A stretch of 64,000 nucleotides of DNA from Methylococcaceae bacterium TMED69 (GCA_002170535.1 NHDW01000001.1:59899-123898); one strand, 5' to 3'; shown: positions 1 to 64,000, counted from the first letter of the stretch. Notes: generated from the letters alone by a model not told the origin. Numbers and translations are program-made.

Positions 1-435
1 GTCAATTGATGAAAGTCGATTTTCAAAACAGTAAAGTTTTTGAAGGGCAGATAAGTTAAAAGTAAGCTTTGAAGTTGATGAATTATTTTTTAATCCTATA
101 ACGCTTATGGACAGCTCTTCAAGCCAGCCAAAGTCATCGATCGGTAAAAGTTCAAAGTCCCATACTAAAGAGATGATAGCAGTTCCTCTTATCTCAAACT
201 TAATCGTTTCTCCATCGAAGACTTGAAGTTCGCTATCCTCGAGTCGCTCGATTATTTGTTCTGGGTCAAGATTGATATTTCGAGCCCAATATAGTATTTG
301 CTGATAATCTTGGACTCGAAGTTCATAACCACATAAATTAAAAGTGGGATTATCTTGTAGACTCAACTTTACCGCCTTTCTATATATATTTGAGTAGTTT
401 AAAACATATCTGGAACAATTGTAAGAATGTCCCAT
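1..435 (-). CDS. hypothetical protein, partial. The minus-strand ORF is open from an ATG at 433-435 to the left window edge, so its 3' end lies outside the window.
   Basis: Hand translation of the minus strand over 1..435 shows no stop codon in frame (about 145 codons), which is unlikely by chance in AT-rich DNA. It is co-directional with the upstream gene, 44 nt away. It is not in the ORF track because it is incomplete. Confidence 0.45.
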   Translation of the reverse strand, partial: MGHSYNCSRYVLNYSNIYRKAVKLSLQDNPTFNLCGYELRVQDYQQILYWARNINLDPEQIIERLEDSELQVFDGETIKFEIRGTAIISLVWDFELLPIDDFGWLEELSISVIGLKNNSSTSKLTFNLSALQKLYCFENRLSSID

Positions 436-478
436 ATTTAGTCATTTGAATGGCGAGGAGAATATGGCTTAAGAGCTT

Positions 479-1132
479 TTATTTCTCCGGACTTAACTTT
501 TGTGAGAGGTCTTTGTTGATTATCTGGGTAAAAATTAAATGCAGGCAAGGATTTGCTAACAAAAGTTTCTTTAAGCTCGCTTGGTCCCATGAAATCACAT
601 TTGTCTCTTCTGTAGCTGATACATCAGCCGAAGCTTGAGAACCTGACATAAAAGACATCTCACCAATGAATGATCCAGCATGCAACGTTGCCAAAATTTT
701 ACCTTTTTGTTTAATTTTAACTGAACCTGATATGATTAGTTTTAATTCAGGTGCATCTTGATCAATTGTGATTATTTGAGCCGATTTTGGAAAAGTTTGA
801 TGGTTGCCTAGATTGATAAGTTTTTTAAATTCACTCAAGGATAATTGTTTAAAAAAAACATTGCGTAATTCCATTTCCGCATCTGAACACTCTAACATTC
901 GCAATTCAAATAAAGTGCTAATTGTTTGGTATAAGTTGATAATAACAAAAACTGAAAGCCAGAAAATTACAAGCCACAAAGGCTCAGATGCGGCAAAAAA
1001 ATTATAAATTATTCCCAGCATGCTGGACAAAATAGCGATAACCCTGAGAAGGATTATATCTTTCATTAGGAAGGAAAATGCTGCTGCAGCAAAGGACAAG
1101 TGCCCTATTACTATTACTTCCATATTGTCCAA
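479..1132 (-). CDS. membrane protein with a C-terminal cyclic-nucleotide-binding (CAP/CRP-like cNMP) domain
   Basis: The N-terminal roughly 90 aa are hydrophobic (2-3 predicted TM helices). The C-terminal region has a cNMP-binding beta-roll signature, GSFIGEMSFMSG, with surrounding beta-strand pattern. Confidence 0.5.
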   Translation of the reverse strand: MDNMEVIVIGHLSFAAAAFSFLMKDIILLRVIAILSSMLGIIYNFFAASEPLWLVIFWLSVFVIINLYQTISTLFELRMLECSDAEMELRNVFFKQLSLSEFKKLINLGNHQTFPKSAQIITIDQDAPELKLIISGSVKIKQKGKILATLHAGSFIGEMSFMSGSQASADVSATEETNVISWDQASLKKLLLANPCLHLIFTQIINKDLSQKLSPEK

Positions 1133-1151
1133 GCTTTGCTCCTTCGCTTCA

Positions 1152-1601
1152 CTAAATTTGAATATTTGATCTCAATTTCAGTAGCTTATTTTCAATGGCG
1201 GAATATAATTTGTCTGGCGATTTTTTCTCACAAGAATAAAGTGAAACACCTTTGGCCTCAATAGATAGATTAAGATTGATCCGATTGATTTTTATCAGGG
1301 TATAATTGTTTTGTGAAAAAAATAAATTTGTTGCACTTGCTTCTGTTAAAACTCCCCATAAAGACAGGTCCTTAACCCTTGTCGATTTATCAAATGTTTT
1401 TGAATGCCAAGGTTCTTCGAAGATTGCATGAGCCTGTTGGCTCGTAAGTTTTTTTTTGACCATGAACCATTTTTCAATATTATCGAATTCTACATGAGTA
1501 CATCTTAAACTATACAAATCAAATAGTTTTTTTTCAAAGAAACTGTAGCATCCAAGTATAATAATTGTTGCGATAAAAGTGACTGCAAATATTCGAACCA
1601 T
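1152..1601 (-). CDS. hypothetical protein with an N-terminal membrane anchor
   Basis: 149-aa ORF with an N-terminal hydrophobic helix. It is tightly spaced with its neighbours on the same strand. No recognisable motif. Confidence 0.4.
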   Translation of the reverse strand: MVRIFAVTFIATIIILGCYSFFEKKLFDLYSLRCTHVEFDNIEKWFMVKKKLTSQQAHAIFEEPWHSKTFDKSTRVKDLSLWGVLTEASATNLFFSQNNYTLIKINRINLNLSIEAKGVSLYSCEKKSPDKLYSAIENKLLKLRSNIQI

Positions 1602-1602
1602 G

Positions 1603-2532
1603 TTAACTCTCTTTATTTATCTTATCGATAAAATTCATTATTTTTTTCGAGTCTTCTGTTTTTCCTAGTGTTCGATAGTACCCCATGGTCATTTCATGAA
1701 AATTTATGGTGCTTGCAATTTGATCATAATTTAGTAATGTTTTTAGGTAAGTTTGAAGATTGTTAAAAGATTTAAGTAAAATAGTTTTTTTTAAAAATAG
1801 CTCTGAATAGACTAAATCAAACCTAACTAATGTCACAAAAAATTTCCAATCCGGGACGGTTGGATTATTGCCTAACAAGTATTTCTTCCCTTCTAAGATC
1901 GAATCTAATTTGACTAGCGCTCGATGAAAATTTCTCTCTGCAATTTTTTTTTCTGAGTTGTTTTGAGAGAGCAAGCATTTATAAATTCCGTCGTTAATTC
2001 TTTTTGAAATAAAATCATCTAATTTTTTTTCCTCAGATTGATAATTTTTGGAGTAAAAAAAATATCTTTTTTCATTGGCTTGATTAAATTCAGTCTCGAA
2101 CATATATAGAATGTCTGATGAATTGTTATTGACGATTGTTTTGTTTTGTATGTCCCAAAGGACAGGTATTGTGACTCTTCCTGTGTATTTGTTATCACTG
2201 TGGGTATATAGTTCAAAAAGGTGATGCGCTTTAATTTCTGGGTCTGGCGCTTTTTCTGTAAATCGCCAAGATTTAGGCCCCATAGTAGAATCCAAATAAA
2301 CTATTCCAATTGTTGACTGAAGGTTTTTAAGCAGTCGAGCGATTATTACTAAATGCGACCAGGGACATGTATGATTTACGTAGAGGAGGTATCTTCCGTC
2401 TTCTGGTTTAAAATCCAGATTTTTTTTACTTATAAAGTTTTTAAAACCTCCAGAGAATCGAATATTTTGACCACTCCTCTTCAATTCGATCGGTTCGTTA
2501 TCTGTCCATTTTCCTTCTAAAAGCAGGCCCAT
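1603..2532 (-). CDS. yqjG: glutathionyl-hydroquinone reductase (Xi-class GST, YqjG/ECM4 family)
   Basis: Shows the characteristic YqjG N-terminus, including the active-site CPWSHL motif (family consensus CPW[AS]HR). Length 309 aa. Has the GST_N/GST_C layout. Confidence 0.8.
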   Translation of the reverse strand: MGLLLEGKWTDNEPIELKRSGQNIRFSGGFKNFISKKNLDFKPEDGRYLLYVNHTCPWSHLVIIARLLKNLQSTIGIVYLDSTMGPKSWRFTEKAPDPEIKAHHLFELYTHSDNKYTGRVTIPVLWDIQNKTIVNNNSSDILYMFETEFNQANEKRYFFYSKNYQSEEKKLDDFISKRINDGIYKCLLSQNNSEKKIAERNFHRALVKLDSILEGKKYLLGNNPTVPDWKFFVTLVRFDLVYSELFLKKTILLKSFNNLQTYLKTLLNYDQIASTINFHEMTMGYYRTLGKTEDSKKIMNFIDKINKES

Positions 2533-2540
2533 TAGCGATC

Positions 2541-2969
2541 TTAGCCTTCCTTGGTTCTGTTCTTTAAAGTAAGCACTGTTTTAAACACTTCATTATTATT
2601 CTCATCAAAAAAGTAAATCGGTATTTCATGGTTGTGTTGAAGTTTATGTTTTGGTTCAAAAAGCATTAAATGAATTCCACTTGGTTCTAATTTGATCTCA
2701 TGATTGGCTGGTATTTTAAGTTTCTCAAGTTTTTGCATTGATGTTCTACCGTTCTTAGTAACGGATTGATGTAGCTCCACTTTTCTAAAATCGTTACTCT
2801 TCACCCTGTATATTTCAAAATCTTTGTCACTTTTATTATGAATGGTCAAGTATCCTACTGATGGTAAGTCAATATCTGGTAAAAATTTTATTACATTTGC
2901 GTGTAATGAAAAGCTACTTACACATAAAATTGCGGCTAATGTCATTGCTAATGATTTTATCATGTTCAT
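2541..2969 (-). CDS. periplasmic copper chaperone PCu(A)C (DUF461 family)
   Basis: Has a signal peptide. The exact PCu(A)C Cu(I)-binding motif H-x10-M-x21-H-x-M is present (ELHQ...TSMQ...GIHLM). Confidence 0.7.
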   Translation of the reverse strand: MNMIKSLAMTLAAILCVSSFSLHANVIKFLPDIDLPSVGYLTIHNKSDKDFEIYRVKSNDFRKVELHQSVTKNGRTSMQKLEKLKIPANHEIKLEPSGIHLMLFEPKHKLQHNHEIPIYFFDENNNEVFKTVLTLKNRTKEG

Positions 2970-3050
2970 TTATTTTGGAGTCTCTCTATTCATGCTATAT
3001 TTGACACGTTATTTTGATTTTTTAAAAAACACGCTTTTTCAGGAGTATAT

Positions 3051-4109
3051 ATGTCAAACCTAGATCAAGCAAAGCTTGAAGCGTTACAGAGGCAACTAGT
3101 TGGTAATATTGGTGGAGCTGTGGGGTTGCTAATGGCCTACATAGGAGATCAGGCTGGAGTTTATAAAGTACTTGAAGAAACTGGACCATGTACTAGTTCT
3201 GAATTAGCGCGAAAATCTAAAATTGATACGAGGTATTTAAGCGAGTGGCTCTGCTCGAATGCGGCCTTGGGCTATATCGATTATGATGAAAAAACAAACA
3301 GGTTTTTTTTAACACCAGAGCAAGCTGCGATTTTTTGTAAGGAAGGTGAGCAAACATGTATGCAAGGTTTTTTCCAGGCTATAGTGAGTCAGTTTGAGAC
3401 GTGTGATAAAGCAGTAGAAACTTTCATTTCTGGAAAAGGTAGAGAGTGGGGTGAGCATTCATCATGTCTTTTTTGTGGTACGGACAGGTTTTTCAGACCT
3501 GGATATGAGGCTAATCTTTTATCAAACTGGATACCATCCCTTGATGGAATTGATAAGAGGCTTAAAATTGGAGGTAAAATAGCGGATATAGGGTGTGGTC
3601 ATGGCTCCTCCACACGTCTGCTCGCGCAGAATTATCCTAATACTGAGGTTTTCGGGTACGATTTTCATGGTCCCTCAATCGAATTGGCCTCGCAGTTAGC
3701 GAAAGATGAGGGGCTAGATAATGTTGTTTTTTTAAAGTCTGATGCAAAAAATATTTCGCAAACTGGATTTGATTTAGCTTGTATATTTGACGCATTACAC
3801 GATATGGGTGATCCTGTAGGAGTTTCTAAGAGAATACATAACATACTTGTTGATGATGGAATATTTATGGTAGTTGAACCGATTTCAGGCGATTCATTAT
3901 CTGAAAATTTAAATCTTTTATCGGGAATCTTTTATGGAATCTCAACAACTATTTGTGTGCCAACATCAAGAGCCCAAGAGGTCGGTTTGTGCTTAGGGGC
4001 CCAAGCAGGGCAAATGAAACTGACGGAAGTTCTTAAAGAAGGCAATTTCTCGAGTGTTAGAAGGGTGAGTGAAAATGCGACTAATATGGTATTAGAGGCA
4101 AAAAAATAA
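3051..4109 (+). CDS. class I SAM-dependent methyltransferase with an N-terminal winged-helix/dimerisation-like region
   Basis: SAM motif I IADIGCGHGSS, an acidic motif II (VFGYDF) and a DxxxD region. The fold is typical of O-methyltransferases. Confidence 0.7.
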   Translation: MSNLDQAKLEALQRQLVGNIGGAVGLLMAYIGDQAGVYKVLEETGPCTSSELARKSKIDTRYLSEWLCSNAALGYIDYDEKTNRFFLTPEQAAIFCKEGEQTCMQGFFQAIVSQFETCDKAVETFISGKGREWGEHSSCLFCGTDRFFRPGYEANLLSNWIPSLDGIDKRLKIGGKIADIGCGHGSSTRLLAQNYPNTEVFGYDFHGPSIELASQLAKDEGLDNVVFLKSDAKNISQTGFDLACIFDALHDMGDPVGVSKRIHNILVDDGIFMVVEPISGDSLSENLNLLSGIFYGISTTICVPTSRAQEVGLCLGAQAGQMKLTEVLKEGNFSSVRRVSENATNMVLEAKK

Positions 4110-4120
4110 AAGGAACAATC

Positions 4121-6169
4121 GTGAAAATGATGAATTGTATAAAAACTAATAAAACAATTATCGGGTTCGCGGTTTTATATTCCCTTTCTATTAGCCAAGT
4201 TAGGTCGGAAGAGGAGTTGGTAATTACAGCAACCCGAGCAAATTCTAAATTGAGTGAAATCCCGTTTAGTGTAAATACTATTGGAAAAGATCAAATTGAA
4301 AAAGGACAGTACCTTAATTTAGATGAATCCTTAAACCAAGTGCCTGGATTATATTTTTCTAATAGATACAATTATTCACGTGATCTCAGGATGTCTATTC
4401 GTGGTTTCGGAGCGAGGTCAAATTTCGGTATTAGAGGTATTCAAGTCTTTATAGATGGTATTCCTTCAACAACGCCTGATGGTCAGACCGTGTTAGATGA
4501 TCTAGACCTGTCGATTGTAAAACAAATCGAGATACTAAGAGGCACTTCTTCTGCCCTCTATGGTTCATCTTCTGGAGGTGTGGTAAACATTATTACCGAA
4601 AGCGGACTCGATATTAGCGGCGGTTCATTCAATTCAATGATTGGTGATAATTCATTTTTTAGAAATTCATTCAAGTTAGGAGAAAAAATTGACAACTTTG
4701 ATTTTGCGCTGAGCGGTGCTCATTTAAATTATGGGGGTTACCGCGAACATTCCAACGTGGAACAAACCAACCTTGGAATAAAAACTGGTTACGATTTTAA
4801 CGAGAACTATAGGGCAGAGTTTATATTAAGAGCAGTGGATTCGCCGTATGCCGAAGATGCTGGCGGTTTGAATTCAGCAGAACGCAGGACTAATAAAAAA
4901 GCTGCTAGGCAGCGAAATATAGATTTGAATGCTGGAGAAGCCGTAACAGATAAAAAAATGGGCGTATCACTAATCCGAACCAGTGAATTCCACCGCTTAG
5001 AGTTGAGGAATTATTTCAATTGGCGCGATTTTGACGCAAGGTTACCCATTACACCCTTCATTGGCGCAGGAATAGTAAAATTGGACAGGACGATCGTGGG
5101 TGGCGGTATAGAATATGAAAATAGCCATAATGTTTTTGGATATGAAAATCAATTCTTTATAGGCTTTGATTATGACTCAATGAAGGATGACCGACGGCGA
5201 TTCGATAATCTAAACGGTAGCACGGGCGACCTTCAGTTTGAACAAGATGAAAAGGCTAAAACACTAGGCCTTTTTTTACAAGAAAAATTCTTTATAAACG
5301 ACAAAACTAGCGTGTTAGCAGGATTAAGGTATGATCATGTAGACTTTGAAATACAAGACAAGTTTCTATCAAATGGTGACCAAACAGAAGAACTTGAGTT
5401 CAACGAGATGACGTACTCCATAGGGGTCTCTTACAACCCTAACATTTTTTTGAATTATTATTTTAATTATTCCACTGCTTTTGAAACCCCTACTTTCACG
5501 GAGTTTGCTAACCCGAGTAGTAATGGGACTTTGGGTGGTTTTGCAAACGTGTCAGCTCAAAAGTCGAACGGTTATGAGCTTGGTATGCGAGTCAACGCAG
5601 GAAAACTCTTTAAAACATCTTTTGTGTATTACCATTTAGATGTCGAAGATGAAGTCACCACGGTTTCAAATGTTGATGGTAGAGCTTTTTTTAATAATGC
5701 AGATACTAGACGTAGTGGAGTCGAGTTAGATTTCCTAGTTAGATTAGTTGAAAACTTGGATTTATCTGCTTCCTTTACTCATTCAAATCTTAATTTCACA
5801 AAATTTGTTAATACGCCTGAAGCTGTAGGAAATAGACTACCTGGCGTTCCTAAGCAACATGGGTATTTGGGTTTAAACTATGAAAATTCCAAAGGTGTTT
5901 TTGCTAACTGGAACATAAATTATGTAGGGAAAATTTATGCAAATAATGTTAACACGGTTAGCGATACATCTTATTTGGTTTCTAATCTAGTTTTTGGCCA
6001 TGATTATAAATTTGAGAAATATAGATTGCTTGGCAAAATCGGAATCAATAATCTTTTTGATAAGGACTATAACCAAGAGATAAGGATCCAAGACGCCACG
6101 AGCCGGTTTTTTGAAACCGCTCCAAAGCGAAACTTCTTTGGATCAGTTGAATTTCAAATTAGTTTCTAA
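4121..6169 (+). CDS. TonB-dependent outer-membrane receptor
   Basis: Signal peptide, an N-terminal plug domain (TonB-box-like ELVITATR), a 22-strand barrel-length body, and a C-terminal aromatic terminus ending ...FQISF. Confidence 0.85.
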   Translation: MKMMNCIKTNKTIIGFAVLYSLSISQVRSEEELVITATRANSKLSEIPFSVNTIGKDQIEKGQYLNLDESLNQVPGLYFSNRYNYSRDLRMSIRGFGARSNFGIRGIQVFIDGIPSTTPDGQTVLDDLDLSIVKQIEILRGTSSALYGSSSGGVVNIITESGLDISGGSFNSMIGDNSFFRNSFKLGEKIDNFDFALSGAHLNYGGYREHSNVEQTNLGIKTGYDFNENYRAEFILRAVDSPYAEDAGGLNSAERRTNKKAARQRNIDLNAGEAVTDKKMGVSLIRTSEFHRLELRNYFNWRDFDARLPITPFIGAGIVKLDRTIVGGGIEYENSHNVFGYENQFFIGFDYDSMKDDRRRFDNLNGSTGDLQFEQDEKAKTLGLFLQEKFFINDKTSVLAGLRYDHVDFEIQDKFLSNGDQTEELEFNEMTYSIGVSYNPNIFLNYYFNYSTAFETPTFTEFANPSSNGTLGGFANVSAQKSNGYELGMRVNAGKLFKTSFVYYHLDVEDEVTTVSNVDGRAFFNNADTRRSGVELDFLVRLVENLDLSASFTHSNLNFTKFVNTPEAVGNRLPGVPKQHGYLGLNYENSKGVFANWNINYVGKIYANNVNTVSDTSYLVSNLVFGHDYKFEKYRLLGKIGINNLFDKDYNQEIRIQDATSRFFETAPKRNFFGSVEFQISF

Positions 6170-6176
6170 GCACTGT

Positions 6177-6437
6177 TTACTTAATTATAGGAACTTTTAT
6201 TTCTGACTCGAGTTTAATCACAGTACCGTCGTCTATTTTTTTAAAAATGTCACCAGAGTTCAAATCGATAACAGTTCCATTACCAAGATCTTTATATACA
6301 GTCCCGGTGGTTAAATTTATAATGTTACCAGCACTGTCTTTGTGTAAATTTGAATTGTCAAAAGGTAGTATCGATTGAGATACTACGATAGTATTTGTAA
6401 ATAAAAAAAACAAACAAAAACTAAATTTAAGTTTCAT
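6177..6437 (-). CDS. small secreted hypothetical protein
   Basis: 86 aa with a signal peptide, followed by short G-T-V-containing repeats. Convergent with the TonB-dependent receptor gene, with a 7-nt gap. Confidence 0.45.
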   Translation of the reverse strand: MKLKFSFCLFFLFTNTIVVSQSILPFDNSNLHKDSAGNIINLTTGTVYKDLGNGTVIDLNSGDIFKKIDDGTVIKLESEIKVPIIK

Positions 6438-6452
6438 AAAATCTCTCCAATT

Positions 6453-6926
6453 TTAAAAAAAGTTGCGTCTCTTGCCTGAGTCAAGTGTCATTTTTATGTT
6501 TACTAAATCGACACAAGTACCGATGAAGTTTTCTTCCGTTTTATCGCTGTTGAAGCTAGTGCTGTCAATCTCTAATGATAATTTTGCCACGTCAAATTTC
6601 GATAGAGTCTCTTTAATCATGGTAACCAAGGTTGCTCTTTCGTTTTGACCGATTTCTAGGTAAATTACTAGGTCATGATGCGCAACTGGATCGAAGAAAG
6701 CACAATTACCATTGATTATGCCAAGGGTTCCGTCTTCGTATAATGCCACTCTTAACTCAAAGTCCTTAGGAAGTTTTAACTTGCGATTATTGATGGCGTA
6801 GTCGTTATTGACCGTTCCGTATAATCTGACATCATAATTGTAAAGTTCGAATGTTTCCGTAACGCTTTCTATTGCTAGATTTAAGTATTTTTCATCTTTC
6901 AGATAGTTAATCAATTCAGAAGCCAT
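6453..6926 (-). CDS. hypothetical protein
   Basis: 157-aa ORF. It is co-directional with, and 15 nt upstream of, the small secreted ORF. No recognisable motif. Confidence 0.5.
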   Translation of the reverse strand: MASELINYLKDEKYLNLAIESVTETFELYNYDVRLYGTVNNDYAINNRKLKLPKDFELRVALYEDGTLGIINGNCAFFDPVAHHDLVIYLEIGQNERATLVTMIKETLSKFDVAKLSLEIDSTSFNSDKTEENFIGTCVDLVNIKMTLDSGKRRNFF

Positions 6927-7041
6927 TAGGTTTTATTCTCTCGTTGATTAATAAAGCATATTTTTTGTTGTAAGTTTATAAAAACTATTATAAATAATAC
7001 TATCAGAATTGAGATCTGAATGCTTTAGAGAAATTGATAGT

Positions 7042-7063
7042 GGTGGCTGTCGCGACAGCCACC
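7042..7063. promoter_or_regulatory. perfect 22-bp palindrome ggtggctgtcgcgacagccacc in an AT-rich intergenic region. Candidate operator, or a GC-rich hairpin.
   Basis: Read directly from the sequence. The 11-bp arms are exact reverse complements and the flanks extend the match to about 26 bp with one G:T mismatch. It sits about 135 bp upstream of the start of the 6453..6926 gene and about 210 bp downstream of the 7273..7896 gene. Confidence 0.4.
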
Positions 7064-7272
7064 ATTCTAAACTGTAGCTTTTCCGTTTGACAGTGCGGAA
7101 GGTTCGCCCAAACAGTCTAGATGTAAATAATTGAGCATATTTCGTGCCATCTTATGTTTGCTTTGTATTTATATAAATCTTTGATTTATATAATCAGGAA
7201 ATAATATATCTCTGCCGTTATCTACTTTATGGACAACATTTGCCTATCCTAGGGCAAATAGTTGCCGATTAG

Positions 7273-7896
7273 TTATTTACGGCAGAATGGCCAAAATTTA
7301 TGGAAGCCGTAACATTCATACAGTTTTCGACATTTTGTTAATTGTGTTTCATATTGAAAGGCTGTCCGCGCCACTTTCTTTGCGATTTTTCTCAGCTTTG
7401 GCTTCTTGTTATAACTGCCTCTTGAAAAACCTCCGCGACCTTCGTGATAGGCTAAGTAAAGATTCTCGGGGTCGCTAAGCCTAATTCCGAGTTGATTATG
7501 ACTTTTTTGGTTATACCAACCGATGAAATCCAAAGCGTCACTCATATCTGAACGACTTTTTAATAATTTTCCTCTTTCGGCCTTGTACTCTTTCCATACG
7601 GGATCTAATGCTTGCGCATAACCTTTCGCGCTCGTTGGACGCCCAAGGGGTATAAACGCAACCCACCTAATAGGTGGCTTTGCATTTTTGCGATAGCTTG
7701 ATTCCTGCCTAACAAAAGACATCAATGTGCTTATGGGGGTCCCCCATTTCTTTTCGGATTTTTTCGCGTCGTTAAACCAACCAGGTTCTTGGGCAAATAT
7801 TTTACAAATATTACCTTGATTAGTGGGCGGTGTTGAAGCACAGGATGTTATTAGACTAAGTGTTGCCATGAAAGAGAAAAGCTTTAACTTTGTCAT
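7273..7896 (-). CDS. lipoprotein of unknown function (lipobox LITSC)
   Basis: Signal peptide plus a lipobox cysteine. Overlaps the upstream AlkB-like gene by 4 nt, which indicates an operon. A weak E-S...Y-A-Q-A-L...A-Y-H-E-G pattern is reminiscent of lytic transglycosylases but does not convince. Confidence 0.55.
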   Translation of the reverse strand: MTKLKLFSFMATLSLITSCASTPPTNQGNICKIFAQEPGWFNDAKKSEKKWGTPISTLMSFVRQESSYRKNAKPPIRWVAFIPLGRPTSAKGYAQALDPVWKEYKAERGKLLKSRSDMSDALDFIGWYNQKSHNQLGIRLSDPENLYLAYHEGRGGFSRGSYNKKPKLRKIAKKVARTAFQYETQLTKCRKLYECYGFHKFWPFCRK

Positions 7897-8507
7897 TGGT
7901 CTTCTTTTTCGATAATTTTACGAAAAGTAATACTCATTCTATGGTCTTTGACAGACGGCATTTTAGGTAAACAATGATTCCAGTTTACCTGAAAAGGGTG
8001 TTTCATTAGAAGTAGACTCCCGTGTTTTAGTGTAAAACATGTTATTTTTTTTGATGGAAGATGCTTGACCTTAAAAATCCGGCTCACACCTAGACTTAGC
8101 ATAGCAACATTGATTTCATTACCAAGTTGTTTTTCATTATCTGAATGCCAACCTACGGCGTTTGTTCCATCACGATAGTAATTTAAAAGTAAATGGTTAA
8201 ATTCTATATTTAGGTGGGAGGATACTCTTGTCAACAAATTACTAAAAGTATAAGTTAGTGGATTATTATCGTGTTTGATTCTTGAGTATGCATAACTATC
8301 CAGGCAATCACTGTATGCCGCAACTAGCCTAGGTAGTGGAATTTTTTTTCCGAATATCGATATATTTTTTTGTTCCCAGCTCTCTAAACTAAGGCAGTAA
8401 CTAAATAACTTATCAGCCTCAGAATCAAGGAAATCTGATTCAAGTCGCAACATTGTCAATAGACTAGGAACCGATCTTTTTCTGGACAGTGTAATATTGT
8501 ATGGCAT
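7893..8507 (-). CDS. alkB: alpha-ketoglutarate/Fe(II)-dependent dioxygenase, AlkB family
   Basis: An H-x-D motif (GWHSDNE), the distal His (HCLP) and a C-terminal R-x-S-I-T-F-R motif that matches AlkB R-x-N-L-T-F-R. Length 204 aa. Confidence 0.7.
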   Translation of the reverse strand: MPYNITLSRKRSVPSLLTMLRLESDFLDSEADKLFSYCLSLESWEQKNISIFGKKIPLPRLVAAYSDCLDSYAYSRIKHDNNPLTYTFSNLLTRVSSHLNIEFNHLLLNYYRDGTNAVGWHSDNEKQLGNEINVAMLSLGVSRIFKVKHLPSKKITCFTLKHGSLLLMKHPFQVNWNHCLPKMPSVKDHRMSITFRKIIEKEDQ

Positions 8508-8545
8508 TATGCTTGTATCCTAGCATATAAAAAGGCAATAATTGA

Positions 8546-9142
8546 TTGGTGAGTAAATATTATAAATCATACAAAGAATTGAAACGAGATAATCGCTATG
8601 GGATCGATTATCAAATTGATGCTCGTATTCTTTTTCCTAAAGGGTTTCTAATTGTGGCCCCTCACGGAGGAACCATCGAACCTGGCACATCAGAAATTAC
8701 AAAAAAAATCGCTGCTAATAAATTTAATTATTACTCTTTTGAAAGCTTAAGGGCTTATGGTCCTGATTATATTTCACTACATATAACAAGCCATCTTTTT
8801 GACGAGCCAGAATGCATTCGTTGGTCAAAGCAGCACAAATGGGTTGTCACACTCCATGGTTGCAATGATCAATCCCAAAAAGTTTATCTTGGCGGCTTAA
8901 ATCAGGAATTAAAAATTTCTGTAAAAAATTCACTTAGAGAAGGACGTTTTTCTATCGCCGATGATGGGCATAAATATGGCGGCGTTCATCGACGAAATAT
9001 ATGCAATATTGGTAAAAACAGATCTGGTTTACAAATCGAGTTGGCAATACCTTTAAGACAACCAAAAGTATTTGATTTAATTTCTTTCTATATCGGAAAG
9101 GGACTTGACACATTTTTGAAAAAATATGGCAAAACTAATTGA
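8546..9142 (+). CDS. poly-gamma-glutamate hydrolase family protein (PghP/YjqB-like, UPF0714)
   Basis: Shows the N-terminal APHGGTIEPGT motif and His-containing motifs typical of this zinc-hydrolase family. Length 198 aa. Confidence 0.5.
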   Translation: MVSKYYKSYKELKRDNRYGIDYQIDARILFPKGFLIVAPHGGTIEPGTSEITKKIAANKFNYYSFESLRAYGPDYISLHITSHLFDEPECIRWSKQHKWVVTLHGCNDQSQKVYLGGLNQELKISVKNSLREGRFSIADDGHKYGGVHRRNICNIGKNRSGLQIELAIPLRQPKVFDLISFYIGKGLDTFLKKYGKTN

Positions 9143-9552
9143 AGGCGACTAGGGTTATGAATTTATACAATTTATTTTTGATTATATTGTTGTTTAGTAC
9201 TAATGCATTGTCGAATCAAGTAGAAGATAGTAGCGAACTATTTGAAAAAGCCACAAGTTTCTTTGAGTCTGGAAAAGTACTAGAAGCTGTTTCAATTTTT
9301 AAGAGGCTATCTGATAATAATCATGAGGCAGCTTTATTTTATTTAGGTAAGATTTATTATCACGGTGATGGTTTAGATGTTAATAAGCCCCTTGCTTTTC
9401 AATATTTTAAACGAGCAAGTTCCAGCGGTCATCGGCCTTCGCTATTCATGTTGGCCCAATTCTATATAGACAATTGTTTTGATTTTGAGTCATGCAATGA
9501 AGCTAATAAATATTTTGAAGAATCAACTCTTCTTCTATTGACTGATAATTAG
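9139..9552 (+). CDS. Sel1-repeat (TPR-like) secreted protein
   Basis: Signal peptide. Sel1 repeats: AALFYLGKIYYHGDGLDVNKPLAFQYFKRAS and LFMLAQFY. Confidence 0.65.
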   Translation: MKATRVMNLYNLFLIILLFSTNALSNQVEDSSELFEKATSFFESGKVLEAVSIFKRLSDNNHEAALFYLGKIYYHGDGLDVNKPLAFQYFKRASSSGHRPSLFMLAQFYIDNCFDFESCNEANKYFEESTLLLLTDN

Positions 9553-9559
9553 AAAACAA

Positions 9560-10768
9560 TTATTTACTATACCCTTTGGCGAAAGAAGAGATTTTGCTTG
9601 TTTCGATTTTTATCGGTATGTGTATGAAAGCTGCAAGCAAACCTAATAAAATAGATATTTTCCAAACGAAATGATAGTCTCCAAAATAGTCGTAAACTAG
9701 GCCGCCAATTAAAACTCCAAAAAAGGCGCCCAATTGATGGGAGAGAAAAACAAAACCAAAAAGAGAGCCTATATTCTTACTTCCAAATATATCGCTAACG
9801 AGCCCAGATGTAAGTGGTACGGTTGACAACCATAAAACCCCCATTATGCTTGCAAAAAGATAAACACTTGTTTCTGATTTTGGAAATATAAAAAACAAAA
9901 ATATACATATTGCGCGAGATAGATATAACATCGAGAGTAAATTTGCTTTTGAATATTTACCTCCTAGTACACCGGCAAAAAAAGCCCCGAACACGTTGAA
10001 AAAACCAATAAGACCAATTGCAATTGCTGCGGTCTTACTAGCTATATTAAGCCCCGCCAGATAAGTGGGAAGGTGGCTTGTTATAAAAGCAACATGAAAA
10101 CCGCAAACAAAGAAACCAGTTAACAAGTACAAGTAATTTTTATTTGTAAAAGATTTAAATATTACCGATAAATTTTGATCAGCACTATCCGGTTTTTTTT
10201 CACTATTATCCCTTGTAAATCCTAGAGCAAAAATTGGAATTAAAATTATTATGATGCTTAGCATTATGATAGCTGCTCTCCAAGAATGAGAGCTTATTAA
10301 TTGCTGAGCGAATGGAGTAACAAGAAGTTGACCTAAGCTTCCTGCAGCAGTGACAGTTCCTACGGCAAAGGACCTTTGATTTTCCGGTAAAAGCTTTGAT
10401 ACTGCAGATATTACAATAGTTAAAGACGCAGCCGAAAGGCCAATCCCAGCAATAACTCCAAAACTAAAAATCATCTGGATGGGGTTAAGTGAAAACGTTA
10501 GCGAGAAAATTCCTATAGAATATAGAATGGCGCCAGCTGCAAGCACCTTTGGCGCGCCGAAGCGATCTGCTAAGCCACCCATAAGAGGTTGAAACAGTCC
10601 CCAAGCTAAATTTTGTATCGCTAATGACAATGCAAAAATTGATACAGGCCAACCTAACTCATTGGAGACAGGTTGCATGAATATTCCTAGACTGCTTCTT
10701 GGGCCAAAAGAGAATATCATAATAAGGCTTGCGCATAATAGAATGATTATTCTTTTTGGATTAGTCAT
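9560..10768 (-). CDS. MFS transporter
   Basis: 402 aa with about 12 hydrophobic segments. Has an MFS-like G-x-L-x-D-R-x-G motif (GGLADRFG) in loop 2-3. Confidence 0.8.
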   Translation of the reverse strand: MTNPKRIIILLCASLIMIFSFGPRSSLGIFMQPVSNELGWPVSIFALSLAIQNLAWGLFQPLMGGLADRFGAPKVLAAGAILYSIGIFSLTFSLNPIQMIFSFGVIAGIGLSAASLTIVISAVSKLLPENQRSFAVGTVTAAGSLGQLLVTPFAQQLISSHSWRAAIIMLSIIIILIPIFALGFTRDNSEKKPDSADQNLSVIFKSFTNKNYLYLLTGFFVCGFHVAFITSHLPTYLAGLNIASKTAAIAIGLIGFFNVFGAFFAGVLGGKYSKANLLSMLYLSRAICIFLFFIFPKSETSVYLFASIMGVLWLSTVPLTSGLVSDIFGSKNIGSLFGFVFLSHQLGAFFGVLIGGLVYDYFGDYHFVWKISILLGLLAAFIHIPIKIETSKISSFAKGYSK

Positions 10769-10789
10769 TAAGTTTTTACCAAATAAAAG

Positions 10790-11407
10790 TTAATCTAACT
10801 TTAGGTTCTTTGGACAATCTCCCTGTTCGTTGTTGCAAATTCTTAAGTAAGACAAATATCCAAGCCAGAATTTTCTTTGTTCTAGATTGATAGGAGATTT
10901 TTTTTGAGTATCGAATAATTTTGTTTTCCAAGTTTTTTGAAGAAGAAAAAAATTTTTCTTTCCTGATATTCCCCTTAACAGGCTTACATAGCCGCTATCC
11001 CCCTCTTTTTTTTGACCACATAACGCTAGTATTGCCATTGAGGGATAATTGTTATCAATTCCACCAATATCGATTGGCCTATAGTCAAATGCTCTGCAGT
11101 CTTGACTTAAATATTTGGTTATTCCTGACATCATTTTGACTGGATCTGTCGAGGGTTTGTTTAGTAATATTTGAATTGTCAGCATTTCTTCCCAGTCTGT
11201 CTCAGTTTGTCCTTCAGGTATGTATTCTGTCGTTGACAGTGATTCAGTCCTATCTTTGAATTCTTCTTTCCAGCCCTCTGGTAGAATAAATAGGAGTTGC
11301 TCTCCGTTAGTGTCATTTCTGTCTGATTGGGAAAGTGCCGGTTGTGCGATGGCCATCGCTTTTAATAAGACAAGTAGCGTAATGTAAAAACGTATTCTCA
11401 GATTCAT
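10790..11407 (-). CDS. secreted hypothetical protein
   Basis: Signal peptide, 205 aa, several Cys. No recognisable domain. Confidence 0.5.
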   Translation of the reverse strand: MNLRIRFYITLLVLLKAMAIAQPALSQSDRNDTNGEQLLFILPEGWKEEFKDRTESLSTTEYIPEGQTETDWEEMLTIQILLNKPSTDPVKMMSGITKYLSQDCRAFDYRPIDIGGIDNNYPSMAILALCGQKKEGDSGYVSLLRGISGKKNFFLLQKTWKTKLFDTQKKSPINLEQRKFWLGYLSYLRICNNEQGDCPKNLKLD

Positions 11408-11540
11408 TTGGGCGGTAACTTATTTTTGTCGGCTCTGCGGTTATTGTATCAAAAATTGTTAATTAATTAATAATAAACCGATTATAATAGTTATAGAATT
11501 TTAATTTTAAGATTGATCATATGAAAAATAGGAGAATAGT

Positions 11541-12422
11541 TTGAAATTAGACAATAAAGTTTGTGTCGTAACCGGTGGGGCTAATGGTATTGGTCAAGCC
11601 ACTGTGGAAAAGTTCTTGGCAGAAGGTGCTAAGGTTGTTATTGCTGATTTTAACGATGAAATAGGGCAGCACGTTTGCTCTAACCTTAAAGATAATGGTT
11701 ATACGAAAGAGGTTGAGTTTTTAAAAACTGATGTAAGAATTGAAAGTGAGATCGAAAATCTAGTCAACAATACTTGCGAAATGTTTGGCGGGCTAGACGT
11801 TATCTTTAATAATGCAGGAGTTATTGGCGCTGTTGGCCCTTTATGGGATCTAGATGAGGAAGATTGGGATTATACTTTTGATGTGTTGGTTAAAGGAGTG
11901 TTTTTTGGAATTAAGCATGCTGCTAGGGCTTTTAGAAAGCAAGAAAGATCTGGGGTGATTTTGAATACATCTTCGGTGGCAGGGTTAAATGGAGGTTGCG
12001 GGCCCCTTGCTTATTCAACCTCAAAGGCTGCAGTAATTAACCTAACAAGATCAGCGGCGATACAGTTGGCTCAAGATAAAATTAGGGTTAATGCGATCTG
12101 TCCGGGTTATATTTATACCGGACTTACTATACCAAAGACTGATTCTGTTTCTGAAGGTTCAGATAAATTGTCTATAAGACAGCCAATTCAAGACCACGGT
12201 ACTCCAAATGATATAGCGTCAGCAGCTGTTTTTCTTTGTAGCGATGATTCCAGGTTTATTAGCGGTGAGGCTCTAGTTATTGATGGGGCCTTGACTGCAC
12301 TGGGTCCAGACTTATGGAACAAAGCTGGAATAGCTTATGAAAGGGATATGAGTTCCAAAGTTCTTAATAGAGGAACTACTGGTGAGTCGCATGTTAAAAA
12401 GCCTTTGAGTAGTTCTTTTTAA
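11541..12422 (+). CDS. SDR-family oxidoreductase
   Basis: TGGANGIG Rossmann motif, NNAG, and a catalytic YSTSK (Y-x3-K). TTG start with an AGGAG ribosome-binding site 8 nt upstream. Confidence 0.85.
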   Translation: MKLDNKVCVVTGGANGIGQATVEKFLAEGAKVVIADFNDEIGQHVCSNLKDNGYTKEVEFLKTDVRIESEIENLVNNTCEMFGGLDVIFNNAGVIGAVGPLWDLDEEDWDYTFDVLVKGVFFGIKHAARAFRKQERSGVILNTSSVAGLNGGCGPLAYSTSKAAVINLTRSAAIQLAQDKIRVNAICPGYIYTGLTIPKTDSVSEGSDKLSIRQPIQDHGTPNDIASAAVFLCSDDSRFISGEALVIDGALTALGPDLWNKAGIAYERDMSSKVLNRGTTGESHVKKPLSSSF

Positions 12423-12482
12423 TCTTGATCTAAACAATATAATAGGTAAAAATAGTTCTTATTTAGGTTTAGTAGGTTTCTT

Positions 12483-13490
12483 ATGTTCAGACAGTTGACT
12501 TATTTTTTTATTGCCATGATTTTTAGCCCAAATATATTCTGCTCCGAATCAGTTAATGTTTATAGTTATCGTAAACCTCAGCTAATTAGCCCCATGTTTA
12601 TTGCTTTTACAGAGAAAACAGGAATCGAGGTAAATAGTATCTTTGCGAAGAAAGGAATGCTAGAAAGAATTAAAAATGAAGGTCGGAACAGTCCCGCTGA
12701 CATTATATTGACTGTAGATATCGGTAGGCTAGCTGATTTAAAGAATGCTGATTTGACGCAGCAAGTTTCTTTAGCCCAGATAAATAAAAATATTCCAGAA
12801 AATTTTCGCGACAAAGATGGCCATTGGTTTGGCCTTACCTCTAGGGCGCGAATAATTGTCGCTTCTAGAAAACGAGTTTCCGAAGGTTCCATAAATACTT
12901 ATGAATCTCTAGTGAACGATCAATTCAAGGGAAAGGTTTGTACAAGGTCTGGTAAGCATCCTTACATGATAGCGTTAACCGCTAGCATCATCGCGTATTC
13001 GGGAGAAGAAAAGGCAAAACAATGGTTGTATGGCCTTAAAAATAATCTTGCTAGAAAACCTCAAGGTAACGATAGGGCTCAGGTTAAAGCAATACATGAG
13101 GGTCTATGTGATGTCGCTATAATTAATCATTACTATATGGCTATGATGTTATCAGATCCAGAACAAAAGAAATGGGCCGAATCAGTCTACGTTATATTTC
13201 CGAATCAGGATGGAAGAGGAACCCACATGAATGTTAGTGGAGCAGCATTGGCTAAATATGCGCCGAATAAAAAAAACGGCCTCGCTTTGCTAAAGTTTCT
13301 TTCAAGTAATGAGGGGCAAGAGCTATATAGCGCTAAAAACAGTGAATATCCTGTATCAGGAAAGATGAGTCGTTCTTCTTTACTAGAGAGCTGGGGCGAA
13401 TTTAAGCAAGATAAAAGCGATTTAAATAAAATTGCTGATAATAGAGAAGCCGCTTTGATGATTACTGATGCGGTCGGATATAATTTTTAG
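12483..13490 (+). CDS. fbpA: ferric iron ABC transporter periplasmic binding protein (FbpA/AfuA family)
   Basis: Signal peptide. Strong family motifs: GRNSPADIIL (compare GSRSPADVFY), IINHYYM (compare INNYYW, which carries the iron-binding Tyr pair) and VSGAALAKYAPN. Confidence 0.8.
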   Translation: MFRQLTYFFIAMIFSPNIFCSESVNVYSYRKPQLISPMFIAFTEKTGIEVNSIFAKKGMLERIKNEGRNSPADIILTVDIGRLADLKNADLTQQVSLAQINKNIPENFRDKDGHWFGLTSRARIIVASRKRVSEGSINTYESLVNDQFKGKVCTRSGKHPYMIALTASIIAYSGEEKAKQWLYGLKNNLARKPQGNDRAQVKAIHEGLCDVAIINHYYMAMMLSDPEQKKWAESVYVIFPNQDGRGTHMNVSGAALAKYAPNKKNGLALLKFLSSNEGQELYSAKNSEYPVSGKMSRSSLLESWGEFKQDKSDLNKIADNREAALMITDAVGYNF

Positions 13491-15150
13491 ACGTCTCAAA
13501 GTGAAAAATATTCTTATCTCTGATAAATTTTGGTCTATCAGTAGCGCTGTATTATGTCTGGTTTTGATGATGCCCCTTTTATCGGTTATTTATTTAGCAA
13601 TCGAATTCAACTGGGACATCTGGCACCATTTAATTAAAACCAGTCTTTTTCATTATTTTCAAGCCACTGGATTACTTTTGGTCGGAGTGGCATTTATTGT
13701 TTTCTTTATAGGAGTAGGGACTGCATGGCTGGTTACGATGCACGATTTTCCTTTAAAGAGTTCATTCGAATGGTTTTTAATTTTTCCCCTAGCTTTCCCT
13801 TCATATGTAGTAGCTTATGCTTATACCGATCTACTTGAGTTTTCAGGGTTCATTCAATCAAGCCTACGTAGCTTTTTTGACTGGGGCGTTGGTGATTACT
13901 GGTTTCCAGAAATACGGAGTTTGACGGGTGCTAGTATAGTTATGGGATTTGTGCTTTATCCTTATGTTTACTTGTTGGCACGAGCTGCTTTTTTAGAACA
14001 CTCTGTTAGTGCTCTTGAGGCGAATAGAGTTTTAGGGGGCGGACCTATCGACACATTTGTTCGAGTAGCTCTTCCCAGTGCACGTCCAGCAATCATAGTG
14101 GGAATGTCTCTTGCCTTAATGGAAACCATGAACGACTATGGCACGGTAGATTTTTTCGCCGTGCCTACGCTGACCGTTGGTCTAATTGATGTTTGGCTTG
14201 GAATGAACAGTTTGTCGGGTGCAGCACAAATTGCCTCCCTTACTTTAAGTATTGTACTCATCATACTAATAATTGAGCAAATGAGTAGAGCTAATCAAAG
14301 ATTTTATCAACAAGGATCTACTCGTTTTAGTAAACTACCAATAGTAAGACTAAAGGGATTTAAGGGTTATTTTGCATTAGTTTATTGTGCTGTTCCTGTG
14401 CTGATAGGTTTCATAATACCTTTGATTATTCTAGCGAGATTATCATTTTTATATTTCAGTAAAACTTGGACCGACGATTTTCTTGGCCAAATTGGAAACA
14501 GTATTTTATTATCCTCCGTCGCAGCTCTATTTGTTATCTTAATATCACTTTTCTTAGGTTATGGAAAAAGATTAACGCAAAATCAGGCGATAAAAATATT
14601 AATTTCGATAGCTAAGTTTGGATATGGAATTCCTGGTGCGGTGATCGCAATGGGTGTTCTCATTCCATTCGCATATTTTGATAATAGTTTAAATGATTTG
14701 TTAGTTAATTATTTTGGTATTTCAAGTGGACTTATTCTTAGTGGCTCAATTATGGCGATCCTGTTTGCGTATGTAGTAAGATTTCTATTTCTAGGATTAG
14801 GGCAAATCGAGTCTAGTTTAGAAAAAATCTCACCCACGATGGATATGGCTTTTAGAAGTTTAGGCAATACAAAATATGAAACACTATTGAAATTGCATTT
14901 ACCGATGCTCAAGGGCGGTATCTTAGTTGCGGGTATACTAGTATTCGTGGACTGTATGAAAGAATTACCGGCAACATTAATTTTAAGACCCTTTAATTTT
15001 GATACTTTAGCAATTAATGTATACCAATACGCGTCCGATGAGATGCTTGGAGAAGCTGCTACGGGATCTTTAATAATTGTTACGATAGGTTTGTTACCCG
15101 TTGTAATATTGAGTAAGTTAATAACCGATTCAAGAAAATTGTCACGATAA
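13468..15150 (+). CDS. fbpB: iron(III) ABC transporter permease (FbpB-like, duplicated permease domain)
   Basis: 560 aa with about 12 TM segments and two ABC permease EAA-like loops. The start is uncertain: the annotated ORF overlaps fbpA by 23 nt, and an internal Met at about 13566 is an alternative. Confidence 0.75.
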   Translation: MRSDIIFRRLKVKNILISDKFWSISSAVLCLVLMMPLLSVIYLAIEFNWDIWHHLIKTSLFHYFQATGLLLVGVAFIVFFIGVGTAWLVTMHDFPLKSSFEWFLIFPLAFPSYVVAYAYTDLLEFSGFIQSSLRSFFDWGVGDYWFPEIRSLTGASIVMGFVLYPYVYLLARAAFLEHSVSALEANRVLGGGPIDTFVRVALPSARPAIIVGMSLALMETMNDYGTVDFFAVPTLTVGLIDVWLGMNSLSGAAQIASLTLSIVLIILIIEQMSRANQRFYQQGSTRFSKLPIVRLKGFKGYFALVYCAVPVLIGFIIPLIILARLSFLYFSKTWTDDFLGQIGNSILLSSVAALFVILISLFLGYGKRLTQNQAIKILISIAKFGYGIPGAVIAMGVLIPFAYFDNSLNDLLVNYFGISSGLILSGSIMAILFAYVVRFLFLGLGQIESSLEKISPTMDMAFRSLGNTKYETLLKLHLPMLKGGILVAGILVFVDCMKELPATLILRPFNFDTLAINVYQYASDEMLGEAATGSLIIVTIGLLPVVILSKLITDSRKLSR

Positions 15151-15154
15151 CGAA

Positions 15155-16204
15155 ATGAATGTACCAAAAACGTTAAAAGTAGACAAAATTTTCTGTGAAT
15201 ATGAAGATAGAATAGTAGTTTCAGATATTGCTTTTGAAGTTAAAACCGGAGGGCACGCTAGCTTACTCGGGCCTAGCGGATGTGGAAAAACTACAATTTT
15301 AAAAGCCATAGCAGGTTTTATTCAATTAACAGGCGGAGAAATATCAATAGATGGCAAGATTGTTTCAGGTAAAACTCAATTTATATCACCGGAATCAAGG
15401 CGGGTTGGAATGGTGTTCCAGGAGCATGCCCTTTTCCCTCACCTAGATGTCGAGAAGAATATTGCTGTAGGTTTAAGGAAAACAAAATCTGAAAAAAAAA
15501 ATAAATTAATAGAAAGGTTTGTAGAAAGAATGGGATTGGGTCCGGAGCGGCATAAATACCCTCATGAGTTATCAGGAGGACAGGCGCAAAGAGTAGCATT
15601 GGCTCGTTCACTAGTTTGTGATCCATCTGTAATGTTGTTAGATGAGCCTTTTTCGGGGTTAGATGAAGATCTACGACATAAGCTTAATGAAGAGGTTGCA
15701 ACCATTCTTAAAGAACGAAATATTACATGTTTAATGGTTACCCACGATCAGGAGGAAGCTTTTGCATTTAGCGATAAAGTTGGCGTTTTAAATGAAGGGC
15801 GTCTCCAGCAGTGGGCCACGCCCCACGATATTTACCATGAGCCAAAAACAAAGTTTGTGGCCGACTTTATAGGAGAAGGTGTTTTTCTAAAAGGTGCTTT
15901 GGAGCAAGATACTAGCCTCGTTACAGATTACGTAACACTTAGAAATCATAAAATTAGACCTGATGCTCAAGGCTCTCTGTTTGATGTTTTACTTAGGCCC
16001 GATGATGTTATATTTGATCCTTTGAGTCCTACTAAAGTTAGGATAATTTCTAAAACGTTTAAAGGGTCCCAGACTCTTTATAATCTACAGGCTGAGGGCA
16101 AACAGGAAATTCAGGCTCTTTTTCCGAGTCATTTTGACTTAACGGTTGGAGAAATGATTGGGGTAAGGTTTGATATTGTTCACGTTGTTGCATATCAACG
16201 ATAA
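15155..16204 (+). CDS. fbpC: ABC transporter ATP-binding protein (FbpC-like, with a C-terminal TOBE-like domain)
   Basis: Walker A LLGPSGCGKTT, ABC signature LSGGQAQRVALARSL, Walker B LLDEPFSGLD. Confidence 0.85.
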   Translation: MNVPKTLKVDKIFCEYEDRIVVSDIAFEVKTGGHASLLGPSGCGKTTILKAIAGFIQLTGGEISIDGKIVSGKTQFISPESRRVGMVFQEHALFPHLDVEKNIAVGLRKTKSEKKNKLIERFVERMGLGPERHKYPHELSGGQAQRVALARSLVCDPSVMLLDEPFSGLDEDLRHKLNEEVATILKERNITCLMVTHDQEEAFAFSDKVGVLNEGRLQQWATPHDIYHEPKTKFVADFIGEGVFLKGALEQDTSLVTDYVTLRNHKIRPDAQGSLFDVLLRPDDVIFDPLSPTKVRIISKTFKGSQTLYNLQAEGKQEIQALFPSHFDLTVGEMIGVRFDIVHVVAYQR

Positions 16205-16761
16205 TTCTTAAAATTAAACAAACTTGTTTCCGATATAACGAAATCTAGCTTTACATCATGTTCCTCAGCGATGATATTGTCAAATTGTTGGAACGAGTAA
16301 GCTAAACCAATCTTTACAGCGCTAGGATTTTTACTAAACCATTTGTCATAAAAACCGCCACCATATCCTAAACGATCTCCAACTTTCGAAAATGCGACAA
16401 CTGGAACAAGTACTATATCAATTTTTTTTACTTCAAACTCATCTGTAACCACCCTTTTTGAAAGTGGGTTTTGCGAAAATTCCAAAAATTTATTGGTGCA
16501 ATCAACTGCAATTATTTCATTATCTCTTAGGATCCTAGGTGTTGAAATTTCATATTGAGTCTTTTTTAGTGCCAAAATTATCTCCTCGGTAGGAACTTCT
16601 TCCTTATAAGACTCATAGATGAAGGCAGAGTTGCCGGGAAGGCTATCTACGAGCTCTATGGTTGTCTCATAGATTCTTTTGTTGAATAATTTTCTTTTAT
16701 TTTTATCAAGGTTAGCTCTTAGAAGACAAGCTTGTTTTCTAATTGAATTCTTATTCTTCAT
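16195..16761 (-). CDS. 5-formyltetrahydrofolate cyclo-ligase
   Basis: Family-diagnostic GYGGGFYD motif and an N-terminal substrate-binding region. Length 188 aa. Confidence 0.75.
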   Translation of the reverse strand: MKNKNSIRKQACLLRANLDKNKRKLFNKRIYETTIELVDSLPGNSAFIYESYKEEVPTEEIILALKKTQYEISTPRILRDNEIIAVDCTNKFLEFSQNPLSKRVVTDEFEVKKIDIVLVPVVAFSKVGDRLGYGGGFYDKWFSKNPSAVKIGLAYSFQQFDNIIAEEHDVKLDFVISETSLFNFKNYR

Positions 16762-17435
16762 TTGGTGCTGATGCTAAAGATGAGACCAATGATTCCACCA
16801 AAAACAGCTCCCCAAACAACCAGCCAACCTAGGTGTTGACTAATCATTTCTTGGATTATTTCCTTCACTCTTTCTGGTGTTAATTCATTTAACTTATTGT
16901 CTATAACTGAAGTGACTTTTTCTTCTAGTGTTCTAATATTGTTGTAATTATTCTCCCTTTGCTTATTTATTAGTTCAATTAAAATTTGCTGAAATTTTTC
17001 AACTAATGGCTCCCTTAAAGGTTCTAAGATCTTTGCACCCCCGAACATTTCTAGTGTTTTGCTGAGCGATGATTTTTCTAAAATGTCAATAAAAGAATTA
17101 AAAATCTCGTTTTTATCAAAAGAAACATTTATTTTACTTACCGCGTCATCGCGCAAGTCTTCATAAATAGTTTCAATATTTTTTTTAGTGAAAAATTCTT
17201 GCAAGATTAATTGTCTAATACCCTTTTTAAATTCTTTAAACTGTATTTCAATTACACCTGAGCCCATAATAAAAGGGATCTTCTCAAATAGCATATGTAT
17301 CGCAAGCCAATTCGTGATTCCTCCTGATAACGCAAACATTCCTACAGAAAAACAATAGTCAGAAATCGGTGTATCTATAAAACTGAAAAGCAGGACGGCT
17401 AAAGCCAGGAAATTAGAAACGATTGGCTTGTTCAT
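16758..17435 (-). CDS. membrane protein, DUF445-like
   Basis: GGITNWLAIHMLF motif typical of DUF445. N- and C-terminal TM helices. Overlaps both neighbours by 4 nt. Confidence 0.4.
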   Translation of the reverse strand: MNKPIVSNFLALAVLLFSFIDTPISDYCFSVGMFALSGGITNWLAIHMLFEKIPFIMGSGVIEIQFKEFKKGIRQLILQEFFTKKNIETIYEDLRDDAVSKINVSFDKNEIFNSFIDILEKSSLSKTLEMFGGAKILEPLREPLVEKFQQILIELINKQRENNYNNIRTLEEKVTSVIDNKLNELTPERVKEIIQEMISQHLGWLVVWGAVFGGIIGLIFSISTK

Positions 17436-17809
17436 AAGGTTACGAAAATTGATTTTCTTTCTCCGCTGATTGCACGGCTTCTATGACCTTGGCCTTCTAT
17501 ATCTTCTACCAGGAGCACATCACCTCCTCCAAAGATTTTTTTTTCGCCAGTACTTACTTCAATTTCTACTTCGCCTTCTAAAATGACAATGTATTGTTTT
17601 TGAGGTGCGTTATGCCAATCATAATCGTAATCAGCGCTTGTGATTCGGAAGATAATTGACTTAACCTCTTGAGGATTTGATAAAAATCCGATTTCACCCT
17701 CATCATTAAGTTTAATTTGAATTGGTGAAAAAAAAGATCTCCCTTGTTTATCTGAGGATACCTTTGTAGCTTTAATGTAACAATTGTTGCGATTCATTTT
17801 GAGGTTCAA
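17432..17809 (-). CDS. cupin-domain protein
   Basis: 125-aa small barrel with a cupin-like strand pattern (IVILEGEVEIEV...GDVLLV). Confidence 0.45.
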   Translation of the reverse strand: MNLKMNRNNCYIKATKVSSDKQGRSFFSPIQIKLNDEGEIGFLSNPQEVKSIIFRITSADYDYDWHNAPQKQYIVILEGEVEIEVSTGEKKIFGGGDVLLVEDIEGQGHRSRAISGERKSIFVTL

Positions 17810-17821
17810 ATTATTAATAGA

Positions 17822-18214
17822 TTAGTCTAAATTCTTAATATAACTATTTAAAGAGTTATTCCTAAAGTTCAATGGGCACCACGGCTCTTCGCTTAATTTC
17901 TTTGTGTAATTGTTATCTACTATGTATACCTGACAGAAATATTTTTTAGAGCTAGCTATGACTTTGAGTATGCTTCTTTTATACATTACGCCCTCATAGG
18001 CATCAAGAATCGAAATATCTTGTTCATCGATGCCAAATATTATTTTGCCTGAAACATTTGAATTTAGATCTGCAATTATTCCGGGATATTCAGCGTTATA
18101 AAATTTTTTTATTTTATAATTCTCCAGTAGCCCCGGAATCGATACGTATTTTTTTTCTAAAAGCTTCGACAGTATTTCGTCAAAAGTTAAAGTTCCATAG
18201 ACAAAGAGTTTCAT
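17822..18214 (-). CDS. gamma-glutamyl cyclotransferase-like protein (AIG2/GGCT fold)
   Basis: N-terminal LFVYGTL motif (the YGTL signature) and a conserved Glu region (AYEGV). Confidence 0.6.
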   Translation of the reverse strand: MKLFVYGTLTFDEILSKLLEKKYVSIPGLLENYKIKKFYNAEYPGIIADLNSNVSGKIIFGIDEQDISILDAYEGVMYKRSILKVIASSKKYFCQVYIVDNNYTKKLSEEPWCPLNFRNNSLNSYIKNLD

Positions 18215-18240
18215 TTTGATAAAACCACAAATTTTTTGGA

Positions 18241-18846
18241 TTAGTTCGAGTATTCAGATTTGGTTTTTAAGAAAGTTATTAGTTGATTTAACGCTTTATA
18301 AGCATAGAAAAACAGAAAACTAAAAAGAACAGTTGCTAGAAGGGTTTTCTTAAAAAATGGAAACCCCATGATAATGCACTGAAAAAGACCGGCCGTACTA
18401 AAGGGATATGGTTGCCCGGTTGAAATATTTATTCCGCCTGATAAAAAGTAACCTACGTCCGATATTAGCCAATGACAAAGGCTGACAGAAATCGCTCCTA
18501 GTAATACTCGAACCAGTGAAGTTCTATGAAGAATTTTGGAGCCAAGATAGGCGCTAACTAAAATTGATCCGTAGACCCACATCCATCCGGGGTAGAAAAG
18601 AGCAGTTGCGCTTAGACTTGGTGCTTTGAGATATAAAATATAATCACTTAATAATAAGACTAATACTGGGGTTAAATATTTCAATTTTGAGGAGCTAATC
18701 TGTGCGCCTGCGAATAAGGCAATAGCGCATAGTGGAGTGAGGTTTGCGCTAAGAATGTCATCACCAGGTACAATTAGGGCTCTATATAGACCTGCTATTA
18801 CAACAATTGACATTGTTATGTTTAAATTGTGTGAATTTTTCACCAT
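18241..18846 (-). CDS. integral membrane protein, possibly a transporter substrate-capture component
   Basis: 201 aa with about 6 TM helices. This size is typical of ECF-type S components; no diagnostic motif was recognised. Confidence 0.45.
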   Translation of the reverse strand: MVKNSHNLNITMSIVVIAGLYRALIVPGDDILSANLTPLCAIALFAGAQISSSKLKYLTPVLVLLLSDYILYLKAPSLSATALFYPGWMWVYGSILVSAYLGSKILHRTSLVRVLLGAISVSLCHWLISDVGYFLSGGINISTGQPYPFSTAGLFQCIIMGFPFFKKTLLATVLFSFLFFYAYKALNQLITFLKTKSEYSN

Positions 18847-18947
18847 TTATATTGCCGATGATTTTTCCAATAGAATAAACCTTCATTTTATATTAGAAAT
18901 TTCTTTTCTGATATACTAAATTTTTAAAATATAGAAGAAATTCTCTT

Positions 18948-19607
18948 TTGAAAGCAGAAATAATTGGAAGAACAATTGATAAATTAGCGATTAACGCGTT
19001 TTTTTTCGGTACTGGTAAACCACGCGTGTTAATAATTGGCGGAGTTCATGGAGACGAAAAAGAAGGAGTGGCTTTGTCGTACGGGCTGATGGCTGAGTTT
19101 GCAAAAAGTTACCCTCTTAAGTTTGGCCTAACAGTAATTCCTTGTTTAAATTTAGATGGTTTTCTAAAAAATACGAGGCAAAATTCAAATGGTGTTGATC
19201 TAAACCGAAATTTGCCTACTAATGATTGGCGCGCTGATTATGATCAAAAGCGTTTTTACCCAGGAAAGACAGCTAATAGTGAACCCGAAAATATTGCTCT
19301 GGTTGATTTTATTCAGCAGCATCCACTCATCTTTATAATATCACTGCATTCCTACAAGAAAGAACTATTAAATATTAATGGAGATTGTAATCCTGTTGAC
19401 CAGTCGATACATGAGGCGTTAAATATTAAATTAGAACGGGATATGGGTTATCCTACCCCAGGTTGCCTGGGTACTTTTACTGGTTTAGAAAGATCTATTC
19501 CAACTATTACTTATGAACTTCTGAGGGGTTCTAATGTTTTGGAGTTACGTAAACGTCACCTTTATCCAATAGTTTCTGCGTTAAAATTACTAAATGATCA
19601 AGCTTGA
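18948..19607 (+). CDS. M14-family zinc peptidase, murein peptide amidase A (MpaA)-like
   Basis: IIGGVHGDE (zinc ligands H and E), NSNGVDLNRNLPTNDW (compare MpaA NANGVDLNRNFPAANW), and a third His in ISLHSY. Confidence 0.65.
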   Translation: MKAEIIGRTIDKLAINAFFFGTGKPRVLIIGGVHGDEKEGVALSYGLMAEFAKSYPLKFGLTVIPCLNLDGFLKNTRQNSNGVDLNRNLPTNDWRADYDQKRFYPGKTANSEPENIALVDFIQQHPLIFIISLHSYKKELLNINGDCNPVDQSIHEALNIKLERDMGYPTPGCLGTFTGLERSIPTITYELLRGSNVLELRKRHLYPIVSALKLLNDQA

Positions 19608-19616
19608 ATCAAAGGA

Positions 19617-20330
19617 TTATCTCTTTGCTATGATCGCTACCATCTTCCGACCTTTTTTGTCTAAATGATCTATCCTTACAGGAAGCCAATCTAGCTCAGA
19701 AGCTAGATATACGGTATCTTCTTTTTTTGAGTTTTTTGCTTTTCGATATAAAACAATAGTTTTTAATTTTCCTAAGGGGGTCTTAATAGTCTTATAGCCT
19801 AAGTTTTTAATATCGTATATTTCAATTTCGTCCTGAGAAGCTATAAAAAAAACGGGGTCATGCTGTTCCGGGGGGATTTTTAACAACTTGAAATCAAGCA
19901 TTAGTTGGGCTTGGTAGGACAGCTTATCTTGAAGTAAATTTGTGCTTTTTAAAACATAACCATTTTTATTATCGATTCTTTCAACTGATTTTGCATCATC
20001 CCCAAACTCTAATGTGTAGTTTTTGTGTTCTTCTGTAGTCTTCCTGAAGTAAGAGGAGGGTACAAATTTTTGGTCAATTATCTGACCTTCGCTTAACTCG
20101 TATAATCTACGTTTTAAAAAAGAAGTCACTCCAGTGGTTTCGAAAGTTGATTCGAATTTAAATTTGTTATCTATGCTCTTAAATTCGCGAGTGATTTTTC
20201 CTACAGTGATCACCCCTTTTTTTATTGTATATTCAACGTTAAAGTCATCTATAGAGAAAACTTGGGTTGACACTAGGAGACCATATAAAAAAATAATTTT
20301 GCTGGTCAAAGATTTTTTCTTAATCTGCAT
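19617..20330 (-). CDS. secreted hypothetical protein
   Basis: Signal peptide, 237 aa, beta-rich composition. No motif recognised. Confidence 0.5.
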   Translation of the reverse strand: MQIKKKSLTSKIIFLYGLLVSTQVFSIDDFNVEYTIKKGVITVGKITREFKSIDNKFKFESTFETTGVTSFLKRRLYELSEGQIIDQKFVPSSYFRKTTEEHKNYTLEFGDDAKSVERIDNKNGYVLKSTNLLQDKLSYQAQLMLDFKLLKIPPEQHDPVFFIASQDEIEIYDIKNLGYKTIKTPLGKLKTIVLYRKAKNSKKEDTVYLASELDWLPVRIDHLDKKGRKMVAIIAKR

Positions 20331-20356
20331 CTTTCTTTCTCGAGAGTTTTTGAACT

Positions 20357-21283
20357 TTAGTATGTAACTTGTTCGATTAGAGGTCCCGAGTAATGAGACT
20401 CCCAGTATATATCATTAATTTTTTTGGTGATCGTGCCAGGGTCATTCTTCTTTAAGGGAATTCCATCCAAGCTCGTCGCTGGTATTATTCCCCCAGCAGT
20501 TGACGTTAAAAAAATTTCATCTGCTTTCTTGAGTATCGTCTTATGAATTTTTTGTATCTTTATGTTTAGCTTCATACGAGAGGCAATTTCAAGGACGGTT
20601 TTTCTCGTAATTCCTTCTAATACTCCCTCTATAGGAGTGAATATTGAGTTTTCTTGTATTATAAAAATATTGTAACCAGGCCCCTCTGTTAGGTTACCGT
20701 TGCCGTCACAAAGTATTACGGCATCTGCTTTTTTCTCGTATGCTTCGTAGAGTCCTTTTGTTAAGTCTGCCCAGTGGAAGTTCTTTACTCTAGGGTCAAC
20801 TGATCTGGGGTCTATTCGAAGTGTTTCCTCTGATACGATTAAATTTACGCCTTTTCTGTATTTTTCTTTGTTGATTACCCATACGTATGGTATCGCATAG
20901 CCATAAAAGCGATTTATTAATTTACTCGGATTCCTTTCTCCTGGCTCAGGAATCCCCCTAGTCATAATCATTTCTACGTAAGAGTTTTTGAGGCCAGTAG
21001 CTTTCACGAGATTGTGCAAAATCGGTTTTAATTCCACCCAATCAAATGGAGGGGAAAGCCGTATTGATTCACAGCTCCTTTTAAATCTTTCAACATGGTC
21101 ATCGACTCGAAAGAACTTACCATCCCAAACTCCAACAACATCATAGGTACAATCCGAACGTGAAAAGCCAAAATCTTGGATAGGAACGGCGGCTGAATTG
21201 ATTGAAACGTATTTCCCGTCTATCCAGGCGCAACCCTCTGGAAATAAAATATTGTCTTGGGAAATAGGAATCGTTGAACTCAT
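20357..21283 (-). CDS. class IV (fold type IV) PLP-dependent aminotransferase (branched-chain/D-amino-acid aminotransferase family)
   Basis: 308 aa. Has an E-x-x-x-N-x-F-like motif (LTEGPGYNIFI), a catalytic-Lys region, and R/Y substrate-anchoring residues of fold type IV. Confidence 0.65.
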   Translation of the reverse strand: MSSTIPISQDNILFPEGCAWIDGKYVSINSAAVPIQDFGFSRSDCTYDVVGVWDGKFFRVDDHVERFKRSCESIRLSPPFDWVELKPILHNLVKATGLKNSYVEMIMTRGIPEPGERNPSKLINRFYGYAIPYVWVINKEKYRKGVNLIVSEETLRIDPRSVDPRVKNFHWADLTKGLYEAYEKKADAVILCDGNGNLTEGPGYNIFIIQENSIFTPIEGVLEGITRKTVLEIASRMKLNIKIQKIHKTILKKADEIFLTSTAGGIIPATSLDGIPLKKNDPGTITKKINDIYWESHYSGPLIEQVTY

Positions 21284-21389
21284 TTATTGATCTCCAAATC
21301 AAATCAATTAATAGTATATTAAAAAATGGCCTAAATCGGTATAAAAACTTTTTTTAATCAATTTTTGGATGCAAGGAGTTATTGTGGGT

Positions 21390-21608
21390 CTAATAAAAAG
21401 CTAAATTACCATAGCCGACAATGAACAGGGGTAGCTGTAATCCAAAATTAACGACTATGGCCTTATCCCTCATTTTAATTCCTGCGATAGTCCACCCTAC
21501 TGCACCAATTCCGTGTATAAAAATGTTGAAAGGAAAAATATTTAGATTGGTAAGAAGTATACCAAAAAGTATAAAAAGCGTGCTTGTCCATTTTAAAACA
21601 GGAATCAT
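21390..21608 (-). CDS. small membrane protein (2 TM)
   Basis: 72 aa with two clear hydrophobic helices. The antisense ORF of similar size (21421..21645 +) is less hydrophobic. Confidence 0.35.
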   Translation of the reverse strand: MIPVLKWTSTLFILFGILLTNLNIFPFNIFIHGIGAVGWTIAGIKMRDKAIVVNFGLQLPLFIVGYGNLAFY

Positions 21609-21679
21609 TTCTAATCTCCTAAAAGTTAAATTTTTAAAAGACTAGATTAACTTAAAATTTGTATACGTGGGCTAGATAA

Positions 21680-22072
21680 CTAAGATTTATCTGCCGTTGT
21701 GATTGCTGTATCTAATGCAGCTATTCTCATTTTCTCTGCAGCCCGTTGAGCCCCTTTAGCGGTTTTATATTGTTTTTTTTCGAATAATTTAAGCGGTTTT
21801 GCTCTGTCAGCACATAATTGTCCAACACACCATTTTTTTCCAGGTGTAATCTCAACAGCCACGAAGAATCCTGACATTGGCCCTACTTTATAATTGTTAA
21901 ACGCATACAAAACTTCTGCTAAGTCGCTCAGTTTGTCCACATCTAGTGGGTTCATTATCGAAGCTTCAAGGTCAGAAAGCGGCTCTTTTCGAGTAGGAAG
22001 AACGTGTTTTCCTAAAGGAGTAGGATCAAACGGCATCGATGAGCTTCTATTTTTATCTTTCACTATTATCAA
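21680..22072 (-). CDS. hypothetical protein
   Basis: 130-aa ORF 7 nt upstream of the large 785-aa gene on the same strand. No motif recognised. Confidence 0.45.
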   Translation of the reverse strand: MIIVKDKNRSSSMPFDPTPLGKHVLPTRKEPLSDLEASIMNPLDVDKLSDLAEVLYAFNNYKVGPMSGFFVAVEITPGKKWCVGQLCADRAKPLKLFEKKQYKTAKGAQRAAEKMRIAALDTAITTADKS

Positions 22073-22086
22073 GCACGTTTAGTCGT

Positions 22087-24444
22087 TTAGGGGAGCTCTC
22101 CTGGCTTAAGAAACCCTTTGATCACGTTTTCCATGATTTTTGAGACATTGTTTTTATAATTATTATGTGAAAGGCTTCCGCACCAAGCTAAAGATCCAGG
22201 AGCAAACACTGCGCCATTATTAGGTGTTTTATAATAAATCATATCTGCCCTCACCATGGGGTTTTCATCACCGCCTCCGTAATAACCCCTACATGTAAAG
22301 TGAATTTCTTCATTTACCTGCATCATGAGATCCGTATGGCCCTCAGAACGAGCTAATAAAAAGGCTTCGTGTGGAGTACCAAATTCAAGGTCATAACGGT
22401 CGATTTCTAAGCCAGCAGCTCCGCCGCCAACAAGGCCGAAATCTCCAATTATCTCGTCTCTGCCGATTCCTTTAAAGATCCATTCACATTCTTTTCTTTC
22501 AGAATCTGGTTCTCTTCTGTAGTAGCTCGACACGTCGAATCCATATGCTGTAAAAGTTAAACCACATACTTTAGTCGGGATTCGTCCTCTTGCTCTCCAC
22601 ATTCCGCCGAATTTACCGTCAAACGCATTGTTATATTCGCCTGGGTTGGCAGTCCACGCTCGTGTTCCAGCTTCTCCCTTCCTAACTTCTATTATATTTG
22701 GATTATCTGGATGATACTCGCTAACCCAATAAAATCCATCGGCCCCTAAATAAAGCCATCTACCTCCTGACTGTTGATAGGTCTCGTATGCTGCTAACAT
22801 ACTTTCGGAAGAATATTCGGGATGACTGCCGGTAAGCACAACCTGATATTTATTGAGTAGATCAACCCCCTCTCTATCTAAATCTTCGTCTGTATGAACG
22901 TCATAATTTATATTTTTTTCCTCAAGCCAATCAGTTAAATGTAAATCTGCATTAAGCTGCCACAAGGATGGAGACAACCAATGCCTATATTTGGGCCTCA
23001 TATTTAAAATTGGCCGTAGTCTCGATGAATAACAGACACCGCTGCCATCAGAATGGCATGAGTAAGTTGAAAGACCATATTCACGATGCTCGTTTAAATA
23101 AAGGTCAGAGGCTTGCATGATCGGAACTCTTCCTGCGAGTAATTCAGCTACAACTGAGTTGGTTGCTAGGTTATCATTTGAGTATGCCATATAAGAATTC
23201 GTTGGGATTATTAGACACACTTTTGCTGTCGCTTTCCCTTGAGGTGGTCGTACAAAAAAAGGAACATAATCTTCTGTTTCAGGGCTCTCTATCCCTTTTA
23301 TTCGAAGCCTTGCACCATAAACACCGCTCTTTAGTTTCGCTGGAATTTTAAAAGAAAAACTCTCTTCCCACCTAGCGTCGTCGATATCATCATCATGGAA
23401 GTGGATTGCCCCGTATTCTTCTGGGACGTGATGATAAACTATGTCATCGGCAGTCCAGTTATAGCCTGTCATCGCCCTTGCTGGCATATTGATAACAAAT
23501 CCATTTAACTTACTAGCTGAAGTATCAATTATCTGACAGCTAGCGATTTTATCAGTAATATTTGCATGGAAATCCCATGCTCCGATGATTTGATTTCGAA
23601 GGTATCCGTCACAGCCTGATATACCTCTTGTAAGCGTGTCTATTTCATTTTTTTCTAAAGCTTTTTTTGAAAATCGTGGCCGGTCGATTTTACCATTAAA
23701 CACCTCGTGTTGCTCAGGTAGCGAAAATGGTTCTAATGCCTCTTTGTAATGCCCACCAGATACATGGCGGCCAGATTTAATGTTCTTAGTACTCGCTGCA
23801 ATTAGTAAGGGGGCCTTATTCTCCGAGGCTTTTATAGAAATTGTGCCCGATGTTATATTGGCTGTGGAGTCTAGAGGATAGAGCATAGACATCCCTAGCC
23901 CTCCGTTTGTTGGAGTTACTACTGGTTCTTGATAGATTTTGACTCTTCCAGAATTAGCATCGAATGTGACGGCTACAAGATACCAAACTTTTCTCAAGAG
24001 CGGTTTTTTGCTACTTACTTCGGCTATTTTCCCTGTCCCATTTCCAACTCGACACGATAAATGGCCATTATCATCAATAAACATTCCAAAACCGCTTGAG
24101 CTTTTATTATCCCATTTTGTAATTAAACCTTGTCTGCCTTTGTCTGGGGTAGTAGGAAATATAAAGGCCTGTAGGGTAAAGCTATCTACATTCATTCTGT
24201 GATCTGCTTGAACACATCCATAAGAGCCACCGTGGATTTTTTGATTTTTTCCTTTGTAGTTTTTGTTACAAGGTGCCTTTATGACTTTTTCTTTAAAGCC
24301 AGGTCCTTCTGGGTTCGTGTCGCCATGGATTAGTCTTACTATGTCAGCTTTATATGTTTCGTTTTTTTCTGAATTTACATAGAATGTAATTTCATCTCCA
24401 GGACAGACTGAATATTTATCGCTATAGCCCGTGATTCTTAACAT
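22087..24444 (-). CDS. N,N-dimethylformamidase large (beta) subunit-like protein, containing a concanavalin-A/LamG-like jelly-roll
   Basis: 785 aa. The N-terminal region (LITKWDNKSSSGFGMFIDDNGHLSCRV...VWYLVAVTFD) looks like a LamG/ConA-like fold. It is preceded co-directionally, across a 42-bp gap, by a 136-aa ORF, matching the small-then-large subunit order and sizes of DMFase (about 15 kDa plus about 85 kDa). The family assignment is from memory of the architecture, not from a search. Confidence 0.4.
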   Translation of the reverse strand: MLRITGYSDKYSVCPGDEITFYVNSEKNETYKADIVRLIHGDTNPEGPGFKEKVIKAPCNKNYKGKNQKIHGGSYGCVQADHRMNVDSFTLQAFIFPTTPDKGRQGLITKWDNKSSSGFGMFIDDNGHLSCRVGNGTGKIAEVSSKKPLLRKVWYLVAVTFDANSGRVKIYQEPVVTPTNGGLGMSMLYPLDSTANITSGTISIKASENKAPLLIAASTKNIKSGRHVSGGHYKEALEPFSLPEQHEVFNGKIDRPRFSKKALEKNEIDTLTRGISGCDGYLRNQIIGAWDFHANITDKIASCQIIDTSASKLNGFVINMPARAMTGYNWTADDIVYHHVPEEYGAIHFHDDDIDDARWEESFSFKIPAKLKSGVYGARLRIKGIESPETEDYVPFFVRPPQGKATAKVCLIIPTNSYMAYSNDNLATNSVVAELLAGRVPIMQASDLYLNEHREYGLSTYSCHSDGSGVCYSSRLRPILNMRPKYRHWLSPSLWQLNADLHLTDWLEEKNINYDVHTDEDLDREGVDLLNKYQVVLTGSHPEYSSESMLAAYETYQQSGGRWLYLGADGFYWVSEYHPDNPNIIEVRKGEAGTRAWTANPGEYNNAFDGKFGGMWRARGRIPTKVCGLTFTAYGFDVSSYYRREPDSERKECEWIFKGIGRDEIIGDFGLVGGGAAGLEIDRYDLEFGTPHEAFLLARSEGHTDLMMQVNEEIHFTCRGYYGGGDENPMVRADMIYYKTPNNGAVFAPGSLAWCGSLSHNNYKNNVSKIMENVIKGFLKPGELP

Positions 24445-24486
24445 GATGCTCCCTTTATAAGTTTCTTAAAGAAATTAAAATATCGC

Positions 24487-24897
24487 TTATTTATAGCCAT
24501 ATTCCTTTAATAAGTCGTTCACTCTTTTTTTAAAAATTTCATGTTCGCAGGCGTCTTCGCTAGGATAAGGTTTTGCAAGAATTTTGACTGGCTTACCCCT
24601 AACTCCACTCACGATTCCTATTCTGTAGTCTTGATGTGGTGTTTTACAAATCCGCACATATTTTCCAGCCATTGCTCTTCGTCTGAATTTATCTATGACT
24701 CGCTGCAAGTTTTCACTGTGCTGAATTCCAGCTTTTCCATTGCAACCGGGTTGGCCTATTGGATTATTCTTATGTTCGTTAAGGAGTTCTGTGCGTTTTT
24801 TTTTATCAATCAGTAAAGGCAATATATGCGTACGGGTAATGAAATCATCGGTCTGCGTGTACCCGCGGTTTTCTTGGACACCTGTTTTCTTGGCCAT
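24487..24897 (-). CDS. candidate small subunit partner of the DMFase-like large protein (hypothetical 136-aa protein)
   Basis: 136-aa ORF directly upstream of, and co-oriented with, the 785-aa gene. The antisense ORFs 24541..24816 and 24740..24931 are shorter and were rejected. Confidence 0.45.
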   Translation of the reverse strand: MAKKTGVQENRGYTQTDDFITRTHILPLLIDKKKRTELLNEHKNNPIGQPGCNGKAGIQHSENLQRVIDKFRRRAMAGKYVRICKTPHQDYRIGIVSGVRGKPVKILAKPYPSEDACEHEIFKKRVNDLLKEYGYK

Positions 24898-25012
24898 AAC
24901 TGCTCCTCAATATTTTTGTAACTGTCCCTAAACAGTAAGCTATCAAGAAAACGGTAGGGTTGAAAGAAAAAGTTTAATTATTTGATTATTTTTGTGATTT
25001 TTAGTATCAGGT

Positions 25013-25052
25013 GGGGGTTGATCGCCCCCGGACTAGTGCCTGGGGGCTTTTC
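25013..25052 (+). terminator. GC-rich tandem hairpins followed by a TTTT run, oriented as a plus-strand rho-independent terminator
   Basis: The first element is ggggg-ttgatcg-ccccc. The second is gcccccgg-actagt-gcctgggggc, a stem of about 9 bp with two bulges, followed by ttttc. No plus-strand CDS lies upstream, so it may act bidirectionally or terminate an unannotated short plus-strand transcript. Confidence 0.4.
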
Positions 25053-25061
25053 ATAGGCGTT

Positions 25062-25292
25062 CTACTTCATAAGAGCCATAGCTTCATCAAAATATTTCAC
25101 GGCGAGTTTCGCATTTGAGTGTTCATTTTCGATACCAAGGTCTCTTAATTTCATTATTTCTGCTTTGACGTCATCGGATACGGCGGTCATTTTCAGCTGC
25201 TTATTGACTGCATTAATCTTTCCAGACATGCATCCCGCGCTACATATTCCAGACAGAGTTATTAAGCAAAATAGTGTAAGTATATTTTTCAT
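25062..25292 (-). CDS. small lipoprotein
   Basis: 76 aa. Signal peptide with a lipobox (LSGIC) and a helical remainder. Confidence 0.5.
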   Translation of the reverse strand: MKNILTLFCLITLSGICSAGCMSGKINAVNKQLKMTAVSDDVKAEIMKLRDLGIENEHSNAKLAVKYFDEAMALMK

Positions 25293-25345
25293 TGTTTGTC
25301 TCCTTTTTCATTGATACGTTTAACCGCGAATGTTGATCACGTTTT

Positions 25346-26182
25346 TCAGAAATCCGCATTTGAGTGGCGCTCTTTTAATTGGTCAGCCTCGGGTCCCCAG
25401 GTTTTATTAACTCTTTTCCCTCTAATCACAGCCGGACGAGCATTTATGCTCTCTCCCCAACGAATAACGTTCTCGTATGATTCTAGGTCAAGAAACTCTT
25501 TAGCATCATATAATCCATGAAATGCAAGCCCGCCATACCAAGGGAAAATGGCAATGTCAGCAATACTATATTCATCTCCTACAACATATTCATTTTTTTC
25601 TAGTTTTTTATCCAAGACGTCAAGTTGTCTTTTGGTTTCCATCGCGAACCTATTTATTGGGTACTCTTGTTTGTAAGGAGCATAGGTATAAAAGTGTCCA
25701 AAACCTCCTCCAAGATAAGGAGTGCTGCCCATCTGCCAGAATAACCAAGAAGTACATTCTGCTTTAGCGGCCTTATCCTGAGGCAAAAATTTACCAAATT
25801 TCTGAGAAAGGTATAATAAAATCGCACCTGATTCGAAGACCTTTATTGGAACATCTTCGCTGTTATCGACAAGGGCAGGGATCTTTGAGTTTGGATTTAT
25901 GCCCACAAACCCGCTACCAAATTGTTCGCCTTTGAATATATCAATTAGGTAAGCATCATACTCTGCTTCTTTTACCCCAATCTCCAATAATTCCTCGAGC
26001 AGTATAGTAACTTTAGCTCCGTTCGGCGTGCCCATTGAGTAGAGCTGGATAGGATGTTTTCCAATGGGGAGTTTTGACTCAAATCTAGCTCCAGCAGTAG
26101 GTCTGTTGATGTTTGCAAATTTACCACCATTCTCCGAATCCCATTTCCAGATTTTTGGCGGATTGTATTCTTTCTCTTTCAA
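25346..26182 (-). CDS. yghU: Nu-class glutathione S-transferase / GSH-dependent disulfide-bond oxidoreductase (YghU/YfcG family)
   Basis: Near-colinear with E. coli YghU along its whole length. Matching segments include KIWKWDSENGGKFANINRP, GKHPIQLYSMGTPNG.KVTI.LEELL, GFVGINPNSKIPAL and HERHSNADF. Confidence 0.85.
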   Translation of the reverse strand: MKEKEYNPPKIWKWDSENGGKFANINRPTAGARFESKLPIGKHPIQLYSMGTPNGAKVTILLEELLEIGVKEAEYDAYLIDIFKGEQFGSGFVGINPNSKIPALVDNSEDVPIKVFESGAILLYLSQKFGKFLPQDKAAKAECTSWLFWQMGSTPYLGGGFGHFYTYAPYKQEYPINRFAMETKRQLDVLDKKLEKNEYVVGDEYSIADIAIFPWYGGLAFHGLYDAKEFLDLESYENVIRWGESINARPAVIRGKRVNKTWGPEADQLKERHSNADF

Positions 26183-26202
26183 ATAATTTCTCCCGGGTTA
26201 TT

Positions 26203-26994
26203 TTACCAATTGTCTGACTTTCTAGTATTCCACCATGGAATGTCTTTGGCTGAGCGCAAATCCATTTCATGAGTCCAGGTAGATGGGTGTTGTTTATATA
26301 GATGCATATATGTATTTGCGATATGTTCTGGGATTAGAAGTCCATTTTTTTCCCCGCCCCGCTCGATTTTGAGTTTTGTAAAGGCTTCGGTTCCCAGCAT
26401 TTTTCCAAGTGTATCAGGCGCCTCTACTGCCCCATCTACAATTACATGCGCAATATGTATTCCTTTAGGTCCAAACTCTGCGTTTAGAGTCTGACATAAC
26501 ATTCTTCTTCCGCCCATCGCAGCAGCATGGGAGTGTTGTTGTTCATTACCTCTCACTGCAGCCGTAGAGGACGTTACGATAATTGTCCCTTTATTTCTTT
26601 CAACCATTTTAGGCAACAGTGTTTGCGCCAGCTTAAAAAGTCCAAAAGTCCCTAATCTCCAACCTCTCTCAAACGTTTTATAAGAAGTTTCCGCTAGACA
26701 TTTATTCCCAATTTGGGCGCCTAAATTATAAAAAGCTGCCTCGATTGGCCCTATATCAGATTCTATTTGTTCTATAAGATCTTCAATCTTATTTGTTTCA
26801 ATCGCGTTGAGAAGAAAGCCTGAGCTGGTGTATCCGTCTGCAATGATTGAATCAACCAGATTTTTTAGTTGCTCGCCATCAGACCGTCGGACTAAACATG
26901 CGTGGAATCCATGTTCAGCAAATTTTTTTCCGACTGCTCCGCCAATTCCTCTTCCAGCTCCTATCACTAAACATACTTTATTGTTTTGTGTCAT
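26203..26994 (-). CDS. SDR-family oxidoreductase
   Basis: GAGRGIG Rossmann motif. 263 aa. Overlaps the upstream kinase gene by 4 nt. Confidence 0.75.
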   Translation of the reverse strand: MTQNNKVCLVIGAGRGIGGAVGKKFAEHGFHACLVRRSDGEQLKNLVDSIIADGYTSSGFLLNAIETNKIEDLIEQIESDIGPIEAAFYNLGAQIGNKCLAETSYKTFERGWRLGTFGLFKLAQTLLPKMVERNKGTIIVTSSTAAVRGNEQQHSHAAAMGGRRMLCQTLNAEFGPKGIHIAHVIVDGAVEAPDTLGKMLGTEAFTKLKIERGGEKNGLLIPEHIANTYMHLYKQHPSTWTHEMDLRSAKDIPWWNTRKSDNW

Positions 26995-27803
26995 TTTAAG
27001 TTTTCTGTCCAGATATAATTATAATTCGAATCTCTTTTTAGAGTCACGGTAGCATGCTCACTACAAAACTTCCAAATTTGGTAAGTCCAACTTTCAAAGA
27101 GGTAGCAAAATTCTTCAACTTCTTCTTTGGTTTGAAAAGTATGACTCTGATTTAGCGATAGGATTTCCTGTTCTTGTCGCCATCTGTCTTCGATTACTTG
27201 GTTAAAATCTTTTTGTTCAATAAATATCAAAAAATTAATTAAATTCCAAATTTCTTCATACTTTTTGGCCTGATTCTTTGTCCATTTTTTCCAAATTCCG
27301 TAAGGATCATTTTTTAGCTCCCATTCAGTTTCAGGTGCTGCCGATAAACTTTTACTAAAAGCGCCAATACACCACCCTTCAATAAAAATAATTTTTGGAT
27401 ACTGTGCTACTGATTGCCAAAACTTTGCCGGTTTCCTATCGTCTAACCCCTTCTCAAAACTTGGGAGTTTGATAGGTAAAGGGCAATCTTGTCTCCGTAG
27501 AAAACCTAAAACTCTATTTAAGAGATCGATATCATGCGTGCCTGGAACACCTCGTTTGACTGCAAGTGGATGAATTTCTTTTGATAATTTTTCGCGTTCG
27601 CTTTTGGTGAGATAAAAATCATCTAGGCTTAGAACGACTGACGGTATTTTATTTATTTTAAGTTTTTCTGACAGAATGTGGCATAAGGTGGATTTACCAG
27701 AGCCTTGCCCACCGCTTATCCCGATGACTATTGGGCCGATATGACCCTCAAACCGTATTTTTATTAAGTTTTGTAACCTTTTGCAAACTTGATCTATATT
27801 CAT
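26991..27803 (-). CDS. P-loop kinase of the uridine-kinase/phosphoribulokinase superfamily (D-glycerate 3-kinase-like)
   Basis: Walker A GISGGQGSGKST followed by LSLDDFY, the motif typical of the plant-type glycerate kinase and YFH7 clade. Confidence 0.5.
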   Translation of the reverse strand: MNIDQVCKRLQNLIKIRFEGHIGPIVIGISGGQGSGKSTLCHILSEKLKINKIPSVVLSLDDFYLTKSEREKLSKEIHPLAVKRGVPGTHDIDLLNRVLGFLRRQDCPLPIKLPSFEKGLDDRKPAKFWQSVAQYPKIIFIEGWCIGAFSKSLSAAPETEWELKNDPYGIWKKWTKNQAKKYEEIWNLINFLIFIEQKDFNQVIEDRWRQEQEILSLNQSHTFQTKEEVEEFCYLFESWTYQIWKFCSEHATVTLKRDSNYNYIWTENLK

Positions 27804-27877
27804 TCAATTTAAAAAGCGAAAGAACTAGAAAATATCATCTAACGATTTTAAACTAATTTATATCAAAAGGGTAAATT

Positions 27878-28687
27878 ATGCCAGAAGGACCAGAGGTTAG
27901 AATAGAAAGCAATAAATTGAATGCAGTACTCTCTGGGAAGGTGCCCGACTCAATTTGGTTTGAAAAAAAAGCTTTGAAGAGAAAAGCATCGCGATTAAAA
28001 GGGAAGAAGATTCTCAAAGTTACAAGTTTAGGAAAAGCAATATTGTGTTGTTTTGAGTCCGGTCATTATATTTACTCCCATAATCAGTTATACGGCAAAT
28101 GGGCAATTTTACCAGTTGCGGCCGAACTCAATCCGAATCGAATAGCTAGAATCATTTTGACATCACAAAATAAAAAAGCGGTGCTTTACAGCGCTTCAAG
28201 CATAGAGATTCTTGACATAAAAGGCCTCGAAAAACATTCTTATATAGGCAAATTGGGCCCTGATGTACTCGACAAGAGCGTGGACCATAAAATGATATTG
28301 TCGAGACTATTAGATAGAAAATTTAGAAATCGGGCATTTGCTAGTTTATACCTGGACCAAAATTTTCTAGCTGGAATAGGTAATTATTTAAGGACTGAAA
28401 TTTTATGGGCTGCAGGTTTATCTCCTTTCGGAACACCTTCAAAAACATCTGAACAAATTTTAAAAAAGCTAGCAAAGCTAAGTTTATCGATCCCAAGAAG
28501 ATCGCTTGCTACGAATGGCTGGACCCTCACAGAGACGCAGAAAAAAATATCTCGTGCAGAAAAAAATCGATTTGCGGTTTTTGCCAGACAAGGTAAGAAG
28601 TGTCTTTCTTGTGATGGCCGAATAAACAAAATTTATATTTCAGGCAGGCGATTATATAAGTGTGATAATTGTCAGCCAATCATTTAA
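27878..28687 (+). CDS. nei: Fpg/Nei-family DNA glycosylase-AP lyase (endonuclease VIII-like)
   Basis: N-terminal MPEGPEV (Pro2/Glu3 catalytic), an H2TH region, and a C-terminal zinc finger C-x2-C-x16-C-x2-C. Confidence 0.8.
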   Translation: MPEGPEVRIESNKLNAVLSGKVPDSIWFEKKALKRKASRLKGKKILKVTSLGKAILCCFESGHYIYSHNQLYGKWAILPVAAELNPNRIARIILTSQNKKAVLYSASSIEILDIKGLEKHSYIGKLGPDVLDKSVDHKMILSRLLDRKFRNRAFASLYLDQNFLAGIGNYLRTEILWAAGLSPFGTPSKTSEQILKKLAKLSLSIPRRSLATNGWTLTETQKKISRAEKNRFAVFARQGKKCLSCDGRINKIYISGRRLYKCDNCQPII

Positions 28688-28703
28688 GCCCTAAGTTAGT
28701 TCT

Positions 28704-29681
28704 ATGAAAAAGATTGCTATAATCGGCGCCGGTGCCACGGGTCTATTCCTGGCAAATTTTCTCAAGTGTGGGGCGAGGGTCACGGTTTTTGAAAAGTCCG
28801 ATAGGGTTGGAGGCAGAGCCGCTAGCCGGGCTAATGAAGTAATAAGCTTTGATCATGGAGCGCAGTTTATAAGTGTAAAGAATGAGCATTTTGAGAACTT
28901 CTTATTAAAGCTCATTCGGCAAAGAAACATTGCAAAATGGGAAGGAAATTTCGTGTCAATCGATTCTATTAATTTGATAACTCAAAATTTGCGAGATAAA
29001 GTTCGGTTTGTTGGTGTCCCTTCAATGGAGTCAATCTTTGAGTTTCTAAGCGAAGGAATTGATTTGCGTCTTCATACTTACGTTGGGTCGGCGTTTCGAC
29101 AAAATGATAAGTGGGTTCTTGGGAGAGACCCCAACAAGAATGAATTAATGTTTGATTGGTTTATTTTGGCCATACCTCCAGTCCAAGCAAGTAACCTGTT
29201 GCCGGCCGAGTTAGAGTGGTCAAATATTTTGAACAAACTGCTAATGTTACCTTGTATTTCATTGATGGCGTCAACCAAGCCGCTAAGGGACTTGCCATGG
29301 GTTGGAGCTCGCATCACGAATTCCCCATTAGGCTGGATCGCTTTTAATAATACAAAACCCCGCAGACCGTCTTCATCAGCTGTGGTTGCCCAAAGCAATT
29401 ATTACTGGGCGAAAAATAACTTTGATAGGGTTGATAGTGAATTAGAGGCCGTTCTTGTACCAGAAATGAGACATATTCTACCTTTAGAAACCGACGTTAT
29501 TGGCTATGAATTAAAAAAATGGAACTATGCAGTCGTTGAAGAACCATTAGGCGAAAAATTTTTGATTGATAAAAAACGATGTGTAGCGGTTGCAGGGGAT
29601 TGGTGTATTGGTCAAAATATTGAAGCGGCTTTCGAGAGTGCGAAAAGTTTATCTGATAAAATTCTTAATGAGATGATTTAA
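28704..29681 (+). CDS. FAD/NAD(P)-binding oxidoreductase (renalase/amine-oxidase-like)
   Basis: N-terminal IAIIGAGATG...VFEKSDRVGGRA dinucleotide-binding motif. 325 aa. Confidence 0.6.
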   Translation: MKKIAIIGAGATGLFLANFLKCGARVTVFEKSDRVGGRAASRANEVISFDHGAQFISVKNEHFENFLLKLIRQRNIAKWEGNFVSIDSINLITQNLRDKVRFVGVPSMESIFEFLSEGIDLRLHTYVGSAFRQNDKWVLGRDPNKNELMFDWFILAIPPVQASNLLPAELEWSNILNKLLMLPCISLMASTKPLRDLPWVGARITNSPLGWIAFNNTKPRRPSSSAVVAQSNYYWAKNNFDRVDSELEAVLVPEMRHILPLETDVIGYELKKWNYAVVEEPLGEKFLIDKKRCVAVAGDWCIGQNIEAAFESAKSLSDKILNEMI

Positions 29682-29682
29682 T

Positions 29683-30189
29683 ATGTGGGAATTTGATGGG
29701 ACGAAAAGACCAACCTTTGCCGAATCAACCAAAGGTTCTCAGGAATCTGTTTGGGATTATCCTCGTCCGCCTGTTCTGGAAAAAGTTGCAAGACATATTT
29801 TAGTAAAAGTGGGCTCTCTTGTAGTTGCTGAAACTAGAGAAGCTATTCGGATTCTGGAAACTGCTTCGCCTCCCTCTTACTATTTGCCCTCAAATGCAAT
29901 TAAAATTGACCTTATTCATTGTAGGGAAAGTTCTTTCTGCGAGTGGAAGGGCGAGGCTACCTATTTAAGTATGGATAATGTAACCTCAAATCCCGTAGGT
30001 TGGGTGTATAAAAATCCCTCTAGTCGCTTTTTTTCTATAAAAGATTACATTGGATTTTACCCTGGAAGAATTGAATGTTATCTAGATACAGAACGTGTCA
30101 GACCTCAACCTGGGATTTTTTATGGCGGCTGGTTTACTGATGCATTAGCCGGTCCATTTAAAGGTGAACCAGGCACAGGTTGGTGGTAA
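29683..30189 (+). CDS. DUF427 domain protein
   Basis: DUF427 hallmarks: E-S-x-x-E...YYLP and C-E-W-K-G-E-A-T-Y. Its start is 2 nt after the upstream stop. Confidence 0.6.
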   Translation: MWEFDGTKRPTFAESTKGSQESVWDYPRPPVLEKVARHILVKVGSLVVAETREAIRILETASPPSYYLPSNAIKIDLIHCRESSFCEWKGEATYLSMDNVTSNPVGWVYKNPSSRFFSIKDYIGFYPGRIECYLDTERVRPQPGIFYGGWFTDALAGPFKGEPGTGWW

Positions 30190-30193
30190 AAAT

Positions 30194-32797
30194 CTACTTT
30201 ATGCCTGACAGGTTTTTAGCTTCTTGGCTTGTAATTGTACCCTTCTTAACTGAAGCTTTTATTGCGACTTCGACTATTGATTCACTGTTTACTTTAAAAA
30301 AATCTCTCGAATTTTCACGAGTCTCAGATAGGCCAAAGCCGTCGGTCCCTAATGCAATAAGTGGTTCTTCTATCCATTTTGCTATTTTCAATGGCAGACT
30401 CTTTTGATAATCAGTGATAGCGATAAAAATACCATACTGCTCTTTAAATAAAACCTCAATATGCGATGTCATATTTTCATTTTGCTCTGCCTCCAGAGCA
30501 TTGCGATATAACTCATTAAAACTGGTGATGCTGAATATATTTACTGAAAAGCCCATCTCGATCAGTGTTGATTCAGCATCCAATGCCTCCACCACCATTG
30601 GTCCTGATGCTAAAATATTTATTGTATCAATGTATTTATTATTAGCTTTTGTTTTTCGGAGACAATACCCCCCTTTATTAATATCTTTTTTGAGTTCTAA
30701 CGAAGGTAACTCAGGCATTTCATATTTTTGGTTGTAAACCGTAAGGTAATAAAAGATATTTTGCTTTTGAATAAACATCTTCTCAATCCCATCATAAATT
30801 ATTGCGACTAACTCATAGTCAAATGCTGGGTCATAACTTTTTAAATTTGGAACAGTTTCGGCGATTACATGTGAATGTCCATCTTGGTGTTGTAGTCCTT
30901 CTCCGTTTAGTGTAGTGCGTCCAGCTGTGCCTCCAAGGAGAAATCCTTTGCATAATATGTCACCACAGGCCCAAATGAGGTCCCCAACTCTCTGAAAACC
31001 AAACATCGAGTAAAATAAGTAAAAAGGGATCATTGGAATTTTATGGATGGAATGAGCGGTTCCCGCTGCCATAAATGATGACATAGCCCCGGTTTCACAA
31101 ATTCCTTCTTGCAATACCTGTCCATTTTTTGCTTCTTTGTATGGAGTAAGAGTACCGATATCGACGGGTGTATAATTTTGACCTTCTTGAGAGTATATCC
31201 CGAGCCCCCTAAATATTGTTTCTAAACCGAAAGTCCGAGCTTCGTCTGGGACAATAGGGACTATATATTTCCCAATTGAAGAATCCTTTGTAAGTTTAGT
31301 TATTATTTTGACGGCAGCCGCGGTAGATGAAGTTGCTCGTGGTCTTGTTTTATTAACGCTTTCAAAATAATCGATCTGATCCGGCATTTTTATTGTCGTC
31401 ACGTCACTTGTTCTCAGAGGAATGAACCCCCCTAATCTTTTACGCCTTTCCAGTATGTATCTTATTTCTTTGCTATTTGAGCTTGGCCGATAAAAATCGG
31501 CATTTGCGATTTGTTCAGGTGTTAAATCAATCTGGCACTTCCTAGCGAAAGCAGCTCTTTGGTCGATATTAATCTTTTTTTGTTGATGAGCTGTATTTTG
31601 ACCCTGTATCTGTTCGAAACCTTCGCCTTTTACGGTTTTTATCAAAAGAACAGTCGGCTTGCCTTTAGTTTTTGTTGCCAGATTGAAAGCTGTGAATAAT
31701 TTTTTCCTATCGTGCCCGCCCCGTTTTATATTTTTTAATTCTTCGTCTGTCAAAGAATTCATTATTTTGTTGAGTTCATGGTTTTCTCCGACCCAGTGTT
31801 TTCTTTGTTCAGCACCAGGTAAGGTCGAGTACCATTGATATTCCCCGTCAACGACCTGATTCATTCTATTTTTTAAAGAGTTTGTTAAATCTTTTTCTAG
31901 AAGATCATCCCATTCGCTACCCCATATGACTTTAATTACCTCCCATCCTGCTCCTCGGAAAGTTCTTTCCAATTCTTGGATGATCTTGCTGTTTCCTCTT
32001 ACCGGTCCATCTAGTCTTTGAAGATTACAATTGATTATAAGGATCAAATTATCAAGCTTTTCTCGAGCTGCAGCGTTGATAGAACCTAGTACCTCGGGCT
32101 CATCTGTCTCACCGTCGCCAATAATTGCCCATACTTTACCCAGTTTTTTTTTCAAAATATCTCTGTTTTGTAAGTATTTAGCAAATTTGGCTTGATAAAT
32201 TGCGATAGGGGTAGATAATCCCATAGATGCCGAAGGAATTTGCCAGTAGTCTGGCATCATGAATGGGTGGGGGTAAGCTGACAGACCGCCATGGGGATGT
32301 AGCTCTCTTCTAAATCCTTTTAGTTGTTCCTCTGAAAGTCTTCCCTCTAAAAAACTCCGCGCATAAATTCCCGGCGATGCATGTGGTTGGGGTATGACGA
32401 GATCTCCGGTATAGGTTTCACTTGGGGATCGGAAAAAATGATTGAAGCCTACTTCCAAAATGGTCGAAGCAGATGAAAATGTTGCTATGTGTCCTCCTAC
32501 ATTACTGTTGTTGTCCACTCCTTTGAGGACCATTGCGGCCGCGTTCCAACGGATAATATTTTCAATTCTTTCTTCTAATTCAATGTCTCCTGGATATTTG
32601 ATCTGGTTTTTGCTGGGTATTGTATTGACGTAGTCGGTGTTTAAGTAATTTTCTGTTTTTTTTAAGTTCGTTTCTTTTTCGAGATATCTGTTCATAAGCT
32701 GGGAAATATCTTCGATTCCCTTTTTCCCATAGATTTGGTTAATTTCTTCAAGCGATTCAACCCATTCGCTGATTAATTCATCATCTAAAATATTCAT
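30194..32797 (-). CDS. aceE: pyruvate dehydrogenase E1 component, homodimeric type
   Basis: 867 aa, with the AceE-specific N-terminal region, ThDP-binding GDG-x-n-N fold motifs and a transketolase-like C-terminal half. No aceF or lpd gene lies adjacent. Confidence 0.85.
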   Translation of the reverse strand: MNILDDELISEWVESLEEINQIYGKKGIEDISQLMNRYLEKETNLKKTENYLNTDYVNTIPSKNQIKYPGDIELEERIENIIRWNAAAMVLKGVDNNSNVGGHIATFSSASTILEVGFNHFFRSPSETYTGDLVIPQPHASPGIYARSFLEGRLSEEQLKGFRRELHPHGGLSAYPHPFMMPDYWQIPSASMGLSTPIAIYQAKFAKYLQNRDILKKKLGKVWAIIGDGETDEPEVLGSINAAAREKLDNLILIINCNLQRLDGPVRGNSKIIQELERTFRGAGWEVIKVIWGSEWDDLLEKDLTNSLKNRMNQVVDGEYQWYSTLPGAEQRKHWVGENHELNKIMNSLTDEELKNIKRGGHDRKKLFTAFNLATKTKGKPTVLLIKTVKGEGFEQIQGQNTAHQQKKINIDQRAAFARKCQIDLTPEQIANADFYRPSSNSKEIRYILERRKRLGGFIPLRTSDVTTIKMPDQIDYFESVNKTRPRATSSTAAAVKIITKLTKDSSIGKYIVPIVPDEARTFGLETIFRGLGIYSQEGQNYTPVDIGTLTPYKEAKNGQVLQEGICETGAMSSFMAAGTAHSIHKIPMIPFYLFYSMFGFQRVGDLIWACGDILCKGFLLGGTAGRTTLNGEGLQHQDGHSHVIAETVPNLKSYDPAFDYELVAIIYDGIEKMFIQKQNIFYYLTVYNQKYEMPELPSLELKKDINKGGYCLRKTKANNKYIDTINILASGPMVVEALDAESTLIEMGFSVNIFSITSFNELYRNALEAEQNENMTSHIEVLFKEQYGIFIAITDYQKSLPLKIAKWIEEPLIALGTDGFGLSETRENSRDFFKVNSESIVEVAIKASVKKGTITSQEAKNLSGIK

Positions 32798-32902
32798 AAC
32801 TATTAGGTTAACAAAAAATTGATTTTTTATATTGCGTTTTATAGCTAAAATTAAGTATAATTTAATTTTAAATTTTAAAAAATATATAATTTTTAGTATT
32901 TA

Positions 32903-33364
32903 ATGCTTAAATTAGATAAGATAGATTACAACATATTGCGTATCATTCAAGCTGAAGGGCGAATATCAAATTTAAACCTCGCTGACAAAATTAGATTGTC
33001 ACCCTCTCCTTGCTTAAGGAGAGTTAAGGAACTTGAAAAAGAGGGCGTTATAAAAAAATACGTGGGACTGGTCGAGCCAAAAGCTGTGGGTTTCCTTATT
33101 AATGCTTTCGTCAATGTTTCTCTACAGAGCCAGAAAGAAAGATTTCTTAATATCTTTGAACAAAAGATTTCACTGTATGAAGAAGTAAGTGAATGCTATC
33201 TAATGACAGGCAGTTCAGATTATCTGTTGCGTGTTGTAACTCGAGACCTAGAAGAATACGAACGGTTTGTTATCGATAAGTTGACAAAAATTGAAGGAAT
33301 CGCGAACATTCAAACAAGTTTTGCCCTGAAGCCACTGGTTCAAAGGACAGAAATTCCTATTTGA
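32903..33364 (+). CDS. Lrp/AsnC-family transcriptional regulator
   Basis: 153 aa with an N-terminal HTH (LDKIDYNILRIIQAEGRISNLNLADKIRLSPSPCLRRVKELE) and a C-terminal RAM domain. Confidence 0.85.
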   Translation: MLKLDKIDYNILRIIQAEGRISNLNLADKIRLSPSPCLRRVKELEKEGVIKKYVGLVEPKAVGFLINAFVNVSLQSQKERFLNIFEQKISLYEEVSECYLMTGSSDYLLRVVTRDLEEYERFVIDKLTKIEGIANIQTSFALKPLVQRTEIPI

Positions 33365-33374
33365 TTAGTTACTT

Positions 33375-34076
33375 TTATTTTTCCAGTTTCCAATAATGCG
33401 GGGTTTGCCATTTTACATTGCGGTTTCGCTCGAGGCCTAAATCAGACATTGTGTGTCTTATCAAAGAAATGTGCTCTCTGCCAAATAAACCGATTTTCTT
33501 TTCATTTAAACTAAAAACTAAATGAGGGCACCCAACGTGGCCTGAGTTGTGTGCCTCTTCGTTGAATTTTTTTAAGTCCTCAATACCGTGTTTTTGCGTA
33601 TAGTTTGCGAATTTATCCAGGTCAACTTCAGGAACACCGATTTTTTTTAGTATTTTGACGATATTGGAAAGATTGTCCATATCAAATTCCTGCCAACCAT
33701 TAGGCCAACCAGATGCATATATCTCTGCTAAATAATCCATTCCTAAGCTGTATTTGTTTGCCCAAATAAGTGCCATATTTGCTAACTCAGCACTCAGTAG
33801 GATTTTTGGAGCTTTTATTTTTAAACCCATAGCCTCGGAGTAAATACGGCCTACTTTGTAGTACATTTTTGCCCGTCTAGTTTGCGCTTCATTTGGAGGA
33901 AGTCTTTCGGGATTTTTTCGGTCATGTGTTGTCGTGAGCCCCATGTCAACGTAACTCAGATTGTATGGTTTGAATCTAACATTACAATGGTAATCTTCTA
34001 TCATTTGTGATGCTTGTGGCAGAATCAAATAAGATAAAGGGCTCTTTATATCAACAAATATATCGATCTCGTACAT
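33375..34076 (-). CDS. DsbA-like thioredoxin-fold protein (2-hydroxychromene-2-carboxylate isomerase / kappa-GST family)
   Basis: N-terminal IDIFVDIKSPLSYL, which fits the F-x-D-x-x-S-P-x-x-Y-L motif of HCCA isomerases. 233 aa. Confidence 0.5.
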   Translation of the reverse strand: MYEIDIFVDIKSPLSYLILPQASQMIEDYHCNVRFKPYNLSYVDMGLTTTHDRKNPERLPPNEAQTRRAKMYYKVGRIYSEAMGLKIKAPKILLSAELANMALIWANKYSLGMDYLAEIYASGWPNGWQEFDMDNLSNIVKILKKIGVPEVDLDKFANYTQKHGIEDLKKFNEEAHNSGHVGCPHLVFSLNEKKIGLFGREHISLIRHTMSDLGLERNRNVKWQTPHYWKLEK

Positions 34077-34096
34077 TTTAAAATCCCGTTCGTGCT

Positions 34097-34125
34097 AAAA
34101 AAAAGGGCTCCGATAGGAGCCCTTT
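34097..34125 (-). terminator. rho-independent terminator for the 34143..35537 gene (usable in both directions)
   Basis: On the plus strand it reads aaaaaaaa-gggctcc-gata-ggagccc-ttt, a perfect 7-bp GC-rich stem. On the minus strand the stem is followed by eight T, 18 nt downstream of the stop codon. Confidence 0.7.
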
Positions 34126-34142
34126 AAAATCACAAGCAAATT

Positions 34143-35537
34143 TTAACGACCTTCTGTCAGGTAGTTAACGTCATGACTACGACGAACTTGCTTGATAGTT
34201 ACGTCTGGGTAACTATTTCCCCGACATGGTACTAATGTTCCTCTTCCGTTTTGCTTATCAACAACGTTGATGCTTTGGAAGTTTTGTACTCTAGTACCCA
34301 TAGGTGTTTCGTCCCCTTTGAATCCTTTACGATTGGCCTTATCCCTATACTGATCATCTTCTGTCCAGCTTTTTTGGATTTGCCATACTTTCCAAAGTTC
34401 ACCCGCTTGGTCAAAGGAGTTTGCATAATATGCTTCACCAGATTGACGGTCAGTATAGATGAATTTGTTGCTGTATGGATGGTTTCGACCAGTTCCGACT
34501 CCAGGATACATTTTAACCACGTCCATTAGTCTTAACGCATGGTCATCATATGGTGCCCAACCGTTAGGTCCGTAGTAAATGGTTTCTGGGTACCGAGATC
34601 TTGCTACAGCAAGAATCTTAGCTGTACCTCTATACTCCCACTTATGCTCTAATGGACGTCCATTGAAGCCGTAAAAATCTTCTAGAGTATGGTCAGTTCC
34701 GAGAAGAGAATCAGATTTTACTTCAACAGAAATACGTCTAACACGTCTAAGACTTGGTATATAAGCCCAAGAATCATCAGCTTTTCTTGCATCATCATAT
34801 CTTAAAATCAGGAAGGCTGTTCCTGCAATATCGAATGGTGATGTAAACCCAGTGTACTCTCTGAAGTGTGTGTTTTTCGCAAATCCTTGTCCGTTATTCA
34901 TCGCAAAACCTTCCGATTCAGGAATGTCTGCTCTGTGAGCCATTATGACCCTTTGATATGGTCCGGCAAGAACCCGTTCGAAAGTTCCTTGACCTCTATA
35001 GAAGTCAGCGTATTTACCGCCACCTTCAGACATAACAGCATGATCATCATGCGAACCGCCTTCTCTTACCCATACCCAATGTACCTCGGCTATTTTAAGG
35101 CCAGTATATTGCCATCTGTGGGTCCAATTCCAAACCCATTTCCAACCGTCTTCTTCACTGCCAATTTCAAATGTTTCTGGATCAAATGGCCTGCCGGTTG
35201 CATAGTTCATGAGTGCGCCATCAGCATCGATTGAAGCTGTACCAAGATATTTGGTTGTAGCTTCTTGATAAGATGGAGCTGGTGACATATCCCCTGCGTC
35301 TTTAATTACCATTTCCATGCCTTCGAACAGAACTTCATCTTGTTGTTCTGCAGGTATGAATGGTCTAACTAAATCTGCTTTGTCGAAGGTAATAACATCA
35401 CCATCAACGAATTGTGGTTGTGCGCCCTGGTTTGAATCAAGCCATGCTTGATGGTCGTCTGCGCTAAACGCAAAAGCGTTTAACGAGAAACAAGCCAAAG
35501 AAGCTACAAGCCACAAGTTGGTTAAAGATTTCTTCAT
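34143..35537 (-). CDS. secreted protein, DUF1329-like
   Basis: Signal peptide, 464 aa, rich in W/Y/G. Its overall pattern resembles DUF1329 periplasmic proteins, but this is a low-confidence family call. Confidence 0.4.
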   Translation of the reverse strand: MKKSLTNLWLVASLACFSLNAFAFSADDHQAWLDSNQGAQPQFVDGDVITFDKADLVRPFIPAEQQDEVLFEGMEMVIKDAGDMSPAPSYQEATTKYLGTASIDADGALMNYATGRPFDPETFEIGSEEDGWKWVWNWTHRWQYTGLKIAEVHWVWVREGGSHDDHAVMSEGGGKYADFYRGQGTFERVLAGPYQRVIMAHRADIPESEGFAMNNGQGFAKNTHFREYTGFTSPFDIAGTAFLILRYDDARKADDSWAYIPSLRRVRRISVEVKSDSLLGTDHTLEDFYGFNGRPLEHKWEYRGTAKILAVARSRYPETIYYGPNGWAPYDDHALRLMDVVKMYPGVGTGRNHPYSNKFIYTDRQSGEAYYANSFDQAGELWKVWQIQKSWTEDDQYRDKANRKGFKGDETPMGTRVQNFQSINVVDKQNGRGTLVPCRGNSYPDVTIKQVRRSHDVNYLTEGR

Positions 35538-35789
35538 TTAGATATCCCCTAGTTCCTACTTGTTACAATTAAATCAACCTTAAATAAAGGTTCATTCATG
35601 AATTCCAAATCATAAATTGACCGAGGTGAAATTTTTGTGAATGTGGTTTAAAAAATCATTCTATAAATGTAGTTTTAGATTTAGGGCTATAATTTAATTT
35701 AGTTCTAGTTAGGTAACCTATTGATAAGATGGCAGTTATTAAAATCTAGATCTCGTTAGCGGTTGCTGTCACTATGTCTTTAGAAATTT

Positions 35790-37010
35790 TTGGAGGGATT
35801 GCGAATGTCGTTTGAAGAGAAAGTTGTTCCCTTAGAGGGTATTACAATACTTGATATGAGCGCCGTATTATCGGGCCCTGCATCAACTATGCTGCTAGCG
35901 GACCAAGGAGCTCGCGTGATTAAGGTTGAGTCGCCTGAAGGTGATATTACTCGTAAAATGGGTGTTAGAAAAGGTAGCTTATCTACAGCGTTCATAAATA
36001 TAAACAGAGGAAAACAATCCTTATCAATTGATTTAAAAACTCTAGAAGGGCGTCAAATTATTGAAGGGTTGGTCGAAAATAGTGATGTTTTTGTACAGAA
36101 TTTCAGACCAGGAGTGATAGAACGTCTTGGTTTAGATGAAAAATCTATTCGTAAGCTAAATCACCAAGTCGTTTATGTATCGATTAGCGGTTTTGGTAAC
36201 ACTGGCCCGCTCATAAACAGCAGAGTATACGATCCCGTTATACAGGCGATTTCTGGGTTAGCCGACATTCAGGCTGGTGGTTCGTCGAGGCCGAAAATGG
36301 TCAGGACTGTTATTCCTGATAAAGTGACTGCTTTGAAAGCGGCTCAGGCTATTACCGCGGGCTTACTTTATCGTTCAAGAGTTACAAAAGGCTGTCATAT
36401 TAAATTGTCCATGCTTGATGCTATGGTTGCTTTTTTGTGGCCGGAGGGAATGATGAACTATACTTTAATAGAGGATAGAGCTTCTGGAAGTCCTGAAGGC
36501 CAAATCGCTCAAGATTTAGTGTTTAGAACATTAGATGGTTTTATTACAGTCGGCGCGATGTCAGATCAAGAATGGGCTAGTTTGTGCGAGGTTTTACAAA
36601 AACCTGAGTGGGTATCGGATAGGAGGTTTAAGACTACTGCAGCACGACTGAAAAACGCAAAAACCAGATTGCAGATGACGTCAGAAATTCTAAAAATGAA
36701 AGAGAGTTCTTATTGGATTTCTCGCTTCAGCGAGAAAGAAGTACCTTGTGCGCCAATTTTATCAAGACGTGAGATGTTAAACTATGAACAAGTTCTTCAA
36801 AGTAAAATTTACACGGAATTAGACCATCCTAATTTTGGGCGAATAAGACAGACGAGAGCCGCAGCCGTTTTTGATGACGGCTCACCAATGAGACAATGTT
36901 ACGCTCCGACGCTTGGCCAACATAATGAAAAAATAATTGAGGAACTTGGGTACGAAAAAAACTATATCGATAGTTTGTATGACAAAAATATTTTGTTTAG
37001 ATCGGTCTAA
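35790..37010 (+). CDS. family III CoA-transferase (CaiB/BaiF/Frc family)
   Basis: N-terminal LEGITILDMSAVLSGPASTMLLADQGARVIKVE with the catalytic Asp region, and a characteristic interlocked-dimer sequence pattern. The true start is probably the Met at 35805. Confidence 0.85.
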   Translation: MEGLRMSFEEKVVPLEGITILDMSAVLSGPASTMLLADQGARVIKVESPEGDITRKMGVRKGSLSTAFININRGKQSLSIDLKTLEGRQIIEGLVENSDVFVQNFRPGVIERLGLDEKSIRKLNHQVVYVSISGFGNTGPLINSRVYDPVIQAISGLADIQAGGSSRPKMVRTVIPDKVTALKAAQAITAGLLYRSRVTKGCHIKLSMLDAMVAFLWPEGMMNYTLIEDRASGSPEGQIAQDLVFRTLDGFITVGAMSDQEWASLCEVLQKPEWVSDRRFKTTAARLKNAKTRLQMTSEILKMKESSYWISRFSEKEVPCAPILSRREMLNYEQVLQSKIYTELDHPNFGRIRQTRAAAVFDDGSPMRQCYAPTLGQHNEKIIEELGYEKNYIDSLYDKNILFRSV

Positions 37011-37100
37011 TTCATTACACTTAAGCGACGTTTAAACTATTATTTAATTTTTAAATGGTAGTTTTTAGCTTTTAGGCCAATTAAAGGTAAAAGGAGAATT

Positions 37101-37529
37101 ATGACTAAAACCTTGAATGCGGAATGTTTTTGCGGCGAAGTAAGGTTGAAGATTAATGGGGTACCAGAAGCGATGGGATATTGTCATTGCGATTCTTGCA
37201 GACATTGGTCTGCGGGTCCTGTCAATGCTTTTAGCCTATGGGCACCAGCAAATATCGAAATTATACAAGGTCAACACAATCTACAAACTTACACTAAGAC
37301 TGAAAATAGCTTAAGAAAGTGGTGCGGTACATGCGGCGGACATGTTATGACAGAGCATCCAAAGATGAACTTAACCGACGTTTATTCGGCTGTTATCCAT
37401 CGATTAGAATTTAACCCTAGCGTCCATGTGTTTTATTCGGAAAAGCGAATTAGCATGCCTGATGGGCTTCCTAAGTTCAGTGATATGCCAAAAGAAATGG
37501 GTGGATCTGGTAAGCTTTTACCTGAATAG
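37101..37529 (+). CDS. GFA-family protein (glutathione-dependent formaldehyde-activating enzyme / CENP-V fold, Zn-binding)
   Basis: Cys pattern C-x-C...C-H-C-x2-C...C-x2-C (CFCGEV...GYCHCDSCRHWS...CGTCGGHV). Confidence 0.8.
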   Translation: MTKTLNAECFCGEVRLKINGVPEAMGYCHCDSCRHWSAGPVNAFSLWAPANIEIIQGQHNLQTYTKTENSLRKWCGTCGGHVMTEHPKMNLTDVYSAVIHRLEFNPSVHVFYSEKRISMPDGLPKFSDMPKEMGGSGKLLPE

Positions 37530-37581
37530 TAATGTTATTAAGATAATATCTTCCATATCAATTAACTGAGGAGATGTAGTT

Positions 37582-38655
37582 ATGGCAATCGGAATTTTAA
37601 AGGAAACTAAAGTCAAAGAATACCGTGTGGCTCTAGATGATTCTCAGGTAGCTCGATTAGTTTCTGCTGGTGTACAAGTGTTTGTAGAGAGTGATGCAGG
37701 TTTGGGTGTTGGAATTACCGATGACAATTATATTGACGCGGGTGCAACGGTAATCGGAGATCCTGAGGAACTTATCAGTGTCTCTAAGGTTGTCATTAAG
37801 GTAAAAGAACCGAATATAAAAGAATGTAAACTTTTACAACCCCACCAGATATTATTTTGTTATTTACATTTGGCGGCATTCCCGGAACAGACTCGCTTGC
37901 TTTGTGAATCCGGGGTTACTGCTGTTGGTTTTGAGACTGTGAGCACTTCTGATGGGCAGTTGCCACTCTTAAAGCCTATGAGTCAAATTGCGGGTAGGTT
38001 GGCTGTACAGAATGCAGTCCATTTTCTTCAAAAGCATGAAGGTGGAAGGGGTGTACTGATGTCTGGAGTTGGTGGAGTCGAGAGAGGAAGAATTTTAATC
38101 ATTGGTGGAGGGACAGCGGGAGAAAATGCCGCTTCTATCGGTGTGGGACTGGGAGCTGAAGTAACAATTTTTGATAGGTCGCTGGAAAGGTTAGATTATT
38201 TGGCTGATAAATTTGGTTCTAATTTAAATTATGTCTACCCCACAACTAAAGCCTATGATGAGCACCTTTCTAATGCTGACATAGTTATTGGCTCTGTGTT
38301 GATTCCAGGAGCAAGTGCCCCAAAATTAGTCTCAAGAAATATGGTAGGCAATATGAAAGTAGGCGCTGTTGTTGCGGATATCGCGATAGACCAGGGTGGT
38401 TGTATAGAAACTTCTCGACCTACTTCCCATGATGAACCGACCTATATTGTTGATAACGTAATCCACTATTGTGTGGCTAATATTCCTAGTGCGGTACCTC
38501 TTACCTCAACTAAAGCATTAAGTAACTCGATCTCACCTTACGTTCAGATTTTGGCTGAAATAGCTAACCCAATTGACTTAGTTACAAAAAACCATCCATT
38601 GAAAAGCGGTGTTAATATTTATAATGGTGAGGTCCGTCTAGATAATCTACAGTAA
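37582..38655 (+). CDS. ald: alanine dehydrogenase
   Basis: Near-colinear with Bacillus Ald. Matching segments: ILKE.K..E.RVAL, KVKEP, LFCYLHLAA, GVTA.GFETV, LPLL.PMS.IAGR, IIGGG..G.NAA..GVGLGA.VTI.D, VLIPGA.APKLV and IAIDQGG.IET.RPT.HDEPTY. Confidence 0.85.
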   Translation: MAIGILKETKVKEYRVALDDSQVARLVSAGVQVFVESDAGLGVGITDDNYIDAGATVIGDPEELISVSKVVIKVKEPNIKECKLLQPHQILFCYLHLAAFPEQTRLLCESGVTAVGFETVSTSDGQLPLLKPMSQIAGRLAVQNAVHFLQKHEGGRGVLMSGVGGVERGRILIIGGGTAGENAASIGVGLGAEVTIFDRSLERLDYLADKFGSNLNYVYPTTKAYDEHLSNADIVIGSVLIPGASAPKLVSRNMVGNMKVGAVVADIAIDQGGCIETSRPTSHDEPTYIVDNVIHYCVANIPSAVPLTSTKALSNSISPYVQILAEIANPIDLVTKNHPLKSGVNIYNGEVRLDNLQ

Positions 38656-38707
38656 GTTTGCTGTTACAGTTTATCAAAAACTTAGCAAAACTTGTTTTGG
38701 ACAATAT

Positions 38708-39946
38708 ATGAAAAAAAAAGAAGAAGAAATTTTAATAATTGGTGGTTCGATGGCTGGCTTATTAGCTGGGATGAGTCTGAAAAATAGAGGTTATGAGGTA
38801 AAAATTTTTGAGCGTAGCACATCTTCACTGGAAAATAGAGGCGCAGGAATAGCCACACATGACGAGCTTTACGAAGCTTTAGAGTTCGCAGGCTTGTCTT
38901 CAAAAGCGAGTATGGGAGTGGTTTCAGACGAAAGGTTGTTTTTCTCGAAGAATGGAGATGTGACCCACAGAGTGGCAATGCCTCAGACGATGACGTCGTG
39001 GGGTCTAATCTATCGGTTTTTAAAGTTAAAATTAAGTCCCGGAGAATATTATCCAGATCACTGTCTTAACAATATTTTATATTCTCCTGACGGTAAAATT
39101 ATTGCAAAATTTACCAATGGTAAAACTGTCCAAGGTGACTTCTTGGTAGGAGCTGATGGTAGTTTATCTAGGGTCAGGCAAATCCTGCTTCCACATATTA
39201 AACCAGAGCATTCAGGTTATATAGCATGGCGAGGTTTGGTAAACGAATCAGATATTCCGTCCTCTGCGCTTCATAAGTTGGCTAATAAGTTTAGTTTTGC
39301 TTTGACTGAGGGCGGGCATTGGCTGGGATATTTGGTTGCGGGTCCGAACGATGATTTAGCGGAAGGAAAAAGATGGTATAACTGGGTTTGGTACCAATGG
39401 GAGGACACTCATTCGTTAGAAAAGATTCTCACCGATAAATCAGGTAAATATTATCCTTCTGGAATACCTCCAAATTTAATAACCGAGAAAAGTAAAAATT
39501 ATATGCGAAAGAAAGCTGCTCAATTACCAAGTATTATTCGAGAGCTTGTTACAAAGACAAAAGTTCCTTTTTTACAGGGTATTCAAGACTTATGCGTGAA
39601 TAGATTGTCCTTTGACAAGGTCGTTTTGATAGGGGATGCCGCTTGTACTGCGAGGCCTCATGTTGGTCTAGGAGTCTCGAAGGCTGCTTCGGACGCCATG
39701 ACATTGACAAAAGCGTTGTTATCCCCTGACCGAGAAGAGGCTTTGGAGCGTTGGCAGCAATCTAGGTTGGAGTTCGCAAAAGCTGTATTTCAGTGGTCGC
39801 GAGATTTGGGAAGTTACATAGGAAGTCAGAAAAAAGATAAACCCACCGGTTTTAAAGCTGATTATTACGATGATCCGAATACACTCATAATTCAAAATGC
39901 CTCAAACCAGCCCAGTCATTATATTAAATACTATCTGGCACGATAA
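38708..39946 (+). CDS. FAD-dependent aromatic-ring-type monooxygenase (PHBH-fold flavoprotein hydroxylase)
   Basis: ILIIGGSMAGLLAG...EVKIFER dinucleotide motif, DFLVGADGSLSRVR (the GADG motif), and a C-terminal GDAA-like motif (IGDAACTARPHVG). Confidence 0.7.
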   Translation: MKKKEEEILIIGGSMAGLLAGMSLKNRGYEVKIFERSTSSLENRGAGIATHDELYEALEFAGLSSKASMGVVSDERLFFSKNGDVTHRVAMPQTMTSWGLIYRFLKLKLSPGEYYPDHCLNNILYSPDGKIIAKFTNGKTVQGDFLVGADGSLSRVRQILLPHIKPEHSGYIAWRGLVNESDIPSSALHKLANKFSFALTEGGHWLGYLVAGPNDDLAEGKRWYNWVWYQWEDTHSLEKILTDKSGKYYPSGIPPNLITEKSKNYMRKKAAQLPSIIRELVTKTKVPFLQGIQDLCVNRLSFDKVVLIGDAACTARPHVGLGVSKAASDAMTLTKALLSPDREEALERWQQSRLEFAKAVFQWSRDLGSYIGSQKKDKPTGFKADYYDDPNTLIIQNASNQPSHYIKYYLAR

Positions 39947-40020
39947 GGGGTTGGCTGAAGGGCAGCTTTGATTTAAGCTTAATGAAAATTAAAAAAATTA
40001 GGAATTAGGAAGGGAAAAAT

Positions 40021-41631
40021 ATGAAGGAAGAAGAATTGAAATTAGACGCTTTAGTTATTGGGGCTGGAGTAGCAGGTTTGTATCAATTATATCTATTAAG
40101 AAAACAAGGCTTGAACGTCAAAGTCATTGATGCGGGCTCAGGGGTAGGCGGCACTTGGTATTGGAATCGTTATCCTGGAGCAAGATTCGATTCTGCCTGT
40201 TACATTTATCAATATTTATTTGACGAAGAGTTGTATAAAGGTTGGAGTTGGTCTGAAAAATTTCCTGGACAACCAGAAATTGAGAGATGGATGAACTATG
40301 TTGCTGATAAATTAGAATTAAAAAAGGATATTCAATTTAGTACCGTTGTGAAATCAGCTACATGGGATCAACAGCGTTCGTCTTGGCAGGTATCAACGGA
40401 TTCTGGTCAAAAAATAGAATGTCAGTATCTCATTTCTTGCACTGGAATGTTATCGGCTCCGTTAGAGAATGTATTCCCCGGCCAGGATAAATTCGACGGA
40501 GATATTTTTCATACCGCACGTTGGCCAAAAGAATCAATTGATTTTTCTAATCGTAGGGTTGGTATAGTAGGGAATGGAGCTACGGGAATTCAGGTTATTC
40601 AAACAATTGCTCCTGACTGTAAAGAGTTGAAAGTTTTCGTTCGCACACCGCAGTACGTCAATGCAATGAATAATCCTAAATATTCAGACAAAGACGTTGA
40701 AGAATACAAAGATAAATTTCATTGGTTTCAAGAGAACTTACCAAAAACTTTTTCGGGATTCGAATTTGAATGGCAAGATGGCTCTTGGGCTGATAGCACA
40801 CCTGAAAAAAGAAGAGAGGTACTCGAAAGAATTTGGGAAAATGGTTCATTAGAACTATGGCTTTCCTCTTATAAAGAGATGTTTTTCGAGCAGGAAGTGA
40901 ATGATGAAATATCAAATTTCGTGCGAGAAAAGATGGAACAAAGACTCAAAGATCCACAACTATGTGAAATCCTTATTCCGAAAGATTACGGTTTCGGTAC
41001 CCATAGGGTTCCACTCGAGAATGGTTATCTGGAGAAGTTTCATCTCCCTCACGTAAACCTAATTAGTGTTAAAGATAATCCAATCGCAGAGATAACATCG
41101 AGCGGAATTCGCCTAAGTAATGGGCAATCTTTTGAACTCGACACAATTATACTAGCTACTGGTTTTGATGCTGGTTCTGGAGCGCTGACAAGGATTGATA
41201 TAAAAGGCAAGAGCGATCAGTTGCTTAAAGACGAGTGGAATCGGGAAATTAAAACAATGATGGGTCTTCAAATAAGCGGTTATCCAAACTTGTTCACAAC
41301 TGGTGCTCCGCTCGCGCCCTCGGCAGCGCTCTGTAATATGACGACTTGTTTACAACAACAAGCAGAATGGATAAGCGATTGCATAAGCTACGTTAATGGG
41401 CAGGGGAAAAAAGTTATTGAAGCCAGCGAGTCAGCTCAAGAGGCTTGGGTGTCCCATCATGACGAAGTCGCTGAACAGACACTGGTAACGAAAACAAGCT
41501 CTTGGTATATGGGTTCTAATGTAGACGGAAAACCGAGAAGGTTACTATCTTATATTGGCGGGGTGGGCAATTATCGAGAGAAATGTCTTGACGTTGCGAA
41601 AGCCGAATATACAGGTTTTAATATTACCTAA
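40021..41631 (+). CDS. type I Baeyer-Villiger monooxygenase (FAD/NADPH-dependent)
   Basis: Two Rossmann motifs (GAGVAGL and GNGATGIQ) plus the BVMO fingerprint F-x-G-x3-H-x3-W-P, here FDGDIFHTARWP. 536 aa. Confidence 0.85.
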   Translation: MKEEELKLDALVIGAGVAGLYQLYLLRKQGLNVKVIDAGSGVGGTWYWNRYPGARFDSACYIYQYLFDEELYKGWSWSEKFPGQPEIERWMNYVADKLELKKDIQFSTVVKSATWDQQRSSWQVSTDSGQKIECQYLISCTGMLSAPLENVFPGQDKFDGDIFHTARWPKESIDFSNRRVGIVGNGATGIQVIQTIAPDCKELKVFVRTPQYVNAMNNPKYSDKDVEEYKDKFHWFQENLPKTFSGFEFEWQDGSWADSTPEKRREVLERIWENGSLELWLSSYKEMFFEQEVNDEISNFVREKMEQRLKDPQLCEILIPKDYGFGTHRVPLENGYLEKFHLPHVNLISVKDNPIAEITSSGIRLSNGQSFELDTIILATGFDAGSGALTRIDIKGKSDQLLKDEWNREIKTMMGLQISGYPNLFTTGAPLAPSAALCNMTTCLQQQAEWISDCISYVNGQGKKVIEASESAQEAWVSHHDEVAEQTLVTKTSSWYMGSNVDGKPRRLLSYIGGVGNYREKCLDVAKAEYTGFNIT

Positions 41632-41688
41632 TCTGATTTAGTTGCGGTTTGATAGGATGTTAAACTTCATTGTTTTGGGGAGAATATA

Positions 41689-43737
41689 ATGACATGCATA
41701 TTAGGGATAGACGTTGGAGGTACATTTACCGACTTCGTCTATCATGATCCCTCTGAAGACAAGTTGATAGTTTGGAAAACCCTTTCAACACCATCAGATC
41801 CGGGAAAAGGAATTCTGGACGGCCTACAAAATCAACAGGTTGGCGGAGTAGATTACCTTCGTTTTGGAACAACTATTGCCACAAACGCGATACTTGAACG
41901 AAACGGTGCTACTGTGGCTTTTGTAACGACTTTGGGCTTTAAGGACGTTCCATTTATTCAAAGGGGAAAACGACAGAGTCATTACGATATAAATTGGATT
42001 AAGTCCAAGCCCTTAGTAAAAAGAAGACATTGTTTTGAAATCGACGAACGTATTACGCCTCGTGAAGGGGTCTACAAAGCGCTTGATGAAAATCAAGTCA
42101 GAAAAGTTGCTAGAGCGATAGGTAATGATCAAGAAATAGAAGCAATAGCAATTTGTTTACTTTGTTCTTATGTCATACCTGATCATGAGATTCGGGTAAA
42201 AGAAATTTTTAGAGAAGAAATTCCTGATAAGCCCATTTCTATATCTTATGACTTACTTCCGAAGTGGAAAGAACATGAACGATCTTCAACAACAATAGCT
42301 GATGCTTATTTGAAACCTCTGGTTTCAGAAAATTTGAAGAGGCTTGGTCACAAATTGTCCGAAGCAAAAGATATAAAAAGAGTGTCTGTAATTAAGTCAA
42401 ATGGAGGAGAGGTATCTCTAGAAGCAGCTAAAAATTGTCCAATTCATCTAAGTTTGTCTGGCCCTACCGGGGGAGTCATTGGTGCTCGACAACTTTCAAA
42501 CCTCATTAACATTGATCATATGGTTACGCTTGATATGGGCGGAACATCAACAGATGTTTCGACTGTAGTAGGCAGGACAGAAAGTTTTACAACGAGTTAT
42601 GAAATAGAGTTTGGCATACCAATTCAAATCCCAATGATTGATATAAGAACTATGGGTGCAGGTGGAGGCTCAATAGCGTGGATAGATAAGGGTGGAATGT
42701 TGCAAGTCGGTCCACAAAGTGCCGGCGCGGCTCCCGGCCCAGCCTGTTACGATAGAGGAGGAGAGTTGCCCACAGTGACAGATGCAAATGTGGTTTTAGG
42801 TAGAATTAACCCTCAATTCTTTTTGGGTGGAAATATGAAGTTAAGCGTGGAGAAAGCAAAGCAAGCAGTAAAATCAATAGCTGAACAGTTGGGAGAAACT
42901 TTAGAAAATACTGCGAATGGTATCGTGAAGATAGCTAATAATAATATGGTTGGTGCAACTCGGTTGGTATTGACTGAAAAAGGACTAGACCCAAGAGATT
43001 TTACTATGCTTGCATTTGGTGGAGCCGGCCCCGTGCATATTTCTGACTTGATGCAACTTGCAGGGACACCGAGTGGTATTGTGCCTAATCATCCCGGTCA
43101 ATTCTCCGCTTTTGGATTCACGATGACAGATGCAAGAGTTGATTTAGAACGGACTGCGCCAATGACGTCCAGGTTTTTTAATTTTGACTATGCTAATAGA
43201 GTCTTAAGTGATTTGGTCGCAGAATGCAGCGAGGCATTGGTAGAGCAGGGATACACAGAGAAGATAGAAGTATTGAAAACCCTAGAAATGCGTTATTTTG
43301 GTCAAAATCACGAATTAGAGATTTCATTCTACGATAATGAATTCTCAGAAAATGCAATATCTTCTGTTTGGGATTCTTTTCATGAAGCGCATAAGAAGCG
43401 TTATAATTTCGACATCCCTAACGAGACGATAGAACTAATAAGTATAAAAGTTACCGCTTTAGCTCTCACTCCAAAGCCCCAAATACCAATCATAGCGTAC
43501 TCTGATAAACTTCCATCTCCTTACGAAAAACGTCAAGTTTTTTTCGATAGTGGGATAGCAAGTGCCTCGGTTTACAGAAGAGAAGAGCTTCCAGTCGGTA
43601 AAATTTTTACAGGACCAGCGCTTATAGAAGAAGATGCATCTGTTACAGTTGTTAGTCCTGACATGCCAGTCCTTATTGACAAATACGGAAATATTGTCTT
43701 AGGTAAGTTAGCCGCGGAGTATAAAAACAAATTATGA
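41689..43737 (+). CDS. hyuA: hydantoinase/oxoprolinase family protein, A-type subunit (HyuA-like, ATP-binding)
   Basis: N-terminal GIDVGGTFTDFV, a central DMGGTSTD motif, and the family's ASKHA-fold pattern. 682 aa. Confidence 0.85.
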   Translation: MTCILGIDVGGTFTDFVYHDPSEDKLIVWKTLSTPSDPGKGILDGLQNQQVGGVDYLRFGTTIATNAILERNGATVAFVTTLGFKDVPFIQRGKRQSHYDINWIKSKPLVKRRHCFEIDERITPREGVYKALDENQVRKVARAIGNDQEIEAIAICLLCSYVIPDHEIRVKEIFREEIPDKPISISYDLLPKWKEHERSSTTIADAYLKPLVSENLKRLGHKLSEAKDIKRVSVIKSNGGEVSLEAAKNCPIHLSLSGPTGGVIGARQLSNLINIDHMVTLDMGGTSTDVSTVVGRTESFTTSYEIEFGIPIQIPMIDIRTMGAGGGSIAWIDKGGMLQVGPQSAGAAPGPACYDRGGELPTVTDANVVLGRINPQFFLGGNMKLSVEKAKQAVKSIAEQLGETLENTANGIVKIANNNMVGATRLVLTEKGLDPRDFTMLAFGGAGPVHISDLMQLAGTPSGIVPNHPGQFSAFGFTMTDARVDLERTAPMTSRFFNFDYANRVLSDLVAECSEALVEQGYTEKIEVLKTLEMRYFGQNHELEISFYDNEFSENAISSVWDSFHEAHKKRYNFDIPNETIELISIKVTALALTPKPQIPIIAYSDKLPSPYEKRQVFFDSGIASASVYRREELPVGKIFTGPALIEEDASVTVVSPDMPVLIDKYGNIVLGKLAAEYKNKL

Positions 43738-43946
43738 GATTTTCAGAAAACAAATATTACATAGAGAAATATATAAAATGCGATAACTGTGGAATGCTTA
43801 TCTATGGCGATGGTCTGAAATCTAAAGAATTTTCTAAATTGTTGTTTTGTAGCGATTGGTGTATAGATTGGTATAAATCTAAGTCAAAAGGTAATGAAGA
43901 TCCGCGTATACCGTTGCCTAAAAGTGGAATTCACGAAATCAACTAG
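43734..43946 (+). CDS. 70-aa zinc-ribbon protein, translationally coupled between hyuA and hyuB. Possible small third subunit.
   Basis: Its start ATG overlaps the hyuA stop (ATGA). It has C-x2-C ... C-x3-C (CDNCG ... CSDWC). The hyuB ribosome-binding site AGGAGG follows 8 nt after its stop. Confidence 0.5.
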   Translation: MRFSENKYYIEKYIKCDNCGMLIYGDGLKSKEFSKLLFCSDWCIDWYKSKSKGNEDPRIPLPKSGIHEIN

Positions 43947-43957
43947 GAGGCTAGCAA

Positions 43958-45655
43958 ATGGACATGATAAATATGAATATTATCGAGTCAGCTATGATAG
44001 CGATCGCTAAAGAAATGGGAATTAATGTACAAAAAACAGCGTACTCCACAATCTTTAGTGAAGCTGAAGATTTCACATGCGCATTGGCAAATCGTGCGGG
44101 TGAATTAATTGCCGTGGCCGACTTTTGTCCCTCTCAAATTGGAGGCGTTCCGCTGTTGGTTCGATCCATGTTGAAGGAAATTCCCCTCTCAGAAATTGAT
44201 GAAGGCGATGTGATTGTGCACAATGATCCATACAGAGGTGGGTTGCACACACCAGAACATACAGTATTCAAACCGATCTTTATCGACGGTGAAATCGCGG
44301 CATTTTCTGTATGTGTTGGTCACTTTGTAGAGGTTGGGGGGATGGCTCCAGGGGGGTTTCCGGGTGAAGCCACTGAAATTTTTCATGAAGGTTTGAGGGT
44401 CCCACCTGTGAAAATTATAAAAAAAGGAGTAGATGTTCCAGAGGTCTGGAAAATGATGTTGGCTAATGTTAGAACCCCTAGAGGAAACTATGGTGATATG
44501 AGGGCTCTGATTAGCGGAGTGGATCTAGGGGAAAAAAGACTTCAAGAATTAGTTAAAAAATACGGTAAAGATAAATTTAATACAATAGTTAAAGATCTTC
44601 TAGATTATTCTGAAAGGCGGATGAGAGCGGAAATCTCAGAATTTCCCGACGGTGTTTATCGATTTATTGATAGAGTCGAAGACGACGGTATAGAAGACAA
44701 AGAATATGAAGTGCACGTTGCCGTGCATGTCCAAGGAGATGAGGTGGTTATCGATTACACTGGCTCGTCAAGACAGGCAAAGGGTCCAATTAATGCCACT
44801 TTAGGAGTTGCTTGGTCAGCTGCGTTTAATGCCATGTTACATTTAACAGATCAAAGCATCCCAAAAAATTCTGGTTGTTTCAGACCAATTAGAGTGATCG
44901 CACCAGCTGGAACCGTAATGAATGTTAATTATCCGGGTTCTGAGGTTGGAGGAAACACAGAAACTCATCCTTTGATAGTAGCGGCTATATTTGGCGCGAT
45001 GGTGGAGTGCGTGCCCGATAGGGTTATGGCTTCTGAAGGAACCACTCATGGATGTTTTGTTTTCGGTGGTCATGATGACTACACTGATGAGCCTTTTGGG
45101 GGATTTGATTTCAGCTATGTAGGTTATGGAGGCCGTGCATTTGCTGACGGCAATGATGCAACAGATTCGATTAATGGAAACTGCGCAAACACTCCAATGG
45201 AAGTATTTGAAACAAGGTTTCCTTGGATAGTCGAGGAATATGCGCTAAGGCCAAACTCAGGAGGGGCTGGAAAATTTAGAGGTGGTTTAAGCAATGTGAA
45301 ACAAATGTTATGTACAGGAGGGATGTTAGTCAGCCAGATGACCAATAAGCATAAATTAGGCGCATGGGGCCTAGTTGGCGGAGAGGAAGGTAAAACCGGC
45401 GCAACGTTATTTAAAAAATCAGGTAGCGATAGCTGGGAGACGGCGGTAGAGGCTTATGGTAAAGTCAGCCCAAGTAAGTATTCGAATATTCCAATGCAAC
45501 CAGGAGACCGAGTTCGAGTTTCAGCACCTGGTGGAGGCGGATACGGTCAAGCGTCTGAAAGAGAAAAAAGTGATGTTCTTATGGACGTAAAGGAAGGTTA
45601 TATAAGTAAAGCTGATGCAATAAAATCATACCCAGTCAACGGCAGTGATTTGTAG
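43958..45655 (+). CDS. hyuB: hydantoinase B/oxoprolinase family protein (HyuB-like catalytic subunit)
   Basis: 565 aa with the characteristic HyuB N-terminal region (IAKEMGINVQKTAYSTIFSEAEDF). AGGAGG ribosome-binding site. Confidence 0.85.
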   Translation: MDMINMNIIESAMIAIAKEMGINVQKTAYSTIFSEAEDFTCALANRAGELIAVADFCPSQIGGVPLLVRSMLKEIPLSEIDEGDVIVHNDPYRGGLHTPEHTVFKPIFIDGEIAAFSVCVGHFVEVGGMAPGGFPGEATEIFHEGLRVPPVKIIKKGVDVPEVWKMMLANVRTPRGNYGDMRALISGVDLGEKRLQELVKKYGKDKFNTIVKDLLDYSERRMRAEISEFPDGVYRFIDRVEDDGIEDKEYEVHVAVHVQGDEVVIDYTGSSRQAKGPINATLGVAWSAAFNAMLHLTDQSIPKNSGCFRPIRVIAPAGTVMNVNYPGSEVGGNTETHPLIVAAIFGAMVECVPDRVMASEGTTHGCFVFGGHDDYTDEPFGGFDFSYVGYGGRAFADGNDATDSINGNCANTPMEVFETRFPWIVEEYALRPNSGGAGKFRGGLSNVKQMLCTGGMLVSQMTNKHKLGAWGLVGGEEGKTGATLFKKSGSDSWETAVEAYGKVSPSKYSNIPMQPGDRVRVSAPGGGGYGQASEREKSDVLMDVKEGYISKADAIKSYPVNGSDL

Positions 45656-45664
45656 GTAAAACTT

Positions 45665-46078
45665 ATGAGCAAGCTAACGAAAAGTCTTCATTGGTCAACT
45701 GTGATAGGTGAGAAAATATTGCTCGCTATTATAGGTTTCTTAACTATAGTTGCAGCTGGTCTTGATATTCTCGAAATGTACGACGCTAGAAAAATAGAAC
45801 TGGCCGACCTATTTTTATTATTCATTTATGCCGAAATAATAGGGATGGTTGGTGCATTCTATGCCAGTAGTCGTATTCCAGTTACATTACCAATAATAAT
45901 TGCCATGACCGCGTTATGTAGATTAATTGTGCTCCATAGTAAAGAAATGGACCCGATGATGTTGTTTGCTGAAGCAGGTGCAATTGCTATACTGGCCGCC
46001 GCCGCTTATGTGATGAGCCTTAAAGATAAAATTAGTTTAGAGAAAAGTGAACTAAGAGAACGGGTTTCGAAACAATAA
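45665..46078 (+). CDS. PsiE-like small inner-membrane protein (phosphate-starvation-inducible protein E family)
   Basis: 137 aa with 4 TM helices. Its spacing and residues resemble E. coli PsiE (YAEIIGMV compared with YFEFIALIV, and TALCRLIVLHSK compared with TAIVRLIIVDHK). Confidence 0.5.
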   Translation: MSKLTKSLHWSTVIGEKILLAIIGFLTIVAAGLDILEMYDARKIELADLFLLFIYAEIIGMVGAFYASSRIPVTLPIIIAMTALCRLIVLHSKEMDPMMLFAEAGAIAILAAAAYVMSLKDKISLEKSELRERVSKQ

Positions 46079-46159
46079 GACCGTTAAAATTTTGCCACGA
46101 TTCTGGAAAAGTTTCGCCGAGGAAGACCAGAAAATGTTGAGGAAATAATAGAACCTGCC

Positions 46160-49100
46160 GTGATTACTAAAAAATCCTCAAATAATAAATGGCAATTTTG
46201 GATTGATAGGGGAGGTACATTCACAGACGTTATAGGCGTTTCCCCCGATGACGTTATCCACGTAAAAAAAATCCTCACTGCTCATAAAAATGAATCCTTC
46301 AAGATAATCCTTGAGCATATTTATTCAATTATCCGGTCGACTGATGCTGATGGGCATGTTGATGAAAGTATAGGTGAGATTAAACTTGGTACAACCCTGG
46401 GAACTAATGCTTTATTAGAAAAAAAAGGCGCTAAAACTGTTTTGGTGGTCACAAAAGGTTATAAAGATCTGCTGTCGATAGGACATCAGAACAGAGAATT
46501 GCTGTTCTCATTTAACATAAGGAAAGAAAGTACGTTTTGGGAAAGTGCCGTAGAGGTTGGAGGTAGGATAAGTGCTAGTGGCAAAATTCTTGATAGACTA
46601 GATGAAAATGATGTAGTAAACGTGCTTAAGACCCGCAAAATAAATTCTTTCGACGCTGTCGCGGTCGCTTTGATTAATAGCCATATAAATCCAGCGCATG
46701 AAAATCTTGTTGCTAAGAAATTACAAGATTTGGGTATAGATAATCTCGCTATCTCACATCAAAGCAGCTCAATGTTAGGGTATGTTGATCGTGCAAACAC
46801 CGCTGTCGTTGACGCTTATTTAAAACCACTACTAGAAAAATATGTAGCGGGCATAAAAAAAGAGATAGGTAAAGTAAATTTTCTAATCATGCAATCTCAT
46901 GGTGGACTGGCCGAAGCGGAGAATTTTCAGGGCAGGAATTCCATTTTATCAGGACCTGCCGGCGGAGTGATAGGAGCAGTTAAAACCGCAAGAAATAGAG
47001 GTTTTGATAAAATTATCTGTTTTGATATGGGGGGCACCTCGACCGATGTGGCTCATTATCATGATAACTACGAGTACAGAAGTCAAAGTAAAATTGAAAG
47101 CATCACAATTAACAGTAATTCAATGGACATCCATACGGTGGCCGCAGGAGGAGGTTCTATCGTTGATTTTGACGGCATTAGGTACAAAGTGGGCCCGGAA
47201 TCAGGGGGCTCATATCCTGGTCCTGCCTGTTACGGGAATGGCGGCCCGGTTACAGTCACAGACTGTAACGTTCTGATTGGTATAATCAGACCAGAATATT
47301 TTCCAACTCTGTTCGGTAAAAATAAAAATTCGCCCATAGACAGAGATTTAGTTGTTTCAATATTTGAAAAAATAAAGGATGATTCAAAAAATAAGCTAAA
47401 GGAAGATATGACTATTTACCAAATCGCAGAGGGTTTTTTAGAATTAGCTGTAAAAAAAATGGCCAATGCAATAAAAAAAATATCAATTGATAAAGGTCAT
47501 GATATAAAAAACTATGTTTTAAATTGCTATGGAGGTGCAGCTGCGCAACACTGCTGTGCAGTTGCAGATTCTCTAAGCATTAAAGAAATTTTCATTTCAA
47601 ATAATGCCAGCGTCTTATCTGCTCTTGGGATCGGTCTCTCAGATAGACAAATAATTATTGAAAAATCAATAAACAAAATTCTTTGCGACTCAATTGTTAA
47701 AGAATTGCCAATTTTTGCTGAACGAATAATTAAAGATTCGAAATTAAATTTTAAAAGACAAGAATTAGTAACAAGTGAAATTTTTCTTAAATTAAAGTTT
47801 GAGGACACCTCGGATACTTTTTTAATTCCTTTGAGCGATAGTAACAGTATGAGAGATCAATTTATGCAGTCTTTTAAAAAAAGCTATGGTTTTCTAGAGC
47901 AAAATAAAAACCTTTTTGTTGAGTCAATTTTGGTTAAGACAATAGAAGCATCAAAAATTAATCTTAATGCCTTAAGTTCCAATTCTTCAGAACATGTAAA
48001 TACAAATAAAACTGCACTAGAAAAAAAGGTTTTTGAGGATGGTCAATGGAAAGATATACCTTTCTATCAGCTCGAGGAGCTCTCAAGCCAAAAATCAATA
48101 ATTGGTCCCGCAGTCATAATATCACCAAACAATACGGTATTAATAAAGACAGGTTGGACGTGTGATTGCTACGATAATCATGATTTATTATTGAGAAAAT
48201 TAAATCCTTCAGAGAAAAACAATCTTTTAATTAAATCACAGAATACAAAAATTGCCATGGAGGTAGCAATCTTTGGAAATCAAATAGTCTCTGTTGCGGA
48301 ACAGATGGGAAGTGCTCTTAAAAAGACTGCTACTTCTATCAACATAAAAGAGCGTTTGGACTATTCTTGTGCGATCTTCGATAGTGAAGGGTCATTATTG
48401 GCAAGTGCGCCACATATTCCTGTACATCTGGGCTCTATGAGCGATTGCGTAAAAACGTTAATTGAGAAGATGTCGGGCTCTTTAAAATCAGGTCAAACAT
48501 ATGTTACAAATGATCCGTTTAGAGGGGGAACACACTTACCAGATATTACATGTATTAGTCCAGTTTTTGCTTCTGAAAACCATAGAGCCCCCGTTTTTTT
48601 TGTGGCTTCTCGTGGTCATCACGCTGATATTGGAGGGATAACTCCAGGCTCTATGCCAGCTGAAAGCTTAAATATTCAACAAGAGGGAATACTCTTTAAG
48701 CTGATGATGGCAGTAAAAGATAATGTTTTTAGAGAAAAAGAAATTACCCGTATTCTTTTAGATAGTAATTATCCGGCTAGGAATATTGCCCATAATATTG
48801 CTGACCTAAAGGCGCAAATTGCGGCAAACCAGACAGGGATAAATGAGCTTCAAACTAAATTAATCGAGTTTGGTGAGGCTTCAGTTACTGACCTGTCGAA
48901 ACGTCTTTTAAATCAAGGCGAGCAGTTTGTGAGAAAGATTATACCTGACTTAAATTCAGGTACCTTTGAAGCTTGCCTTGATGAGGGGCAGAAGATTTCT
49001 GTCGATGTGCGCGTGAATAAAAATCAAAAAGAAATAACATTTGATTTCGAAAATACAAATGGGCAGCTTAAAACTAATTTTAACGCGCCTAAATCGATTA

Positions 49101-49792
49101 CTAAGGCGTGTATTATTTACGTTTTACGTTCGCTTATTTGTGATAAAGAAATACCATTAAATGATGGGTGTTTGATTCCAGTCAAATTAAAGATACCTAA
49201 AAAAAGTCTATTAGATCCAAGCTATCCCGCTGCAGTTGTCGCTGGTAATGTTGAAATTAGCCAAAAAATTGTCGATGTTATTTTAGCCGCTCTTGGAATC
49301 CAAGCATTTTCCCAGGGAACGATGAATAATTTATCTTTTGGAAACTCCCGTTTTCAATATTACGAAACAATTTCCGGCGGTTCGGGAGCGGGAAAAAATT
49401 ACGATGGCTCTAGCGCAAGACAAACACATATGACTAATTCACGAATTACAGATCCTGAGGTGATGGAACATCATTTCCCCGTTTTACTGGAGGAATTTTC
49501 AATAAGACAAAATAGCGGAGGAAAAGGTCAATATAATGGAGGAGACGGGGTGTGTAGAAAAATTAAATTTTTTGAGTCAGTTTCTTTATCGATATTATCG
49601 AGTAGTAGGGTATTTCGACCTACCGGATTAGATGGCGGATTGCAAGGATTAGCGGGTAGGAACTTTCATATTGATGAGGCTGGGTGTCATCATGAGTTGC
49701 CAGGATGTGCTCAAATAGAAATTAAGCCCGGTGAATCTATTTTAATTCACACGCCAGGTGGTGGAGGTTTTGGTGAGCCGTCTTTTGATTGA
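46160..49792 (+). CDS. fused hydantoinase/oxoprolinase A+B protein (5-oxoprolinase (ATP-hydrolysing)-like, eukaryote-type single-chain architecture)
   Basis: 1210 aa. The N-terminus (WQFWIDRGGTFTDV) parallels animal OPLAH (FHFAIDRGGTFTDV). It has the DMGGTSTDV motif, and its C-terminal half is HyuB-like. GTG start. Confidence 0.8.
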   Translation: MITKKSSNNKWQFWIDRGGTFTDVIGVSPDDVIHVKKILTAHKNESFKIILEHIYSIIRSTDADGHVDESIGEIKLGTTLGTNALLEKKGAKTVLVVTKGYKDLLSIGHQNRELLFSFNIRKESTFWESAVEVGGRISASGKILDRLDENDVVNVLKTRKINSFDAVAVALINSHINPAHENLVAKKLQDLGIDNLAISHQSSSMLGYVDRANTAVVDAYLKPLLEKYVAGIKKEIGKVNFLIMQSHGGLAEAENFQGRNSILSGPAGGVIGAVKTARNRGFDKIICFDMGGTSTDVAHYHDNYEYRSQSKIESITINSNSMDIHTVAAGGGSIVDFDGIRYKVGPESGGSYPGPACYGNGGPVTVTDCNVLIGIIRPEYFPTLFGKNKNSPIDRDLVVSIFEKIKDDSKNKLKEDMTIYQIAEGFLELAVKKMANAIKKISIDKGHDIKNYVLNCYGGAAAQHCCAVADSLSIKEIFISNNASVLSALGIGLSDRQIIIEKSINKILCDSIVKELPIFAERIIKDSKLNFKRQELVTSEIFLKLKFEDTSDTFLIPLSDSNSMRDQFMQSFKKSYGFLEQNKNLFVESILVKTIEASKINLNALSSNSSEHVNTNKTALEKKVFEDGQWKDIPFYQLEELSSQKSIIGPAVIISPNNTVLIKTGWTCDCYDNHDLLLRKLNPSEKNNLLIKSQNTKIAMEVAIFGNQIVSVAEQMGSALKKTATSINIKERLDYSCAIFDSEGSLLASAPHIPVHLGSMSDCVKTLIEKMSGSLKSGQTYVTNDPFRGGTHLPDITCISPVFASENHRAPVFFVASRGHHADIGGITPGSMPAESLNIQQEGILFKLMMAVKDNVFREKEITRILLDSNYPARNIAHNIADLKAQIAANQTGINELQTKLIEFGEASVTDLSKRLLNQGEQFVRKIIPDLNSGTFEACLDEGQKISVDVRVNKNQKEITFDFENTNGQLKTNFNAPKSITKACIIYVLRSLICDKEIPLNDGCLIPVKLKIPKKSLLDPSYPAAVVAGNVEISQKIVDVILAALGIQAFSQGTMNNLSFGNSRFQYYETISGGSGAGKNYDGSSARQTHMTNSRITDPEVMEHHFPVLLEEFSIRQNSGGKGQYNGGDGVCRKIKFFESVSLSILSSSRVFRPTGLDGGLQGLAGRNFHIDEAGCHHELPGCAQIEIKPGESILIHTPGGGGFGEPSFD

Positions 49793-50220
49793 GCTAATAT
49801 CATCTCCTCGAAATGTTGCATAGTTAAAGTATCAAGCACATTAGAGTGCTCATCAAGAAATTCAACAAACCGATCATTTTTAGACTTATAGTTTACGTAA
49901 ATCAAACTATTTTTTGTGAACTCTTCGTCGTGAGTATCATTGCTAGCTTGAAAGCAATAATCTCCTTGTTCAAAAGTCTCTTTTATGCTGTGGTTGATTA
50001 TTTTTCCTGAGATAACATAAATTCTTGTCTCACAAGTGTGACGATGGGGGCCTGATCTATAACCTGCTTTTATTTTAAAAAGTAATTCCACAGTTTTGTC
50101 GGACCGGTTCAGTGATAAGACTTTTGCCTTGATTTTTTCTTCGCTGTCTATAGCTAACCAGGGAATCTGGCTCGTTTTCCTGTTATTAAATTGTGTATTC
50201 ATATAGCGTTTAACTAACAA
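49747..50220 (-). CDS. cupin-domain protein
   Basis: G-x5-H-x-H cupin motif 1 (GPHRHTCETRIYVISG). 157 aa. Its 3' end overlaps the convergent oxoprolinase gene by 45 nt. Confidence 0.5.
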   Translation of the reverse strand: MLVKRYMNTQFNNRKTSQIPWLAIDSEEKIKAKVLSLNRSDKTVELLFKIKAGYRSGPHRHTCETRIYVISGKIINHSIKETFEQGDYCFQASNDTHDEEFTKNSLIYVNYKSKNDRFVEFLDEHSNVLDTLTMQHFEEMILAQSKDGSPKPPPPGV

Positions 50221-50463
50221 TTAAGTTTATTTATCGTATCATACTCTGGATAATAACTAATTTGATTTTTAAAAAAGGAAGGTTTTTTGGTTTCTCTTTG
50301 GCGAATGTGTTTGAAAACGCGACGTCTTTAGGGTGGTTGATTACAACCTATAGATAAAAATTTTAAAAATATTTGGCATTTTCGTGCTCTCTCGGTGAAA
50401 ATAAAGAATCGTGTAGGGATATTTGCGTGGATTTAATTACAGATCAACAGAATGGAGTGAAAA

Positions 50464-51897
50464 ATGGGAGATTTGAGACACAATAGTTTTAAAACTATGA
50501 TGAATGATGTTGTCGATTTTGGTAGCTGCTGTGAATGTGGCAGTTGTGTGGCAGCTTGTCCTCATAACGTAATAGAAATGGTCGAGGGAAAGCCAAAACA
50601 AACAGCAAAAGCATCGGCTCCATCTGACTTTTGTGGCGTAAGTGAGGGTGCAGGTTGCGATGTTTGCGCGACAGTGTGCCCGAGACTATGGCCTAGGGAG
50701 ACCCATTTGAGACAAGCAGTTTTTTCAAATGACAGGAAGGAATCATGGGAAGGCGTCTTTGGGGTTTTTCGTAATATCTTTGTAGCTAAATCGAAAGACC
50801 CTATAATATCAGAAAATGGACAGGATGGAGGCGTTGTCACAGCGCTGTTGGATTGGGCATATGAGACCGGTAACATAGATGGCGCGATAGTATCGGCGGT
50901 TGGTGAAGACGATCAACCATGCTTTCCTACGCCTAAGGTCGCGAAGGATAAAGAGTCAATTCGAAATAGCTCAGGTAGCTGGTATACCTATTGCCCGAAT
51001 AATCTAGCGTTAGAGCAAGCCGCTGAAGAGGATCTCAAATCGTTGGGGTTCGTGGGAGTACCGTGTCAAATCACTCCTTTAAGGAAAATGGAAAAAATGG
51101 ACCCTAGTTTTCTCGTCTCTGAAAAAAAGAAACCAAAAATTGTTGGAAGACAACGTGAATTCTTGAGAGGAATGAGTGATAGGGTAAATTTTAGTATAGG
51201 ACTGTTTTGCACTGAAGTATTCCGGCCCGAACTCATGACGGAAAAAATTGAAAAAGAAATGGGAATCCCCCTTTCCGATGTTAAGCAATTCAACGTAAAA
51301 GGTGAGGTTCTCATTTATAAAAAAAACGGAGACGTTGCTACCATACCGCTTGCGGAGGCCATGGAACAATACCAAAGACCTGAATGTGCTCATTGTGGCG
51401 ACTTTTCCGCAGAACTGGCTGATATAGCATGCGGTGGTGTTGGTACTGAGCGCGCAACGATTGTTGTCATTAGGACCGAAAAAGGCGAGAAGATTTGGAA
51501 ACAGTTCGAAGCCTCGGGTCGAGTATCCGTTGAACCGATTGAAGAAAATAAAAGAGCTTGGAATATTCTCTACAGGTTGTCGAAACGTCAGAGAGCTAGG
51601 GTGCCCGAAGGTCCAGAGAGAGGTGGCGTCCAAAGCCATGAGGAATATGATCCATGGGGTGATAACGATTTGATTGAAAAAAAGCTTGCTGCCGGAAAGA
51701 AATCTGATGAGGAAAAAATGGCATGTTTAGATACCGCTTTTGCGGGAGAGCCTCGTCCGAGTCAATCAATTGAATTTATAGCTGGAAGCCCAATTCCAAA
51801 TGACCAACCCCTTAGCGAAGACGGCAAGAAAAAAAGACCTTTGCCTTTACCAAAAGAATTAGGCGGTCATTCTCCATTATTTGATCAAGGTAAATGA
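50464..51897 (+). CDS. coenzyme F420 hydrogenase/dehydrogenase beta-subunit-family flavoprotein (FrhB/FdhB-like) with an N-terminal 2x[4Fe-4S] ferredoxin domain and a roughly 100-aa low-complexity C-terminal tail
   Basis: Two C-x2-C-x2-C-x3-CP motifs (CECGSCVAACP, CDVCATVCP). The FrhB-like core includes ISENGQDGGVVTALLDWAYETGNIDGAIV. The tail is rich in K, E, D and P. Confidence 0.7.
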   Translation: MGDLRHNSFKTMMNDVVDFGSCCECGSCVAACPHNVIEMVEGKPKQTAKASAPSDFCGVSEGAGCDVCATVCPRLWPRETHLRQAVFSNDRKESWEGVFGVFRNIFVAKSKDPIISENGQDGGVVTALLDWAYETGNIDGAIVSAVGEDDQPCFPTPKVAKDKESIRNSSGSWYTYCPNNLALEQAAEEDLKSLGFVGVPCQITPLRKMEKMDPSFLVSEKKKPKIVGRQREFLRGMSDRVNFSIGLFCTEVFRPELMTEKIEKEMGIPLSDVKQFNVKGEVLIYKKNGDVATIPLAEAMEQYQRPECAHCGDFSAELADIACGGVGTERATIVVIRTEKGEKIWKQFEASGRVSVEPIEENKRAWNILYRLSKRQRARVPEGPERGGVQSHEEYDPWGDNDLIEKKLAAGKKSDEEKMACLDTAFAGEPRPSQSIEFIAGSPIPNDQPLSEDGKKKRPLPLPKELGGHSPLFDQGK

Positions 51898-52010
51898 ATG
51901 AGTTGACACAATTTGACGAAAAACTGATAATTAACTGTTTATAATACTTTAATTAATTTCACTCGTATTACATGTAAATTAATTTAATCATATACATCAG
52001 GAGCAAAAAG

Positions 52011-52427
52011 ATGTCATTAAAAGGGAGCAAAACAGAGGAAAACCTCAAAGCCGCATTTGCGGGTGAGTCGCAAGCAAATAGACGTTATCTCTACTTCGCA
52101 CAAAAGGCAGATGTAGAGGGATACAATGATGTTTCGACTGTATTTAGGTCAACAGCGGAAGGCGAGACCGGTCATGCCCACGGCCACCTAGAATATTTAG
52201 AAGCAGTTGGAGATCCTGCTACAGGAGAACCAATAGGTACTACGGAGCAGAACTTAAAAGCTGCAATAGCCGGTGAAACCCACGAATATACCGATATGTA
52301 TCCTGGTATGGCGAAGGCTGCTAAAGAAGAAGGTTTTGACGAAATCGCTGATTGGTTCGAGACTCTCGCAAAAGCTGAGCGTTCTCACGCCAACAGATTC
52401 CAAAAAGCCTTAGATTCTATATCTTAA
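52011..52427 (+). CDS. rubrerythrin-family diiron protein without a rubredoxin domain (erythrin-like)
   Basis: Two E-x2-H diiron motifs ([10 protein letters not shown] and ERSHANRF) plus conserved Glu residues ([11 protein letters not shown] and ETHEYTDMY). 138 aa. Confidence 0.8.
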
Positions 52428-52486
52428 AATAATCGAGCTTAGGGTAGGTTTTCTTTTAGAAGCCTACCCTTCTCTTCGCTTGTCTT

Positions 52487-53830
52487 ATGTCATACAAATC
52501 TTTAAAAGAGGGTAGCCTAGATGCGCCCACAAGACACGCCATCGATTGGAAATCAGATGATTTTTATGATGAGGACAGGATCAATTCTGAGTTAGAGAGA
52601 GTATTCGATATTTGCCATACTTGCCGTCGATGTGTGAGTCTCTGTAATTCCTTTCCCTCGCTATTTGACTTAATAGACGAAAGCGAGACCATGGAAGTTG
52701 ATGGTGTTTCAAAAGCAGACTACAAAAAAGTAGTTGATGAATGTTATCTTTGTGATATTTGTTATTTAACCAAATGCCCTTATGTCCCTCCGCACGAATG
52801 GAACGTAGACTTCCCTCATCTTATGTTAAGAGCGAAAGCAGCTAGTTTTAGAAAAGGTGAGACAAGCTTGCGAGACAAGATAATTACGTCTACTAAAGTA
52901 GTGGGAAACTTAGCAGGACTGCCGGTAGTCGCGCCAATCGTTAATGTTTTAAATAAAAATTCCGTAACAAGAAACGTTTTGGAGAAAACTTTAGGTATTC
53001 ATAAAGAAGCTCCACTACCCAAATATCATTCAAATAAATTTTTAAAACAAAAAGGTTTAACGAAAAACCCAAATCTCGATAGAACTTCTCAAGATGAAAA
53101 AATAGCAGTTTTTGTAACGTGTTATGGGAACGTAAATTCTCCGCGTTTAGTTGAGGATATGGTGTCAGTTTTTGAACTCAGTGGCCTTAGCGTTTCAATA
53201 ATTAATAGTAATGAATGTTGTGGAATGCCGAAATATGAGTTGGGGGATTTACCTTCGGTAGCAGAATTTGCCGAACGCAACCTAAAGAAAATGAAACCTT
53301 TCATTGAAGCCGATTATAAGATAACCGCGCCAATACCCAGTTGTGTATTGATGTACAGGAAAGAATTGCCCTTAATGTTCCCCGACGACGAGAATATTAA
53401 AAACCTATCAGAAGCAATGGTTGATCCTTTTGAGTTGCTAATGAACCTACATAAACAAGGAAAATTTAATACAAACTTTATTAACCAATTGGGAAACGTC
53501 GCTTACCATGCGCCTTGCCATCAGAGGGTGCAGAATATTGGCCCAAAAACCAAAGAAGTTTTGGAGTTGATCCCTGGTACGAAAGTTTCACTTATCGAAC
53601 GATGTTCAGGGCATGATGGCACTTACGCTGTGAAAAAGGAAAGCTATCCTAGCGCTAAAAAAATATGTCGGCCAGTGGTTTCCGCAATCGATAAAAGTGA
53701 AACCGACCATTTTGTAAGTGATTGTCCTATGGCCTTTGATCTAATAGAACAAGGAACTCGTAAAAAGTCTGAATTCTCGTCAGCATTTGGCGTTTTAAGA
53801 TATGCTTATGGAGTGCAAAATGAAAAATAA
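52487..53830 (+). CDS. (Fe-S)-binding oxidoreductase with two ferredoxin-type clusters and two CCG domains (HdrD/GlpC/GlcF-like)
   Basis: CHTCRRCVSLC and CYLCDICYLTKCPY (4Fe-4S motifs). Cys-rich CCG motifs CCGMP and CHQRV...C. Confidence 0.75.
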   Translation: MSYKSLKEGSLDAPTRHAIDWKSDDFYDEDRINSELERVFDICHTCRRCVSLCNSFPSLFDLIDESETMEVDGVSKADYKKVVDECYLCDICYLTKCPYVPPHEWNVDFPHLMLRAKAASFRKGETSLRDKIITSTKVVGNLAGLPVVAPIVNVLNKNSVTRNVLEKTLGIHKEAPLPKYHSNKFLKQKGLTKNPNLDRTSQDEKIAVFVTCYGNVNSPRLVEDMVSVFELSGLSVSIINSNECCGMPKYELGDLPSVAEFAERNLKKMKPFIEADYKITAPIPSCVLMYRKELPLMFPDDENIKNLSEAMVDPFELLMNLHKQGKFNTNFINQLGNVAYHAPCHQRVQNIGPKTKEVLELIPGTKVSLIERCSGHDGTYAVKKESYPSAKKICRPVVSAIDKSETDHFVSDCPMAFDLIEQGTRKKSEFSSAFGVLRYAYGVQNEK

Positions 53831-54410
53831 TAAACTTGAAATTCAGGACCTGCAAAGTTTAGAAGATTATGCGAGTTGCCGGACTGAGTTTCGTAAAAAC
53901 GTACTAGAACACAAAAAAGCAAGGCGGGTCGATCTAGGGGATCATATCTCATTGTATTTTGAAAGTGCTCTTACTATTCAATACCAAATACAGGAGATGT
54001 TGAGGATAGAAAAAATTTTTGAAAAAGATGCTATTCGAGAAGAATTCGATGCTTACATTCCGTTGATCCCTGATCAGTTTAATCTGAAAGCCACGATGAT
54101 GATTGAGTATGTCGATGAAGAAATCCGGAAAACAGAGCTTGTAAAATTAAATGGGATCGAGTCAAGGATTTGGATGCAGTGCGGTCCTAACCACCCTATT
54201 TATGCTATCGCAGATGAGGATTTGGAACGTAGTGATGGTACAAAAACGTCAGCTGTTCACTTTCTAAGATTTAATGTTTCTAAAGAAGCTAGACGATCTA
54301 TATTAGGGAGGGAACAAGTTTTGTTTGGTATTGACCATCCAAATTATCAAGTGCAACAAGTCACCGTGTCTAGTAGTACTATTACTTCACTTGGGGACGA
54401 TCTCAGATAG
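53820..54410 (+). CDS. DUF3501-family protein
   Basis: About 196 aa. The ATG at 53820 has a GGAG ribosome-binding site 7 nt upstream and overlaps the previous stop by 11 nt (the track ORF starts at 53802). The family call is from memory of DUF3501 being a conserved neighbour of rubrerythrin and CCG-protein genes. Confidence 0.45.
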   Translation: MKNNKLEIQDLQSLEDYASCRTEFRKNVLEHKKARRVDLGDHISLYFESALTIQYQIQEMLRIEKIFEKDAIREEFDAYIPLIPDQFNLKATMMIEYVDEEIRKTELVKLNGIESRIWMQCGPNHPIYAIADEDLERSDGTKTSAVHFLRFNVSKEARRSILGREQVLFGIDHPNYQVQQVTVSSSTITSLGDDLR

Positions 54411-54415
54411 TTTGT

Positions 54416-55414
54416 TTACTTAACTTTCTTAGATTGGTACTTCTTCAAACTATCTAAAGTTTGTGAGAGCATGGTAGGAAAATCCCTCAACTTGACTCCG
54501 AGACTGTCCCGCCTTGCGAAATCAAATGCCGTAGGCTTAGCTGATTTAGTGTCTAGGTATTTAGGCGTGATCATATCGGGTATTTGTCTTTCACACTCTT
54601 TGTAAATGTCCTCCCAATGCAAGCTTTCATAGACCCCAAAAAATCTTCCTTCGCAAGAATCGCATTCAAAAGCGTTTAAGAATAATTCCGCGAGGTCTTC
54701 GGTATGTATCATTGATATCGAGTCATCCGGACATATTGCATGTCTTGGTTCACCGCCGTTCAATAGTCTATCTAACCAAGCATAAGGATTATGTCTTAGA
54801 TGACCGGGTATTAAGAGTTCCCCGTAGAGCCCCGTGGGTAGTAAGATACATAATCTGATATTATTTTCTTCGCAAAATTTTATTGCCCGTTTTTCCATTA
54901 CGGTCTTAGCAGCGGATGTAAATTTCTTATTTTTTATTTGTGTTGACTCGTCAGACCAATGATCAATTTCATTCTTTTCTTCTATATGGATATTAGGGTT
55001 GGTACTCGCAGTTGATGAACAAATCAAAACGTTCCTGATTTTGTTTCGTTTTGCAGAATGTAAAATATTTAAGCATCCTTCGACTGTCGGAGCCAGTATT
55101 TTACTTCTTCCCTCTTCCTCGGAAAGTTGATTTGCTGGTATACCTTCAGTAGATTTATAAATGGGAATTAGACAGCAAATAAATAGCGCGTCAACGTCAG
55201 CTAGTGCCTCGTCAAATGTCTCGCTATTATTCATATTTGCACTGAAGAGAGTCAAATTTTGACTGTTAGGAAAATTTTTAATGTATTTTATCTTGTCTTC
55301 ATCAGAGGCGTTCCTTGCAGTACCATTAACTAAATATCCTTTAGAAAGCGCTTTTTTCGCCAAGTTCGCTCCAACTAGTCCTGTCACTCCTACTATGCAA
55401 ATTTTTTTCGTCAT
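54416..55414 (-). CDS. NAD(P)-dependent epimerase/dehydratase-family (extended SDR) reductase
   Basis: N-terminal ICIVGVTGLVGANL Rossmann motif and a Y-x3-K region. 332 aa. Confidence 0.7.
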   Translation of the reverse strand: MTKKICIVGVTGLVGANLAKKALSKGYLVNGTARNASDEDKIKYIKNFPNSQNLTLFSANMNNSETFDEALADVDALFICCLIPIYKSTEGIPANQLSEEEGRSKILAPTVEGCLNILHSAKRNKIRNVLICSSTASTNPNIHIEEKNEIDHWSDESTQIKNKKFTSAAKTVMEKRAIKFCEENNIRLCILLPTGLYGELLIPGHLRHNPYAWLDRLLNGGEPRHAICPDDSISMIHTEDLAELFLNAFECDSCEGRFFGVYESLHWEDIYKECERQIPDMITPKYLDTKSAKPTAFDFARRDSLGVKLRDFPTMLSQTLDSLKKYQSKKVK

Positions 55415-55547
55415 GTTTGCTTTTTTGATACTATAAAATCTATAGCTTACATAAATTAAATAATATCAACAATATAAAATTTTTTGCTTAAAATGTAGCC
55501 ATAATTTTATTTAAATAAATCTTCACGCTGTTTATAGGGGCAAGCAT

Positions 55548-56174
55548 ATGAAAAGAGTACTATACATCGAATCTTCTCCACGAAAAGCTAGGTCTCATTC
55601 TATAGAGGTAGCCAGAGAGTTTTTAAAAGAGTATGAAAGGCTCAATCCAGAAGACGTAATAGACACATTGGATTTATGGTCTATGACTTTACCTCCTTTT
55701 AGTGGCGAGGTAATCGATACTAAATACCGTATAATGCATGGAGAAAAAGTTAGCCAGGGGAAGAAATCAGAGTGGAACAAAATTGTAGAACTATTTGATC
55801 AATTTAATTCTGCGGATAAATATGTATTTTCAGTTCCAATGTGGAACTTTGGTATACCATATAGATTAAAGCATTATATTGATTTGATAACTCAGCCAAG
55901 CCTTGCCTGGTCTTTTACACCAGATGAGGGATATAGAGGTTTGGTAGTTGGCAAAGTAGTAATTTTGTATTCTTCTGGCGGTGATTATACTGAGGCTAAT
56001 GGATTGGGTGAATTAGATCATCAGAAAAAGCCCTTTGAGAATTGGTTGGGTTTTATCGGATTAGGAGATTTTAAAATAATTAATGTTTCGCCAACCTTAG
56101 GTGCGCCCGAGGCAGTCAAACAGATAGTCGAATGTGCTAAGACAAATGCAATAGATACAGCGCAACACTTTTGA
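55548..56174 (+). CDS. azoR: FMN-dependent NADH-azoreductase
   Basis: Colinear with E. coli AzoR. Matching segments: VLYIESSPR, PMWNFGIPYRLKHYIDLI (compare PMYNFNISTQLKNYFDLV) and LGFIGLGDFKII. Confidence 0.8.
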   Translation: MKRVLYIESSPRKARSHSIEVAREFLKEYERLNPEDVIDTLDLWSMTLPPFSGEVIDTKYRIMHGEKVSQGKKSEWNKIVELFDQFNSADKYVFSVPMWNFGIPYRLKHYIDLITQPSLAWSFTPDEGYRGLVVGKVVILYSSGGDYTEANGLGELDHQKKPFENWLGFIGLGDFKIINVSPTLGAPEAVKQIVECAKTNAIDTAQHF

Positions 56175-56884
56175 TAACGTTGAAAAGAATTACACTTGTT
56201 ATTTTGGTCGTTTATGTAGCTATTTTAACTTTGTCTACGATTTTTAATTTCGAAATATTTTTCCCGCCGTCCGATGTGTTTTTTGAATATCGTAAAATCT
56301 TTGATTCAGAAATATCAAAAGAACCAATAAAGTACGGAATTGCCGCATTTATTTTATATTTAATTTCGTGCGTATTGTGTCTACCTATTTTGACTTTTTT
56401 AGTGATAGGTAATGGATTTTTCTTTGGTATGAGTTGGGGAGCTTTGATTTCATCTTTTGGAGCAACGCTAGGAGCTTTGATAACGTTTGTAATTTCTAGG
56501 CATTTGTTTCAAGATCATTTAGCTAGAAAGCTTGAAAACACATTTGACCGGGTTAATAAAGAATTTTGTAAATATGGCGTTTTATATATTTTATCACTTA
56601 GGCTAATACCTGTAATACCTTATCAGCTTATAAATATTCTTTTTGGTTTAACAAAGGTTAGTCCGGTGACCTTTTGTTGGAGCAGTCAACTAGGTATGTT
56701 GCCCATACAACTGATTTTAGTTAATGCAGGTGTGCAAATGTCCGAATTGAATAAACTCGATGAAATTTTTTCACCTAAGGCGGTTATCTCATTAATACTA
56801 CTAGCGTCTATTCCAATCTGCATAAGAGTTTTGAATAAAATAGAAACAAAAAGGGCCATGGTAAAAGATGAAGAAAAGTATTGA
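56171..56884 (+). CDS. TVP38/TMEM64 (DedA-superfamily) membrane protein
   Basis: 237 aa and multi-TM. Has a conserved RLIPVIPYQLINILFGLTKV motif. Confidence 0.6.
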   Translation: MITLKRITLVILVVYVAILTLSTIFNFEIFFPPSDVFFEYRKIFDSEISKEPIKYGIAAFILYLISCVLCLPILTFLVIGNGFFFGMSWGALISSFGATLGALITFVISRHLFQDHLARKLENTFDRVNKEFCKYGVLYILSLRLIPVIPYQLINILFGLTKVSPVTFCWSSQLGMLPIQLILVNAGVQMSELNKLDEIFSPKAVISLILLASIPICIRVLNKIETKRAMVKDEEKY

Positions 56885-56892
56885 TTATTAAT

Positions 56893-56922
56893 AAAAAAAG
56901 GGAGGCTTAGCCTCCCTTTCTC
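56893..56922. terminator. bidirectional rho-independent terminator between convergent genes
   Basis: Reads aaaaaaa-gggaggc-tta-gcctccc-tttctc: a perfect 7-bp stem with an A-run on one side and a T-run on the other. It lies between the stop of 56171..56884 (+) and the stop of 56937..57137 (-). Confidence 0.75.
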
Positions 56923-56936
56923 TAACGATCGCGATA

Positions 56937-57137
56937 TTATCGCATCTGACCGTCTTTCTCGGTACCCCCAAACCATTTCGCACCTCTGTAAACTCCAGAT
57001 GTCTGTTGTTGGTCAGACTGCTGCTGAGCTTGGTGTTTTACTCCCCTGTAAACGTAACCGTTTACGGGTTTGTCTGCACTCTGGTTTTGCTGAGCATTCT
57101 GGTTTACTTTAGCGCCTCTATAATAGTTATCCGTCAT
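56937..57137 (-). CDS. small basic Q/N-rich repeat protein (YRGAK three times)
   Basis: 66 aa with three spaced repeats of YRG[AV]K. A GGAGG Shine-Dalgarno sequence lies 7 nt upstream of the ATG. It is followed by the bidirectional terminator. Confidence 0.55.
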   Translation of the reverse strand: MTDNYYRGAKVNQNAQQNQSADKPVNGYVYRGVKHQAQQQSDQQQTSGVYRGAKWFGGTEKDGQMR

Positions 57138-57447
57138 ATCATTCCTCCAGTTTTCGTTTTGAGTTAGTACGGTTAATACTCAACGCGTAAAAATAGATCG
57201 GAATTTGACACTAGGTTTATGAATGATTTTATAGACAGTCTACCTAGAAATCGCCTTGACCGACATTTTTTACGTGTCGTTCTAAACGCGTTCCTTCGGT
57301 AGATATCTCAATTGATCCCGTTAGGGATACTGACTTCCCTTACCACAAGGGAACCTTGATTATCCTCCTACTTCCGTTTTGCGAATCACCACAAAATGAA
57401 CGTTTTTATATTTAATCAAAAAAAAAAGGGAAAAACAAGTGTTTTTT

Positions 57448-57960
57448 TTAAGAATGGCGGTATCTTCGATGCCATTCAAAACCTTGCCAAGTTGTAAGCT
57501 CTCGGGGCTTTATTTTGAACGTAGTACATGGCTCGGAATTAACGGATTTTCTATATTCATTGGCTTTTTCGCCAAGATAACGTGGTCCTGTATGATTTTC
57601 ACCTATTTGATTCCACACTGATTTCTGCCCATTTTCTAGAAAAGGTCCAACCCCTTTTTCGATGATTTCAGCTTCACCGTCGCAAATTACTTTTCTGATT
57701 GGCGGTACCGGCTCGTCAATCACTAAAGACACTCTTGGATCATCTTCTAGGAATTCAGCCCATCGAGATTTTTTCCTTCCGACTATCCAAAAATCAGAAC
57801 CATCCCAGTGGTACCAAACTGGAACAACAAAAGGCGAACCATCGGACTTTATACAGGCTAGTCTAGCGATCCAAGGTTCTGATAAAAATTCATCTATCTC
57901 TTGTTTAGACATTCTTCCAATTTTATCGCCTCGCCAGGAAGTGTTATTATTTTTTGTCAT
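57448..57960 (-). CDS. pyridoxamine 5'-phosphate oxidase-like FMN-binding split-barrel protein
   Basis: Motif ARLACIKSDGSPFVVPVWYHWDG, typical of the PNPOx-like family. 170 aa. Confidence 0.6.
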   Translation of the reverse strand: MTKNNNTSWRGDKIGRMSKQEIDEFLSEPWIARLACIKSDGSPFVVPVWYHWDGSDFWIVGRKKSRWAEFLEDDPRVSLVIDEPVPPIRKVICDGEAEIIEKGVGPFLENGQKSVWNQIGENHTGPRYLGEKANEYRKSVNSEPCTTFKIKPRELTTWQGFEWHRRYRHS

Positions 57961-59430
57961 TTAAAATACCTCAAAATATTCCCGGTGTTCCCAGTCGGTC
58001 ACGTAGGATTCAAATCTTTGGATCTCACTAGATTTTAGTTGTATAAAGTAATTTATAAACTGTTTAGTAAATTTTTGTTTAAATAATTCATTCCTTTCCA
58101 AAGCTTCAAGCGATTCATTTAGATTGCGGGGTAGCAATGTGTTTTCGGATTGATAAGGCTTACTATCAGGTTTCCCCGGGTTAGTTTCGTTTTTGATTCC
58201 GTCTAATCCAGCAGCTAGTTGAGATGCCATATATAAATATGGATTTGCACATGGCTCGCCCGCTCTATTTTCAATATGTGTTCCTGGATCATTAGGCCCT
58301 CCTAAAACCCTAATAAGTGCTCCTCTATGTTCAGAAGCCCAATTTATATAATTAGGCGCGAATGAATTAGGAGCATATCGCTTATACCCATTGATAGTGG
58401 GTGTCGAAAAAGCTGTTGCCGCACTCGTATGCTCTAAGATGCCTCCCATAAAATTCATTCCGATATCAGAAAGAGGGGCTTTAGATTTTGAATAATTAAC
58501 GAAAAGATTATTTTTTCTAGATTCGTCAAAAATGGATTGATGGAGGTGCCATCCGGATGAAAAAAAGTTCGGAAGTCCCGGTCTAGTCATAAAACTTGCA
58601 TGCAACTCGTTTCGTCTACAAATCTGTTTTACAGCCGTGCGAAATAATAGAAGATTGTCAGCTGCCTGAAGGCCATCCCGCGGGTCAAATGTAAACTCAC
58701 ATTGACCTGGACCCCATTCATCTTCAATAGTTCTTAAAGGTAGTCCGAGTTCCTCGATATTTTGCTGTAGTATGTCTAAGATAGGAGCGATTTCATCTTG
58801 TCTATCTTCCGTTAAATATTGAAATCCGTGGGCTATCATATTGACTTTCGGTGGCTCGGGAGGCCAGCCGGATTGCTCGGGCTGCAACATTTTGTCTATC
58901 AGTTTCGTTATGTAAAATTCGATCTCGATCCCAACAACGTACGTCCATTGTTTAGTTTTAAGTTCTTTCAATATTCGCTTAAGTATATTTCGTGTATCAA
59001 ATGGACATGGCTTGCCTGATTGGAAATGCATGTCTGATAATATCCAACCTGTTTTATGAGCCCACGGTAGGATTCTAAAGCTTGTAGGGTCAGGTACTAA
59101 AATGGCATCAGGTCCCCCAGAAAGTTCGGGCATTCCGATACCTGCATCTGGCTCAAACATCGGCGCAAACATATTATTTGTAGTATCAAAGAACAAAGTG
59201 GCGGTCTGAAAATCGATGCCGTTATCCAAAGACTGTATAAAGTCTTTTGCCATAACATTCTTTCCTCTGACTATACCGTGCTGGTCTCCCCAAGCGATTC
59301 TAATCGTTTGAAGATTATCTTTTTTTACTTGCTCAATTATTTCAAGACTTAAACGCTTCATGTCTTGACTCCAAAGCCCGTGCTCCTCGATAAAATTGGT
59401 TTTTCCAACACTACCCTTGTCTAGTGACAT
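57961..59430 (-). CDS. glutamine synthetase-family enzyme (gamma-glutamyl-amine synthetase, PuuA/GlnA3-like)
   Basis: 489 aa. Has a GS catalytic-domain pattern (GIEIEFY, NxS..A.TAF, the Glu/Arg ATP site). AGGAGG ribosome-binding site. Confidence 0.7.
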   Translation of the reverse strand: MSLDKGSVGKTNFIEEHGLWSQDMKRLSLEIIEQVKKDNLQTIRIAWGDQHGIVRGKNVMAKDFIQSLDNGIDFQTATLFFDTTNNMFAPMFEPDAGIGMPELSGGPDAILVPDPTSFRILPWAHKTGWILSDMHFQSGKPCPFDTRNILKRILKELKTKQWTYVVGIEIEFYITKLIDKMLQPEQSGWPPEPPKVNMIAHGFQYLTEDRQDEIAPILDILQQNIEELGLPLRTIEDEWGPGQCEFTFDPRDGLQAADNLLLFRTAVKQICRRNELHASFMTRPGLPNFFSSGWHLHQSIFDESRKNNLFVNYSKSKAPLSDIGMNFMGGILEHTSAATAFSTPTINGYKRYAPNSFAPNYINWASEHRGALIRVLGGPNDPGTHIENRAGEPCANPYLYMASQLAAGLDGIKNETNPGKPDSKPYQSENTLLPRNLNESLEALERNELFKQKFTKQFINYFIQLKSSEIQRFESYVTDWEHREYFEVF

Positions 59431-59637
59431 TGTGCTCCTCCTAATTAAAAAGGCTCTGAGTCAACACTCTATCACTAAATTCTAAGATAAAGATATATTA
59501 ATCCTGATATGTTTTTTTCAAATGTTCTCTTAGAAAGCAATTTTTCCAAGCAGGTTTAGTGAGATATTTCTTTTATTATATGGCCATTCATTCTTTGATA
59601 AATGGACAAGCTGATTTCAAGAATTGTTGGCTTGTAG

Positions 59638-60465
59638 TCAGTTTTTTTGTTGATTCCAAATAACAGGAAAGAAGCTATCTTCCAGTTCATTGGAATCGTT
59701 TAATTTGTATTTGCGATACAGTTTACCAGTACCGCCGCAATTGGTTTCATGGAACTTAGCTGCCTCGGGCACACAGTGGGATACCAAAGCCCTTCTTTCA
59801 TTTTTGGTGTTGTTGGATTCAGAACCATGCCAAAGAAATCCATGATGGAAGGACGCGCCCCCAGCTGGTACTAAGACTTTAGCGAGTTTAATCGTTCTTC
59901 CTAGTTGTTTCGCATGATTCTGCAGATAAATTTTATGATTATTTTCATTGATAAAGCTATTCGGTGGTTTTGCTAGCCCCCAATTATGCGAGCCAACAGC
60001 AAATTCCAAAGTCCCAGAGTCAATAAAAGTATCGTCTAAAGCAATCCAACAAGTAGCCATTGTCTGAGGGATGATCCAGTCATCATAAGAAGCATCTTGA
60101 TGGAATGTTACAGCTCCAGCACCAGGTGGTTTCCACAAGACATTGTCTTGAATTAATCTCGTTCCCTTCCATCCCATTAATTGAGAAATAATTCGTCCAA
60201 TCGATTTATTGCAAACTGTTTCTCTAATCAAATTATCAGATTTCCATGCGTTGCATATTTGTCTAGTGTGTCTTGGATTATCTCTTCCGTATCTCCAATT
60301 CCATTCGTCGGGTTCGATACCTGTTTCGAAATTTCCACGAAAAAGCGGCTCGATTTTAGTTTTTAAAGCTTGGAGAATTTCATCTGGTAGGAATTTCTCT
60401 AGTATCAAAAAACCACTTTCTTGAAACTTGGCGATCTGCTCTTTATTTAGCTGATTTATAATCAA
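59638..60465 (-). CDS. phytanoyl-CoA dioxygenase (PhyH)-family Fe(II)/2OG oxygenase
   Basis: H-x-D facial-triad motif (FHQDASYD), a distal His (GSHNW) and an Arg for 2OG. 275 aa. Confidence 0.65.
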   Translation of the reverse strand: MIINQLNKEQIAKFQESGFLILEKFLPDEILQALKTKIEPLFRGNFETGIEPDEWNWRYGRDNPRHTRQICNAWKSDNLIRETVCNKSIGRIISQLMGWKGTRLIQDNVLWKPPGAGAVTFHQDASYDDWIIPQTMATCWIALDDTFIDSGTLEFAVGSHNWGLAKPPNSFINENNHKIYLQNHAKQLGRTIKLAKVLVPAGGASFHHGFLWHGSESNNTKNERRALVSHCVPEAAKFHETNCGGTGKLYRKYKLNDSNELEDSFFPVIWNQQKN

Positions 60466-60611
60466 AATTCCACCTTTATAGTATTATCTACCATCTGTAT
60501 AATATCAGTTTTAAAAAAAGTCTTAATAGTAGATGGCTAAAATTAAGATATCACTGACTGGCAGTTTATTTTGTTTGAAATAAGATTCCTTAAGCTTAAA
60601 GGGTAGCATCT

Positions 60612-61790
60612 ATGCGAGTTTCAAAAAGAGTTATGAGCCTCGGTACAGAATCTGCCTTTGAGGTGCTGGCACAGGTGGAACAATTGGAGAAACAAGGCAG
60701 GAATGTTATCAATCTTAGCATTGGACAACCTGATTTTAAGACTTCTGAAAATATTGTTGAGGCTGCCGTGAAGGCTCTGAGAGATGGCATGCATGGATAT
60801 ACCCCAGCTCCAGGTATCGAAGCGTTGAGAGAAGCGGTTTCTCAAAAATATTCATCAGATCATGAAATATCACTAGATCCAAACAATGTACTAATAACAC
60901 CTGGAGGTAAGCCGGTTATATTTTTTGCCGTTCTAATGTTTGGAGATGATGATGGCGAAATTTTGTATCCTGATCCTGGATTCCCAATTTACGAGTCGGT
61001 TATTAATTTTTCAGGAGCACGAGCAGTTCCTTATGCTCTCTCGGAGAAAAAAGACTTTTCGATTACAGCCGACGCAATTTTAAATAGGATAACACCGAAA
61101 ACAAAGCTTTTGATTCTAAATTCTCCACATAATCCGACTGGTTCTGTGTCAAGCAAAAAAGAAATTGAAAAATTGATAGCTGGGTTGCTCCATTATCCAA
61201 ATATAGGAATTTTAAGTGATGAGATTTATTCTAAAATATATTTTGATAATTTAATGCCTAATTCTATGATTCAATTTCCAGAAATCAGAGAAAGAACCAT
61301 TATATTAGACGGTTGGAGTAAGAGTTATGCAATGACAGGCTGGCGCCTAGGCTATTCTATTTGGCCTAAAAACTTAATAGAGAAGGCAATAAGATTTGCT
61401 ATCAATAATCACTCTTGTGTAAACGGATTTGTTCAAATGGCAGGAGTAGAGGCCTTAAACGGCTCGCAAGACGATCTGAAAAACATGATTACGATTTTTC
61501 GAAAACGAAGGGACGTGATAGTAAGCGGATTGAACTCCATCAGAAATATCTCATGTGTTAATCCAAAAGGCGCCTTTTACGTCTTTCCAAATATTAAAGA
61601 GACTGGCAAAAATTCTTTGACTTTGCAAAATGATTTGCTCAATCAAGAAGGTGTTGCTTTGCTTGCTGGCTCGAGTTTCGGTTCCAATGGGGAAGGTTAT
61701 CTTAGACTTTCCTATGCAAATTCTATGGAAAACATAGAAATCGCGTTAGACCGAATGAAAAATTATTTCGAGAACCCCCCTAAAAAATAA
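60612..61790 (+). CDS. PLP-dependent aminotransferase, class I (aspartate/aromatic aminotransferase-like)
   Basis: LSIGQPDF, NSPHNPTG, and the PLP-lysine motif GWSKSYAMTGWRLGY. Confidence 0.85.
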   Translation: MRVSKRVMSLGTESAFEVLAQVEQLEKQGRNVINLSIGQPDFKTSENIVEAAVKALRDGMHGYTPAPGIEALREAVSQKYSSDHEISLDPNNVLITPGGKPVIFFAVLMFGDDDGEILYPDPGFPIYESVINFSGARAVPYALSEKKDFSITADAILNRITPKTKLLILNSPHNPTGSVSSKKEIEKLIAGLLHYPNIGILSDEIYSKIYFDNLMPNSMIQFPEIRERTIILDGWSKSYAMTGWRLGYSIWPKNLIEKAIRFAINNHSCVNGFVQMAGVEALNGSQDDLKNMITIFRKRRDVIVSGLNSIRNISCVNPKGAFYVFPNIKETGKNSLTLQNDLLNQEGVALLAGSSFGSNGEGYLRLSYANSMENIEIALDRMKNYFENPPKK

Positions 61791-61832
61791 GCTGCTTAGT
61801 AAACCTTAACTTTTCACGTTTAGCTGAAGTTA

Positions 61833-62990
61833 TCATTTTTGATTGGGCAAAAATCCCCACGTCATAGCGAATAGAATAATTGCAAAGAAACCAGAAATAA
61901 AAAAAGGTGTTATGACATCAAAAAACTCAAGAATTAAGCCCGACCATATAAATGATAGAACTGAACCTAGCCCCATAATCATTCCGAGCAACGTCTGAGC
62001 TGTTGAACGTAGATTTTTTGACAACTCGTTTTCAACGTACATTTGCATACCTATAAATAAACCTACAACTACTATCCCATGAAACAGTTGAAAAAAGAAA
62101 ATCCAGAATAAATCTGAAATAATTATAGTGGCTAGCCATCTTAAGCCGTCGCATAAAATTCCAATTAGAATAAAGTTTTTCGCCCCGAATTTTCTCAGAA
62201 ATATGCTTGCATAAAATATTAATGGGATTTCTAAAACAAGCATTGGAATCCAAAGGAAACCGATTTGCTGAATATTCCCACCCATTTCGATGACCAGTAA
62301 GGGAAAAAGTGATATTGGGCTTGATAACAACATAAAAGTAAAAAAAGAAACGATTAATAGCCTTTTATAGGAACTGCTTTTCATTAAAATACTAATGTCT
62401 TTAGGGTTTGATTTTATCGTGCTTTCACCATCTTGGTCTTTCACTCTAAATAAGGGGAGGCAGGCAATTAGGCACATGATGGAAGCTAGTGGAAATATTG
62501 ATCTTAGGCTACCCGAAATTTCATTGAGGTTTGAACCCTCTATAAATGTCAATCCAAGAGGAATCAGGATCACAGAGCTTAAGTAGCCAATAGTACCCCA
62601 TACCCTTATTTTTCCAAAGTTGATTGAATTCATTTTGCCTAGAATTCCGAAGGTGAGAGACGTAGCCATTGGCATTACTGGTGACGTGAAAACTGACAAG
62701 AACGCCAAAGCTAAGATTAGGACTATAAGTTGATCAATGTTTTGAACAAACATGTAGCCCATGGAACTACCTATAGTCATAATTATTAAAATTTCTTTCC
62801 GATAGCCTGTCGTGTCGGCAACAAAACCCCAAAAAGGTGAGGCTAGTATTCCGAAAAGAGGACCGATGGCCAGTATAATTCCAAGTGTGAGTCCATCAAG
62901 GCCCAGAAAGGTTTTAAAGTAAAGGCTAAAAAAAGGAAAAATTGCGCCTAACGCGGCCATATAGAAAAACCAAAAAATGCTTATCGTCAA
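61833..62990 (-). CDS. MFS transporter
   Basis: 385 aa with about 12 TM segments and MFS-like loop motifs. Confidence 0.75.
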   Translation of the reverse strand: MTISIFWFFYMAALGAIFPFFSLYFKTFLGLDGLTLGIILAIGPLFGILASPFWGFVADTTGYRKEILIIMTIGSSMGYMFVQNIDQLIVLILALAFLSVFTSPVMPMATSLTFGILGKMNSINFGKIRVWGTIGYLSSVILIPLGLTFIEGSNLNEISGSLRSIFPLASIMCLIACLPLFRVKDQDGESTIKSNPKDISILMKSSSYKRLLIVSFFTFMLLSSPISLFPLLVIEMGGNIQQIGFLWIPMLVLEIPLIFYASIFLRKFGAKNFILIGILCDGLRWLATIIISDLFWIFFFQLFHGIVVVGLFIGMQMYVENELSKNLRSTAQTLLGMIMGLGSVLSFIWSGLILEFFDVITPFFISGFFAIILFAMTWGFLPNQK

Positions 62991-63257
62991 TTTTTTGTTT
63001 CTAATTGTAATGTACCTTATTGCAGATTAAATTTGAAAAAGTTTAGTCTTTGTTGGACCTCATAAAAATTTCTTAATCTAATTTTTAATATTAAAATTTA
63101 GATGCCGCAGCTAACATTAGTATAAAATAAAATCGAAAATAAATTAAAAAAATTATTTAGACAGGTTATCATACCAAGACGGAGAGGTTTTATAAAAATA
63201 ACGTGGTTCCCTAGTAAGCGCAAAAGTAAATAAAAATTTAATTTTAGGTAGTCGATT

Positions 63258-64000
63258 ATGGTCAACACCGTGCAGCCTGTAATTCTTTGTGGTGGTGCCG
63301 GTTCTAGATTATGGCCATTATCTAGAACCGGTTATCCAAAACAATTCCTATGCTTGAATCAGAAGTCCAGTCTATTCCAATTAACTGTTCAGCGATTAAC
63401 AAATCTCGGTCCTTACAACCAGCCATCAAATAATCCTCTCATAGTAACCAACGAAGAACATAGATTTTTGGTTTCAGAACAACTAAGAGAGATTGATGTT
63501 CAACCAGGGAAAATAATACTAGAGCCTGAAGGAAAAAATACGGCCCCAGCTCTAACTTTAGCTGCCCTTAGTTCTCGTGCAGAAGATGATCCAATTTTGA
63601 TTGTATCTTCCGCAGATCAAACGATTCAATTGCTAGATAATTTTGAAAAATCAATCACCCAAGCCGTTGAGTTAGCAACGGAAGACAGTATTGTTATTTT
63701 AGGAGTGCCTCCAGAATCGCCTGAGACTGGATATGGTTACATTAATGTCGGGGAAAGGCCAAAGAGAAATCAACCTTATTTTAACGTAGAAAGCTTTATG
63801 GAGAAACCAAATAGTGAAGTTGCTAAAAACTACATTGAAGCGGGCACCTACTTTTGGAATGCCGGGATGTTTATATTAAAAAGTTCCGTATGGTTAAAGG
63901 CAATTAAAAGATTTTCACCAACCATTGCAGAGACTTGCATAAAAGCTTGGGTAAAAAAAGAAGATGATGATAATTTTGTGCGGCCAAACATAGAACAATT
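63258..64000 (+). CDS. manC: mannose-1-phosphate guanylyltransferase (ManC/CpsB-like), 5' partial that runs off the right window edge
   Basis: N-terminal VILCGGAGSRLWPLSRTGYPKQFL nucleotidyltransferase motif. The ORF is open to position 64000. It is absent from the ORF track because it is incomplete. Confidence 0.7.
   Translation, partial: MVNTVQPVILCGGAGSRLWPLSRTGYPKQFLCLNQKSSLFQLTVQRLTNLGPYNQPSNNPLIVTNEEHRFLVSEQLREIDVQPGKIILEPEGKNTAPALTLAALSSRAEDDPILIVSSADQTIQLLDNFEKSITQAVELATEDSIVILGVPPESPETGYGYINVGERPKRNQPYFNVESFMEKPNSEVAKNYIEAGTYFWNAGMFILKSSVWLKAIKRFSPTIAETCIKAWVKKEDDDNFVRPNIEQ

Follow-up and report, generated by a model that had tools for sequence, protein, structure and literature searches.

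We examined four plus-strand open reading frames in a 64-kb stretch of DNA (64,000 nt, hereafter the window) from Methylococcaceae bacterium TMED69. The host setting of the locus is a low-GC marine gammaproteobacterial-type MAG lineage. A preliminary description had read the four genes as one redox cluster made up of an FrhB-like flavo-Fe-S protein, a rubrerythrin, a CCG-domain Fe-S protein and a DUF3501 protein. The reading frames and all four domain assignments were right, and so were the SDR/epimerase and azoreductase genes reported to flank them (Table 1). The spacers are short, as had been claimed (113 nt between frhB-like and rbr, 59 nt between rbr and rfo), and the DUF3501 gene does overlap rfo, by 29 nt as listed or by 11 nt if translation begins at position 53820, which is the probable start because homologues begin at M7. 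Strong purifying selection acts on all four genes: amino acid identity to the related locus L092 is 72-99%, with synonymous sites saturated.

Table 1. Genes and other features of the locus (window coordinates).
Feature	Position	Strand	Description	Basis
frhB-like gene (unit A)	50464..51897	+	477 aa, cytoplasmic	Pfam FrhB_FdhB_N/C + Fer4
Promoter-like site	51903..51931	+	frhB-like/rbr spacer; TTGACA, 17 nt, GATAAT	consensus match only
Conserved block 5' of rbr	51940..51984	+	TATAATACTTTA..TTTCACTCGTAT..TACA..TAAATTAA	alignment of four lineages
rbr	52011..52427	+	138 aa, aerobic-type (rubredoxin-less, sulerythrin-like) rubrerythrin, putative di-iron peroxidase subunit	Pfam Rubrerythrin
Strong stem-loop just past rbr stop	52441..52470	+	12-bp stem GGGUAGGUUUUC/GAAGCCUACCC	folding vs shuffles
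rfo	52487..53830	+	447 aa, two-ferredoxin-motif + two-CCG Fe-S protein	Pfam CCG x2
DUF3501 gene	53802..54410	+	202 aa as listed, translationally coupled to rfo	DUF3501 E 5e-66 (Pfam)
SDR/epimerase gene	54416-55414	-		
Azoreductase gene	55548-56174	+		

The FrhB-like protein consists of an N-terminal 2x[4Fe-4S] ferredoxin domain (residues ~17-75), an FrhB-type FAD/[4Fe-4S] F420-oxidoreductase core (residues ~98-378) and a C-terminal tail with a conserved Pro-rich motif (residues ~380-477). The Pfam domains FrhB_FdhB_N (E 1e-19, 70.6 bits against a cut-off of 22) and FrhB_FdhB_C (E 1e-35, 123.1 bits against a cut-off of 23.3), together with the fold of solved F420-reducing modules, place it in the FrhB/FdhB superfamily. 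Target-normalised TM-scores from Foldseek were 0.72-0.82 for a structural model of moderate confidence (mean pLDDT 71.8) against solved homologues. The top PDB matches by sequence were 8RIU_B (E 2e-48) and 8RJA_E (E 4e-48), followed by FrhB and Fsr. The first two are ACDS zeta and FwdI, plug-in F420-reductase modules of Ca. Ethanoperedens (PMC11493965); they have in common with the FrhB-like protein the layout of Fd domain, FrhB core (FAD, [4Fe-4S]) and C-terminal extension, and gave target-normalised TM-scores of 0.72-0.73. FrhB, the N-terminal half of Fsr, and FpoF were also counted among the nearest F420-module systems. Unlike ACDS zeta and FwdI, the FrhB-like gene stands alone in aerobes, without a CODH, Fwd, hydrogenase or sulfite-reductase partner, and its product has a longer tail (~100 aa) with a Pro-rich motif of its own. 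The protein reaches none of the curated cut-offs for F420 enzymes in NCBIfam, those of the FrhB and FpoF equivalogs included. Assignment as the hydrogenase beta subunit FrhB was rejected at 181 bits against the TIGR03289 cut-off of 331.5; hydrogenase genes such as frhA and frhG are absent from the flanks in the window and from 80 related FrhB-like loci.

These 80 species-level loci, 49 of them with at least 5 kb on each side, were used to survey the genomic partners of the family. The family is tightly conserved and mostly gammaproteobacterial (60-70% identity), with 16 invariant Cys and a conserved tail motif, AGxPIPxD...KR..P...GG..P; the protein of the window keeps every family-invariant residue. 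Among the 49 well-flanked loci, 36 have at least one F420-linked neighbour and 13 have none. A TIGR03617 LLM gene was found in 22/49, F0 synthase in 14/49 and CofC/D/E in 11/49. The LLM gene is convergent with the FrhB-like gene and encodes an F420-dependent oxidoreductase (391 bits against a cut-off of 278), and CofG, CofH, CofC, CofD and CofE each score above their curated cut-offs. F420 cofactor genes and the FrhB-like gene (frhBL) form one operon in some loci: the gene order is cofG-cofH-frhBL-fbiB(C-terminal domain)-cofD-cofC-cofE in loci of the L072 type and cofC-fbiC-frhBL in Spongiibacter. The trio of rbr, rfo and DUF3501 adjoins the FrhB-like gene in 2 of the 49, both of them relatives of the window (91-95% identical). 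The conserved partners of this gene elsewhere are thus the TIGR03617 LLM gene and the F420 biosynthesis genes, not the trio. Neither a cof gene nor a TIGR03617 LLM gene was found within the 64-kb window. A PPOX-class gene lies 3 kb from the locus; its best match is an F420-dependent subfamily, with a score under the cut-off.

The rbr product carries a Rubrerythrin domain (Pfam, E 8e-32) and no rubredoxin domain, and belongs to the clade of sulerythrin and Burkholderia pseudomallei Rbr (BpRbr). It aligns with BpRbr (4DI0/9ONM) over its full length without gaps (E 7e-75, ~85% identity), with sulerythrin (1J30) at E 4e-54 and with the classical D. vulgaris Rbr at E 3e-29; BpRbr and sulerythrin, among the closest known systems, come from different hosts. 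As read from the alignment, all seven di-iron ligands are present (E19, E52, H55, E89, E92, E123, and H126). E52 and E123 correspond to BpRbr E53 and E124, and metal binding is lost in the E53/E124 double mutant (PMC12154734). BpRbr has a pre-formed site with promiscuous binding of Fe, Mn, and Co; its induction by oxidative stress has been reported, and peroxidase activity has been measured for sulerythrin (PMC12154734).

The rfo product combines two CxxCxxCxxx(x)C motifs with two CCG domains, with invariant Cys at 43/46/49/53, 86/89/92/97, 212/244/245/286, and 344/373/413. No clear transmembrane helix was found in it, and no PDB chain was matched by its sequence. GlpC, the top NCBIfam match, has the same layout, with a pair of ferredoxin-like 4Fe-4S motifs ahead of two CCG domains. 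It was rejected as an assignment on scores of 227.5 bits against a cut-off of 278 (NF008369) and 153 against 280 (TIGR03379); glpA and glpB are not adjacent, the neighbours being rbr and DUF3501. HdrD has a similar general layout, with two ferredoxin-like motifs and two CCG domains. HdrB-type double non-cubane sites use ten Cys; the CCG half of RFO has just 7 invariant Cys, its second motif reads CSGH instead of CCG, and no hdr genes lie nearby, so that a heterodisulfide reductase of the HdrD/HdrB type was also rejected. Conserved positions of the DUF3501 protein include acidic and His residues but no Cys. The structural genomics crystal structure 3FJV from B. pseudomallei is a DUF3501 protein that carries no function; the match therefore names the family without explaining it.

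The recurrent, uncharacterised neighbourhood of rubrerythrin, CCG protein and DUF3501 named in the preliminary description proved to be a published one, known as the aerobic-type rubrerythrin system and made up of RBR, RFO and DUF3501 (Cardenas et al., 2016, PMC5114695; Gray et al., 2020, PMC7050145). Its genes are co-localised and co-occurring, and all three were found in 185 genomes (PMC5114695); the system is also present in eukaryotic mitochondria (PMC7050145). Peroxide reduction with RFO as electron donor is still a hypothesis in the literature (PMC5114695; PMC12154734). We surveyed 82 DUF3501 loci from other organisms. The rfo gene lies upstream of DUF3501 in 65 of them, and 41 contain the complete trio, always in the order rbr, rfo, DUF3501 on one strand (41/41). 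The FrhB-like gene was found in none of these 41 trios, 24 of which have more than 2 kb of sequence upstream of rbr. In several loci from other organisms an OxyR-like LysR gene is located divergently upstream of the trio; no OxyR-like regulator was found within the 64-kb window. The window likewise has RFO (COG0247-type Fe-S/CCG) and DUF3501 co-localised on the same strand. Its three proteins, their order and their strand agree with the published system, as do the rubredoxin-less Rbr, the ferredoxin-type motifs and CCG domains of RFO and the coupling of DUF3501 to rfo. There is no essential difference between the two, and the FrhB-like gene appears to lie upstream by happenstance. We concluded that unit B (52011-54410) is an rbr-rfo-DUF3501 operon of the standard type.

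The stem-loop behind rbr folds at -22.1 kcal/mol (z = -4.6), and 0/200 shuffled sequences fold as well. A hairpin of -15 kcal/mol or lower follows rbr in 38/41 trio loci elsewhere and occurs in 12/41 control segments (p = 6e-8); 10/41 of the trio loci from other organisms also have a T-run. The hairpin is probably an intra-operon attenuator or an mRNA-stabilising element, and, to judge from its near-universal presence in the rbr-rfo spacer, the trio seems organised to yield a high ratio of Rbr to reductase.

The association of the FrhB-like gene with the trio is uncommon, as the preliminary description had said. Co-occurrence of all four genes, found in 2 of the 80 species-level FrhB-like loci and in 0/41 complete trios from other organisms, is limited to the window's own narrow lineage, which argues against a single redox cluster. 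In a neighbor-joining tree the trio-adjacent FrhB-like clade, which sits on a long branch, is nested within the LLM-linked clade, which makes the adjacency a single derived rearrangement, passed on together with all flanking genes. It is kept on the same strand in at least four diverged lineages (the window, L012, L013, and L092), where the whole neighbourhood is syntenic, including unrelated hydantoinase, cupin, SDR, azoreductase and VTT genes. The junction itself varies: L092 has an additional 85-aa gene between frhBL and rbr, and the spacer of L013 is ~240 nt. The promoter-like site in the spacer matches 11/12 consensus positions and is the top match across 49700-55600. The conserved block 5' of rbr can be aligned in the window, L012/L004, L013, and L092, and the remaining spacer varies in length and content. 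By alignment the block may serve the trio as a -10 element, operator or leader; no Fur-box was found in it (best 11/19 positions). Terminator prediction gave none behind the frhB-like gene, so that read-through into rbr is possible.

The best explanation, to which we assign a probability of about 0.8, is that the locus holds two independent functional units made neighbours by one lineage-specific rearrangement. In unit B, the di-iron rubrerythrin would reduce H2O2 to water, as judged from its family. Since Rbr has no rubredoxin domain, the Fe-S clusters of RFO would serve to re-reduce it; DUF3501 would be an accessory or adaptor subunit of RFO, to which it is fused in some bacteria. The operon would be driven from its own promoter region, and the post-rbr hairpin probably leads to more Rbr being made than RFO and DUF3501. 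Unit A would be transcribed separately and encode a plug-in F420 oxidoreductase module. This module would exchange hydride between F420 and FAD and then pass single electrons through one core cluster and the two [4Fe-4S] clusters of the ferredoxin domain, an Fe-S partner or ferredoxin being the acceptor or the donor.

It is very unlikely that the four genes form one module in this lineage, with the FrhB-like protein having been recruited to fill the vacant role of reductase in the rubrerythrin system. Electrons would then flow from F420H2 (or ferredoxin) through the FrhB-like ferredoxin domain and RFO to Rbr and H2O2, and the reductant that published work on aerobic-type rubrerythrins leaves unnamed would be supplied. 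The same-strand adjacency in four diverged relatives and the lack of a predicted terminator between frhB-like and rbr are consistent with such a module; in the nearest solved homologues the F420 module is attached through its N-terminal ferredoxin domain to the Fe-S chain of the partner (PMC11493965), RFO offers a chain for such docking, and the usual downstream LLM partner is lost in the window's clade, at least locally. It is just as improbable that the FrhB-like protein lost its LLM partner, was captured upstream of rbr and now supplies the electron input long looked for in the rubrerythrin system, within an H2O2 reductase chain driven by F420H2 or ferredoxin. The rarity of the link in both surveys argues against a joint module, and plain synteny explains the persistence of the adjacency because the unrelated flanking genes are equally conserved. 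The gene inserted in L092, the long spacer of L013 and the trio's own conserved 5' region with its promoter-like site also speak against it, and hundreds of genomes, as well as mitochondria, have a trio that works without any such partner (PMC5114695; PMC7050145).

We also consider it quite unlikely that the FrhB-like protein is F420-independent here, whether as a ferredoxin- or NAD(P)H-linked flavo-Fe-S reductase comparable to HCAR and BciB or as a relic without F420 context. The FrhB family does include F420-independent enzymes (e.g., HCAR, 5DQR), and the long branch, the sub-threshold NCBIfam scores and the window devoid of F420 biosynthesis and TIGR03617 LLM genes would fit such a change. 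However, the protein matches F420 enzymes at E 1e-38 to 1e-48 and HCAR at 1e-9; its orthologues lie in cof operons or beside the LLM gene in 36/49 loci, all family-invariant residues are kept under strong purifying selection, and the nearby PPOX-class gene best matches an F420-dependent subfamily, though below the cut-off. An unlikely alternative for the trio is a primary role other than peroxidase: metal handling or iron storage and repair, or a di-iron oxidase or oxygenase with its own reductase, DUF3501 being a metallochaperone. The promiscuous metal binding of BpRbr (PMC12154734), the conservation of acidic and His residues but not Cys in DUF3501 and the hypothetical status of the bacterial trio's peroxidase role (PMC5114695; PMC12154734) are compatible with this, whereas the peroxidase activity of sulerythrin, the stress induction reported for Rbr (PMC12154734) and the OxyR-like regulators adjoining some trios point to peroxide reduction.

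The interpretation in the preliminary description is thus partly supported. Its picture of anaerobe building blocks out of place in an aerobe is misleading, in that the families of both units are typical of aerobic Proteobacteria. The outcomes which it had named as refuting a four-gene cluster were obtained: the four genes keep company in this narrow lineage alone, and an unrelated conserved partner of the FrhB-like gene exists elsewhere in the form of the F420-dependent LLM oxidoreductase and the F420 biosynthesis genes. The apparent four-gene module is another copy of a published three-gene operon beside an unrelated gene, and a four-gene "anaerobe-style" module should not be propagated as a new system. 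The rbr/rfo hairpin is relevant to anyone reconstituting the trio system. As a by-product, the analysis describes the FrhB-like family as highly conserved, stand-alone proteins of aerobic, mostly gammaproteobacterial MAGs with linkage to F420 genes. A 2021 review of F420 lists among unanswered questions why Proteobacteria make this cofactor, and it makes no mention of FrhB; the pair of FrhB-like protein and LLM oxidoreductase is a concrete candidate for the charging or discharging of F420 in these bacteria.

The four plus-strand ORFs of the preliminary description lie exactly where it had placed them and carry the domains it had assigned (ORF coordinates, Pfam); the neighbouring SDR and azoreductase genes it had named also held up in Pfam and NCBIfam. 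Both lie downstream, as does a VTT/DedA gene, while the upstream side has genes for a fused hydantoinase/oxoprolinase and for a cupin. None of the four proteins reached an equivalog cut-off of NCBIfam (0/4): the FrhB-like protein scored 181 bits against FrhB (cut-off 331), Rbr 141 bits against rubrerythrin (cut-off 200), and RFO, the Fe-S/CCG product of rfo, 227 bits against GlpC (cut-off 278). The frhB-like gene (frhBL) and rbr are separated by 113 nt, and rbr and rfo by 59 nt; the DUF3501 ORF overlaps rfo, and its true start is likely at 53820 because homologues start at the M7 position. The coordinates of the features are collected in the table. Two hydantoinase/oxoprolinase-type systems lie side by side at 41689-49792 (+) with a PsiE-like gene between them, all scores being far under the curated cut-offs. 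On the minus strand, a glutamine riboswitch with a 66-aa ORF directly 3' of it is found just downstream of a glutamine-synthetase-like gene; relatives' copies of the ORF are called faint DUF4278. This is the glutamine riboswitch/GS-inactivating-factor-like peptide layout, in a proteobacterial-type MAG.

Features of the region and of comparison loci (window positions unless a locus is named)
Feature	Position	Strand	Description
First hydantoinase-type system	41689-43737 and 43958-45655	+	split caprolactamase-like alpha/beta pair
Second hydantoinase-type system	46160-49792	+	fused 1210-aa HyuA-HyuB protein
frhB-like (Unit A)	50464-51897	+	477 aa; N-terminal 2x[4Fe-4S] ferredoxin domain and both FrhB/FdhB domains (Pfam)
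Tail of FrhB-like protein	51604-51894		about 100 aa, residues about 380-477
Sigma-70-like match	51903-51931		TTGACA, 17 nt, GATAAT
rbr (Unit B)	52011-52427	+	138 aa; rubrerythrin without rubredoxin domain (Pfam)
Stem-loop 3' of rbr stop	52441-52470		12-bp stem, -22 kcal/mol, z = -4.6
rfo (Unit B)	52487-53830	+	447 aa; ferredoxin-type motifs and two CCG domains (Pfam)
DUF3501 gene (Unit B)	53802-54410	+	202 aa; DUF3501 (Pfam)
66-aa ORF	56937-57137	-	repeated YRG(A/V)K motifs
Glutamine riboswitch RF01739	57285-57404	-	45.7 bits (gathering score 35)
PNPOx/PPOX-class gene	57448-57960	-	170 aa
Glutamine-synthetase-like gene	57961-59430
Extra gene between frhBL and rbr	L092 3637-3894	+	85 aa; GIY-YIG/MUG113-like, weak match
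Example F420-linked frhBL loci (range L012-L091)	L072 7763-14499; L024 9974-12478; L043 6722-11407
Example sox-block locus	L007 9644-13424

Homologues of the FrhB-like protein number more than 1000; identity is 61-95% for the best 120, which come mostly from Gammaproteobacteria MAGs. One scan of species-representative genomes gave 80 frhBL loci, each flanked by at most 10 kb per side, among which the trio of rbr, rfo and DUF3501 adjoins frhBL only in L012 (95% identity) and L013 (91%). Neighbours were counted in the 49 loci whose flanks reached at least 5 kb on each side: the trio was near frhBL in 2, a TIGR03617 luciferase-like F420-dependent oxidoreductase (LLM) in 22, an F0 synthase (CofG/CofH/FbiC) in 14, CofC/D/E in 11, and any F420-linked gene in 36. 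The LLM scored 391 bits against TIGR03617 (cut-off 278), and it is downstream of and convergent to frhBL in 33/33 cases over all 80 loci. L072-type loci have the order cofG-cofH-frhBL-fbiB (C-terminal domain)-cofD-cofC-cofE, in which all Cof proteins exceed curated cut-offs, and Spongiibacter pelagi has cofC-fbiC-frhBL. The preliminary description had grouped the four genes into a single redox cluster, a grouping that the survey does not support: elsewhere frhBL is tied to an unrelated conserved partner, the LLM or the F420 genes, an outcome that the description itself had named as refuting it. We concluded that Unit A belongs to a conserved, F420-linked family of FrhB-like proteins; the searchable literature yielded nothing relevant on FrhB-like proteins of bacteria with a link to F420.

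The convergent LLM-frhBL pairing was found in many Gammaproteobacteria, and frhBL within complete F420 biosynthesis operons in a group of MAGs labelled "bacterium" or Nitrospinota. Within the clade most closely related to the window's frhBL, a cytochrome c-soxY-soxZ-soxA-soxB block lies between frhBL and the convergent LLM (L007, L009 and L014-L021); in another clade (10 loci) a HiPIP gene takes this place. Other window genes that recur near frhBL elsewhere belong to generic families only, a CoA-transferase (14 kb off) and a hydantoinase.

Unit B is a further copy of an already known rubrerythrin trio system. The three genes occur together in 185 of 4461 finished genomes, with DUF3501-RFO fusions in Nitrosomonas (Cardenas et al., 2016, PMC5114695), and the same "protein trio" is mitochondrion-targeted in several protists (Gray et al., 2020, PMC7050145). 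The window Rbr aligns without gaps to the B. pseudomallei rubrerythrin BpRbr (4DI0, 9ONM) at about 85% identity, and matches sulerythrin with E 4e-54. BpRbr is described as metal-promiscuous in a 2025 preprint (PMC12154734), which cites oxidative-stress induction and the peroxidase activity of sulerythrin and offers the substitution of operon partners for the rubredoxin domain as a hypothesis only. RFO gave no sequence relative in a PDB sequence search and no clear transmembrane helix; of its 15 invariant Cys over 49 sequences, the CCG half has 4 + 3 and the others make up two ferredoxin-type motifs. The dN/dS attempt between window and L092 met saturated synonymous sites and is read qualitatively only.

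Scanning metagenomes with an alignment of DUF3501 provided 80 loci, to which two further were added. The complete trio is present in 41/82, in the order rbr, rfo, DUF3501 on one strand in 41/41. Sequence upstream of rbr exceeds 2 kb in 24 of these and 5 kb in 17; an FrhB-like, cof or LLM gene was found in 0/41 complete trio loci. Neighbour clustering over the 82 loci for a fourth conserved partner gave just CNP1-like and ProB, whose recurrence reflects lineage synteny. An OxyR-like LysR regulator (top NCBIfam match OxyR, under cut-off) is near the trio in about 5-7 loci; none was found by phmmer in the whole 64-kb window. The best match to a Fur/PerR-type box 5' of rbr covers 11/19 positions, which is background level.

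Within the trio, a hairpin of -15 kcal/mol or lower occurs in the 90 nt that follow the rbr stop in 38/41 loci from diverse bacteria (L095-L176), versus 12/41 control segments taken from rfo (Wilcoxon p = 6e-8), and a T-run accompanies it in ten loci. Its conservation suggests an intra-operon attenuator setting the ratio of Rbr to RFO and DUF3501; partial termination or 3'-end stabilisation would leave Rbr in excess over the other two.

We considered whether frhBL is nevertheless functionally tied to the trio in this one lineage, which would be interesting for the question of what reduces the trio. In an NJ tree the window, L012, L013 and L092, all trio-adjacent, form one long-branch clade, whose sister is L014; the larger clade in which it nests is otherwise linked to the LLM, so that the adjacency goes back to one derived event. 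It has lasted in this clade, but so has everything around it (hydantoinase, cupin, frhBL, trio, SDR, azoreductase, VTT), and its persistence therefore weighs no more than ordinary synteny. No terminator was predicted 3' of frhBL, so read-through into rbr may occur. The frhBL/rbr spacer holds the region's best sigma-70-like match; immediately 5' of rbr, some 45 nt are conserved across all four lineages, while the remaining spacer is not. The spacer is about 240 nt in L013, and the 85-aa gene in L092 shows that the junction tolerates insertions. We regard a functional tie as unlikely, and concluded that the region is two units, frhBL and the trio.

As for what the FrhB-like protein of Unit A may do, two subunits from an ethane-oxidising archaeon, ACDS zeta (8RIU_B) and FwdI (8RJA_E), rank highest among its PDB matches; FrhB and the N-terminal half of Fsr come next. 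E values against these F420-enzyme chains are 1e-38 to 1e-48, compared with just 1e-9 for the F420-independent HCAR, and Foldseek with a moderate-confidence model (pLDDT 71.8) agrees. In ACDS zeta and FwdI, a ferredoxin domain with two [4Fe-4S] docks the module onto the Fe-S chain of the partner, the F420-reductase domain holds FAD and one [4Fe-4S] cluster, and a C-terminal extension follows (Lemaire et al., 2024, PMC11493965). This three-part layout recurs in the window protein, which we therefore read as a putative plug-in F420:Fe-S oxidoreductase. The nearest functional precedent is soluble FpoF, which acts as a ferredoxin:F420 oxidoreductase in Methanosarcina. Of the Cys residues, 16 are invariant among orthologues, and the C-terminal tail, which may be a docking peptide, is Pro-rich and conserved. 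Archaeal FrhB lacks this tail, whose motif AGxPIPxDPG...G.KRKLPPP...GGASP is kept over 17 diverse orthologues (alignment A1). The tail is modelled mostly at about 40-70 pLDDT, two short helices being higher.

By phmmer, the whole 64-kb window has no CofC/D/E/G/H, FbiC or TIGR03617 LLM; that this organism uses F420 is therefore an inference from the orthologues only. The PPOX-class gene, 3 kb downstream of frhBL, may be a second F420-linked gene; its product has TIGR03618 (F420-dependent PPOX class) as top NCBIfam match, at 54 bits under a cut-off of 79. The stand-alone FrhB-like family is a candidate F420-charging or -discharging enzyme of aerobic bacteria.
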